DNA of 44,956 nt from an uncultured delta proteobacterium. GTDB taxonomy: Bacteria; Desulfobacterota; RBG-13-43-22. Location: NCBI GenBank assembly GCA_963743305.1, contig CAVUPH010000035.1, forward strand, positions 1-44,956, given 5' to 3'. Below the pieces are notes generated by a model. That model was given only the letters and a program-made list of their open reading frames with translations, searched no databases and was not told the origin of the DNA. The position numbers and the translations under genes were made by a program. Shown here one piece after another: positions 1-44,956 of the stretch (positions are counted from its first letter, which is position 1; the number at the start of each line of letters is the position of its first letter).

Positions 1-284
1 ACATGGTGGTGCTGGAACTGAAGTCCTTCAAGGCCTTCGGCAGATACAGGCGATCCTTTTTCGCCTTCCTTCTTGATCTCTTCCTTCAGCTCCGCCTTCT
101 CTGCCTGGGCCTGTTTACGGGCCTCTTTCATCAGCCCGTCCGCCTCTTCCTGGGTCAGGACGCCTTTTTGCTTCAGCAGATTAATCAGATGCAACGCATC
201 GATCTCGCCCGCCTGGACGCTAAAGCCGCTCCCCAGGACTATCAAAAAACACATTGCCCATACCGCCGTCCATAATCTTTTCAT
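1..284 (-). CDS. Putative outer-membrane porin, N-terminal part (cut by window edge); probably phosphate-regulated
   Basis: Hand translation from ATG 284 (purine-rich RBS region): MKRLWTAVWAMCFLIVLGSGFSVQA signal peptide, then LINLLKQKGVLTQEEADGL, typical of putative-porin N-termini. Divergent from pstS. Not in the ORF track. Confidence 0.55.
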   Translation of the reverse strand, partial: MKRLWTAVWAMCFLIVLGSGFSVQAGEIDALHLINLLKQKGVLTQEEADGLMKEARKQAQAEKAELKEEIKKEGEKGSPVSAEGLEGLQFQHHH

Positions 285-373
285 CTCTTCCTTTCTCCTT
301 TCTCCTTTTACCTCGATTTCAGATTGCTCCCTCAGGGGGAGGCCAATCCGCTTGGGAGACCACACTACGGAGA

Positions 374-417
374 GAAGGTTACAAACCGGTGAAGGGCGGA
401 TTAAATAATGTTTACAA
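374..417 (-). promoter_or_regulatory. Pho-box-like array for the porin gene
   Basis: Four 11-bp-period units on the minus strand (TTGTAAAcatt/ATTTAATccgc/CCTTCACcggt/TTGTAACcttc), then a TAGTGT -10-like hexamer. Resembles PhoB CTGTCAT repeats. Confidence 0.5.
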
Positions 418-430
418 TGAATTCTCGAAG

Positions 431-463
431 TTGTCACCTGACCATCATCATGCTGTTACCGAA
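431..463 (+). promoter_or_regulatory. Pho-box-like array upstream of small ORF 509-718
   Basis: TTGTCACctga/CCATCATcatg/CTGTTACcgaa with 11-bp period, followed by TATCCT. Confidence 0.55.
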
Positions 464-508
464 TCGGGCTATCCTCAATCGAAAAACCAACCCGAAGAAA
501 GGAAAGGC

Positions 509-718
509 ATGCTTCCCACCGTCAAAATTCTGCTCTTAAACCCCGACCTGGAAATTGTCTACCTGGTGACTGGAAAAGGCTTCCGCATCCGGTCTCAAAT
601 CCCCGGAGAAACCGCTTTAAAGTTGCTGGAAGGAAAAAACATCGATCTTATCCTGCTCCAATCGGCCGTTCCAGCGCCAACCGACGAAGAGGATGAGGCT
701 TTGGAGCAAGCCGCCTGA
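509..718 (+). CDS. 69-aa hypothetical protein, degenerate receiver-domain-like
   Basis: GAAAGGAAAGG RBS before ATG 509; VKILLL and IDLILL strands resemble REC beta1/beta3. Confidence 0.45.
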   Translation: MLPTVKILLLNPDLEIVYLVTGKGFRIRSQIPGETALKLLEGKNIDLILLQSAVPAPTDEEDEALEQAA

Positions 719-760
719 TCTTTGAAGCCCGGGGATGTGGAAGGAGGTGACGACCGGCAA

Positions 761-804
761 AAGTAATCGGCTCTTAACTCTGCTGTAACAGAACGGTAAC
801 AAAC
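761..804 (+). promoter_or_regulatory. Pho-box-like array upstream of pstS
   Basis: AAGTAATcggc/TCTTAACtctg/CTGTAACagaa/CGGTAACaaac with 11-bp period; TATCTT at 811-816. Confidence 0.65.
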
Positions 805-853
805 AAGAACTATCTTATAACCTAATTATTGAAATAGCTGAGGAGGACAAAAA

Positions 854-1751
854 ATGAGGAAAATAGTGGTTTCGCTTTTAATGACAATATTTTCAGGGGT
901 TTCGATCTTTTCCGGACCGGTAGTGGCCAAAACTTTCTTGCAGGTCAAAGGTTCGGACACGGAAGTGAATCTGGTTCAGCGTCTGGCGGAAAATTATATG
1001 AAGAAAGACTCCAATACGAGCATCGCCGTAACGGGCGGGGGATCGGGTGTCGGAATTGCCGCCATTATCAACAAGACGACCGATCTTTGCAACGCCTCCC
1101 GCCCCATGAAGGACTCGGAAATCGCCCAAGCCAAGGCCAACGGCGTCAATCCTGTCGGGGTGGCCTTTGCCGTGGACGGCCTCTCGGTAATCATCAACGC
1201 CAAGAATCCCCTCAAACACCTGACGACTGACTTGATCGGGCAGATTTACCGGGGGGAGGTTTCCAATTGGAAACAGGTTGGAGGCCCGGATGCGGCGATC
1301 ACCCTCTACGGACGCCAGCCGAATTCCGGGACCTTTGTCTTCTTTCGAGAACATATCGTCAAAAGCGATTATTCCAACAGGATGGACCAGATGAACGGTA
1401 ATGCCCAGATCCTGGAAGCGGTCAAGAAAGACGCCGGCGGAATCGGCTATGTGGGGATCGGCTACGTGGTGGATGACGCCGGAAAAGTCGTGGCCGGCAT
1501 CAACGTCCTGGAGGTGGCCAAGGATAGCCGCAGCACTCCGGCTTCCCCCTTAAAGCTGGAAAATATTCTCAGCGGCGCCTACCCTTATCACCCGGCCGCT
1601 GTATCAGTATTTTGACAAAAACAATCAGGCCAAGGTCCAAGGGTTCATCAAGTACGAGCTCAGCCCGGAAGGCCTGGCCATCACTAAGAAGGATGGCTTT
1701 TATCCCCTAACCGAGCAATGGAAGAAATACAATGCCCAGTTCGGCTTCTAA
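854..1751 (+). CDS. pstS: Phosphate ABC transporter substrate-binding protein (apparent frameshift near 1588)
   Basis: KGSDT, GGGSGVG and NSGT motifs; the C-terminus (RPLYQY...GF*) continues in another frame to TAA 1749-1751. Confidence 0.92.
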
Positions 1752-1767
1752 CGGCGATACGCTGGAA

Positions 1768-2674
1768 ATGCCCGGAATGAACAGGAACTGGCGGCAATTC
1801 CAGGATGCCTCCATCCACCGTTTTTTTCAGTTCAACGGGGTGCTGTCCATCCTGATCCTTCTGGGCATCTTCTTCATCTTGTTCAAGGACGGGCTGCCGG
1901 CCCTGCGTGATTTGGGGTTCGGCAGCTTCATTCGCATGACCTGGAACCCCACCTCTTTTGTGCTGGGAAACCTACGGCCTGGGGGCCATGATTATCAGCA
2001 CCCTGATGGTTACCTTTCTGGCCCTCCTCTTTGCTGTCCCGGTCGGCCTGGGCTGCGCCGCCTATCTTTCGGAGGTGGCCCCGAACTGGGTCCGTGAAAT
2101 TCGAAGCCGGTCATCGAAGTCCTTGCCGGGATTCCTTCCGTGGCTCTGGGGTTTCTGGGGATCGTGATCATCGGGCCTTGGATCGCCAGGCTCTTCGGCA
2201 TACCGAACGGCCTGAACGCTCTGAACGGATCCGTCCTGCTCGCGATCATGTCGCTTGCCCACCATCGTCAGCATCTCGGAAGACGCCATCGTTTCGGTGC
2301 CGCAGGAATTGCAAGAACGCCTCCCTCGCGCTCGGGGGCGACGCTCGCTGGCAGACTCTTGTTCCGCGCGTGACCCTTCCCGCGGCGTCATCGGGCATCA
2401 TCGCCTCGATCATGCTCGGCATGGGCCGGGCGATCGGCGAAACCATGACCGTGCTCATGGCCATGGGAAATGCGCCCGCAACCCCGCACGGGTATTCTCG
2501 ATGCGGTGCGGACCATGACCTCCACCATCGCCATCGAATTAGGGGAGGTCGGTTCGGGTCGGAGTCCATTATCACGCGCTCTTCGTCATCGCCTTCGTTT
2601 TGTTCACGATGACGTTTGCAGTGAACCTCGTCTCCGACATGGTCCTGGCCAAATACCAGGAAGTGGAACGATAG
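1768..2674 (+). CDS. pstC: Phosphate ABC transporter permease PstC (several frameshifts)
   Basis: Fragments across frames: YGLGAMIISTLMVT, IPSVALGFLG, LGMGRAIGETMTVLM; lies between pstS and pstA. Start approximate. Confidence 0.85.
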
Positions 2675-3540
2675 TGCACCTGAATAAAAAAGCAATTACG
2701 GAAAAAATCGGTTTTGCCGTGCTGGGGATCTGCGGTCTGCTGGTGGTTCTCACCCTTTTCGGAATCCTCTGGGATATCGTTTACCACGGCGGATCGGTGA
2801 TCAACTGGGAGTTTCTGTCCCAACCGCCCCGCGAAGGCATGACCCAGGGGGGCATTTTTCCGGCCCTTCTGGGAACCTTGCTGGTGAGCCTGATTACGGT
2901 ACTCTTCGCCGTTCCCCTGGGCATGTTCAGTGCCATCTATCTCAACGAATATGCCCACCAGGGTAAGCTGGTCCGCATGATCCGGCTGTCAATTCGGAAT
3001 CTTTCGGGCGTGCCCTCGATCGTCTATGGGCTCTTCGGAGTGGCGCTGTTTGTCCGGGTTTTACATTTCGGGGCCAGCATCCTCTCCGCCGGGATGACCC
3101 TGGGGCTATTGACGCTCCCTTGGACGATCACGGCCAGCGAAGAGGCGTTGAAGACCGTGCCCAAACCCTACCGTGACGGGGCCCTGGCCCTGGGGGCCAC
3201 CAAATGGCAGGCCATCCGCACCAATGTGCTGCCCTACTCCATCCCGGGCATGTTGACCGGGGCCATCCTGGGCCTGGCCCGAGCGGCCGGGGAAACCGCT
3301 CCCATCCTATTTACCGGGGCCGCCTTCTTCATCCCCGACCTGCCCAAGTCGCTGTTCGATCAGTTCATGGCCCTGCCCTACCACCTCTACATCTTATCGA
3401 CCCAACATCAGGACATCGCCCGGGTCAGACCGATTGCCTACGGCACCGCCCTGGTTTTGATCGCCCTCGTCCTTTGCCTGAACATGGTGGCGGTGTTGAT
3501 CCGCTATCATTTCCGAAAGAAAGCGCGACTGGGTCAATGA
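2674..3540 (+). CDS. pstA: Phosphate ABC transporter permease PstA
   Basis: [29 protein letters not shown] motifs; GTG start overlaps the pstC stop. Confidence 0.93.
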
Positions 3541-3553
3541 TGGTAAACATCGA

Positions 3554-4351
3554 ATGATCGAAAAACAACCAGGGGATGGCGGGGGATCCAATGGCCACAC
3601 GATTAAAATCAGCGTCAAAGATCTTGATTTTTATTACGGTTCTCAAAAAGCCCTGGAAAATATCAACATGGACATTCCTGCCCATCGGGTCACGGCCTTT
3701 ATCGGTCCCTCCGGTTGCGGCAAGAGCACCTTTCTGCGCTGTTTCAACCGGATGAATGAAACCATCCTGGGGACCCGAATCGAGGGAACGATTCTGCTGG
3801 ACGGGGAAAACCTCTATGGCCGCGATCTGGATGTGGTGGACGTCCGTCGGCGGGTGGGCATGGTCTTTCAGAAGTCCAATCCTTTTCCCAAGAGTATCTT
3901 CGACAACGTGGCTTACGGCTTGCGCATCAACGGGATGAAGGACAAACGGGAAATCGCCGAGATCGTGGAAAAAAGCCTGGTCGATTCCGCCATTTGGGAT
4001 GAAGTCAAGGACCGGTTGTATGAGTCGGCCCTGGGTCTGTCCGGCGGCCAGCAGCAGCGCCTGTGCATCGCCCGGGCCCTGGCCGTCCAGCCGGAAGTGA
4101 TCCTGATGGACGAACCGGCCTCGGCCCTGGACCCGATCGCCACGCAGAAGATCGAGGACCTGATTCAGAAGTTGAAAAAAAAATATACGATCGTCATTGT
4201 CACCCACAACATGCAGCAGGCCGCCCGGGTCTCGGATATCACCGCCTTCTTTTATTTGGGCAAACTGATCGAAATAAATGATACCGCCACGCTCTTCACC
4301 CGCCCCGAGCTGAGACAGACCGAGGACTACATAACCGGACGATTCGGATAA
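3554..4351 (+). CDS. pstB: Phosphate ABC transporter ATPase
   Basis: [26 protein letters not shown]-terminal [10 protein letters not shown]. Confidence 0.97.
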
Positions 4352-4459
4352 TCGCCCGTGATGCAGCCCAGACGCCCTCGTCCGTGTTCTTATCGGGCGG
4401 GAGAATCCCCGGGTTAAACTACTTTCACGCTTCCCAAGTGTCCTGCTGAGAATGGGGGT

Positions 4460-4586
4460 TTAATGCGGCGTTGCCCCCGGCCCGAAGCTTGCGGGGCCGA
4501 AGGCCCGTGCCCAAAAGGACTTTAGGGGTCCAATGGCCTTGTTGGGCGACGCCAACCGGGACATGGACCCACTGGGGTCAAACGCC
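4460..4586. repeat. Structured array-terminal module, copy A (homologous to 43879-44022)
   Basis: Shares ordered blocks TTAATGCGGCGT, GGGGCCGAAGGCCC, GTCCAATGGCCT and CATGGACCC with copy B; nested inverted repeats. Confidence 0.8.
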
Positions 4587-4645
4587 AGCGTCAGCCAGAG
4601 GCGGAGCGCCGTTTCCCGCCGATTGGCTGGACGCATTTGTTAGAG
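4577..4645 (-). mobile_element. Integron attC site of the DUF4145 cassette
   Basis: Minus strand CTCTAAC-aaat-GCGTCCAGCC...GGCTGACGC-tggc-GTTTGAC: R''/L''/L'/R' layout with one extrahelical base, just after the ORF stop. Confidence 0.8.
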
Positions 4646-4661
4646 CGAATCATGCGAAGAA

Positions 4662-5387
4662 CTAGCCCTTGTCGGTCTTGTTAGCCTGAGCGGCCTTTTC
4701 AGTGCTGCCGCTATTGGCCTTATTATCCCTTCTTTGGCGGGACAGCTTAACCTTCTCAGGCATGATGAACATATAGAGAAGAAACTTCGACATGAAGTCA
4801 TGTGCTTCAGCGACGTCACCACTATCGACATCTTTCAAACTGTCCTCGTCCGGATGAGCCCCCCAATTGCCAAATATCCGAATCTGGTGCGCCCAATCTT
4901 TGATGTCTTTTGGCAAGTTGGCCAACGACTCAATTTGCTGGATCAGGGCAAGTTTTGGATCCGCGCCAAGTTTTACGAGAGCGCCCTGCAGAGACCTCCG
5001 AAACATCGCGCAGCCAGCTCGGTGGGCTGCGATCGCTTTGCATTTCAACGCTTCTTGATAGTCCAAAAGAATTTCGCTCGGAATGAATTCTTTTTCCTCT
5101 TTGCCGAGCTGGTCGTCTAGGGACGTTGGAAACATCTCATCCCAGCCCTTGATTTCTAGATTCTCGTCGCTGCTATATGGATTCTGCCTGAGGTAAAACG
5201 TCTTCAGGATTAGTTTACGGCACGGCCTGCATCGAAACATGACGTAGAACTCCACGTCATTGTTCCGAAGTTTATGGCACTCGTTCCACAAGGCTTCGAT
5301 GTGTGCCTTAGCGCCGCAGTGCGGGCACAGTTCGATCAAGTCCTTGACGTGGGTGTTAATCGCCTCGCGCGCTTCTTTTAGTTTCAT
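4662..5387 (-). CDS. DUF4145 (HEPN-like) protein with N-terminal Zn ribbon; integron cassette gene
   Basis: CPHC and CRPC pairs; DYQEALKC...AMFRRSLQ; RIFGNWGAH RxxxxxxxH-type motif; flanked by attC sites. Confidence 0.75.
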   Translation of the reverse strand: MKLKEAREAINTHVKDLIELCPHCGAKAHIEALWNECHKLRNNDVEFYVMFRCRPCRKLILKTFYLRQNPYSSDENLEIKGWDEMFPTSLDDQLGKEEKEFIPSEILLDYQEALKCKAIAAHRAGCAMFRRSLQGALVKLGADPKLALIQQIESLANLPKDIKDWAHQIRIFGNWGAHPDEDSLKDVDSGDVAEAHDFMSKFLLYMFIMPEKVKLSRQRRDNKANSGSTEKAAQANKTDKG

Positions 5388-5415
5388 ACGGTAGGTCTCG
5401 CTCGGCTAGGGTTCG

Positions 5416-5475
5416 CTCTAACTCCGCTAATCAGCCGCGCGACTTCTTGCGTCGGCTGCATTAGCCTGGTTATGG
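5416..5475 (-). mobile_element. Integron attC site (60 bp) of the AIPR cassette
   Basis: Minus strand CCATAAC-cagg-CTAATGCAGCCG...CGGCTGATTAG-cgga-GTTAGAG: classic short attC with extrahelical G; overlaps the ORF 3' end. Confidence 0.88.
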
Positions 5476-6315
5476 GCTCCGACTGCTTTCTTCAAAATGT
5501 CCGTTTCCGACTCCGATTTATATTGTCGTTTGCTCAAATCTATGCCAGATGATTTGAAGATGTCAGATGCCCGCCGGAACAATGAAAGCGCCTGATCATC
5601 ATCGAGCAGTGCTTCTTTAAATTCCTCGCATTGTTTTTCTATTATGTTGCTATTCAGCGGACTGCTCTCGCTGCCCATATTAAGCATCTTGACCATCATC
5701 ATTAAGTGAAATCTTGCCTTTTTATTATCAGCAGATAGTTCTACACTTCTGAAAAATTGCTCAATTCGGAAATAGCAGAGAGCACTGACAAAGTAAGGTA
5801 GGAATTTGTGATCGGTGGCAAATATTTGGCCTTTGAATCTATTAACTATTGTTCCATAGTACCCTGAAACAAGATGGGGTGATTGCAAAAACATTGAAGC
5901 GAATGACTTTATCTGTATTGGTATAGTTATTATCTGAGTCCGTCTAATGCCGGGAAGTGAGTTATATTGTTGCGATCTTCTCTCGTAGTACAGTCTAATT
6001 CCACTCTTTTCTGCGTTGTAGTAAAGCTCGAGGCGCTTTTGGAAAACTCCGAGAGCCTCAAGTTGTTCGGTCTTTACTTCAGTTTGGCGGTTAGTCGCGA
6101 TCGTGATTTCTGATTTTATGTCGTCGCTTTCTGTAACAATTATTTTAACAGGGACATTCACTCCATCAATGCCAGAAATTCTCTGGCACTCGTGTAAAAC
6201 ATTGCTGGTTTGACAACCATTAACGATTTGGTAGTCACGAAGCGTGAATCGATTTCCCGCTGGGGTCAGTGATGATGCGACAACCGTAACCCCGTTGTTG
6301 AGCACACAGAAGAGA
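5427..6315 (-). pseudogene. AIPR family (abortive-infection-associated) protein, 5'-truncated by IS21
   Basis: FCVLNNGVTVV, YQIVNGCQT, ATNRQTEV and YYERRSQQY motifs; lower GC; reading frame ends at the IS end at 6316. Confidence 0.85.
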
Positions 6316-6405
6316 TGTGATTGATCACCCTAATGGCGCCACCGATGATCGGGTTAAAGGAGCCACTGCAAAAGGGCCATTTTGGGTCTCAGACAGGGCC
6401 TCAGT

Positions 6406-7203
6406 TTAGGGTTTTTCACCTCCTTTCGCAATAGTGTTTTTTGGTTTTTCGGGGAAGGGCCGGGGTGCCCGGTAGCTTTCCCCGTCCAGGACCACCCGGT
6501 AGGCCCCGTGGCGGAGACGATCCAGGGTGGCGGCACCTAAGAGGCGGTTGGGGAAGGCCTCGCCCCATTCCGAAAAGTCAAGATTGCTGGTGATGATCGA
6601 AGCCCGCCGTTCGTAGCGATCGGCGATGAGATCGTGAAAGTCCTCATCCTGGGGGGCCCGAATGGGCTTGAGGCCAAAATCATCGATGATCAAAAGATCG
6701 GTTTGGGCCAGGGACTGAAACCGGCGCTCGAAGGTGTTGGTGGCCCGGGCGGCCTGGAGCAGCCCCAGCAGTTTGCTTTGGGTGGTAAACAGAACGTCGT
6801 AGCCCTGGCGGATGGCGCAGTGGCCGAGGGCCTGGGCGATATGGCTTTTCCCGGTACCGGTGGGCCCGGCGATCAATACCGCGACCTTCTCCTCGAGGTA
6901 GCGGCCGGTGGCCAGATCCAGGATCAGTCCCCTATTCAGCGAGGGATTGAAGGCGAAGTCAAAATCCTCCAGGGTCTTCTGGTTGCGGAAGTTGGCCCGG
7001 CGGATCCGGACGGTCAGCTTTTTTTGGGAGCGCCGGGCGACCTCATCCTGGAGCAACAGGGCCAAAAAATCGGTATAGGCCAGTTTGTTTTCGATGGCCT
7101 GGCGGTTGCGGGCCTCCAGGGAATCGAGGATTCCCGAGAGACGGATCTCTTTCAACATGGGGGTCAAAGCAGGCATGGGATTCATCGGTACACCTCCTAT
7201 CAA
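6406..7203 (-). CDS. istB: IS21 helper ATPase IstB
   Basis: GPTGTGKSH, LLIIDDFG, IITSNL, LDRLRH. Confidence 0.96.
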   Translation of the reverse strand: MIGGVPMNPMPALTPMLKEIRLSGILDSLEARNRQAIENKLAYTDFLALLLQDEVARRSQKKLTVRIRRANFRNQKTLEDFDFAFNPSLNRGLILDLATGRYLEEKVAVLIAGPTGTGKSHIAQALGHCAIRQGYDVLFTTQSKLLGLLQAARATNTFERRFQSLAQTDLLIIDDFGLKPIRAPQDEDFHDLIADRYERRASIITSNLDFSEWGEAFPNRLLGAATLDRLRHGAYRVVLDGESYRAPRPFPEKPKNTIAKGGEKP

Positions 7204-8738
7204 TGCGCCAAGAGCGATCCGGCGTGGCGGCAGAATCGTCCTTGACCGGTATAGGTTTCGGAAAGCAGGTCGAAGGCCTGATCGGCTTGAGGCAGTTGAT
7301 CGAGGCCTTTCTTCAGGATCTGTTTGACCGTGCCGTATTGGGGCGTTTCAAAGGCTATGGCTCGTTGGCAGGCCCGTTCCAGGCGGAGATCGCCGTAACG
7401 CTTTCGGAAGCCGATGATCCCCTGGGCGGCGCGGAGATGATCCAGCACCCGATCGGCAAAGAGGGTTTCCATCAGGGTCAGGCAATAGGGACCCACGGCC
7501 GCGGCCTCCTTCAGGCACCACTGCGGGTCTTGCATCTTGTACGCCAGGGCATCGGGGGGCAGGTGTTCCGGGATCGTGGAGCGCTGGCCCGGGCGCCGCA
7601 AGCGGGGGTGGATGGCCACCAGGTCCAGGTCGCGATAGATCTTGACGGTCTGCTCAGCGGCCCGCAGCCATAACTCCCGATGGACCAACCGATAAGGAGC
7701 GGAGTAGAAGGCCTTCTCGAACTGGACATGGCAGTTGCCATGAAGCTTTAACTTGGCCCAGAAGCTCAGCTCCGGGGGATTAGCCGGGAGCGGCTGGAGC
7801 AGCAACCTTTCCGTGGCAAAACGATCCAGGGGGCGCTGCTGGGTGGTCCCGTGGATTCGGTTGCCGGCTGGTCCCAGGATCCAGGCCAGCAACTGGCGAT
7901 TGCCGTCGGGCACACTGCGGAAGTCGCGCAGGGGCATGAAGCGTTTTTTAAGATATTTAACCCCCGCCTCCACGATACCTTTTTTCTTGGGATCCCCCGG
8001 TGGACAGGGGGAGATGAGAAAATTATAGGCTTCGGCGGCATCCGCATAAGAACGCTGGGTCACCGGGTCATAAAAACAGGCCTTGGTGATGGCACATTTC
8101 GTATGATCGATAATCGTTTTACGGGGTACCCCCCCGAAGAACTCAAAGGCCCGACGGTGACAGCCCAGCCAGGTTTCGATCTTCTGGTTGGTGACGATCT
8201 CGGCGTACTGATGACGGCTCCAGGCCAAGGTCATGACAAAAAACCAGGTCGGGATCACTTGGCCGGTATACACGTCGATGATCCGGGGACCGGTCCCGAA
8301 GTCCACCTGGGCGGCTTCTCCGGGCTCAAAATCCAAGATCACGCTGGCCTTGGGCTGATGATCCGGAAGACGTTGGATGAAGCGGCGAACGGCGGAGTAA
8401 CTGCCGATAAAACCGTAATCCCGAGCCAGGGCCTCGTGGATAGTCGTCCCCTGGACGCCCTGCTGATGCCATCGCTGGATGTCTTGGGCATAGGGTAAAA
8501 CCAGGGAACCTTGGGCCGGTTCTTCGGTCTTACGGGTAAAAGCGGCGGCCAGGACGGCCTCTTCGGGAATGGGGGTTTCTGGGTTGAGCCAGCCCTGAGC
8601 CACAGCAACTTCTCGGACCTGGCCGGCTTTCTTCCGCCCCATCAGCCCGGCTCGGGAAATGGAACGGTCGGTTTCGCCCATACGCATACGGGCAAGGATC
8701 TGTCGATACTGGTGCATCTCGAACCTCCGATTACTCAT
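7200..8738 (-). CDS. istA: IS21 transposase IstA
   Basis: PGEAAQVDFG, AFEFFGGVP, KKGIVE, RIHGTT, FYSAPY. Confidence 0.96.
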   Translation of the reverse strand: MSNRRFEMHQYRQILARMRMGETDRSISRAGLMGRKKAGQVREVAVAQGWLNPETPIPEEAVLAAAFTRKTEEPAQGSLVLPYAQDIQRWHQQGVQGTTIHEALARDYGFIGSYSAVRRFIQRLPDHQPKASVILDFEPGEAAQVDFGTGPRIIDVYTGQVIPTWFFVMTLAWSRHQYAEIVTNQKIETWLGCHRRAFEFFGGVPRKTIIDHTKCAITKACFYDPVTQRSYADAAEAYNFLISPCPPGDPKKKGIVEAGVKYLKKRFMPLRDFRSVPDGNRQLLAWILGPAGNRIHGTTQQRPLDRFATERLLLQPLPANPPELSFWAKLKLHGNCHVQFEKAFYSAPYRLVHRELWLRAAEQTVKIYRDLDLVAIHPRLRRPGQRSTIPEHLPPDALAYKMQDPQWCLKEAAAVGPYCLTLMETLFADRVLDHLRAAQGIIGFRKRYGDLRLERACQRAIAFETPQYGTVKQILKKGLDQLPQADQAFDLLSETYTGQGRFCRHAGSLLAH

Positions 8739-8940
8739 GGGCGTCCCTCCTGGCTAAATTTTTCCAAGAAGGATACACCCGGATTAATGGAAAGTCCGAG
8801 ACCCTTTTTTGCTCTAACTGGCTCCTTTAGGGCGATCCTGGGGTGGCGCCATTAGGCCGATCGGATGGCGCCATAGGTGATCACGGGGTGGCGCCATTAA
8901 CCCGATCACGCTGTTGGCTCCATATGGGTGATCATTAACA

Positions 8941-9033
8941 GGCCATCGCGGCAGTCTGGACGGCACTGCCCAATGATACCCCGGACCAGATCAATACCAG
9001 GGTGATTAACAATCGTGACAGGTAATGTCTCAT
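8941..9033 (-). pseudogene. 5' stub (signal peptide only) of a secreted-protein gene cut by IS21
   Basis: AGGAG RBS, then MRHYLSRLLITLVLIWSGVSLGSAVQTAAMA running straight into the IS end. Confidence 0.55.
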
Positions 9034-9173
9034 CTTTAAATCTCCTGCTCTTCAGCCTTCCAACAAAAGGCCGGTTGATATTCATTTCCTTTCCTGCGCC
9101 AATCCTTTTCAGGTTACGCTGAAATATGAAAACTCCAGGGTTTAGTATGAAATAAAATAGCCCCAGCAAAGAC

Positions 9174-9270
9174 GTCATTGCGAGCAGAGCGAAGCAATCC
9201 CCATCCACAGCTTAGAGAGATCCGGAAGCCATCTGGGGGATTGCTTCGTCGCTCCACTCCTCGCAATGAC
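9174..9270. repeat. REP/MITE-like palindromic element family 1, full copy (97 bp)
   Basis: GTCATTGCGAG...GAAGCAATCCCC...GGGGATTGCTTCG...CTCGCAATGAC; same length as, and similar to, 21656-21752. Confidence 0.85.
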
Positions 9271-9355
9271 TGGAGACCTATTATTTCCTGCTTCGGGGTG
9301 CCTTCCCCGGGCATGGGCGTCTAATACGAAATTAGCTTTCCAGGCTCACCAGAGC

Positions 9356-9392
9356 TCAGACCGACTCGGTCTGCCAAACCGAGTCGGTCTGA
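9356..9392. repeat. Perfect 15-bp inverted repeat (REP-like hairpin)
   Basis: TCAGACCGACTCGGT-ctgccaa-ACCGAGTCGGTCTGA; no U tract. Confidence 0.6.
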
Positions 9393-9483
9393 ACCTTGGG
9401 GCCTACCCCTGAGCAGTTTCATGCTTCGCGGGTGTCACGCCGCGATATGGCAGTTTAATATGAATATCCTTTGAAGTAAGCCG

Positions 9484-9512
9484 AGTATAGAATAGGCCGA
9501 GAGGGTGGTCAA
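9484..9512 (-). promoter_or_regulatory. sigma70-type promoter facing left
   Basis: TTGACC-17 bp-TATACT on the minus strand. Confidence 0.5.
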
Positions 9513-9857
9513 GGAGAAAAACGGAGAAAAAACAAAGTGACATAAAGGAGTTAAGGGTTTTCGGGCGGGTCAGCCGGCTGGTATAGAGGCCGGATTTATT
9601 CCGCGGCCCGGGTCCGGTTGAGAATGATGTTAGCATCAGCTCCCGGAGTGGGGTCGAAATTCACCGGGAACACCTTTAGCTTTCTCCTTAAATCGGGTCG
9701 GGAAGAATCTCTGATTTGAAACTTCATGGAATACTGAACGATTTCCTTGCCTCGAAAAAAATTTGAATAAAATCGAGTAATAAGTTAAATTAATCAATTG
9801 AGCCGAGAGGGATGAGGCCGTCCATCTACTATCCCGGTGGCCTTTAAGAGAATAGGT

Positions 9858-11228
9858 ATGTCCTTAACCGAAAAAATTTATACCGTCTCCGAGCTGACCC
9901 GGGAGATCAAGGAAATCCTGGAGGAGGAGTTCCCCTTCATCTGGGTGGAAGGGGAGATCTCCAATTTCCGGGTGCCGCCGAGCGGCCATTTTTATTTCAC
10001 CCTGAAGGACGCCGCCAGCCAACTGCGGGCGGTTTTCTTTCGGTCCGGCCAGGGGAGCCTCAATTTCGTCCCGGAAGACGGTCTCCAGGTGTTGTGCCTG
10101 GGACGGGTCAGTGTCTATGCCGGGCGAGGGGAATATCAGGTCATCTTGGAACGGATGGAGCTTAAGGGCTGGGGCGCCCTGCAGTTGGCCTTTGAGCGGC
10201 TCAAGGAAAAGCTGCAAAAGGAAGGACTTTTCGATGCGGAGCGGAAGAAGCCCCTGCCGGTCCTGCCCCGAAAGGTGGCCGTGGTCACTTCACCCACGGG
10301 GGCGGCGGTCCGGGATTTCCTGAGGATTCTTTACCGACGGTTTGAAAACATCCAGACCTTTATTTTTCCTGTTCTGGTCCAGGGGGAAAAGGCCTCGAAT
10401 GAAATTGCCGAGGCGATAGCCAAAATAAATGACTCCGACCTGGGAATTGAAGTCATTGTCCTAGCCAGGGGAGGGGGATCGATCGAGGATTTGTGGGCCT
10501 TTAATGAAGAGCGGGTGGCCCGGGCCATGGCCGCCTCGGGCATCCCGATCATCTCCGCCGTGGGGCATGAGGTGGATTTTACCATCGCCGATTTTGTAGC
10601 CGACCTGCGGGCCTCCACGCCCTCGGCGGCGGCGGAAATCCTGGTCCGGCCTCAGGGGGAGCTGGAAACGGAACTGGATGATTTTCAGGCCCGTCTGGAA
10701 TGGCTGTTGGCCCAAAAAGTGAGTCGTCTGCAGGAAAAACTGTTTCATCTGCGGAAACGCCTGGCTGACCCCCGCCGCCGCTGGCTGGAGGTAGCTCAAC
10801 GTTTGGATGATGGCGCGGTCCGTCTGCGGCTGGCCCTGATGGGCGGTCTTCAGCAAAAAGCCAACCGCTTGGGGTGGACCGGGGAGCGGTTGTTCGGCCT
10901 CAGCCCCAGGGAAACCATAAATTTACGCGGGGCCCAATTGGCCACCATGCTGTTCAAGCTCCAGGGGCACTCCCGGCAACTGGTCCACCGCTGGGAATTG
11001 GAAATGAAACGGGCCGAAAATACGCTCCGGGCCTTGAGCCCTTGGGCCGTCCTTTCCCGGGGCTACGCCCTGGCCCGAACCCTGCCGGAGCTGCGGGTTA
11101 TTCGGGAAGTGGAGCACCTCCGGCCGGGACAGGCCATCCGGGTCCAGGTGGCCCGGGGGGCAGTGGATTGCCGGGTCGAGGAAGTACTAACCAAAAAGGA
11201 GAAAACCGTTGGCCAAAGAGACGTTTGA
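9858..11228 (+). CDS. xseA: Exodeoxyribonuclease VII large subunit
   Basis: WVEGEISNF, SGHFYFTLKD, RGGGSIEDLWAFN, SAVGHEVDFTIADFVAD. Confidence 0.96.
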   Translation: MSLTEKIYTVSELTREIKEILEEEFPFIWVEGEISNFRVPPSGHFYFTLKDAASQLRAVFFRSGQGSLNFVPEDGLQVLCLGRVSVYAGRGEYQVILERMELKGWGALQLAFERLKEKLQKEGLFDAERKKPLPVLPRKVAVVTSPTGAAVRDFLRILYRRFENIQTFIFPVLVQGEKASNEIAEAIAKINDSDLGIEVIVLARGGGSIEDLWAFNEERVARAMAASGIPIISAVGHEVDFTIADFVADLRASTPSAAAEILVRPQGELETELDDFQARLEWLLAQKVSRLQEKLFHLRKRLADPRRRWLEVAQRLDDGAVRLRLALMGGLQQKANRLGWTGERLFGLSPRETINLRGAQLATMLFKLQGHSRQLVHRWELEMKRAENTLRALSPWAVLSRGYALARTLPELRVIREVEHLRPGQAIRVQVARGAVDCRVEEVLTKKEKTVGQRDV

Positions 11229-11457
11229 AGATTCCTTTAAAAAATTAGAGAAAATCATCGCTAAGATGGAGGGCGGGGACCTCCCCTTGGAGGAGACCCT
11301 CAGACTGTATGAAGAGGGGATGCGTCTTTACACCCATTGTTCCCAGAAATTGACCGAGGTCCAGAAAAAAGTGGAACTGCTCAGCCAGACCTCGGAGGGC
11401 AAGCTGGAGGGAAAGCCTTTTTCGATGGATGAAGGAGAAAATAGTCGGAATGAGTGA
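11209..11457 (+). CDS. xseB: Exodeoxyribonuclease VII small subunit
   Basis: TFEDSFKKLEKII...LPLEE...YEEG; follows xseA. Confidence 0.93.
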   Translation: MAKETFEDSFKKLEKIIAKMEGGDLPLEETLRLYEEGMRLYTHCSQKLTEVQKKVELLSQTSEGKLEGKPFSMDEGENSRNE

Positions 11458-11477
11458 ATAGTGGGTAGCTGATTATC

Positions 11478-11512
11478 GGGGATTGCTTCGTCGCTTCTCT
11501 CCTCGCAATGAC
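11478..11512. repeat. Family 1 palindromic element, half copy
   Basis: GGGGATTGCTTCGTCGCTTCTCTCCTCGCAATGAC, identical to the right arm of the 21656 copy. Confidence 0.8.
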
Positions 11513-11581
11513 AGACGGGGGACACCAGGCGAGATCATCAGGGGTAATAAATTCTAAGACCGGGTAAAGATAGAATCTCTA

Positions 11582-12505
11582 ATGGATATTAACGGAAAAA
11601 CATTTAAGTTAAGCCCGGCAGTGAGTCGATTGCTGGACGACTACCGGGAGCGGATAAACCTGGCCCTCCGGAGAAATTTGACGGACCCGAATCGCTTCAC
11701 CCACCGGGTTTTTAAGGCCACGGAGTACAGCTTGTTTTCCGGCGGAAAACGGCTGCGGCCCATCCTCTGCCTGCTGGCCTGCCGGCTGGTGAAAGGCCGG
11801 ACGGTCCAGGCCCTGCCGTTCGCCTGTGCCCTGGAATATATCCACACCTATTCCCTGATCCATGATGATCTCCCGGCCCTGGATAACGACGATTTCCGTC
11901 GCGGGCGGCCCAGTTGCCATAGGAAGTTCGGGGAGGCCACGGCCATCCTGGCCGGAGATGCTTTACTGACCGAGGCCTTTTCCCTGCTGAGCAGCCCCCG
12001 CCATTTGAAGGCCGTCTCCCCCGAAATCCGGCTGCAGTTGATCCGGGAAATTGCCCTGGCCTCCGGGCTGTCCGGTATGATCGGCGGACAGGAAGCCGAT
12101 TTGGCCGGGGAGAAGAAAAAAGTTTCTCTGGCCTACCTGCAGGACCTGCACCAGAAAAAAACCGGGGCACTGATAACGGCCTCCCTGGTTGGCGGCGGGC
12201 TGATCGGCGGGGCAGACTCGGAGACGCTGAAGCGGTTGCGCCAATTCGGCCTGAGAATTGGCCTGGCTTTTCAAATCCGGGACGACCTTTTAAACGTGGA
12301 AGGCCTATTCCAGGTTACCGGTAAAGTCTCGGGAACCGACGCCCAGCGGAATAAAGCGACCTACCCGGCGAAGGTCGGGGTAGGGGTCTCCAGGGAGACG
12401 GCCCGAAGCCTGGTGGAGCAGGCGGTGGAAACCCTCCGGCCTTTTGGTCGAAAGGCTCGACCCTTGGCAGAAATAGGCTATTATATAATCTCCAGAAACC
12501 GATAG
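11582..12505 (+). CDS. ispA: Farnesyl/geranylgeranyl diphosphate synthase
   Basis: GGKRLRP, SLIHDDLPALDNDDFRRG, FQIRDD; xseB-ispA-dxs synteny. Confidence 0.93.
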   Translation: MDINGKTFKLSPAVSRLLDDYRERINLALRRNLTDPNRFTHRVFKATEYSLFSGGKRLRPILCLLACRLVKGRTVQALPFACALEYIHTYSLIHDDLPALDNDDFRRGRPSCHRKFGEATAILAGDALLTEAFSLLSSPRHLKAVSPEIRLQLIREIALASGLSGMIGGQEADLAGEKKKVSLAYLQDLHQKKTGALITASLVGGGLIGGADSETLKRLRQFGLRIGLAFQIRDDLLNVEGLFQVTGKVSGTDAQRNKATYPAKVGVGVSRETARSLVEQAVETLRPFGRKARPLAEIGYYIISRNR

Positions 12506-12510
12506 AACCG

Positions 12511-14439
12511 ATGGAAACGAACCATAGCGCAAACCAACCGCTACTGCCCTCCGGGGTATTAGCCACCCTCGCCGGTCCGGAGGACCTGAAACGGTTTTCT
12601 TTGACCCAATTGAAGGAACTGGCCGAAGAAATCAGGACGGTGATTATTCAAACCGTGGCCCGCAACGGCGGGCATCTGGCGCCCAATTTGGGGGTGGTGG
12701 AATTGACCCTGGCCCTTCATTATGTCTTCAACAGTCCGCGGGATAAGATCATCTGGGACGTTGGGCATCAATGTTATACTCATAAGCTGTTGACCGGTCG
12801 GGCCGGTGTTTTTTCGACTTTGAGGACCTGCGGGGGTCTCAGCGGCTTCCCCAAAAGGGAGGAAAGTCCCCATGATGCCTTTAATACCGGTCACAGCGGG
12901 ACTTCCATTTCCGCGGCCCTGGGGATTGCCACCGCCAAGGACTTAAAGCGCGAGGCCGCCAAAGTGGTGGCTGTTATCGGGGACGGTTCCCTGACCGCCG
13001 GGGAAGCCTTTGAAGGCTTGAATCAGGCCGGGCACTTAAATAAGGACCTGATCGTGGTCCTCAATGATAATGAGATGTCCATTTCCAATAATGTGGGCGC
13101 CCTTTCTTCCTTCCTGAGTAAACGCTTGACCGGCAAAGGTTTCGTTCAGTTCAAACGGGAAATGGAATCGTTTTTCAAGTCTCTGCCGGGGATTGGAGAA
13201 TCGATCCTCCAGTGGGCCAAAAAAAGTGAGGATTCCCTCACCGGGTTTTTTACGCCGGGGATGCTTTTTTCGGCCCTCCATTTCGATTACGTGGGGCCGG
13301 TCAGGGGGCACCGACTGGAAGCCCTCATCGAGACCTTCGAAAATATCCGCCATTTGGAAGCCCCGGTATTGGTTCATGTTCTGACCACTAAAGGGAAGGG
13401 CTATCCTCCGGCGGAAAAGGACCCCACCCGGTTCCATGGGGTCGGCCCTTTTGACATTGAGAGCGGGGAGCCTCTCGGGCCGAAAAACGGCGCCCCGGTC
13501 ACCTATACCCGGGTTTTCGGGGATACGGTAACGGCTCTGGCTGAGAAGGACCTCCGGGTGGTAGCCGTTACCGCCGCCATGACCGAAGGTACGGGGTTGG
13601 ATGAATTTTCCCGGCGCTTTCCCCGGCGATTTTTTGACGTAGGGATCGCCGAGCAGCATGCCGTCACCTTTGCCGCCGGGTTGGCTTCCGAAGGATTGAG
13701 GCCCATCGTGGCCATTTACTCGACCTTTATGCAGCGGGCCTACGACCAGATCCTGCATGATGTCTGCCTGCCCGACTTGCCGGTTATATTGGCCCTGGAC
13801 CGGAGTGGGATTGTGGGAGAGGATGGTCCGACCCACCAGGGACTGTTTGACCTTTCCTACCTTCGCCCGCTCCCCAACCTGACGGTGATGGCCCCCAAGG
13901 ACGAAAGGGAACTGCGGAACCTGTTGGCCTCGGCCCTGACCTATGATACTCCGGCGGCTATCCGCTACCCGCGGGGGGGAGGTCTGGGAGTCCCACTGGA
14001 AGGAGACCCGGACATGATTCCCCGGGGGCAATGGGAGTGGCTGGAAGCCGGGGAGCAGACCGTGATCCTGGCCGTGGGAAATATGGTCACCCCGGCCCTG
14101 CAGGCGTCTCGCCTGTTGAAGGAAGAGGGAATTTCCGCGGCCGTGATCAATGCGCGTTTCATCAAACCCCTGGATGAGGCCCTGCTTCAGGAACTGGCCG
14201 CACGGTTCCCGCGGCTATTTACGGTGGAGGAAAATGTCCTGCTCGGAGGGTTTGGGAGTGCCGTGCTGGAGGCCCTGCAGCGTTTGGGAAAAACGGGGAA
14301 CCGGGTCCGGTCCCTGGGGGTCCCCGATCGCTTTATCACGCACGGCAGTCCCCGGGAACTACGACGACTCTGCGGTTTGGACACTGAGGGGATCATTCAA
14401 GCCATCCGGGAGGAATGGAGTGGCCCCTCCCGCGGCTAA
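12511..14439 (+). CDS. dxs: 1-deoxy-D-xylulose-5-phosphate synthase
   Basis: GGHLAPNLGVVELT, WDVGHQ, GDG...LNDN, DVGIAEQHAV, DGPTHQG. Confidence 0.97.
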   Translation: METNHSANQPLLPSGVLATLAGPEDLKRFSLTQLKELAEEIRTVIIQTVARNGGHLAPNLGVVELTLALHYVFNSPRDKIIWDVGHQCYTHKLLTGRAGVFSTLRTCGGLSGFPKREESPHDAFNTGHSGTSISAALGIATAKDLKREAAKVVAVIGDGSLTAGEAFEGLNQAGHLNKDLIVVLNDNEMSISNNVGALSSFLSKRLTGKGFVQFKREMESFFKSLPGIGESILQWAKKSEDSLTGFFTPGMLFSALHFDYVGPVRGHRLEALIETFENIRHLEAPVLVHVLTTKGKGYPPAEKDPTRFHGVGPFDIESGEPLGPKNGAPVTYTRVFGDTVTALAEKDLRVVAVTAAMTEGTGLDEFSRRFPRRFFDVGIAEQHAVTFAAGLASEGLRPIVAIYSTFMQRAYDQILHDVCLPDLPVILALDRSGIVGEDGPTHQGLFDLSYLRPLPNLTVMAPKDERELRNLLASALTYDTPAAIRYPRGGGLGVPLEGDPDMIPRGQWEWLEAGEQTVILAVGNMVTPALQASRLLKEEGISAAVINARFIKPLDEALLQELAARFPRLFTVEENVLLGGFGSAVLEALQRLGKTGNRVRSLGVPDRFITHGSPRELRRLCGLDTEGIIQAIREEWSGPSRG

Positions 14440-15226
14440 ACGGCGATTGGACCACCTGCTGTTGGAGAGGGGGCTGGCCACTTCCCTGGAAAAAGCCAAG
14501 GCCTTGATTTATGCCGGGGCGGTCTGGATAGACCGGACCCCGTCGGTCAAGCCCGGCCGAGCGGTATCCCTGGACGTCACTCTGGAGGTCAAGGAGCCGG
14601 AACACCCCTATGTAAGCCGCGGCGGGGTCAAATTAGCCGGGGCACTAGATCACTTTAACCTGCCCGTGGGAGGAAAAATCGCCCTGGATGTAGGGGCCTC
14701 CACCGGAGGGTTCACCCATTGTTTACTCCTGCGAGGGGCCGTCCGGGTCCATGCCGTGGATGTCGGGTACGGTCAGTTGGCCTGGACGCTGAGACAGGAC
14801 CCTCGGGTCCGGGTCCTGGAACGCCGCAATGCCAGGTACCTGAGCCTGGAGGATATCGGCGAAAAAGTCGATCTAATCGTGATCGACGCCTCATTTATTT
14901 CCCTGAGAATCATCATCCCTCCCCTGCTGGCCATCGTCAAGCCGGGAGGAGATATTGTGCCTTTGGTCAAGCCCCAATTCGAAGTCGGCAAGGGCAAGGT
15001 GGGGAAGGGAGGGGTGGTTCGTAATCCGGAAGATCGGAAAGAGGTGCTCCAAGCCTTGAACGACCACTTTGAAGAATTAGGTCTCAGGGTGGAGGGACCC
15101 CTGGAGTCCCCCATTTTAGGGGCTAAAGGAAATCAGGAGTATTTTTTTCATTTGAAGAAAGAAATTGACGGACTCGCAAAAAGTCCGTCAGCAACCCGAG
15201 CGCGATTAAGCGCCGGGCTGGGGTAG
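14420..15226 (+). CDS. tlyA: TlyA family RNA methyltransferase
   Basis: KRRLD S4 domain, YVSRGGVKL, DVGASTGGFT, KPQFE, GNQEY; probable GTG start at 14420. Confidence 0.93.
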   Translation: MAPPAAKRRLDHLLLERGLATSLEKAKALIYAGAVWIDRTPSVKPGRAVSLDVTLEVKEPEHPYVSRGGVKLAGALDHFNLPVGGKIALDVGASTGGFTHCLLLRGAVRVHAVDVGYGQLAWTLRQDPRVRVLERRNARYLSLEDIGEKVDLIVIDASFISLRIIIPPLLAIVKPGGDIVPLVKPQFEVGKGKVGKGGVVRNPEDRKEVLQALNDHFEELGLRVEGPLESPILGAKGNQEYFFHLKKEIDGLAKSPSATRARLSAGLG

Positions 15227-15320
15227 GGGTGGAACCATTTGAATTCACTTCAAATGGCGGGGGAGGGAAAGCCCCCCCGCCGAGCAGAAAGTCGCTTTTT
15301 GACTTTTTGCGAGGTCATCA
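15166..15320. repeat. Palindromic MITE/REP-like element family 2, overlapping the tlyA 3' end
   Basis: Terminal inverted repeats TGACGGACTCGCAAAAAGTC / GACTTTTTGCGAGGTCATCA. Confidence 0.65.
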
Positions 15321-15330
15321 GGATTGAATC

Positions 15331-16521
15331 GTGGTGAAATTGGCCGAAAGGGTTTCCCGTATCAAACCCTCATTAACTACCGCCGTGGATACCAAGGCCA
15401 AGGCCATGGAAAAAGCCGGTCGGGATGTGGTCAACTTCGGGGTCGGCGAACCTGATTTTGACACTCCTGAACGCATTAAGGAAGCCGCGATTCAGGCTAT
15501 TAATGAGGGGTTTACCAAATATACGCCGGTGGGAGGCATCGACGAACTCAAAGAGGCGATTCGAACCCGGTTTCAGGAAGACCTGGGTTTATCTTATCAG
15601 TTGAATGAAGTAGTCATATCCTGCGGCGGGAAGCACTCCTTGTATAATATTGCCCAGGTCCTTTGGGGCCCTGGGGACGAGGTTATTGTCCCGGCCCCCT
15701 ACTGGGTCTCTTATCCCCCCATGATTCTTTTAGCGGGGGCCACTCCGGTGATCCTGCCTACTAAGGAAGAAAACGGTTTTAAGGCTACCCCGGAAGAATT
15801 GGCCTCGGTGGTCACCAGGAAGAGCCGGGCCATCATCATTAATAGCCCGTCCAATCCCACGGGTTCCGTCTATAATCGGGGAGAATTGGAAGCCTTGGGG
15901 CGCATCATTCTGGAAAAAGACCTCACCGTGGTCAGCGACGACCTTTATGACAAGATTATATTTAACGGCCGTTCTTTCGTAAATCTGGCCATGCTGGGGG
16001 AGGAATATAGGACCCGAACCCTCATCGTCAATGGGGTATCCAAGGCCTACGCCATGACCGGCTGGCGAATCGGATATGTCGCCGGTCCAAAGGAAGTGAT
16101 TGCCGCCATTAACAAAATCCAAAGCCACAGTACTTCCAATCCGACCTCTATCGCTCAGATAGCGGCACTGGCGGCGCTGGGGGGACCCCAGGATTTCGTT
16201 CAACATCTGCGGCAGGAATTCGACCGCCGCCGGACCTACATCGCGGAGCGATTAGCCGCTCTGCCGGAGGTCCGAACCTCCCTGCCGGACGGCGCTTTCT
16301 ATATTTTCCCTAATTTTTCCGCTTATTATCACAAAAAAATAAGTGGGAAAACTATTAAAGATTCCCTTGAGTTGGCCGATTATCTCTTAGAGAAGGCCCG
16401 GATCGCCGTGGTCCCCGGGGTGGCCTTTGGAGAGGACCAATGTCTCCGTTTTTCATACGCCACTTCCCTGGCCTTGATTGAAAAGGGAATGGATCGGCTG
16501 GAAAAGGCCTTAAAGGGATGA
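15331..16521 (+). CDS. aspC: PLP-dependent class I (aspartate) aminotransferase
   Basis: GEPDFDTP, NSPSNPTG, SKAYAMTGWRIGY. Confidence 0.9.
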   Translation: MVKLAERVSRIKPSLTTAVDTKAKAMEKAGRDVVNFGVGEPDFDTPERIKEAAIQAINEGFTKYTPVGGIDELKEAIRTRFQEDLGLSYQLNEVVISCGGKHSLYNIAQVLWGPGDEVIVPAPYWVSYPPMILLAGATPVILPTKEENGFKATPEELASVVTRKSRAIIINSPSNPTGSVYNRGELEALGRIILEKDLTVVSDDLYDKIIFNGRSFVNLAMLGEEYRTRTLIVNGVSKAYAMTGWRIGYVAGPKEVIAAINKIQSHSTSNPTSIAQIAALAALGGPQDFVQHLRQEFDRRRTYIAERLAALPEVRTSLPDGAFYIFPNFSAYYHKKISGKTIKDSLELADYLLEKARIAVVPGVAFGEDQCLRFSYATSLALIEKGMDRLEKALKG

Positions 16522-16553
16522 CCCCTAAGAAAAATCTTATTAAATTTGGACAG

Positions 16554-16584
16554 CGGAGCCTTCTTGGGACCCAAGAAGGCTCCG
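16554..16584. terminator. Hairpin between convergent aspC and PxxKW genes
   Basis: CGGAGCCTTCTTGGG-a-CCCAAGAAGGCTCCG; lacks a clear U tract. Confidence 0.45.
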
Positions 16585-16610
16585 GACCTCAGGGAAAAGG
16601 GTAAGGAATC

Positions 16611-16892
16611 CTAACGAGTGCTGCGTTTGGAGGCCTTCAAGGGATTAATCTTTTGAGCAGGTTTAGTCGGGGCCTTAGGCTTTATGTGGGTGGCCAGATT
16701 GCAGTTGCCGAATTTCCACTTTTGAGCCGGATCGGGGCAGGAGATGCAAAATTTGCCGCTGGGAAAGTCTTTCGCCCGATCACAGCCGTCGCATTGTTCA
16801 CTAATCGTCAGGCAGCCGCCTCCGGTAAAGGAGCAACCTTTGGTATTCATGAAAGTGCAGGCCGTCCCGGCCTTTAAGGTTGTACAGTCCAT
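16611..16892 (-). CDS. PxxKW-family cysteine-rich small protein
   Basis: Multiple Cys, PAQKW, CNLATH, C-terminal KINPLKASKR. Confidence 0.8.
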   Translation of the reverse strand: MDCTTLKAGTACTFMNTKGCSFTGGGCLTISEQCDGCDRAKDFPSGKFCISCPDPAQKWKFGNCNLATHIKPKAPTKPAQKINPLKASKRSTR

Positions 16893-16978
16893 GGGTTTCA
16901 CCCCCCTTCTTACTAAAATTTATCAATTTATAATATTTATTTTATAAATGTCAACATTTTTTTTAATTATTAATAACC

Positions 16979-18676
16979 ATGTTTAAAAGTCGCCGCATCG
17001 GGGAACTGTTACTCCGGGAAAACAAGATCACTGCGCAACAACTGCAGGAGGCCCTGGAAGATCAGAAAAGACAAGGGGGGCAAGAAAAAATCGGAGCCAT
17101 CTTGGTCAAAAAGGGATTTGTCACCGAAGAAACGCTGACTTTCTTTTTGTCCAAGCACTTTGGTCTTCCTCAGATTCAATTGGAGGGGTTGGTTTTGGAT
17201 CCGGCGTTGACCGGGGTTATCCCGGCCCAGGTGGCGCGAAAATATGAAATCTTGCCGATTGGCCGGGAGGGGGCCAATTTAAAAATAGCCATCTCCGATC
17301 CCTCCAACATTTTTGCCCTGGATGACCTGAAATTTCTAACCGGAAGCAACATCCAGCTTTTTTTGGTGTCCGATCAAAGCCTCAAGGAGGCCCTCGACAA
17401 ATATTACACCATCACCGATACCATCTCCGATGTCCTGGAAGACATCAAAAACCTGGAGGTGGATGTCATTAAGCCCGAAGAGGACCAGGACGATCTGAGC
17501 CTGGAAATGGCCGCCGCGGAAGCCCCGGTGGTCAAACTGGCCAATTTGATCCTCATGGATGCCATCAAACGGGGGGCCAGCGATATCCACTTTGAGACCT
17601 ACGATAAGGCCTTCCGGGTTCGTTACCGTATTGATGGCGTTCTTTATGAGGTAATGAATCCTCCCCTAAAATTGAAAAACGCGATTATCTCCCGGTTGAA
17701 AATCATGTCCAATCTCAATATCGCCGAAAGAAGGCTCCCGCAGGACGGACGACTGAAGTTAGGGTTCGGCCAGGGCAGAGAGATGGACTTCCGGGTCTCA
17801 ACGCTGCCGACCCTTTTTGGTGAAAAAGTGGTCCTCCGGCTGATGGATAACCGTGACTCTCGTTTCGACTTAAACCTTCTGGGATTTGAGCCGGAGGCCT
17901 TGAAAGAGTTCCAATCGGCCATCCATAAGCCTCATGGCATGGTACTGGTCACCGGACCGACGGGCAGCGGCAAAAGCACCACCCTTTACTCGGCCCTGAG
18001 AGAATTAAACCAGACCACCCAAAATATATCTACCGCTGAAGATCCGGTGGAAATGAATATTATGGGCATCAACCAGGTTCAGATCCACGAAGAGATAGGA
18101 CTGACTTTCTCCCATACCTTAAGATCCTTCCTCCGTCAAGACCCGGATATCATTATGGTCGGTGAAATCCGGGATCGGGATACCGCCGAGATCGCTATCA
18201 AAGCGGCCCTCACCGGGCATTTGGTCCTGAGCACCCTGCATACCAACGATGCCCCTAATACCGTGACTCGCCTTTTGGATATGGGCGTCGAGCCTTTTTT
18301 GGTGTCCTCCTCCCTGAACCTGGTGGTGGCCCAACGTTTAATTCGAACACTCTGTACCAAATGTAAACAGCGGATCGAAGCACCGGAAGAATTGTTTCGA
18401 GAATTTAATCTGGATCCCGCGACCGTGAGCTTATTCGGGGGCGCCGGTTGTCCGGAATGCAATTTTTCAGGATATCGGGGTCGGATTGCTATCTACGAAG
18501 TGCTGCCTTTCCGCGATGAATTGAAAGAACTGATCTTCGAACGATCCTCGGCGGCTGAAATCCGGAAAAAGGCTAGAACCTTAGGAATGATGACTCTTCG
18601 GGAAACCGGGATCAACAAGGTGATTGCCGGAGTGACCACCTTGGAAGAAGTATTACGAATAACTGAAAGGGAGTAG
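16979..18676 (+). CDS. pilB: Type IV pilus assembly ATPase
   Basis: ASDIH, RYRIDG, ERRLPQDG, GPTGSGKSTT, LRQDPD, Cys Zn motif. Confidence 0.95.
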   Translation: MFKSRRIGELLLRENKITAQQLQEALEDQKRQGGQEKIGAILVKKGFVTEETLTFFLSKHFGLPQIQLEGLVLDPALTGVIPAQVARKYEILPIGREGANLKIAISDPSNIFALDDLKFLTGSNIQLFLVSDQSLKEALDKYYTITDTISDVLEDIKNLEVDVIKPEEDQDDLSLEMAAAEAPVVKLANLILMDAIKRGASDIHFETYDKAFRVRYRIDGVLYEVMNPPLKLKNAIISRLKIMSNLNIAERRLPQDGRLKLGFGQGREMDFRVSTLPTLFGEKVVLRLMDNRDSRFDLNLLGFEPEALKEFQSAIHKPHGMVLVTGPTGSGKSTTLYSALRELNQTTQNISTAEDPVEMNIMGINQVQIHEEIGLTFSHTLRSFLRQDPDIIMVGEIRDRDTAEIAIKAALTGHLVLSTLHTNDAPNTVTRLLDMGVEPFLVSSSLNLVVAQRLIRTLCTKCKQRIEAPEELFREFNLDPATVSLFGGAGCPECNFSGYRGRIAIYEVLPFRDELKELIFERSSAAEIRKKARTLGMMTLRETGINKVIAGVTTLEEVLRITERE

Positions 18677-18678
18677 CT

Positions 18679-19888
18679 ATGCGGACCTATAGCTGGGAAG
18701 GAAAATTGAAAACAGGAGAAGTAAAAAAGGGCGAGCTGGTGGCCGAAACCATTTCCATCGCCCGCATTCAATTGCGCAAGCTGCGCATTACCCCCATTCG
18801 GATTCGGGAGAAAAAAGACCAGACCACGGCCGGCTTTTCCATCCGCCGTCGAATTCCCGAAAAGAACATCGTCGTTTTCACCCGCCAGTTTGCCACGATG
18901 ATTAATGCCGGCCTGCCTTTGGTCCAATGTTTAAGCATCCTGGCCTCCCAGGAGGAAAACCCGGCCTTTTTAAAGGTCATCTCCCAGGTGAAAGGCGATG
19001 TGGAAGGCGGGCAGTCGTTGGCCGAAGCCCTCAAGAAATTCCCAAAGGTTTTCAATGACTTGTATGTTAATCTGGTGGAGGCCGGGGAAGCAGGTGGAAT
19101 CTTGGATGTTATTCTCAATCGACTGTCTGAGTACATTGAGAAGGTGCAAAAGTTGAAAAAAAAGGTCAAGGGGGCGATGGTCTATCCGGCCGTCGTGGTG
19201 AGCGTGGCCATCCTGGTCGTGACCGTCATTTTAATTTTTGTCATTCCGGTTTTTGAAAAAATGTTCTCCGAGTCCGGCCAGGCCCTCCCGCTTCCAACTC
19301 AGATAGTCATTGAACTGAGCCGGTTCGTTAAAAAGAACATTCTCTTCCTGGGCATCGGGTTCGGATTTATCCTGTTCCTGCTCAAAAGATTTCATCGTAC
19401 CTCGGCCGGAAAATACCTGATGGACGATTTCTCTCTGCGCATGCCGATTTTCGGGCCTCTGCTGCGCAAGGTGGCCGTTGCCAAATTTGCCCGGACCTTC
19501 GGGACCATGGTCAGCAGCGGTGTGCCCATCCTGGAGGCGTTGGAAATCGTCGCCCGCTCGGCGGGAAACAAGGTCATTGAGAAGGCCATTATCAAAGCCC
19601 GCGGCAGCATCAGTCAGGGGAAGACCATTGCCGAGCCGTTGACGGAAAGCAAGGTTTTTCCGCCCATGGTCACCCAGATGATTCAGGTGGGGGAATCCTC
19701 GGGCGAGCTGGATACCATGCTCGGAAAGATCGCGGACTTTTACGATGATGAAGTCGACTGCGGCCGTGAGCACCTTGACCGCCATGCTGGAACCTCTAAT
19801 GATGGTTCTTCTGGGAGGACTGGTTGGCGGTTTAGTGGTGGCTATGTATCTGCCTATCTTTAAAATGGCGGCGGTCATTTCCGGATAA
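18679..19888 (+). CDS. pilC: Type IV pilus platform protein (frameshift near 19760)
   Basis: FTRQFATMINAG, GEAGG, AMVYP, GESSGELD; C-terminus LEPLMMV...MYLPIF in another frame to TAA 19886-19888. Confidence 0.92.
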
Positions 19889-19891
19889 GAA

Positions 19892-21589
19892 ATGGAAGGG
19901 GATTCCTCTCTGAATCAATGGCTACAGGCTAAGTCGGACCTGCTCAGGAAAACCCAATGGCTGATCCTTTGGCGGTTGGTCTTCAGTTCCTTTATGCTGC
20001 TGATGACCATCTTTTTTCACGAAAATAGAGACTTCCCCGGAGCCTTCCCCCCGGGGCCGCTTTACTTTTTGATCGCCCTGCAATTCTGTTTTTCCCTGGT
20101 CTATATCCTGGCCCTCCTCCGTCTCCAGGCTGTAAGACCCATTGCCGTAGCGCAGCTATTCATCGACGGATTAATCGTTTCGGGCGTGGTGCTGGTCACC
20201 GGGGGCCTGGAAAGCCTTTGGTTCTACCTCTATTTTTTAGTGATTTTAACCTCCGGAATCCTCTTTTATCGCCGGGGAGGCGCTCTGATGGCCGCGTACC
20301 TCAGTTTATTGTACGGGCTCCTGCTTCTTTTCCAGTACCAGGGCATCCTGGCCGAATATCTGCCCGGGTATGAAGGGTTATCCTCCTACCGCTGGGGAAC
20401 TTTCGTTTATCGGTGGGGAATGGCCACCGCCGGTTTTTTTTTGGTCGGCTATTTGGGCAGTTTTTTCCCGGAGCAATCCTATCGCCAACGAATCGAGTTG
20501 GTTGCGCAACGTAAAAATATCGATCGGTTGGCGGAGTTTAACCACCTGATCCTTCACCATTTGGATATGGGCTTGATCACCTTGGATTCCGGGGAGCACA
20601 TCTTGAGCATCAATCCGGCCGGGGAGGCGATTCTGGGGCAGGAGACTTCCCGATTAAAAGCTCAACCGGTGCTGGAAATCCTCCCCGGACTTCAGCATAT
20701 TCCCGGATGGCCCAATCTCCTCCAGGGGGAACGATTTGAAGTAGACTACCGGCGCCCTGACGGCCAAACCCTCTATCTTGGTTTTTCGTTAACCTATCCC
20801 AGAGAAGGACAATCCACCGGCCTGGAAAAAATTATCACTTTTAAAGATTTGACCCAAATTCACGAGATGGAAGATCATCTTCGCCAAATGGACCGGTTGG
20901 CCATGATGGGGCAGATGGCCGCCGGGATCGTCCATGAGATTAAAAACCCGCTGGCCTCGATCAGCGGATCCATTCAAATGATCCGAGAGGAGCTGAAAGA
21001 GGACGGGCCGGGCGACCGACTAATCAATCTGGTTTCCCGGGAAGTCGAGAAACTGGATGCCTTGCTCAATGATTTTATCACCTTTGCCCGCCCCTCTCAA
21101 ACTTCCGAAAAAGGAGTGGATTTAGATGAAGTGATCCCTGGAACGATTGAATTGATCCAGAAAAACAAAGGGGTGGCCGGGACGATTCAGTGGGAGCTCA
21201 ATCTGGAACCGAACCTGGTTTTGAAAATCCCGCCCAATGAACTTTCCCAAATACTCTGGAATCTGCTGACCAATGCCCTTCAGGCGGTTTCGGAAAGGGG
21301 GCATATTCGACTGGTCGGACGACGGCTCAAGGAAGGCCGTTTTCGGGACGGGGTGGAGATCCGGATCCGAGATGACGGCCCCGGTATCACGGAGGATCAA
21401 GGCAAACGAATTTTTGAACCTTTTTTCACCACCAAAGAAAAAGGCCTGGGCTTGGGATTAAGTATTGTTCAAAAACTAGTTTCCCAGCATCAGGGAATCA
21501 TCAAAGTGAGTAGTCCCGCGGAAGGAGGGACCGAATTTATCCTGATTTTTCCCCCTGGGCGGGAAAAATCGTTGACATTGTCCGAATAA
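19892..21589 (+). CDS. pilS: PilS-like membrane sensor histidine kinase (TM, PAS, HisKA, HATPase)
   Basis: Multi-TM N-terminus, HEIKNPLAS, NLLTNA, DDGPG, FEPFFTTK, GLGL; follows pilC. Confidence 0.8.
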   Translation: MEGDSSLNQWLQAKSDLLRKTQWLILWRLVFSSFMLLMTIFFHENRDFPGAFPPGPLYFLIALQFCFSLVYILALLRLQAVRPIAVAQLFIDGLIVSGVVLVTGGLESLWFYLYFLVILTSGILFYRRGGALMAAYLSLLYGLLLLFQYQGILAEYLPGYEGLSSYRWGTFVYRWGMATAGFFLVGYLGSFFPEQSYRQRIELVAQRKNIDRLAEFNHLILHHLDMGLITLDSGEHILSINPAGEAILGQETSRLKAQPVLEILPGLQHIPGWPNLLQGERFEVDYRRPDGQTLYLGFSLTYPREGQSTGLEKIITFKDLTQIHEMEDHLRQMDRLAMMGQMAAGIVHEIKNPLASISGSIQMIREELKEDGPGDRLINLVSREVEKLDALLNDFITFARPSQTSEKGVDLDEVIPGTIELIQKNKGVAGTIQWELNLEPNLVLKIPPNELSQILWNLLTNALQAVSERGHIRLVGRRLKEGRFRDGVEIRIRDDGPGITEDQGKRIFEPFFTTKEKGLGLGLSIVQKLVSQHQGIIKVSSPAEGGTEFILIFPPGREKSLTLSE

Positions 21590-21655
21590 CTGCGTTATGG
21601 GAAATAAGGCTAACCCCCTTTCCGGAGGTTGGTTCGAAAATAGTCCCCAGCCCTG

Positions 21656-21752
21656 GTCATTGCGAGCGGAGCGAAGCAATCCCCATCGATAGATTAGAGG
21701 TACCCGGAAGTCCGTAGGGGGATTGCTTCGTCGCTTCTCTCCTCGCAATGAC
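21656..21752. repeat. Family 1 palindromic element, full copy (97 bp)
   Basis: Same arms and related core as 9174-9270. Confidence 0.85.
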
Positions 21753-21894
21753 GTCTTTGCTGGCCAGTCCAGGTATTTTTATGCTTCGTAGGTGGCCGTA
21801 GGCGCTCTGGGGCTTAATCTGAGTACTGATCTCTTCCGAATTTGAACTATAAATTCAACTAGTTTTGTTTATATTTGAAGCGAGGGTAACCTTG

Positions 21895-22689
21895 ATGACC
21901 GGGCCTGAAAATTTTTTCAATACCTCCGAATGGGCCTTTCAAGATCTGCTGGCCGGACTGGACCACGTTTGGGAAGTCCTGCCGAAGATCAAAAATTATA
22001 TCCGAGAAACGATCCATCCCAATCTGAAACCGCTTTTCCAAAAAGGCTCTTTCCTGGCCAAAACCGTAGTCCTCTATCAGGGGGATATATTGGAAGATGG
22101 ATTTACGCTGCTTCCCGGCGATGCTACTAAAGGGAATTTTCAGGTCAAATTTGGAGGGATGATTCTAGCCGGGGCCACGGTCATTTACGGCGGCGTAACC
22201 CTGGCGGGGGAAGAAATCTCCATCGGAGAAGGGTCCGTGGTGGAATCCGGGGCCTTTATTCAGGGCCCGACCTTGATCGGCCGGCGAACGGAGGTACGGC
22301 AGGGGGCCTATATCCGCGGAGCCTGCTTAATCGGAGACGGCTGTGTCGTGGGCCATGTCACCGAAATGAAAAATTCGATTATGCTGGACGGGGCCAAGGC
22401 CGGGCATTTCGCCTATATTGGGGACAGCATTCTGGGAAAGCAGTGCAATCTGGGCGCCGGGACCAAATGCGCCAATTTAAAAATGGTCAAAACCCCCATC
22501 ACGATAAGGTGCGACCAAAAAATCTATGAGACGGGGCTGAGGAAATTCGGTGTGGTTATGGGCGACCGGACAGAGACCGGCTGCAACGCCGTGACCAGCC
22601 CGGGGACGCTCCTCGGACCCGGATGTCTGGTGGCCCCCAACGTGACGGTCAAAGGCGGCTACTACCCTCCCAAATCCGTTATTCGCTGA
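21895..22689 (+). CDS. Left-handed beta-helix acyltransferase, GlmU C-terminal-like
   Basis: Hexapeptide repeats, HFAYIGDSILG, NLGAGT, TGLRKFG. Confidence 0.8.
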   Translation: MTGPENFFNTSEWAFQDLLAGLDHVWEVLPKIKNYIRETIHPNLKPLFQKGSFLAKTVVLYQGDILEDGFTLLPGDATKGNFQVKFGGMILAGATVIYGGVTLAGEEISIGEGSVVESGAFIQGPTLIGRRTEVRQGAYIRGACLIGDGCVVGHVTEMKNSIMLDGAKAGHFAYIGDSILGKQCNLGAGTKCANLKMVKTPITIRCDQKIYETGLRKFGVVMGDRTETGCNAVTSPGTLLGPGCLVAPNVTVKGGYYPPKSVIR

Positions 22690-22700
22690 GGTTTTCCGGT

Positions 22701-23480
22701 ATGGGCGGACCGCGCATTGCTTTCAGTCATCGTTTTAAAGCCTGTCCCGACGTAGTCTTTATTCCCCCCCGTCCCAATTTTTCGGACTTTTCCCCGCGAG
22801 AAAAAGACCTGATTCGAACCGCTGAGAAGATTTATTATCCGAACTCGCTCTATGTGGACGTCTTTCTGACCCTGGGGAAAATGATTTTTCCCAGCCGGGA
22901 GACGTACGTTTATTCAGGGGATAAAATCAAACAGACCGTCCTTTTTCAACTCTTACGGATTCCCCATCCCCAAACCCGATTTTATTTTGGACGTCAAAAA
23001 GACCGAGTCCCCGGAGAATTCCCCTTTCCCTTTGTCGCGAAGATCCCTCGGGGGTCTTCCATGGGAGAGGGGGTTTATTTGATCACAAATGAAACCGAAT
23101 TAAAGCACTATCAGGACAGAAACCCGGTGGCCTACATTCAGGAATACCTCCCTCTGGAAAGAGACCTGCGGGTTGTTCTGATCAATTACCAGGTGATCCT
23201 GGCCTATTGGAAGAAAGGCCGGCCGGGTGAATTTCGCCACAACCTGGCCCAGGGAGGCGAGCTGGATTTTGAAGAGATTCCTGGCGAGGCCGTGCGATTC
23301 GCCCAAGAGGTTGCCCGGGCCTGCAATTTTAATGACGTGGGTTTGGATTTATGCCATACTAAAAAAGACGGCTGGATGGTCATGGAAGCCAATATGAACT
23401 ACGGCCGGCAGGGCTTGGCCAGCCGGGGACTCATACTGTCGGAGGTCTACCGCGCTCTGGTGGAGGGGGGCGCCATCTAG
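22701..23480 (+). CDS. RimK-like ATP-grasp protein
   Basis: FPFVAKIPRGSSMGEGVY, YIQEYL, RDLRV, FRHNLAQGG, MEAN. Confidence 0.8.
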   Translation: MGGPRIAFSHRFKACPDVVFIPPRPNFSDFSPREKDLIRTAEKIYYPNSLYVDVFLTLGKMIFPSRETYVYSGDKIKQTVLFQLLRIPHPQTRFYFGRQKDRVPGEFPFPFVAKIPRGSSMGEGVYLITNETELKHYQDRNPVAYIQEYLPLERDLRVVLINYQVILAYWKKGRPGEFRHNLAQGGELDFEEIPGEAVRFAQEVARACNFNDVGLDLCHTKKDGWMVMEANMNYGRQGLASRGLILSEVYRALVEGGAI

Positions 23481-23545
23481 TTTGCCAGAGACCATGTCCT
23501 CCCGTTAACAATTAATAATTAACAATTGATTATTGATTATTATTT

Positions 23546-23968
23546 ATGATCGTCATCGACTTGAAATGTTCTCAAGACCACTGCTTTGAGGGCTGGTTTG
23601 CCGGTCTTGAGGTTTTTTATCAGCAGCAGAAGGACGGGGAAATTCAATGCCCCATTTGTGACGACCATCAAATTTTGCGGATCCTCTCCCCGGTAGCCAT
23701 TCGCCGGCATGGGGATGCGCCGCCCCAAACCGTTCCGGAAGTCAAGCCGGGTGCCGCCCTGACCAAGCAATGGCAGGAGTTTAAAACGTACCTTCAAGAG
23801 CATTTCGAGGAGGTGGGAACGGATTTTGCCAAAGAGGCTTTGAAAATGCACTACGGGGCTACGGAAAAACGAAATATCAAGGGATCCTCTACCGCCCAGG
23901 AGGAAGAAGTGCTTCAAAAAGAAGGGGTAGAATTCTTCAAAATCCCGGTGCTCAAAGAAGGAAACTGA
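23546..23968 (+). CDS. DUF1178 family protein
   Basis: MIVIDLKC...HCFEGWF, CPIC, FAKEALKMHYG, RNIKG. Confidence 0.85.
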   Translation: MIVIDLKCSQDHCFEGWFAGLEVFYQQQKDGEIQCPICDDHQILRILSPVAIRRHGDAPPQTVPEVKPGAALTKQWQEFKTYLQEHFEEVGTDFAKEALKMHYGATEKRNIKGSSTAQEEEVLQKEGVEFFKIPVLKEGN

Positions 23969-24146
23969 CCTTTTTTTGTATAAAAATTAGGCGAAAGGCA
24001 TGGATAAATTTATTTTTACCCTTCGGGAAAGCCGGGGAGGCCTCATCTCCTTTGTTCTCCAGGGCTCGCAGTATAAGGTATACCGCTTCTCCCTGGACGC
24101 CTCGGATCTGCGGCCTCCGCGACTTTTGCAAAAATAAGGTCCGCGG

Positions 24147-24860
24147 ATGGCCCTTAGTCGGCCGAAGCAAATTCAAATTTCCCTGGCCTCCAATCTGGCC
24201 TACGTCCTCTGTAAACTCTGGTTTTCCACCTGCCGCGTTAAAATTCTTCAGCCGGAAATTCATCAACAATGGGCGTTGGGACCGCGGCCCTACATCGGCG
24301 CCACCTGGCACCGAGGGGCCATCTTCTATTGCTACTACTACGGCCCGCAGCATCACCAGGTCATGTTCAGCCAAAGCGAGGATGGAGAATATCTGGCCCG
24401 CTTCGCCCAAAAATGCGGCATGATTCCGGTGCGGGGCTCTTCCACCCGGGGCGGGGAGCGGGCGCTGGTCGAAATGATCCGGCATCTGCGCCGGGGTCGG
24501 GGGCACTGCGCCACGGTCCTGGATGGGCCCCAGGGGCCGCGCTTCGTCGCCAAAAAGGGGTTGCTGGTCCTGGCCAAAAACACCGGGGCCCCGCTTCTGC
24601 CCGGTAACTGGTCCGCCGACCGGGCCATCACCCTGGAAAAAACCTGGGACCGGACCATGGTCCCGGCCCCGTTCAGCCGGATTGCCATCGCCTACGGAGA
24701 GCCCTTGTTCATTCCCCGGGATTGTTCCGAGGATGATCTGGAAGGGTTCCGCCTGGAGCTGGAAACCCGCATGAATAACGCCATGCGGGAAGCGGATGAT
24801 CATTGCGGTTACCGGACCCGCTGGCCCGAACCTTCGGATCGAGGGATCCTTGAGAACTAA
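24147..24860 (+). CDS. DUF374 / lysophospholipid acyltransferase-like protein
   Basis: ATWH, SQSEDGE, VRGSSTRGG, DGPQGP, TWDR. Confidence 0.85.
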   Translation: MALSRPKQIQISLASNLAYVLCKLWFSTCRVKILQPEIHQQWALGPRPYIGATWHRGAIFYCYYYGPQHHQVMFSQSEDGEYLARFAQKCGMIPVRGSSTRGGERALVEMIRHLRRGRGHCATVLDGPQGPRFVAKKGLLVLAKNTGAPLLPGNWSADRAITLEKTWDRTMVPAPFSRIAIAYGEPLFIPRDCSEDDLEGFRLELETRMNNAMREADDHCGYRTRWPEPSDRGILEN

Positions 24861-24993
24861 AAAGGTTCAGGGGACTGACAACATCTTTGAATGCAGTCTG
24901 AGCATGTCCATCCGGATGACCCGGGAGTATGAAGGGGACTCGATATTATTACGCGTTGTCGGGAATCATGATGAGGTGCTTAGCAATCCATAG
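24847..24993 (+). pseudogene. C-terminal remnant of a RelE/ParE-superfamily toxin
   Basis: SLRTKKVQGTDNIFEC...IRMT...ILLRVVGNHDEVL resembles RelE-fold toxin C-termini; no N-terminus or antitoxin visible. Confidence 0.55.
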
Positions 24994-25028
24994 TCGGAAG
25001 AATCATCCGCAGAGTATAAGCATTACCC

Positions 25029-25682
25029 TTAATCCTGCCAGCCGTGATCGCCGATCAGGCTGACGAAACGCACCCCGCCCAAATCTTCCCGAATGACTCC
25101 CTGCTCCGTTTTGCTGATGCGTAACAGGTTTTGGGAAAAACGGTCCCCCACCGGGATCACCAGGCGGCCGTGAGGAGCCAACTGCTGGAGATAGGCTTCC
25201 GGCACCCGGGGGGCCGCGGCGGTGACGATGATCCCGTCGAAGGGGCTTTCCTCCGGCCAGCCGTAGGTGCCGTCAAAGACCTTGATCTGCACATTGTGAT
25301 AGTGAAGCTGGTCCAGGATCTTTCGGGCCCTGATCACCAGGGGACGGACCCGTTCGATGGAATAGACCTTTTGGCAGGTTTCGGCCAGGACGGCGGTCTG
25401 GTATCCTGAACCTGTCCCGATTTCCAGGATGTTTTCCTGACCGGTGAGCCCTAAGGATTGGGTCATGAGGGCCACGATATAGGGCTGGGAGATGGTCTGA
25501 TGTTCACCGATCGGCAGGGGATAATCGTTGTAGGCTTCTCCCCAGAGGGCTTCCTCGATGAAGAGGTGACGAGGCACCCGGCCCATGGCCTTCAAGACCC
25601 CCGGGTCGGTAATTCCCCGGGGAATAAGCTGTTCTTTGACCATCCGTTCCCGGGCTTTTTGAAAGTCCTGTGTCGGCTTCAT
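25029..25682 (-). CDS. pcm: Protein-L-isoaspartate O-methyltransferase
   Basis: VPRHLF, QTISQPY, LEIGTGSGYQ, IIVTAA, RFVSLIG. Confidence 0.96.
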   Translation of the reverse strand: MKPTQDFQKARERMVKEQLIPRGITDPGVLKAMGRVPRHLFIEEALWGEAYNDYPLPIGEHQTISQPYIVALMTQSLGLTGQENILEIGTGSGYQTAVLAETCQKVYSIERVRPLVIRARKILDQLHYHNVQIKVFDGTYGWPEESPFDGIIVTAAAPRVPEAYLQQLAPHGRLVIPVGDRFSQNLLRISKTEQGVIREDLGGVRFVSLIGDHGWQD

Positions 25683-25792
25683 TCCTCGCCTGCGGCGTTC
25701 AAACCATTTTATTTTTAAGAAGGTTTATGCTATATAAAGCGGAATAGCTGGAACTGTCAATGGGATTTTTGTTCTTCCAGAGGTTAAAAAAT

Positions 25793-26029
25793 ATGAATCC
25801 AAGGTTCAAACGGATCGGGAAGAAACTGGGGATTCTCCTGGCCGGGATGGTTATTTTTTTGGCAGTTACTATGTGGCTCAAGGGAATGGAGTTCAAATTC
25901 CGGGTTTTCATGGCCATCTTTGCCGGTTTGTCGGCCTGGATGGGATTAATCACCCTGGTGATCTGGCTGTGGCGGGACGGCGCGGCAGAGGAGGAAAAGG
26001 AGGTCCCGGGAGGAAAAAAATTTTCTTGA
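25793..26029 (+). CDS. Small hypothetical membrane protein (2 TM)
   Basis: GAGG RBS; two hydrophobic segments. Confidence 0.4.
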   Translation: MNPRFKRIGKKLGILLAGMVIFLAVTMWLKGMEFKFRVFMAIFAGLSAWMGLITLVIWLWRDGAAEEEKEVPGGKKFS

Positions 26030-26475
26030 AAAAGCCGGCTACCTTTTTTTGATTTTTCTTTGACCATCTCTTTTATTTTGTTAACAAAATCAGCCAACTC
26101 TTCCTCGGATAACTGACTGCTCAATGGAGATTCCAACAAGGATTCCATCACTTCGAGATTCGTGATTTTTTCATCCATGGCTTAATTAATTTATCCGCTC
26201 CTTTATAGAATAGCAGCGCTTAAAAAAAATAGCTATCCTATAGCCCGGTATTATTAAGAAATCAAGCATTTTATTCGGGTGACGAAACAGAATTATTTCC
26301 GAAGTGCTGGAGGATATTATCCACTCCTGGTGGAAGCCGGCCGGGAGTGGGCCCAGAAGTAAAGGTATGTAATCAAGACCTCCAGAAAACCCGGGATTCT
26401 ATGGGGGAAAAGTAGATCTCCGATGAATGATTAAGAACCCGTCAAGAAATAAGCTGTACAATACCGCTAATATCT

Positions 26476-26557
26476 CCGTTTATGCTGAGCCTGTCGAAGC
26501 ATTGCCGTATCGTTCACCCTTCGACTGCTCGACAGGCTCGCAGCTCAGGGCGAACGG
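26476..26557. repeat. REP-like palindromic element family 3, downstream of trpA
   Basis: CCGTTTATGCTGAGCCTGTCGAAG...CTTCGAC...GCTCAGGGCGAACGG. Confidence 0.7.
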
Positions 26558-26603
26558 TTGTAGGGTCGTTTGTCAAGGTTATTTGTTTACAGATCCTAAG
26601 CAT

Positions 26604-27440
26604 TCACGAGGGTGATTTTATTGGGGGGACTTTAACCTGTTGGTCGGGACCCAGGGCTTTTTTTAGTCGATAGACAAAGTCGGAGATCCGGCTAATTCTA
26701 TCCTTACGGCCTTCGCATTCAAAAATCATCCGCACTAGGGCGCTGCCGACTACAACGCCATCGGCCAGGGAAGCCACGGCCTTAATCTGTTCCGCATTGG
26801 AAAGGCCGAATCCGACTACTAAAGGGAGATTGGTGAATTTTCGAAGGTTCGCCATTCCTGATCGGAGGGTGGTAAATTCTGGACCGGCCGTGCCGGTGAG
26901 GCCGATAATCGAGATATAGTAGAGAAATCCTCGGGCCTGGGCGGCAATCTCCCGTCCGCGCTCGTCCCCCGTGGTAGGGGCCAGGAGATAGATAAAGTCC
27001 AATCCCGATGGGTCGGTATACTGCCTCAATTCCCCGGCTTCTTCCCGGGGCAGATCCACCACCAGGACCCCATCCACTCCGGCGGTTTTGGCGGTCCGGG
27101 CAAACTGTTCGGGCCCATAGACCCAGATAGGGTTGTAATAGCTGAATAGAACCACCGGGATCTCGGAACGCCGACGTAATTGGGCGATCATATCGAGGAC
27201 TCCGGAGAGATTGGTCCCCTTTTCCAATGCCCGCCGGGAAGCGGTCTGAATGACCGGCCCGTCCGCGGTCGGGTCCGAGAAGGGGACCCCGATCTCCAAG
27301 AGGTCGGCCCCGGCGGCTTCCAGTGCCGGGATCAGCTCCAGGGTCTTTTCGAGAGAAGGGTCACCCGCGGTGAGGTATAATATGAGGGCCTTTTCCCCTC
27401 GATCGCCGAGATCATGGAACCGACGACTGATCCTGGTCAC
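26604..27440 (-). CDS. trpA: Tryptophan synthase alpha chain
   Basis: [32 protein letters not shown]. Confidence 0.97.
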
Positions 27441-28633
27441 CCCCGGACTCCTTTCCGTACCGAGGCCACCAGATGGACATCCTTATCCCCTCTGCCCGAC
27501 AGGTTGACTACCAGGATTTTCTCCTGGGAGAGGGACGGCGCCAGTTTAAGGACAAAGGCCAGGGCGTGGGCGCTCTCCAGGGCCGGGATGATTCCCTCTT
27601 CCCGGGTCAGGACGTGAAATGCCCGCAGGGCCTCTTGGTCCTTGACCGTTACATAACGGGCCCTGCCGGTCTGATGAAAAAAAGCATGTTCGGGACCGAC
27701 GCCCGGATAGTCCAGGCCGGCGGCGATTGAATACGCGTCCCGCACCTGGCCCTGGGCATCCTGAAGGAGATAGGTCTTATTCCCATGCAAGACGCCCACC
27801 GACCCGGCCGAGATACTGGCCGCGTGTTCACCGGACTTCAGTCCTCGCCCGGCGGCCTCCACGCCGATCATTTCCACCTCGGATTGATCCTTAAAGGGAT
27901 AAAATAGTCCCAGGGCATTGCTCCCTCCGCCCACGCAGGCAATCAGGTAATCAGGCAGCCTTCCCTCTTTACGGAGTATTTGTCTTTTAACCTCCCGGCC
28001 GATCACGCTTTGGAAATCGCGGACCATCATGGGGTAGGGGTGAGGGCCGGCAGTGGAGCCGATGACATAATATGTATCCCGCACCCGGCTCACCCAATTG
28101 CGGATGGCCTCGTTCATGGCATCTTTGAGCGTAGCCGTCCCTGAAACGACCGAGATGATTTCGGCCCCCAGGGCCGTCATCCGGTCCACATTGGGAGACT
28201 GACGCCGGATGTCTTCCGCTCCCATGAAGATCCGGCAGGGCAGGCCGAAAAGGGCGGCTACTGTGGCCGTGGCCACTCCATGTTGACCGGCTCCGGTCTC
28301 GGCGATCAGCCGCCGCTTGCCCATACGCCGGGCCAGCAAAGCCTGGCCCAGGGTGTTATTTATTTTATGGGAGCCGGTATGATTCAGGTCCTCCCGCTTC
28401 AAATAGATTTTCGAGCCCTTGAACTTTCGAGTCAGATTTGAAGCCAGGTACAGAGGCGTTTCGCGCCCGGCATAATCTTTGAGGAGCCCGGTCAATTCCC
28501 GTTTGAAGGCCGGCTCCTTTCGAGCTCGGAGGTAGGCCCTCTCCAATTCCAGAAGGGCGGGCATCAGCGTTTCGGCTACGTAACGACCGCCAAAAGGACC
28601 AAAATGGCCGTTGGCATCGGGGTATTTATTCAT
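27437..28633 (-). CDS. trpB: Tryptophan synthase beta chain
   Basis: [38 protein letters not shown]; start taken at MNKYPD. Confidence 0.97.
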
Positions 28634-28667
28634 GTCCAACCTCGAGAGTAGCAGTTTAAATTTATAC

Positions 28668-28703
28668 GTCATTGCGAGGAGTGAAGCGACGAAGCAATCC
28701 CCC
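28668..28703. repeat. Family 1 palindromic element, half copy between trpF and trpB
   Basis: GTCATTGCGAGGAGTGAAGCGACGAAGCAATCCCCC. Confidence 0.8.
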
Positions 28704-28728
28704 AGTTGGCTTACGACACTCCCCAAAC

Positions 28729-29463
28729 TCAATCGAAGGGCTCACCGAAGTCCCCTCCCCTACAGTCACCCCTTTGCACCTTGTTATAGGTTATTATTTT
28801 ATTAATCTGGCCGAAAAAGGATTTTGCCTCACCCTCCCGATTCGCCGGCTGAAAGCTGTGAATGAGGTCCAGCACTCTCTTAATTTTGCACGGATCTTTT
28901 CTTCCTGGACTTGATTCCAGGCCCGAATTCAAGTCCAGTGCCCGGGGAGAAACGGACCGGATCGCTTCGGCTACGTTATCTTCTCCCAACCCGCCGGCTA
29001 ATATCAAGGGCCGGGTTTCCCCCGCTTTCCGGGCCAGGGTCCAATCGGCCCGCTCTCCGGTTCCCCCGAATGCCCCGGGGCGCCGGGCGTCGATCAGGAT
29101 TCCGCGTACCCGGAAGGCCTTCAGCGGTTCCAAGTCTCCGGCCCCATGGGGAGCGAAGGCCTTGATTAACCGGCAGGGGTCAAATTGTCGACAGAAGGCG
29201 GGGGATTCATCGCCGTGGAGCTGGATCAGGTGGAGGCCGCAGAAACCGGCAATGGTCCGAATTTCTTCGGCCGGTTGATTGACAAAGACCCCCACCCGGA
29301 TCAGGCTGACGGGCAACTGCTCCATGATTTCCTTCGCCCTCCATGGGGGAACATAGCGGGGGCTCCGCGAATAGAAAATAAACCCCAGGGCGTCCACCCC
29401 GAAATCGACGGCGATGCGGGCATCGGCAGGATTGGTAATCCCGCAGATTTTTACCTCAATCAT
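28729..29463 (-). CDS. trpF: Phosphoribosylanthranilate isomerase
   Basis: VKICGIT, SPRYV, QLHGDE, GGTG, LAGGL. Confidence 0.95.
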
Positions 29464-30247
29464 GGTCTTTGTCCGGCGGAAGCCAGGTCCGCTGGCCATC
29501 CGGAGCGGATCGGGACTGGCGCAAAATGGCTGTTCCCACCAATATGGCCTGAACACCCTTTGCTTTCAGCAGGCGAACGTCTTCGGGAGTGGAGATCCCG
29601 CTTTCGCTGACGACCGTCGTTCCTTCAGGGATCGCGGACAAGAGATCCAGAGTTGTCCGGAGATGGACCTCAAAGGTTCGCAGGTCCCGGTTGTTAATGC
29701 CGATGAGGTCCGCCCCGTTATCCAGCGCCTTGAACAATTCCGGCTTGGAATGAACTTCGGTCAAGGCCGCCATTCCCCGATCCCGGCAAAGATCGAGCAT
29801 CCGTCGCATTTTATTTGCGGATAAACAGCGGGCGATGAGCAGCAGGGCGTCCGCGCCGTGTTGAAATGATTCCTCTATCTGGATTTCATCGATAATGAAA
29901 TCCTTGCGAAGCAGGGGGATCGGAACGGCCTTCTTTAATGGAAGGAGGTCCCCCAGGTTTCCTCCGAAGAAACGCTTATCCGTAACCAGGGATATGGCCC
30001 GCGCCCCGGCCGCCGCATACCACCCGCCGAGAGTGCGAGGGTCCTCCCTTTCTCGGATCACCCCGACCGAAGGCGAGGCGAACTTGATTTCGGCGATGAG
30101 GGACGTTTCACCCGGGACGGAAAGAGCGCCCTTGAAATCCCGAATCGGCAGCGGTGCATTCGTTGTCCAATTAAGGCGGCCGTGTCTTTTCAGCGCTACC
30201 ACTTCTTTTTTTTTCACGGCCAGAATTTCAGCCAAACGAGAGGCCAC
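29456..30247 (-). CDS. trpC: Indole-3-glycerol phosphate synthase (possible frameshift near the C-terminus)
   Basis: IAEIKFASPS, LRKDFI, GINNRDL, SESGI. Confidence 0.94.
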   Translation of the reverse strand: MASRLAEILAVKKKEVVALKRHGRLNWTTNAPLPIRDFKGALSVPGETSLIAEIKFASPSVGVIREREDPRTLGGWYAAAGARAISLVTDKRFFGGNLGDLLPLKKAVPIPLLRKDFIIDEIQIEESFQHGADALLLIARCLSANKMRRMLDLCRDRGMAALTEVHSKPELFKALDNGADLIGINNRDLRTFEVHLRTTLDLLSAIPEGTTVVSESGISTPEDVRLLKAKGVQAILVGTAILRQSRSAPDGQRTWLPPDKDHD

Positions 30248-30259
30248 GATTTTCTCCTC

Positions 30260-31343
30260 TTATATGGCCTTTCGCAGGAAAGGCCGGCATTCCTGAGAAA
30301 AGGAGATCAACTGATCGAGTTTGTTTCTGGCCTGGCCGGAATCGATGGACTGCTCTCCCCGCCGGAGGCCTTCACTGAAATTTTTATCCAGCCCGGCAGC
30401 CATAAAAGCGGCCGCGGCATTCATTAAGACCATCTCCCGCTTCGGTCCCTGTTCCCCTTCCAGGATGGACCGGATGATCCGGGCGTTGGCGGCGGCGTCC
30501 CCGCCCCGGATCGCCTCCAGGTCGGCCCGTTGGAATCCCAATTCCTCGGGTGTCAGCTCAAAGGTCCTGACCTGATTATTCTGTAAGATGGGAAACCCGG
30601 GTCGGTCCGCAGATGCTGATTTCATCCAGGGACCCTTCACCGCAGACCACGAAGGCTTCCCGGGATCCCAGCCTTTGGAGGACCTGGGCCAGTTTTTCAG
30701 TCAACTCCGGAGCATAAACCCCCATCACCTGGGCCGAGGCCCCGGCCGGGTTGGTCAAGGGTCCGAGGAGGTTGAAGATGGTCCGCAGGCCGATCTCCTG
30801 CCGAGGCCCGGCCGCGTGTTTCATGGCACTGTGAAAAAGAGGGGCGTACAGAAAACCGATCCCGCATTCCCTCAGGCAGCGTTCCACATCGGACCGGGTC
30901 AGGTCCAGATTGACCCCCAACTGTTCCAGGACGTCGGCACTGCCGCACTGGCTGGAGACGGCCCGGTTACCGTGTTTGGCTACCTTGACCCCGGCGCCGG
31001 CGGCTACCAAGGCGGTGGCGGTGGAAACGTTGAAGGTCCGGGTCCCGTCTCCGCCGGTGCCGCAGGTATCCAGGATGGTTTCTTCCTCAATGTTGATCTC
31101 GTCCCGGTCCAGGTTGATCGAATGATTGCTCAGGTTTAACCTGGCGGCTCGGGCCCGCAAGGCCCGGGCCGCGCCGGTGATTTCTTCGACCGTTTCTCCC
31201 TTGATACGCAGGGCCGTGATGAAGGCCCCGATTTGGGCCGGCGTGGTCTGCCCGCTGATGATTTCGTCCATGGCCCGTTCCATTTCCTCTTCACCCAGGT
31301 CCTCGCCGTGGACCGCTTTGGAAATAGCGTTTTTAATTTCCAT
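30260..31343 (-). CDS. trpD: Anthranilate phosphoribosyltransferase (frameshift near 30590)
   Basis: [31 protein letters not shown]; C-terminus in ORF 30260-30640. Confidence 0.93.
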
Positions 31344-31932
31344 TTTTTCTTCCTCCTCGATTACTTTGAATGGCGTTAAAAAAGTTTTTTATCAACTGGT
31401 TTCCTTGTTCCGTCAGGATGGATTCCGGGTGGAACTGCACCCCTTCCACCGGATGGTCCCGATGGCGGAGCCCCATGATCTCTCCCTGATCACTCCAGGC
31501 GCTAATCTCCAGACAGTCGGGTAAGGTGTCCCGGTCCACTATCAGGGAATGATAGCGAATGGCCTCAAAGGGGTTGGGCAGTCCCTGATAAAGGGTTCGT
31601 CCATCATGAAAAATCGGGCAGGTTTTCCCGTGCATGATCCGTTTGGCCCGGACAACACGGCCTCCAAAGGCGTAAGCGATGGTCTGGTGGCCCAGGCAGA
31701 CCCCTAGGATCGGTAGGGTCTCATGGCATTTTCGGATGACCTCCGGGGTCTGGCCGGTCTCCCGGGGGGAGCAGGGTCCGGGTGACAGGAAAATCGCTTC
31801 CCAGCGGCTGGCCTGAATTTCTTCCAGGGTGATCTCGTCCTTTCGCCGGACTAAGACCCGACGATCCTGCCCGGAGATTAATTGTACCAGGTTGAAGGTA
31901 AATGAGTCGTAGTGGTCGATCATTAAGTTCAT
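31333..31932 (-). CDS. trpG: Anthranilate synthase component II
   Basis: [30 protein letters not shown]. Confidence 0.95.
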
Positions 31933-33416
31933 GGGTCCAATCCTTTGAAGGCCATCGACAGGGCCTCCATCGGCCCTCGGGCTTTGTTCAGGGTTTCCTG
32001 GAACTCGGACAGCGGGTCGGAGTCAGCCACGATGCCCGCTCCGGCCTGGATGGCTAGGGTCTGGCCGTGAATCACGATGGTCCGAATGGTGATGCAGAAA
32101 TCCATATTTCCGTCAAAACTGAAATAGCCAACGGCCCCTCCGTAGGGGCCCCGCGGCCCCGGTTCCAATTCATGAATGATCTCCATGGCCCGGATCTTGG
32201 GGGCGCCGGTCAGGGTCCCGGCCGGGAATGCCGCCCGGAAGACGTCGAAGCAGTCCTTCCCTTCGGCCACTTCAGCGCGGATATGGGAAACCAGGTGCAT
32301 GACATGGGAATAGCGTTCCACGATCATCAATTCACGGACCTGGACCGTCCCGGTCCGGGCGATCCTTCCCAGGTCGTTCCTACCCAGATCCACGAGCATA
32401 ATGTGTTCGGCCCGTTCCTTGGGATCTTCGAGGAGTTCTTGGGCCAGCTTTCTGTCTTCCGCCTCTCCGGCACCTCTCTTTCTGGTTCCGGCGATGGGCC
32501 GTACTTCCGCTATGTTTCCCTCCTGGCGGACCAACACCTCCGGGGATGAACCGATCAAGACCAGATCACCCATTTTTAGATAGAAAAGATAAGGTGAAGG
32601 ATTGATACGACGCAGAGCCCGATAAAGCCTCCAGGGATCCTGTGGGGCCGGACCTTGGAAAGACTGGGAAAGAACCACTTGAATGACGTCTCCGGAAACG
32701 ATGTACTCCTTGGCCCGCTGCACCAGGTCCTGGAAACATTCAGGGGTCACCTGGGCTTCAAGGGCGGGGGGCACGGCCTGGGCGACGACGGGGTTATCCT
32801 GTTCCAACGGGGTTCGAATGCGGTCAACCAGGAGATCAATCTTCCGGACCTGTTCCTCATAAAGCGTTTTGAGATCCCTTCTTCCTTCCGTATAGGCACA
32901 GGCCACGATCTGGATCGTCTGCCGGAGATGATCGAAAATCAATCAAAGTGTCGGTGATCAGGAAGATGGCCTCCTCTTTCCAGGGTCCTTCGTTTTTTCG
33001 GGGTGGCAGTCTTTCCAGGAATCCGGCCAGCTCGTAGGCGAAGAAACCCACGGCCCCGCCAGAAAAACGGGGCAAACCCGGAACGGGGACCGGGCGGTAA
33101 CGGCCTAACAAACCCTTCAGACAGCCCAGGGGGTCTCCCTGATGGGGATCGTCGATGGACCGTATCCCTTTTCCTGAATCAGGATCTCCTCCCCCCGGAC
33201 CGTAAAGATCGTCTCGGGGTCGGTTCCCAGGAAAGAGTAGCGACCCCATTTTTCCCCTCCTTCCAGGCTTTCCAGGAGGAAATAATAAGGGGAGCCGCCC
33301 AATTTCCGGAGGAGGGCCACCGGGGTTTCCAGGTCGCCGAGGATCTCGCGGTAGATGGGGATCAGGTTTCCCTGTGCGGAAAGTTTCTCAAAAGTTGTAA
33401 AATCCGGTGTAAACAT
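31929..33416 (-). CDS. trpE: Anthranilate synthase component I (two apparent frameshifts)
   Basis: LLESLEGGEKWGRYSF, FSGGAVG, NPSPY, RPIAGT, GAPKIRAM across three frames. Confidence 0.93.
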
Positions 33417-33437
33417 CAACTGTTTTCCTTCCGAAAT

Positions 33438-33471
33438 AAAAAAAGGCCGTGAGCGTTCACGGCCTTTTTTT
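33438..33471 (-). terminator. trp leader terminator T2 (just upstream of trpE)
   Basis: A7-GGCCGTGA-loop-TCACGGCC-T7. Confidence 0.8.
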
Positions 33472-33483
33472 ATAGATACAAAT

Positions 33484-33526
33484 AAAAAAAGCCGTGGAGA
33501 ACCGGAGCGGCTCTCCACGGCTTTTT
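33484..33526 (-). terminator. trp attenuator terminator T1
   Basis: Minus strand AAAAAGCCGTGGAGAGCCG-CTC-CGGTTCTCCACGGC-T7. Confidence 0.85.
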
Positions 33527-33542
33527 AGTTATTGGCTTTGAC

Positions 33543-33617
33543 TTAGCGGTGGACGAACCCCTCCCTCGAATTCTGCCACCACCACCAGTTGTTGTTTAAA
33601 GTTAAATAGGATTGCAT
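33543..33617 (-). CDS. trpL: trp operon leader peptide, 24 aa: MQSYLTLNNNWWWWQNSREGFVHR
   Basis: Four tandem TGG codons; AAGGGG RBS; the 3' end TCCACCGCT can pair with the T1 5' arm AGCCGTGGA. Confidence 0.9.
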   Translation of the reverse strand: MQSYLTLNNNWWWWQNSREGFVHR

Positions 33618-33644
33618 AAATTCCCCTTAGAAAAATTGGAATAA

Positions 33645-33673
33645 AGTTTACCAGACCTACCTATCCGTGTCAA
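33645..33673 (-). promoter_or_regulatory. sigma70 promoter for the trp operon
   Basis: TTGACA-17 bp-TAAACT. Confidence 0.75.
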
Positions 33674-33700
33674 ACATTTTTTTGACGACGAAAAAAATGC

Positions 33701-33729
33701 TTGACACGGATAGGAGTACCGTTTATAAA
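33701..33729 (+). promoter_or_regulatory. sigma70 promoter for the aro operon
   Basis: TTGACA-17 bp-TATAAA. Confidence 0.8.
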
Positions 33730-33770
33730 AAAAGAAAATTTATTTGAGGATTCAAAAAGACGTAACCACC

Positions 33771-33845
33771 ATGATCAGCCTTCAGTCCCAACAAGATTTT
33801 TATTACTTTTATTACTGGCCGGGGACCCGTCTGCTCATGGATTGA
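33771..33845 (+). CDS. Putative aro operon leader peptide, 24 aa: MISLQSQQDFYYFYYWPGTRLLMD
   Basis: Seven consecutive aromatic codons; lies between the promoter and a terminator; the 3' part GTCTGCTCATGG can pair (with G-U) with CCGTGGGCGGAC of the terminator. Confidence 0.82.
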   Translation: MISLQSQQDFYYFYYWPGTRLLMD

Positions 33846-33864
33846 TTTCTTTTTTTTCGAAATT

Positions 33865-33904
33865 AAAAAGCCGTGGGCGGACTAAAGCTCACGGCTTTTT
33901 TTTT
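33865..33904 (+). terminator. aro attenuator terminator
   Basis: AAAAAGCCGTGGGC-loop-GCTCACGGC-T9, upstream of aroK. Confidence 0.85.
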
Positions 33905-33933
33905 GGTCTAAAATGGCTGGATGCTGAAGAAGA

Positions 33934-34476
33934 ATGAATATTGTCTTAATCGGATATCGATGCTCGGGGAAAACCACGGTGGGAAGGCTTTTAGCCGCCA
34001 GGACCGGAAAGGACTTTCGAGATACGGACAGTCTGGTTGAGGAAACTGCAGGGATTTCCATTGAAGACCTGGTTTCCAGGGGAGGCTGGGACCCCTTTAG
34101 GACCCTGGAGAAACAGGCGGTCCAGGCGGTTTCCGCGCAAGACAACCAGGTGATCGCTGTCGGCGGCGGGGCGGTCCTGGAACAAGAAAACGTTCGGAAT
34201 CTGGTCCGAGGGGGCTTTGTCGTCTGGCTCGATGGAACAGCGGAAATGTTACGGGGGCGCATGGAAGGGGAGCAGCGGTTAGGCAGGATTCGACCTTCCC
34301 TTACCGGTGAGGACCCTTTGACTGAGATTCGGCAGGTTCTGAAAACCCGTCGGCCCGTTTATGAAAAGGTCTCCGCTTTGCGGGTGGATACCTCCGCCCT
34401 TGGACCGGAAGAAACGGCCACCGTTATTATCGAGGCCCTGTCGGAGAAAGGGGAGAAGCGAGTTCATGGCGGGTAA
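33934..34476 (+). CDS. aroK: Shikimate kinase
   Basis: LIGYRCSGKTTVG, DTD, FRTLE, GGGAV, RPSL. Confidence 0.93.
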   Translation: MNIVLIGYRCSGKTTVGRLLAARTGKDFRDTDSLVEETAGISIEDLVSRGGWDPFRTLEKQAVQAVSAQDNQVIAVGGGAVLEQENVRNLVRGGFVVWLDGTAEMLRGRMEGEQRLGRIRPSLTGEDPLTEIRQVLKTRRPVYEKVSALRVDTSALGPEETATVIIEALSEKGEKRVHGG

Positions 34477-35572
34477 TTCCATCGGAGAACTGTTCAGGGT
34501 GACCACCTTCGGGGAATCACATGGGGAAGGGATTGGAGCGGTGATCGACGGTTGTCCTTCGCGGATCGCTTTGTCTCCGGAAGATTTCGTTCCGGCCATG
34601 GCCCGTCGCCGCCCCGGGCGGAACACCCTCGATACGCCGCGTCGGGAAGAGGACCGGGTGGAAATCCTCTCCGGGGTTTTCGAAGGCGAGACCACCGGCA
34701 CCCCTATAGCCCTTTTCATTCGCAACCGGGATGTCGACAGCCGGCCCTATGAAGTCCTGCGAAACGCCTTTCGGCCCGGCCACGCCGACTACAGCTATTA
34801 TCGGAAGTACGGCCACTTCGATTTCCGGGGCGGCGGCAGGTCGTCGGCCCGGGAAACGGCGGCCCGGGTGGCGGCCGGCGTGGTGGCCCAAAAGATCCTG
34901 GAGCCGGCAGGGATTCAGGTGGCCGCCTGGACCCTGGAATTAGGCGGTATTCGGGCCCGAAAAATTATTCCCGAGGCCGTCGAAAATAACCCTTTTTTCT
35001 GCCCTGATCCCGATGTGGTGCCGGAGGTGGAAGCGGTTCTAAAAAAAGCCCGGCAGGAAGACGACTCCCTGGGGGGGATTGTGGAGGTCCGGGTCCTGGG
35101 CTGTCCCCCCGGATTGGGAGAGCCGGTATTCGACAAACTGGATGCTGAACTGGCCCGGGCCGTCATGTCGGTGGGCGCAGTCAAGGGGGTTGAAATCGGG
35201 GCCGGTTTTGCGGCTGCCCGGCTTAGGGGGTCGGAAAACAACGATCCCCTGACCCCCGCGGGCTTCCGGACGAACCGGGCCGGCGGTATTCTGGGGGGGA
35301 TTTCCAACGGTGACGAAATCATCCTGCGGGCGGCGATCAAGCCCATTCCTTCCATCAAACGGGAGCAGGATACCATCACCAGGGAAGGGGCGGCCGTTAA
35401 ACTCCATCTGGAAGGCCGGTACGATATTTCGGCTGTCCCCCGCGTGGTCCCGGTCCTGGAAGCGATGATCCGGATCGTCCTGGCGGATCACCTGCTTCGC
35501 TTCCGGGCCGTCACAGGGGAAGAGTCTTTCTTGGACCGCAGACCAATGCGGACAACTGACGACCGAGGATAA
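34466..35572 (+). CDS. aroC: Chorismate synthase
   Basis: TTFGESHG, RPGHAD, GGGRSSARETA, GGILGGISNG. Confidence 0.96.
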   Translation: MAGNSIGELFRVTTFGESHGEGIGAVIDGCPSRIALSPEDFVPAMARRRPGRNTLDTPRREEDRVEILSGVFEGETTGTPIALFIRNRDVDSRPYEVLRNAFRPGHADYSYYRKYGHFDFRGGGRSSARETAARVAAGVVAQKILEPAGIQVAAWTLELGGIRARKIIPEAVENNPFFCPDPDVVPEVEAVLKKARQEDDSLGGIVEVRVLGCPPGLGEPVFDKLDAELARAVMSVGAVKGVEIGAGFAAARLRGSENNDPLTPAGFRTNRAGGILGGISNGDEIILRAAIKPIPSIKREQDTITREGAAVKLHLEGRYDISAVPRVVPVLEAMIRIVLADHLLRFRAVTGEESFLDRRPMRTTDDRG

Positions 35573-35576
35573 AACG

Positions 35577-35729
35577 ATGAGTAATTTTTGTGATAGCCGC
35601 CGGTATTACTGGTATTACTTTTCTAACTGGACAGGTCCGCCCCGGCAAACTGCTTTGATTTTCAAAGGCCGTGGGGGGATCGAAACCCACGGCCTTTCTT
35701 ATTTCAAAAGGAGAAAAAATCATGGATAA
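35577..35729 (+). CDS. Putative second aromatic leader peptide (MSNFCDSRRYYWYYFSNW...)
   Basis: GAGG RBS, ATG 4 nt after the aroC stop, YYWYYF run. As assembled it reads through the terminator to a TAA just inside the aroF 5' end. Confidence 0.7.
   Translation: MSNFCDSRRYYWYYFSNWTGPPRQTALIFKGRGGIETHGLSYFKRRKNHG
35664..35704 (+). terminator. Internal attenuator terminator upstream of aroF
   Basis: AAAGGCCGTGGG-loop-CCCACGGCCTTT-CTTATTT. Confidence 0.75.
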
Positions 35730-36594
35730 CCTGAAACTCAGCATTAAAAACGGTAACCCGGACAAGCGTACGATCGTCACCGTCGGCTCGGTTCGAGTCG
35801 GAGAAGACTTTGTCGTCATCGCCGGACCCTGCAGCGTGGAAAGCGAAGAACAAGCCCTTCAAACCGCCCGGGCGGTAAAAAAGGCGGGGGCCAACATGCT
35901 TCGCGGCGGGGCCTTCAAACCGCGGACCTCTCCGTATGATTTCCAGGGATTGGGGCTCAAGGGTTTGAAGATTTTGGAAAAGGCCAGGAAGGAAACCGGT
36001 CTGCCGGTGGTTACCGAAGTGACCGACCCTCGGGATGTTTCCTGGGTCAGCGAATATGCGGACGTCCTCCAGATCGGAACCCGTAACATGCAGAATTTTT
36101 CATTGCTTAAGGAGGTAGGCAAGATGAACAAACCGGTGCTCCTGAAAAGAGGCATGTACTCCACCCTGAAGGAATGGCTGAGTTGCGCCGAGTATATCCT
36201 GGCGGGTGGGAACTCCCAGGTCATTCTCTGTGAACGTGGGATCCGGACCTTCGAAACCTATACCCGCAACACGCTGGATCTGAGCATTGTTCCGGCGGTC
36301 AAAGAGATTTCCCACCTGCCCATCATCGTCGACCCGTCCCACGGGACCGGCCGATTGAGCCTGATCGAACCCATGAGCCTGGCGGCCCTGGCCGCGGGGG
36401 CAGACGGGATCATCGTGGAAGTGCATTACAGGCCGGCCGAGGCCTTGTGTGACAAGGACCAGGCCATGTCGCCTGTCCTGTTTACCGGGATGATGAACAA
36501 ACTGCGAGGTCTGAAAGAGGCCCTGGGGGACAGAGACCCTCTGACTGCGGTAGTGGAAGTGGGGCCGCTGCCCCTGGCCGTGGCGGGCCGCTAA
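35722..36594 (+). CDS. aroF: DAHP synthase type I-beta, without N-terminal regulatory domain
   Basis: IAGPCSVES, RGGAFKPRTSPYDFQG, LCERGIRTFE, DPSH; AGGAG RBS before ATG 35722. Confidence 0.92.
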   Translation: MDNLKLSIKNGNPDKRTIVTVGSVRVGEDFVVIAGPCSVESEEQALQTARAVKKAGANMLRGGAFKPRTSPYDFQGLGLKGLKILEKARKETGLPVVTEVTDPRDVSWVSEYADVLQIGTRNMQNFSLLKEVGKMNKPVLLKRGMYSTLKEWLSCAEYILAGGNSQVILCERGIRTFETYTRNTLDLSIVPAVKEISHLPIIVDPSHGTGRLSLIEPMSLAALAAGADGIIVEVHYRPAEALCDKDQAMSPVLFTGMMNKLRGLKEALGDRDPLTAVVEVGPLPLAVAGR

Positions 36595-36603
36595 GGGAAG
36601 CCG

Positions 36604-37630
36604 ATGCCGGTATTAACGATCCAGGGCCGGATGGGGGATTCAACCCTGGTGGTCGGGGAAAGCCTTCAGAACCTCTCCCGTTATCTCCCTGCCGGGAAAA
36701 CCGTTATTATCACCGATGCCAATGTCAGGGAAGCCTACGAGCGGCTTTTCCCCCCGGCGGAGATCATCGAGATCGGCACGGGCGAGGGGATAAAGAACCT
36801 CGAGACGGTAGGCCGGGTTTACGAAGCCTTGGTCCGCTACGAAGCCGATCGGGCTTCTTTCCTGGTGGGTATCGGCGGCGGGATTGTCTGTGACGTAACC
36901 GGCTATGCCGCTTCGACCTATCTGCGGGGCCTGAAATTCGGCTTCGTGGCCACCACATTGTTGGCCCAGGTCGATGCCGCCGTGGGCGGGAAAAACGGTG
37001 TCAATTGGGAGGGCTATAAAAATATGATCGGGGTGTTCAGCCAACCCGATTTTGTGATTTGTGATCCGGTCCTGCTGCAGAACCCTCCCCCGAAGAGAGG
37101 TCCTTTCCGGGATGGCGGAGGTCATTAAACACGCGCTGATCGCCGATGTCGATCTATTTTTCTATCTGGAAGAAAACGGCCCGGCGGTGTTGGATCTCAG
37201 GCCGGAGGTGGTGGAAAGGTTGGTGGAAGATTCCGTAGGGATTAAATCCTCCATTGTCAACCGGGATGAGCGGGAGCAGGGGGAAAGGCGGGTGCTGAAT
37301 TTCGGGCATACCTTTGGTCATGCCCTGGAAAGGGCCGTCGGGGTTTCCCATGGAGAGGCCGTCAGTGCCGGTATGGTCTTGGCGGCGGCGATTTCCGAAC
37401 AAAAAGGCTATCTGCCTGGCTATGATCGGGAAAGGATTGAGAGGCTGCTTTCCTCCCTGGGGCTGCCGCGGCAACTTCCCTGCCCGAGAGAGCGGCTGCT
37501 GGAGGCCTTGCGAAAAGATAAAAAACGGGAAGGGGAGAGGCTACATTTTGTGTTGTTGAAGGCCCTGGGCCGGGCCGTGGTGGAAGAGATGTCTCTCAAG
37601 GAATTGGAAGAGCATCTTTCTTGGGCTTAA
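36604..37630 (+). CDS. aroB: 3-dehydroquinate synthase (frameshift near 37080)
   Basis: GEGIK, GGGIVCD, TTLLAQVDAAVGGK, LNFGHTFGHALE, HGEAV, DKK. Confidence 0.93.
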
Positions 37631-37737
37631 GGGGTGCAGCGATTCATACGAAGATAAACTCGCTCTCACTGAAAAGTTGAGCATCGAACATCGAACTTCC
37701 AACATCGAATGTTGAATACGAAACAAGGAAACCGATT

Positions 37738-38793
37738 ATGACCCTAGAAGAGATCAGAAAGAATATCGACCGTCTGGATACCCGAATATTGAAACTCCTG
37801 AACGACCGGATGGAGCAGGCTCTGATGGTCCGAAAGTTAAAGCAGCGGATCGAGGATCCGGAAAGGGAACAGCAAGTCCTGGAGCAGATCCGGCGCAACG
37901 CCACGGAATTGATCCATCCGGAATTTATCGAGCGGATCTATTTGGAGATCATTCAGGAGAGCAAGACGCTGCAGCAAAAAAACCGGGAGCTGATCGCCTT
38001 CCAGGGCGAACATGGGGCCTACAGCGAGGTCGCCGGCCGGGCCTGGGATCCGAATCTGGTCCCGATCCCCTGTCCGGAGTTTACCGATCTCTTTGAGGGG
38101 GTGGAGAGCGGTCTTTTCGATTACGGCCTGGTCCCGGTAGAGAATACCCTGGGGGGGATGGTCGGACCGGTAAACGATCTGCTTATCGCAACGGAACTTA
38201 AGGTGGTGGGGGCGGTGGAATTGCCTGTCCATCACTGCCTGCTGGCCCCGCCGGAAATGGACCACCGGGAAATCCGATCGGTTTTTTCCCACCCCCAGGC
38301 TCTGGCCCAATGCCGCCGTTTCCTGGAGCGGAATAAACTGGATCCGGTTCGCTACCACGATACAGCCGGCGCGGCCCGGATGGTAGCGGATAAAAGGCCG
38401 ACCGGAGCGGCCGCCATCGCCAGCGCGATTTGCGCCAAGCTGTATGACCTGGAAATCATCAAGGAGGGGGTTGAAGATCATGAGAGAAACCTGACCCGGT
38501 TCCTGGTCCTTTCCAAAAGGGAGGCCCGGGAGGAGGGAGATAAATGCTCGGCCCTCTTCTCCACCGCCCACAAAGCCGGGACCCTCTTCCGGGTCTTGGA
38601 GGTATTCGCCCGGGAGGGTCTCAATCTAACCCGGATCGAATCGGTTCCCGAAGAGCCGGGTGCGTATGCCTTTTTCCTGGATTTTATGGGGTCGATCCGG
38701 GATCCGCAGGTCCGGAAAGCCATTGAAGAAATCAAAGGGATAACGACCCGTTTCAAACTAATGGGCTGTTACCTGGAAAAGAGGGGTTCATGA
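37738..38793 (+). CDS. pheA: Chorismate mutase / prephenate dehydratase
   Basis: N-terminal AroQ helix domain, VPVEN, SHPQALAQC, TRF, ACT with NLTRIES. Confidence 0.93.
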   Translation: MTLEEIRKNIDRLDTRILKLLNDRMEQALMVRKLKQRIEDPEREQQVLEQIRRNATELIHPEFIERIYLEIIQESKTLQQKNRELIAFQGEHGAYSEVAGRAWDPNLVPIPCPEFTDLFEGVESGLFDYGLVPVENTLGGMVGPVNDLLIATELKVVGAVELPVHHCLLAPPEMDHREIRSVFSHPQALAQCRRFLERNKLDPVRYHDTAGAARMVADKRPTGAAAIASAICAKLYDLEIIKEGVEDHERNLTRFLVLSKREAREEGDKCSALFSTAHKAGTLFRVLEVFAREGLNLTRIESVPEEPGAYAFFLDFMGSIRDPQVRKAIEEIKGITTRFKLMGCYLEKRGS

Positions 38794-39563
38794 AGATAAT
38801 TGTCATCGGGGCCGGAAGGATGGGAACCTGGTTGGTGGAAGCGCTCAGCCCGAATCACGAGGTGTCGGTTTATGATCAGAATCCCCGGAAATTGCAGTAT
38901 TTTTTTCAGGCGAAGAAATTATCCGCCCTGTCGGAGCTTCAGGATCAGGCGCCCGATCTGATGATCAACGCCGTCGATCTGGTTCACACCCGGCAGGCCT
39001 TCGAAGAGGTCCTCTCCTATTTGCCGGAGGACTGTCTGCTGGCCGATATTGCTTCGGTCAAGACCGGCTTGGCGGACCTCTACCGGACCCTGGGGAAACG
39101 GTTTGTCTCCACCCATCCCATGTTCGGGCCGACCTTTGCCGACGTGCGCGACCTCAAGGGTGAGCATGCCATCCTGATCGGAGAATCCGATCCGGTCGGG
39201 AAGGAATTTTTTCGTGATTTTTATCAGGGTCTCCACCTCACGGTCCATGAATATTCCTTTGAAGAGCATGATCGAACCATCGCTTATTCCTTGTCGGTCC
39301 CCTTTGTTTCGACCCTGGTCTTTGCCGCTTGCATGAAAAAACAGGAGGCCCCCGGGACGACCTTTCGCAAGCATATGGACATCGCCCGGGGATTGTTCTC
39401 CGAGGACGATCAATTGTTGACCGAAGTCCTGTTCAATCCGGCCACCATCCGCCAGATCGAGCGGATCAATTCGCGGCTATCTTTCTTAACCCATATCATC
39501 CGGGAACGGGATGCCGAGGAAATGCAGAAATTCTTGGGCCAATTAAGAAGGAATATCGATTGA
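38790..39563 (+). CDS. tyrA: Prephenate dehydrogenase
   Basis: GAGRMG, DIASVK, HPMFGP, EEHD. Confidence 0.88.
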   Translation: MKIIVIGAGRMGTWLVEALSPNHEVSVYDQNPRKLQYFFQAKKLSALSELQDQAPDLMINAVDLVHTRQAFEEVLSYLPEDCLLADIASVKTGLADLYRTLGKRFVSTHPMFGPTFADVRDLKGEHAILIGESDPVGKEFFRDFYQGLHLTVHEYSFEEHDRTIAYSLSVPFVSTLVFAACMKKQEAPGTTFRKHMDIARGLFSEDDQLLTEVLFNPATIRQIERINSRLSFLTHIIRERDAEEMQKFLGQLRRNID

Positions 39564-40234
39564 AGATCTGCATACCCATCGGCGCATCCAGTACCGAAGT
39601 GGCGACCGAAAAGATCATTCGGGCTAATGACCTGGCGGACTTGCTGGAATTCCGCCTGGATCTATTGGATCTCACCCGTCTGGAAGAATTGCGGCGGGCT
39701 GCCGTCAGACCGGTGATCGCCACCTGCCGATCCAAAAAGCAGGGGGGGCAGGGGCCGGACGACGGCGAGATACAAGCTCGGGCTTTACGCCGGGCCAGGG
39801 AAGCCGGGGCCGATTTGATGGACCTGGAGTACGATCTGGCCCCTCGAATTCGGGAGGACTTGCTGAGGGTCTTTGGATCGGAGCGGGTTGTTCTTTCCAA
39901 CCATCTGCTCACCGGGACCCCGTCCTGGAGATCCCTGCAGGACCTGCTGAAACGAATGGCGGCTGTCGGGTCCTCCCTGGTCAAGATCGTCACCCGGGCG
40001 GAAACGATTGAAGACAATCTCCGGGTGCTCCGATTGATTCCTGAGGCCTTAGGGATGGGCCTGGGGATTATCGCCTTCTGCCTTGGCCCCCTGGGACGAA
40101 TCAGCCGGATCGCCTCTCCGTTGCTGGGAGGCTATCTGACCTTCGCCTCCCTGGAAACCGGGGAGGAATCCGCCCCGGGTCAGATTCCGGCCGGGGAGAT
40201 GAGAAGGGTGCTAACATTATTGAGTTCAGAATGA
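39560..40234 (+). CDS. aroD: Type I 3-dehydroquinate dehydratase
   Basis: EFRLD, IATCR...QGG, SRI, APGQ; probable TTG start. Confidence 0.88.
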   Translation: MKICIPIGASSTEVATEKIIRANDLADLLEFRLDLLDLTRLEELRRAAVRPVIATCRSKKQGGQGPDDGEIQARALRRAREAGADLMDLEYDLAPRIREDLLRVFGSERVVLSNHLLTGTPSWRSLQDLLKRMAAVGSSLVKIVTRAETIEDNLRVLRLIPEALGMGLGIIAFCLGPLGRISRIASPLLGGYLTFASLETGEESAPGQIPAGEMRRVLTLLSSE

Positions 40235-40274
40235 TTTCAAAGTTCTCTGAAACTATACAAGAGGTAGAAGCGTT

Positions 40275-41108
40275 ATGCAGGTAGCTCCCATGATTGACCG
40301 AAAAACACAAATCTATGGCATCATCGGATACCCCTTGGGACATACCTTGAGTCCGGCAATGCACAATGCCGCCTTCAGAGCCACCGGCCTCAACGCCGTT
40401 TACCTTTCCTTTGAGACCCGGGACCTTTCCGGGGCCCTGGCCGGGGTGCGAGCTCTGGGAATTCAGGGAATGAGCGTTACCCTTCCCCATAAAACAGCCG
40501 TAATTTCTTTGCTGGACGGGGTGGATGACCTGGCCAAAAAGATCGGGGCCGTCAATACCATCATCAATAAAGAAGGACGGCTGATCGGAACCAACACGGA
40601 TGCCTTGGGCGCTTTCAGGGCCTTGGAAGAAAAAACGAAACTCAACGGGAAGACCGGTATTCTTGTCGGCGCCGGCGGCGCGGCCCGGGCCATCGGTTAT
40701 CTGTTAAAGGAACAGGGGGTGCGCCTGACCCTTTCCAACCGTTCCCGGGAGAGGGGAGAGGCATTGGCCGATTTCTTGAATTGCCCTTTTCTGCCCCTGG
40801 AGGAAATTGGAAAAGCGGAGTCCGACCTGCTGGTTCAGACCACACCGGTCGGGATGGCTCCCCATGAGGATCGATGCCTTTTAGAACCCGAAAACCTGAA
40901 AAAAGGGATGATCGTCATGGATGTGATTTACAACCCCCTGGAGACCCGCCTTATCCGAATGGCCCGGGAGAGGGGCAGTACGCCCATCAACGGATTAAGC
41001 ATGTTTATCCATCAGGGTGCGGAGCAGTTCCGGCAATGGACCGGTCTTCATCCCCCACTTTCGGAAATGACCGAAGCGGTTAAAGCGGGCCTGAGGGAAT
41101 TCCTGTGA
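40275..41108 (+). CDS. aroE: Shikimate dehydrogenase
   Basis: LSPAMHN, SVTLPHK, GAVNT, NTD, GAGGAA. Confidence 0.94.
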   Translation: MQVAPMIDRKTQIYGIIGYPLGHTLSPAMHNAAFRATGLNAVYLSFETRDLSGALAGVRALGIQGMSVTLPHKTAVISLLDGVDDLAKKIGAVNTIINKEGRLIGTNTDALGAFRALEEKTKLNGKTGILVGAGGAARAIGYLLKEQGVRLTLSNRSRERGEALADFLNCPFLPLEEIGKAESDLLVQTTPVGMAPHEDRCLLEPENLKKGMIVMDVIYNPLETRLIRMARERGSTPINGLSMFIHQGAEQFRQWTGLHPPLSEMTEAVKAGLREFL

Positions 41109-42370
41109 AAGAAGTTAAACCCCGAGAGACCATCGCTGCCACTGTATCCATCCCCGGGTCCAAGAGCCTCAGCCACCGGGCCTTGATCGCCGCCGCCCTG
41201 GCGTCCGGCGAGAGTCGGCTCACCAACTTGCTGGAATGTGAGGATACGGTCTATACTCTCAAGGCTTTGCAGGGTTTGGGAATAGATATACTAAACGACA
41301 ACAGAATGACGATCATCGCTGGAAAGGCAGGGCGGTTCCCTGTTCAATCCGGAAGCAGAACGTTGCATCTGGGAAATTCGGGGACTTCCCTGCGTCTTTT
41401 GCTTTCTACGGCGGCCCTGGCCCGGGGCGAGACGATCCTGACCGGCTCTTCGCGCCTGCAGGAAAGGCCTGTCGGTGAGCTGGTCAAGGCCTTGCGCGAG
41501 CTGGGAGTGGAAGACATCTCGGCCGGTGGAGACGAATTCCCGCCGGTACGCGTCCGTTCCGTAGGAATCAAGGGGGGGAAGACCCGGTTGACCGGCCGGG
41601 AAAGCAGTCAGTATCTTTCCTCGCTGCTGCTGGCGGCCCCCTACGCCGAAGAGGACGTGGAGATCGAGGTGGACGGGTCGATCGTTTCCAGTCCCTACGT
41701 GGACCTGACCGTGGAAGTGATGGGCCGTTTTGGGGTGGAGGTCCGTCGGGAGGGGTATAGCCGATTTGAGGTCTCGGCGGGACCGGGCTACCAGCCCGTA
41801 GACTACCAAGTGGAAGGGGATGCCTCCAGCGCTTCGTATTTCTGGTCGGCCGCCGCCGTCACCGGCGGCACCGTGGCTACGGAAAACGTATTCCCACAAA
41901 GCTCCCGGCAGGGTGATATGTCCTTTCTGGATCTTCTGGAAAAAATGGGGGCTGTCGTCAGGAAGGAAGCCCGCCGGGCGGTCGTCAAGGGGCGGGCGCT
42001 GGCGGGCATCGAAGCGGATATGAGCGCCCTGCCGGACATGGTGCCGACACTGGCCGCCCTGGCCTTGTTCGCCCAGGGGAAGACGATTATTCGCAACGTG
42101 GCGCATCTGCGGCTCAAGGAGAGCGACCGTCTTCATGGCCTCTGGGAGGAATGGACTCGTCTGGGGGCTCGGATCGAAGAGCTGCCCGACGGATTGACTA
42201 TTGAAGGTTCCGTACCGCTAACCGGCACGCTGTGCGACCCCCACAACGACCATCGCCTGGCCATGAGCCTGGCCGTCATCGGCTTGCGGGTCCCGGGGAT
42301 CCGGATCCGTCAGGCCGAATGCGTCAACAAATCTTTTCCTTTGTTTTGGGATTATTGGGATCGGTTATAA
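41105..42370 (+). CDS. aroA: EPSP synthase
   Basis: PGSKS, GNSGT, SSQYLS, KESDR, DHR, KSFP. Confidence 0.96.
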   Translation: MKEVKPRETIAATVSIPGSKSLSHRALIAAALASGESRLTNLLECEDTVYTLKALQGLGIDILNDNRMTIIAGKAGRFPVQSGSRTLHLGNSGTSLRLLLSTAALARGETILTGSSRLQERPVGELVKALRELGVEDISAGGDEFPPVRVRSVGIKGGKTRLTGRESSQYLSSLLLAAPYAEEDVEIEVDGSIVSSPYVDLTVEVMGRFGVEVRREGYSRFEVSAGPGYQPVDYQVEGDASSASYFWSAAAVTGGTVATENVFPQSSRQGDMSFLDLLEKMGAVVRKEARRAVVKGRALAGIEADMSALPDMVPTLAALALFAQGKTIIRNVAHLRLKESDRLHGLWEEWTRLGARIEELPDGLTIEGSVPLTGTLCDPHNDHRLAMSLAVIGLRVPGIRIRQAECVNKSFPLFWDYWDRL

Positions 42371-42465
42371 TTCCGATAAAAACATCGGAAGAGAATATGG
42401 AGGTTGATGAAGCGACGGTTAGAAAGAGAGTTGGAAAATGATTTGTTTGAAGCTCGATTTTGACT

Positions 42466-42480
42466 TCACCTACTACTCTT
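42466..42480 (+). repeat. 15-bp direct repeat, left copy
   Basis: TCACCTACTACTCTT, identical at 43819-43833. Confidence 0.7.
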
Positions 42481-42586
42481 CCAAGACAATGGCATTGGAA
42501 ACCATTGATTAGCGATTGAAATCTTGGGATTAGAGGCTCAATTTATTATTATCGCCTCCGCACTTTGAACTGACAGTAGCTGCGCA

Positions 42587-43771
42587 TTACCACGGTAGGC
42601 CGTCTACGTAGCACCGCACCGGAAAATTGTTAAAAATAGCTGCAAAGCATTTGTTACAAGAGATGCAAGAGGCTTTTTCGACCTTGCCTTTCCGCAGGCG
42701 TTTGACTAAAAAAGGTTCTCGTATCAACGGGCGTGACATGGAAATAAAATCTGCCTCCCCATTACTTACAACCTCCTCCATCTCTTTCAAATTTCGGACC
42801 GCCCCCACAAGCATTAACGGGACATCCCCCAGAAAGGGCTTAATAATACTTGCTGCAGGTAAATGGTACAATGGCTGAAAGCGGCAGGGATCAATTTGCT
42901 TTTTGAAGACTATTTTAGCCACGGGCCTCATCCACATCGGTAGACCCCGGGCCAGATCGTTTATAGGGATCCCTCCTCGAACCGTATGAAAAGTGTACCA
43001 AGTCCCGCTTGATATTTCTAGAGCCGAGATCCCCAGTTCTTTTAACCAGCCGGCATAGCGGGCGGCAAGCTCTGGGGTGATGCCCGGCTTAGGAGTGAAG
43101 TCAGAGGTGTTTAGCTTGACCAGGATAGGAAATTCCCCCCCCACTTCGGCTTTGATGGCCAGGATGATCTCCTTAACAATTCGGAACATTTTTTCCGGTG
43201 ATCCACCCCACTGGTCCTGGCGACGGTTGAAAAAGGGGGATAGGAACTCGTTGAGAAGATAACCGTGAGCGCAATGAATCTGGAGCCCATCCGCACCTGC
43301 CTCCAATACACGTCGAGCGGCTCGTGCAAAGGCCCTAATGATCTCTTGGATGTCCTCCTCTGAGGCTGCCTTGGCCTTGTTCATGCTTACCGGGTCGCGG
43401 CCAAAAGAACTGGGGGCCAGTGGCGGTTGGCCAATAACCTTCTTGGGGCTCTGACGGCCTCCGTGGGCCAACTGAAAGGCGATGCGCCCGCCTTCCTCGT
43501 GAACCACCTCGACGATTTTCCTTAATCCGGGCACCAACTTGTCATGGTGTATTCCGGTCTGTCTTCCGATGGCCTTGCCTCTGGGGTGAATGTATAGATA
43601 ACCGGGGATGATTAGGCCCACTTCGCCTCTAGCCAGATTGCGGTAGCGGTTGACAAGTTCGTCCGTGACTTCCCCATCGGTTCCGGCCATGCACTCGTAA
43701 GTGGCCGAATGTACAAAGCGGTTTCTTACTTCTATCGGTCCTATGCGGTAAGGTTCAAAGAGCAGGGACAT
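42587..43771 (-). CDS. NADH:flavin oxidoreductase (old yellow enzyme family)
   Basis: RNRFVHSAT, QLAHGGRQ, HCAHGYLL, RQDQWGG, CISCNKC; start taken at MSLLFEP. Confidence 0.9.
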   Translation of the reverse strand: MSLLFEPYRIGPIEVRNRFVHSATYECMAGTDGEVTDELVNRYRNLARGEVGLIIPGYLYIHPRGKAIGRQTGIHHDKLVPGLRKIVEVVHEEGGRIAFQLAHGGRQSPKKVIGQPPLAPSSFGRDPVSMNKAKAASEEDIQEIIRAFARAARRVLEAGADGLQIHCAHGYLLNEFLSPFFNRRQDQWGGSPEKMFRIVKEIILAIKAEVGGEFPILVKLNTSDFTPKPGITPELAARYAGWLKELGISALEISSGTWYTFHTVRGGIPINDLARGLPMWMRPVAKIVFKKQIDPCRFQPLYHLPAASIIKPFLGDVPLMLVGAVRNLKEMEEVVSNGEADFISMSRPLIREPFLVKRLRKGKVEKASCISCNKCFAAIFNNFPVRCYVDGLPW

Positions 43772-43818
43772 AATCGCAGCTCCTCTATGTTTCCAATATT
43801 TTGGCCTTATAAGTGATG

Positions 43819-43833
43819 TCACCTACTACTCTT
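43819..43833 (+). repeat. 15-bp direct repeat, right copy
   Basis: TCACCTACTACTCTT. Confidence 0.7.
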
Positions 43834-43878
43834 GTATTGGAACTTGACTAGAGGTGAATGATTACGGGTTGAAAGTTA

Positions 43879-44022
43879 TTAATGCGGCGTCGACCCGTGG
43901 CCCGTAGCTCGCGGGGGCCGAAGGCCCATGCGAGCAAGAGACATCGGTGTCCAATGGCCTGGTTGGCGCAGCCGTAGGCGGAGCCAGCCGGGCCATGGAC
44001 CCGGTAGGGACAACGCCGCATT
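43879..44022. repeat. Structured array-terminal module, copy B
   Basis: Outer inverted repeat AATGCGGCGTCGACCC / GGGACAACGCCGCATT (14/16) enclosing two hairpins; homologous to 4460-4586. Confidence 0.8.
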
Positions 44023-44039
44023 GGCGATGCCGTAGGCGG

Positions 44040-44126
44040 CGCCAACGTCGCAAATAAGGCGCTGGGCCTTCCACGTTACATAAACCGCAGAGTTATAACC
44101 CCGTCGCCTTGATTTGATTGTTATGT
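44040..44126 (-). mobile_element. Integron attC site (87 bp)
   Basis: Minus strand ACATAAC-aat-CAAATCAAGGCG...CGCCTTATTTG-cgac-GTTGGCG; extrahelical C; the ORF stop TAA lies inside R''. Confidence 0.85.
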
Positions 44127-44810
44127 GATTTTGTCATGGATACAACTGATAGATGGTTCATCCTTCATCACCTGTAATGGGAATGCCTCTTGTTGCCTCA
44201 AGACGTAGAACTCCCATTCCTTCTTGAATCCGTCACCAGTTGGGGGAGACTTGTACACCTCGTTGAAGTCGGAAGCCATAAGATCTAAGTAATCTATGCC
44301 TGCCGTTTGATAATACTGGGTAGCCGTTGCTAGCCGCGTAGAGTCAGAACCTTCTGGAACGGCAAAGGCAACAAAGTATTTGGCGGAGATCGGACCCAAA
44401 TAGCCTTGGTGGTTCAGGTGTGATGACCGATAAAGGACGATCTTTTGAATAAGCGCCTCCGGATATTTTGTGAGCCATCGCCTGGCATGGAGCTTTAGTG
44501 GATTGATGTCAAGACTCTTAAAGATCTCCGAATTACCTTCACTAATGATTTCAGACGACGATGGCATGGTGGGCTGTGCACATGTTTTCGGTAGTTGGCC
44601 TTTCAATGATTCAATTCGCTCCTTCAACGAGGAATTTTCAGAGGTAAGCGCCTCAATCGTCCTTTTTGAATACCACCGTGCCAAAAGGTAACCGAAACCT
44701 CCTACGACAACAGCACAGATCGCAAATGAAAAAGGTGCGCCTGAAATGAGTCCCCACTCCTTCTCAAATTGACTTATGACTGAGACTGGATCGAAGCCAC
44801 TCATTCCCAC
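44121..44810 (-). CDS. Hypothetical membrane-anchored protein; integron cassette gene
   Basis: GGGGAGG RBS and GTG start; one N-terminal TM then a short coiled coil; lower GC; bounded by attC cores. Confidence 0.7.
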   Translation of the reverse strand: MGMSGFDPVSVISQFEKEWGLISGAPFSFAICAVVVGGFGYLLARWYSKRTIEALTSENSSLKERIESLKGQLPKTCAQPTMPSSSEIISEGNSEIFKSLDINPLKLHARRWLTKYPEALIQKIVLYRSSHLNHQGYLGPISAKYFVAFAVPEGSDSTRLATATQYYQTAGIDYLDLMASDFNEVYKSPPTGDGFKKEWEFYVLRQQEAFPLQVMKDEPSISCIHDKIT

Positions 44811-44905
44811 CCTCCCCAGGTGTTCCGCATTTTGAAGTAGAGGGAAGCCGGTGCGGATACGTTTTTAGGGAGCTGCCCTATCCCCCATGCCCGATGTTCA
44901 GAGAC

Positions 44906-44956
44906 ACATAACGTGCTCTTCAGCAGGAGCCCGCGGCTTTTTGCGGTCTACTAGAC
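44906..44956 (-). mobile_element. Partial attC (R'/L' half) at the window edge
   Basis: Minus strand ...GCTGAAGAGCAC-GTTATGTG; GTTATGTG is complementary to CACATAAC at the other end of the same cassette. Confidence 0.6.

Follow-up and report, generated by a model that had tools for sequence, protein, structure and literature searches.

The non-coding module that occurs twice in the window (the whole stretch of DNA analysed, 44,956 nt, on contig C35 of the 4.9-Mb assembly G000) is best explained, with a probability of roughly 0.7, as an integron cassette that carries no gene, is nearly all recombination-site DNA, and owes its movement and recombination to the integron integrase of its lineage. 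The module family that includes both copies (A and B) is here named E. Its likely substrate form would be the folded bottom strand, which is the plus strand of the window, and three G|TT points, located at the start of the unit, in its left L-type box and in its inner hairpin, would join it to neighbouring attC or attI sites in reactions presumably catalysed by IntI. Use of these three points would give rise to the long, short and truncated forms of the module. Copies of E are bounded by crossover points within arrays, contain no ORF or coding signal, and occur as paralogues that are conserved across the lineage. Against the cassette reading stand the AAT/ATT cores of E, its paired spacer, the failure of an attC covariance model to recognise it, and the division of the sole integrase gene of the genome over two reading frames. 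To our knowledge, AAC/GTT core triplets are near-universal among attC sites.

The two loci are summarised in Table 1. The attC sites are oriented with minus-strand cassettes, which makes the minus strand of the window the cassette strand and the plus strand the bottom strand, as the initial annotation had assumed. Array A contains two attC-model matches in addition to E, and no match to the integrase model TIGR02249 is found on C35, so that the array has the composition of a CALIN (at least two attC sites and no intI nearby). Folding of the attC site of the DUF4145 cassette identifies an inverse core ending in AAC, a stem with one extrahelical base and a core G|TT. The G of this core (4583) is fused to copy A, which supplies the TT, and the join of copy A to its neighbouring attC at a GTT that was noticed in the initial annotation is real. 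It uses the inner GTT of the left arm of E (site 2 below), and the final A of the A|TT end of copy A is position 4464. The attC site of the AIPR cassette leads directly into the next cassette with no E between them. The 5' end of the AIPR gene is apparently cut by the IS21 element, which is located within array A in the AIPR cassette; xseA, also on the minus strand, lies beyond it. On the other side of the array, the pstB junction x|TTAAACCCCC is common to the window, contig C21 and the related genome G004.

Table 1. Features of the two E loci in the window, by position in the whole stretch.
Feature	Position	Strand	Evidence and remarks
pstS-C-A-B phosphate transporter operon, core flank of array A	854..4351	+	
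Copy A of E	4464..4582	-	5'-truncated on the cassette strand; boundaries from sequence
Canonical attC of the DUF4145 cassette	4577..4645	-	R1 match 4583-4645, 41 bits, E-value 8.7e-6 (training-set site)
DUF4145 domain protein, cassette gene	4662..5387	-	Pfam PF13643, E-value 8.6e-16
Canonical attC of the AIPR cassette	5416..5475	-	R1 match, 39 bits, E-value 2.8e-5 (training-set site); fold
AIPR (abortive-infection type) cassette gene	5427..6305	-	Pfam PF10592, E-value 2.7e-33, profile positions 33-241 of 308
IS21-family insertion sequence (istB, istA)	6406..8738	-	Pfam PF01695, PF00665, PF22483
OYE-type FMN oxidoreductase gene, downstream of copy B	42587..43822	-	Pfam PF00724
Conserved cassette-start module	43822..43882	-	starts with the TT right after copy B
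Copy B of E, full long form, 163 nt	43883..44045	-	from the TT after G at 44046 to A at 43883
attC-like site of the 229-aa ORF cassette	44040..44126	-	R1 match, 37.9 bits, E-value 5e-5, outside the training set
229-aa cassette ORF	44121..44810	-	no Pfam match

At the second locus, the G|TT of the attC-like site of the 229-aa ORF cassette joins copy B. Copy B had first been placed at 43879-44022; its homology to copy A holds, while its extent had been set too short, as the unit runs to 44045. The OYE-type oxidoreductase gene downstream is patchily distributed, with a close match in one of the 20 other genomes. The motif of approximately 15 nt that closes the cassette-start module recurs just downstream of this gene, at about 42460-42480, and its presence on both sides of the oxidoreductase suggests that the gene may have been inserted into the cassette-start module. 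A second pstSCAB locus at C21:39333-43822 is 87-97% identical to window positions 1-4509, with the homology stopping inside E, and is a paralogue or else a strain-level variant within the assembly (contamination estimate 5.7%).

Copies A and B share 73% identity over 127-141 nt (E-value 2e-13) and are homologous, and an nhmmer profile of the two identifies 11 copies in the genome under study at an E-value of at most 1e-10, with two each on contigs C35, C26, C2 and C7 and one each on C32, C25 and C21. The module is found in 20 of the 21 genomes of the family, which is the whole class in the collection, at 1-12 matches per genome; the search for further copies in the genome and its relatives that the initial annotation had suggested thus finds them. 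A 21-letter pattern from the end of E retrieves 41 stretches when searched against one genome per species of all prokaryotes, each selected with the ATT end inside the pattern, and nearly all of these derive from assemblies of uncultured 'Deltaproteobacteria' or Thermodesulfobacteriota. The 101 matches collected represent 74 non-redundant copies. In several relatives, copies of E are clustered in the same orientation at a spacing of 0.9-3 kb, and the genes between them, on the strand opposite to the profile, include antitoxins, AbiV, HepT, Mrr fragments, a cupin and a Y1 transposase. Such same-orientation clusters with accessory genes between the copies are cassette arrays.

The conservation of E does not follow genome boundaries. 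For 37 of 45 copies the closest neighbour is located in a different genome, often of a different genus, at 90-96% identity, and mean identity is 78% within genomes and 80% between them. Across genera, copies of E are up to 92-96% identical, whereas pstB DNA is 76-82% identical between the same genera. This pattern is indicative of sequence constraint or of a cassette pool common to the genomes, not of recent bursts within them. The suspected lack of an Rfam counterpart holds as well, with no match at the gathering score in the window and none on E at an E-value of up to 10 in four loci.

The boundaries of E coincide with crossover points. On the cassette strand the 3' end is sharp and reads A|TT: among 45 copies collected by homology only, 38 end in xTT (36 ATT, 2 GTT), and the four bases that follow are R (35/38), R (28/38), R (24/38) and Y (28/38). 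The 5' start follows the G of sequence-diverse canonical attC sites or of the attI module described below, which precedes 16 of the 74 non-redundant copies. The 5' junctions fall into three classes. Site 1 is the leader start, which among 35 aligned copies reads GTT 15 times and ATT 3 times, site 2 is the GTT of the left inner box and is used by copy A and by a copy on C26, and site 3 is a GTT or GTC inside the second hairpin. Junctions at site 3 produce the short form of approximately 105 nt. The 'permuted' pair of half-sites that the initial annotation had read in the inner hairpin is present, and its GTT is the one that serves as the junction in about a dozen copies, as counted by eye.

The neighbours of E can be exchanged at these points. 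The module of approximately 60 nt that follows copy B recurs in the genomes G018 and G015 with the same TT start, there following the G of canonical attC sites. Since the same module is found after the A|TT of E and after the G|TT of an attC, E behaves as a discrete gene-less cassette. In the genome G001, what comes after the homologue of the 229-aa ORF cassette is not E but a canonical attC and then a further cassette. Together with the recurring module, this indicates independent assortment of E and its neighbours at crossover points. Neither tandem E-E pairs, nor orthologous positions with and without E, nor circular or excised copies were seen in the assembled sequences. A hybrid site in G004 (L064:6211-6264) combines the left half of a canonical attC with an E-like right end that includes the A|TT.

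The anatomy of E corresponds to that of a recombination site. Read on the cassette strand, the module begins with a core-type start (the TT of G|TT), a 13-nt mini-loop, an inverse core ending in AAT, a 5-nt spacer and a GTT-type box, and continues with the inner (second) hairpin, a GC hairpin, the complementary box, a spacer and A|TT, which is the box order of an attC. The mini-loop is bounded by a core/inverse-core pair, and the tip of the second hairpin repeats the arrangement of core, 13 nt and inverse core, there with AAC. If E is circularised, its first six bases and final A complement the inverse core over 7 bp, a complementarity that is 7/7 in 10 and 6/7 in 7 of 35 copies. The consensus of the 74 copies places a second box pair (L''/L'), GTT-type and its complement, 5 nt inside both ends. 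Compared with the attC pattern RYYYAAC/G|TTRRRY, E contains AAT/ATT triplets and retains RRRY after the TT; the attC-like outer stem with AAT/ATT cores that was first described for copy B is thus a property of the whole family. The ends of E form terminal inverted repeats of approximately 16 nt. Long (~165 nt), short (~105 nt) and truncated forms such as copy A occur, and over this length of 105-165 nt the module is non-coding: copy B is overlapped by only two ORFs, of 65 and 70 aa, which cross the palindromic stems and have no Pfam match. From the junction classes and the sequence parallels, the long form can be read as two nested empty cassettes, an arrangement that would account for the use of site 3.

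Copy B is predicted to fold strongly both as RNA (-93.2 kcal/mol, z -7.05, matched by none of 200 shuffles) and as DNA, with the plus strand at -51.5 kcal/mol (z -6.9) and the minus strand at -42.8. The truncated copy A folds marginally better than its shuffles (z -2.2 as RNA and -2.0 as DNA, 5 of 200 as good in each). Folding predicts every element of the initial annotation, namely its outer stem, its GGGCC-GAA-GGCCC hairpin and its long second hairpin; the GAA loop itself is found in 26 of 36 aligned copies by eye and is not invariant. A likeness of the first hairpin to domain V of group II introns was considered and dropped on inspection by eye, and Rfam returns no intron match. In an alignment of 36 copies, 88.5% of the cells of a 62-pair structure are paired, compared with 33-40% when the partners are slid. 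Compensatory changes, proposed earlier as a check on the fold, occur in 11 pairs and do not exceed the shuffle control, in which 155 of 500 shuffles reach 11. The core of E is a predicted three-way junction with an almost completely paired stem. The spacer columns are paired in 25-33 of the 36 copies, no extrahelical base is present in the predicted fold, and the stem is irregular only at an A.G mismatch, seen in 32 of 36 copies; an alternative fold, read by eye, features an extra G in the inner half-site.

The two strands differ in how well they fold. Over 30 pairs in the 36 copies, the plus strand contains 118 G.T cells and 19 A.C cells, and one G.T pair is conserved in 34 of 36 copies. This excess makes the bottom strand the better-folding one. 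A strand bias of this kind is expected for an attC-type substrate, and an antisense RNA would leave the same pattern.

The association of E with attC sites was assessed with R1, a home-made covariance model of 22 canonical attC sites, which was used in place of a rule-based attC scanner that had too little sensitivity and specificity. Among 16 R1 matches in the genome under study (E-value of at most 1), 6 abut E (3 training-set sites and 3 others); in five relatives, 12 of 67 matches at an E-value of at most 0.01 abut E (8 from the training set); and in five E-rich arrays searched with filters off, 9 of 15 matches at an E-value of at most 1e-3 do so (training-set share not separated), with all of these adjacency counts inflated because most training sites take their last four bases from E. 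The adjacency far exceeds chance for about ten 150-nt sites per genome, and the enrichment of copies beside attC sites, proposed earlier as a check, is observed. E is always found in an integron context and is non-autonomous, as had been proposed: it starts after the G of an attC or attI and abuts attC sites above chance. The module does not itself score as an ordinary attC. R1 gives no match on E in the genome under study, and its best hit inside E in the E-rich arrays is 12.4 bits (E-value 1.1). A role for E as an obligatory partner of each attC was ruled out, with 55 of the 67 attC-model matches in the relatives lacking E.

The integron platform of the lineage is represented in the genome under study by a single integrase gene at C17:137519-139072, which is frameshifted into two reading frames (258 + 100 bits to TIGR02249, cut-off 265) and encodes a long N-terminal extension. 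An intI gene sought for the arrays of the window is thus present in the genome, though in two frames and not on C35. Contig C17 ends approximately 140 nt upstream of the integrase gene, within an AT-rich attI/promoter module that contains a crossover G|TT and, as read by eye, a sigma-70-like promoter. The gene that flanks the platform on C17 also occurs in G004, where the attI module comes after it with no integrase and leads into an array holding E. In G020 and G007 an intact homologue of the integrase gene adjoins attI. The attI module occurs 1-5 times in 17 of the 21 genomes, and 30 such loci were examined; downstream counts cover 29 of the 30, with C17 of the genome under study excluded as it stops at the contig end. 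The modules mostly precede ordinary cassette starts, and about nine adjoin remnants of the first 30-60 codons of the integrase gene. Both features identify the module as a true attI and indicate that the lineage contains many decayed integron platforms, which makes it useful for the study of integron decay. E follows the attI module at 3 of the 29 loci, which rules it out as the usual first cassette after attI.

A tentative elaboration is that E is a specialised parasite of the integron system, or a helper to it, in the form of an attC-only mini-cassette whose weak A|TT would fix it in place while its three G|TT points accept cassettes. Copies at secondary sites might then nucleate integrase-less arrays, and the long form would consist of two nested empty cassettes that fold together. 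That E mainly docks cassettes, having been inserted at a secondary site where its G|TT points seed and terminate integrase-less arrays, is unlikely. In its favour, copy A closes its array on the pstB side, and the neighbouring cassette is joined to it at an internal GTT. The similarity between contigs C35 and C21 runs through pstAB and over the first ~50 nt of E before the two diverge, which places a breakpoint within E. At the limited sensitivity of the model, none of the 11 copies in the genome under study has an attC-model match downstream of it. Insertion of cassettes by the integrase at genomic GWT sites is documented in the part of a recent report drawn on here (10.1101/2022.09.11.507474), which makes a docking role possible. 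The relatives speak against it, as E is located internally in their arrays and also directly after attI, 55 of 67 attC-model matches are not followed by E, and only 3 of 29 attI-module loci then continue with E. The initial view of the module as a distal cap at which both arrays end is not supported in general either: the unit at the pstB junction of G004 is not E, which lies 2.5 kb further in, and copy B precedes another cassette-like unit, the one known to follow attC sites in G018 and G015.

An RNA-level function is less probable still. A reading of E as a structured sense-strand 5' leader or insulator, which travels with the downstream cassette gene and acts on stability, translation or read-through, is very unlikely. 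It draws on the Shine-Dalgarno-like motif and start codon that are found 20-45 nt after the end of E, within a limit of 46 nt, in 42 of 67 copies, and on the sigma-70-like promoter of attI, identified by eye, that reads into E where E comes first. The strand asymmetry described above argues against a leader, as it is the antisense (plus) strand that folds better; in addition, E lacks a U-run terminator, the genes downstream of it are mutually unrelated, and copy A is the last unit of its array and faces a convergent core gene. The better folding and G.U tolerance of the plus strand, together with conservation across genera above that of pstB, would suit a cassette-borne antisense small RNA gene transcribed from that strand. 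This reading is even harder to sustain than that of a leader, since no conserved promoter or terminator was noticed by eye within E, the flanks vary among copies, there is no Rfam match even at an E-value of up to 10, and the starts of the truncated forms coincide with GTT points, as recombination would produce, and do not suggest an RNA unit.

A repeat driven by a transposase (REP/RAYT, a non-autonomous partner of IS110/IS1111-attC elements, or a MITE) is the least credible reading, because the terminal inverted repeats of E, the 333-aa Y1 transposase gene between two copies in G004 and the existence of IS110-family genes in the genome under study are outweighed by ends that are integron crossover points with no target duplication seen, by a 27-nt palindromic unit that is not repeated genome-wide outside E, and by a left inverted-repeat arm that, at up to 2 mismatches, flanks no larger element. 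The HUH or IS110 partner suggested in the initial annotation was sought in the genome under study, and none of its 16 Y1 or 5 IS110 matches shares a contig with E. The 333-aa Y1 (IS200-like) transposase is much longer than IS200 TnpA and is encoded in a cassette at L064:7485-8483 of G004; its counterpart in the genome under study is located at C24:103855-104853, among 16 matches of which many are fragments.

The repeats of Vibrio cholerae are long attC sites of 123-128 bp that belong to a sedentary chromosomal integron. As a gene-less cassette, E resembles such long chromosomal-integron attC sites in its length of more than 100 nt, lineage-specific conservation, branched centre and favoured bottom strand, and the order of inverse core, spacer and second box, then second box, spacer and core is common to both. 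Unlike them, E is a separate unit, and the gene cassettes in its arrays carry short, diverse canonical attC sites; its predicted fold also lacks unpaired spacers and extrahelical bases, and A replaces G at the crossover.

A closer parallel in kind is provided by the conserved multi-copy non-coding cassettes of Vibrio integrons, for which a selfish or a functional role has been proposed (Boucher et al. 2006, PMC1382264); any host role for E is likewise putative. As far as the portions of that paper used here describe them, E shares with these cassettes the absence of an ORF, cassette boundaries, multiple copies, identity above 80% between species and restriction to a single lineage, as well as the pattern of conservation described above for E (PMC1382264). 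It differs from the Vibrio cassettes covered there in being practically site only, with ~13 nt of other content and AAT/ATT terminal triplets, in the nested second pair of half-sites that leads to long and short forms, and in that many of its copies are located next to core genes, in small clusters without an integrase. Promoter activity has been demonstrated for gene-less Vibrio cassettes, according to the parts of that study considered (Blanco et al. 2024, PMC11014356), whereas none is evident in the GC-rich sequence of E. The view that the module is not a described family consequently stands as far as Rfam is concerned and has to be qualified by these Vibrio cassettes (PMC1382264).

Both arrays of the window are integrase-less and located among core genes, and in this they resemble the CALIN/SALIN arrays and attG insertions of 10.1101/2022.09.11.507474. 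Insertion at secondary GWT sites, as treated in that source, would account for the dispersal of E. The CALIN and attG cases concern gene cassettes, and a recurring dedicated gene-less unit such as E is not described in the sections of that work consulted (10.1101/2022.09.11.507474). The kind of element that E represents is thus known, and its architecture, the multiple junction points in use and the dispersal beside core genes are new.

The origin of arrays away from an integrase and the function of non-coding cassettes are open questions in integron biology, for which E offers a clean natural case: pure site DNA with a variant crossover triplet, located beside core genes and conserved beyond a housekeeping gene across four genera. 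Genomes in a single group of uncultured, sulfate-reducer-like bacteria carry about ten copies of E each, and the module allows a direct test of recombination at A|TT and of empty cassettes as docking sites.

Other repeats are also found in the window. Two different families of approximately 165 nt, at 26426-26601 and 15162-15327, each have dozens of copies in the genome at 84-97% identity; the former features MITE-like terminal inverted repeats, and neither matches Rfam. A palindromic repeat of approximately 115 nt at 9154-9270 has copies on C3, C6 and C21, and one by the copy of E at C26:70184.
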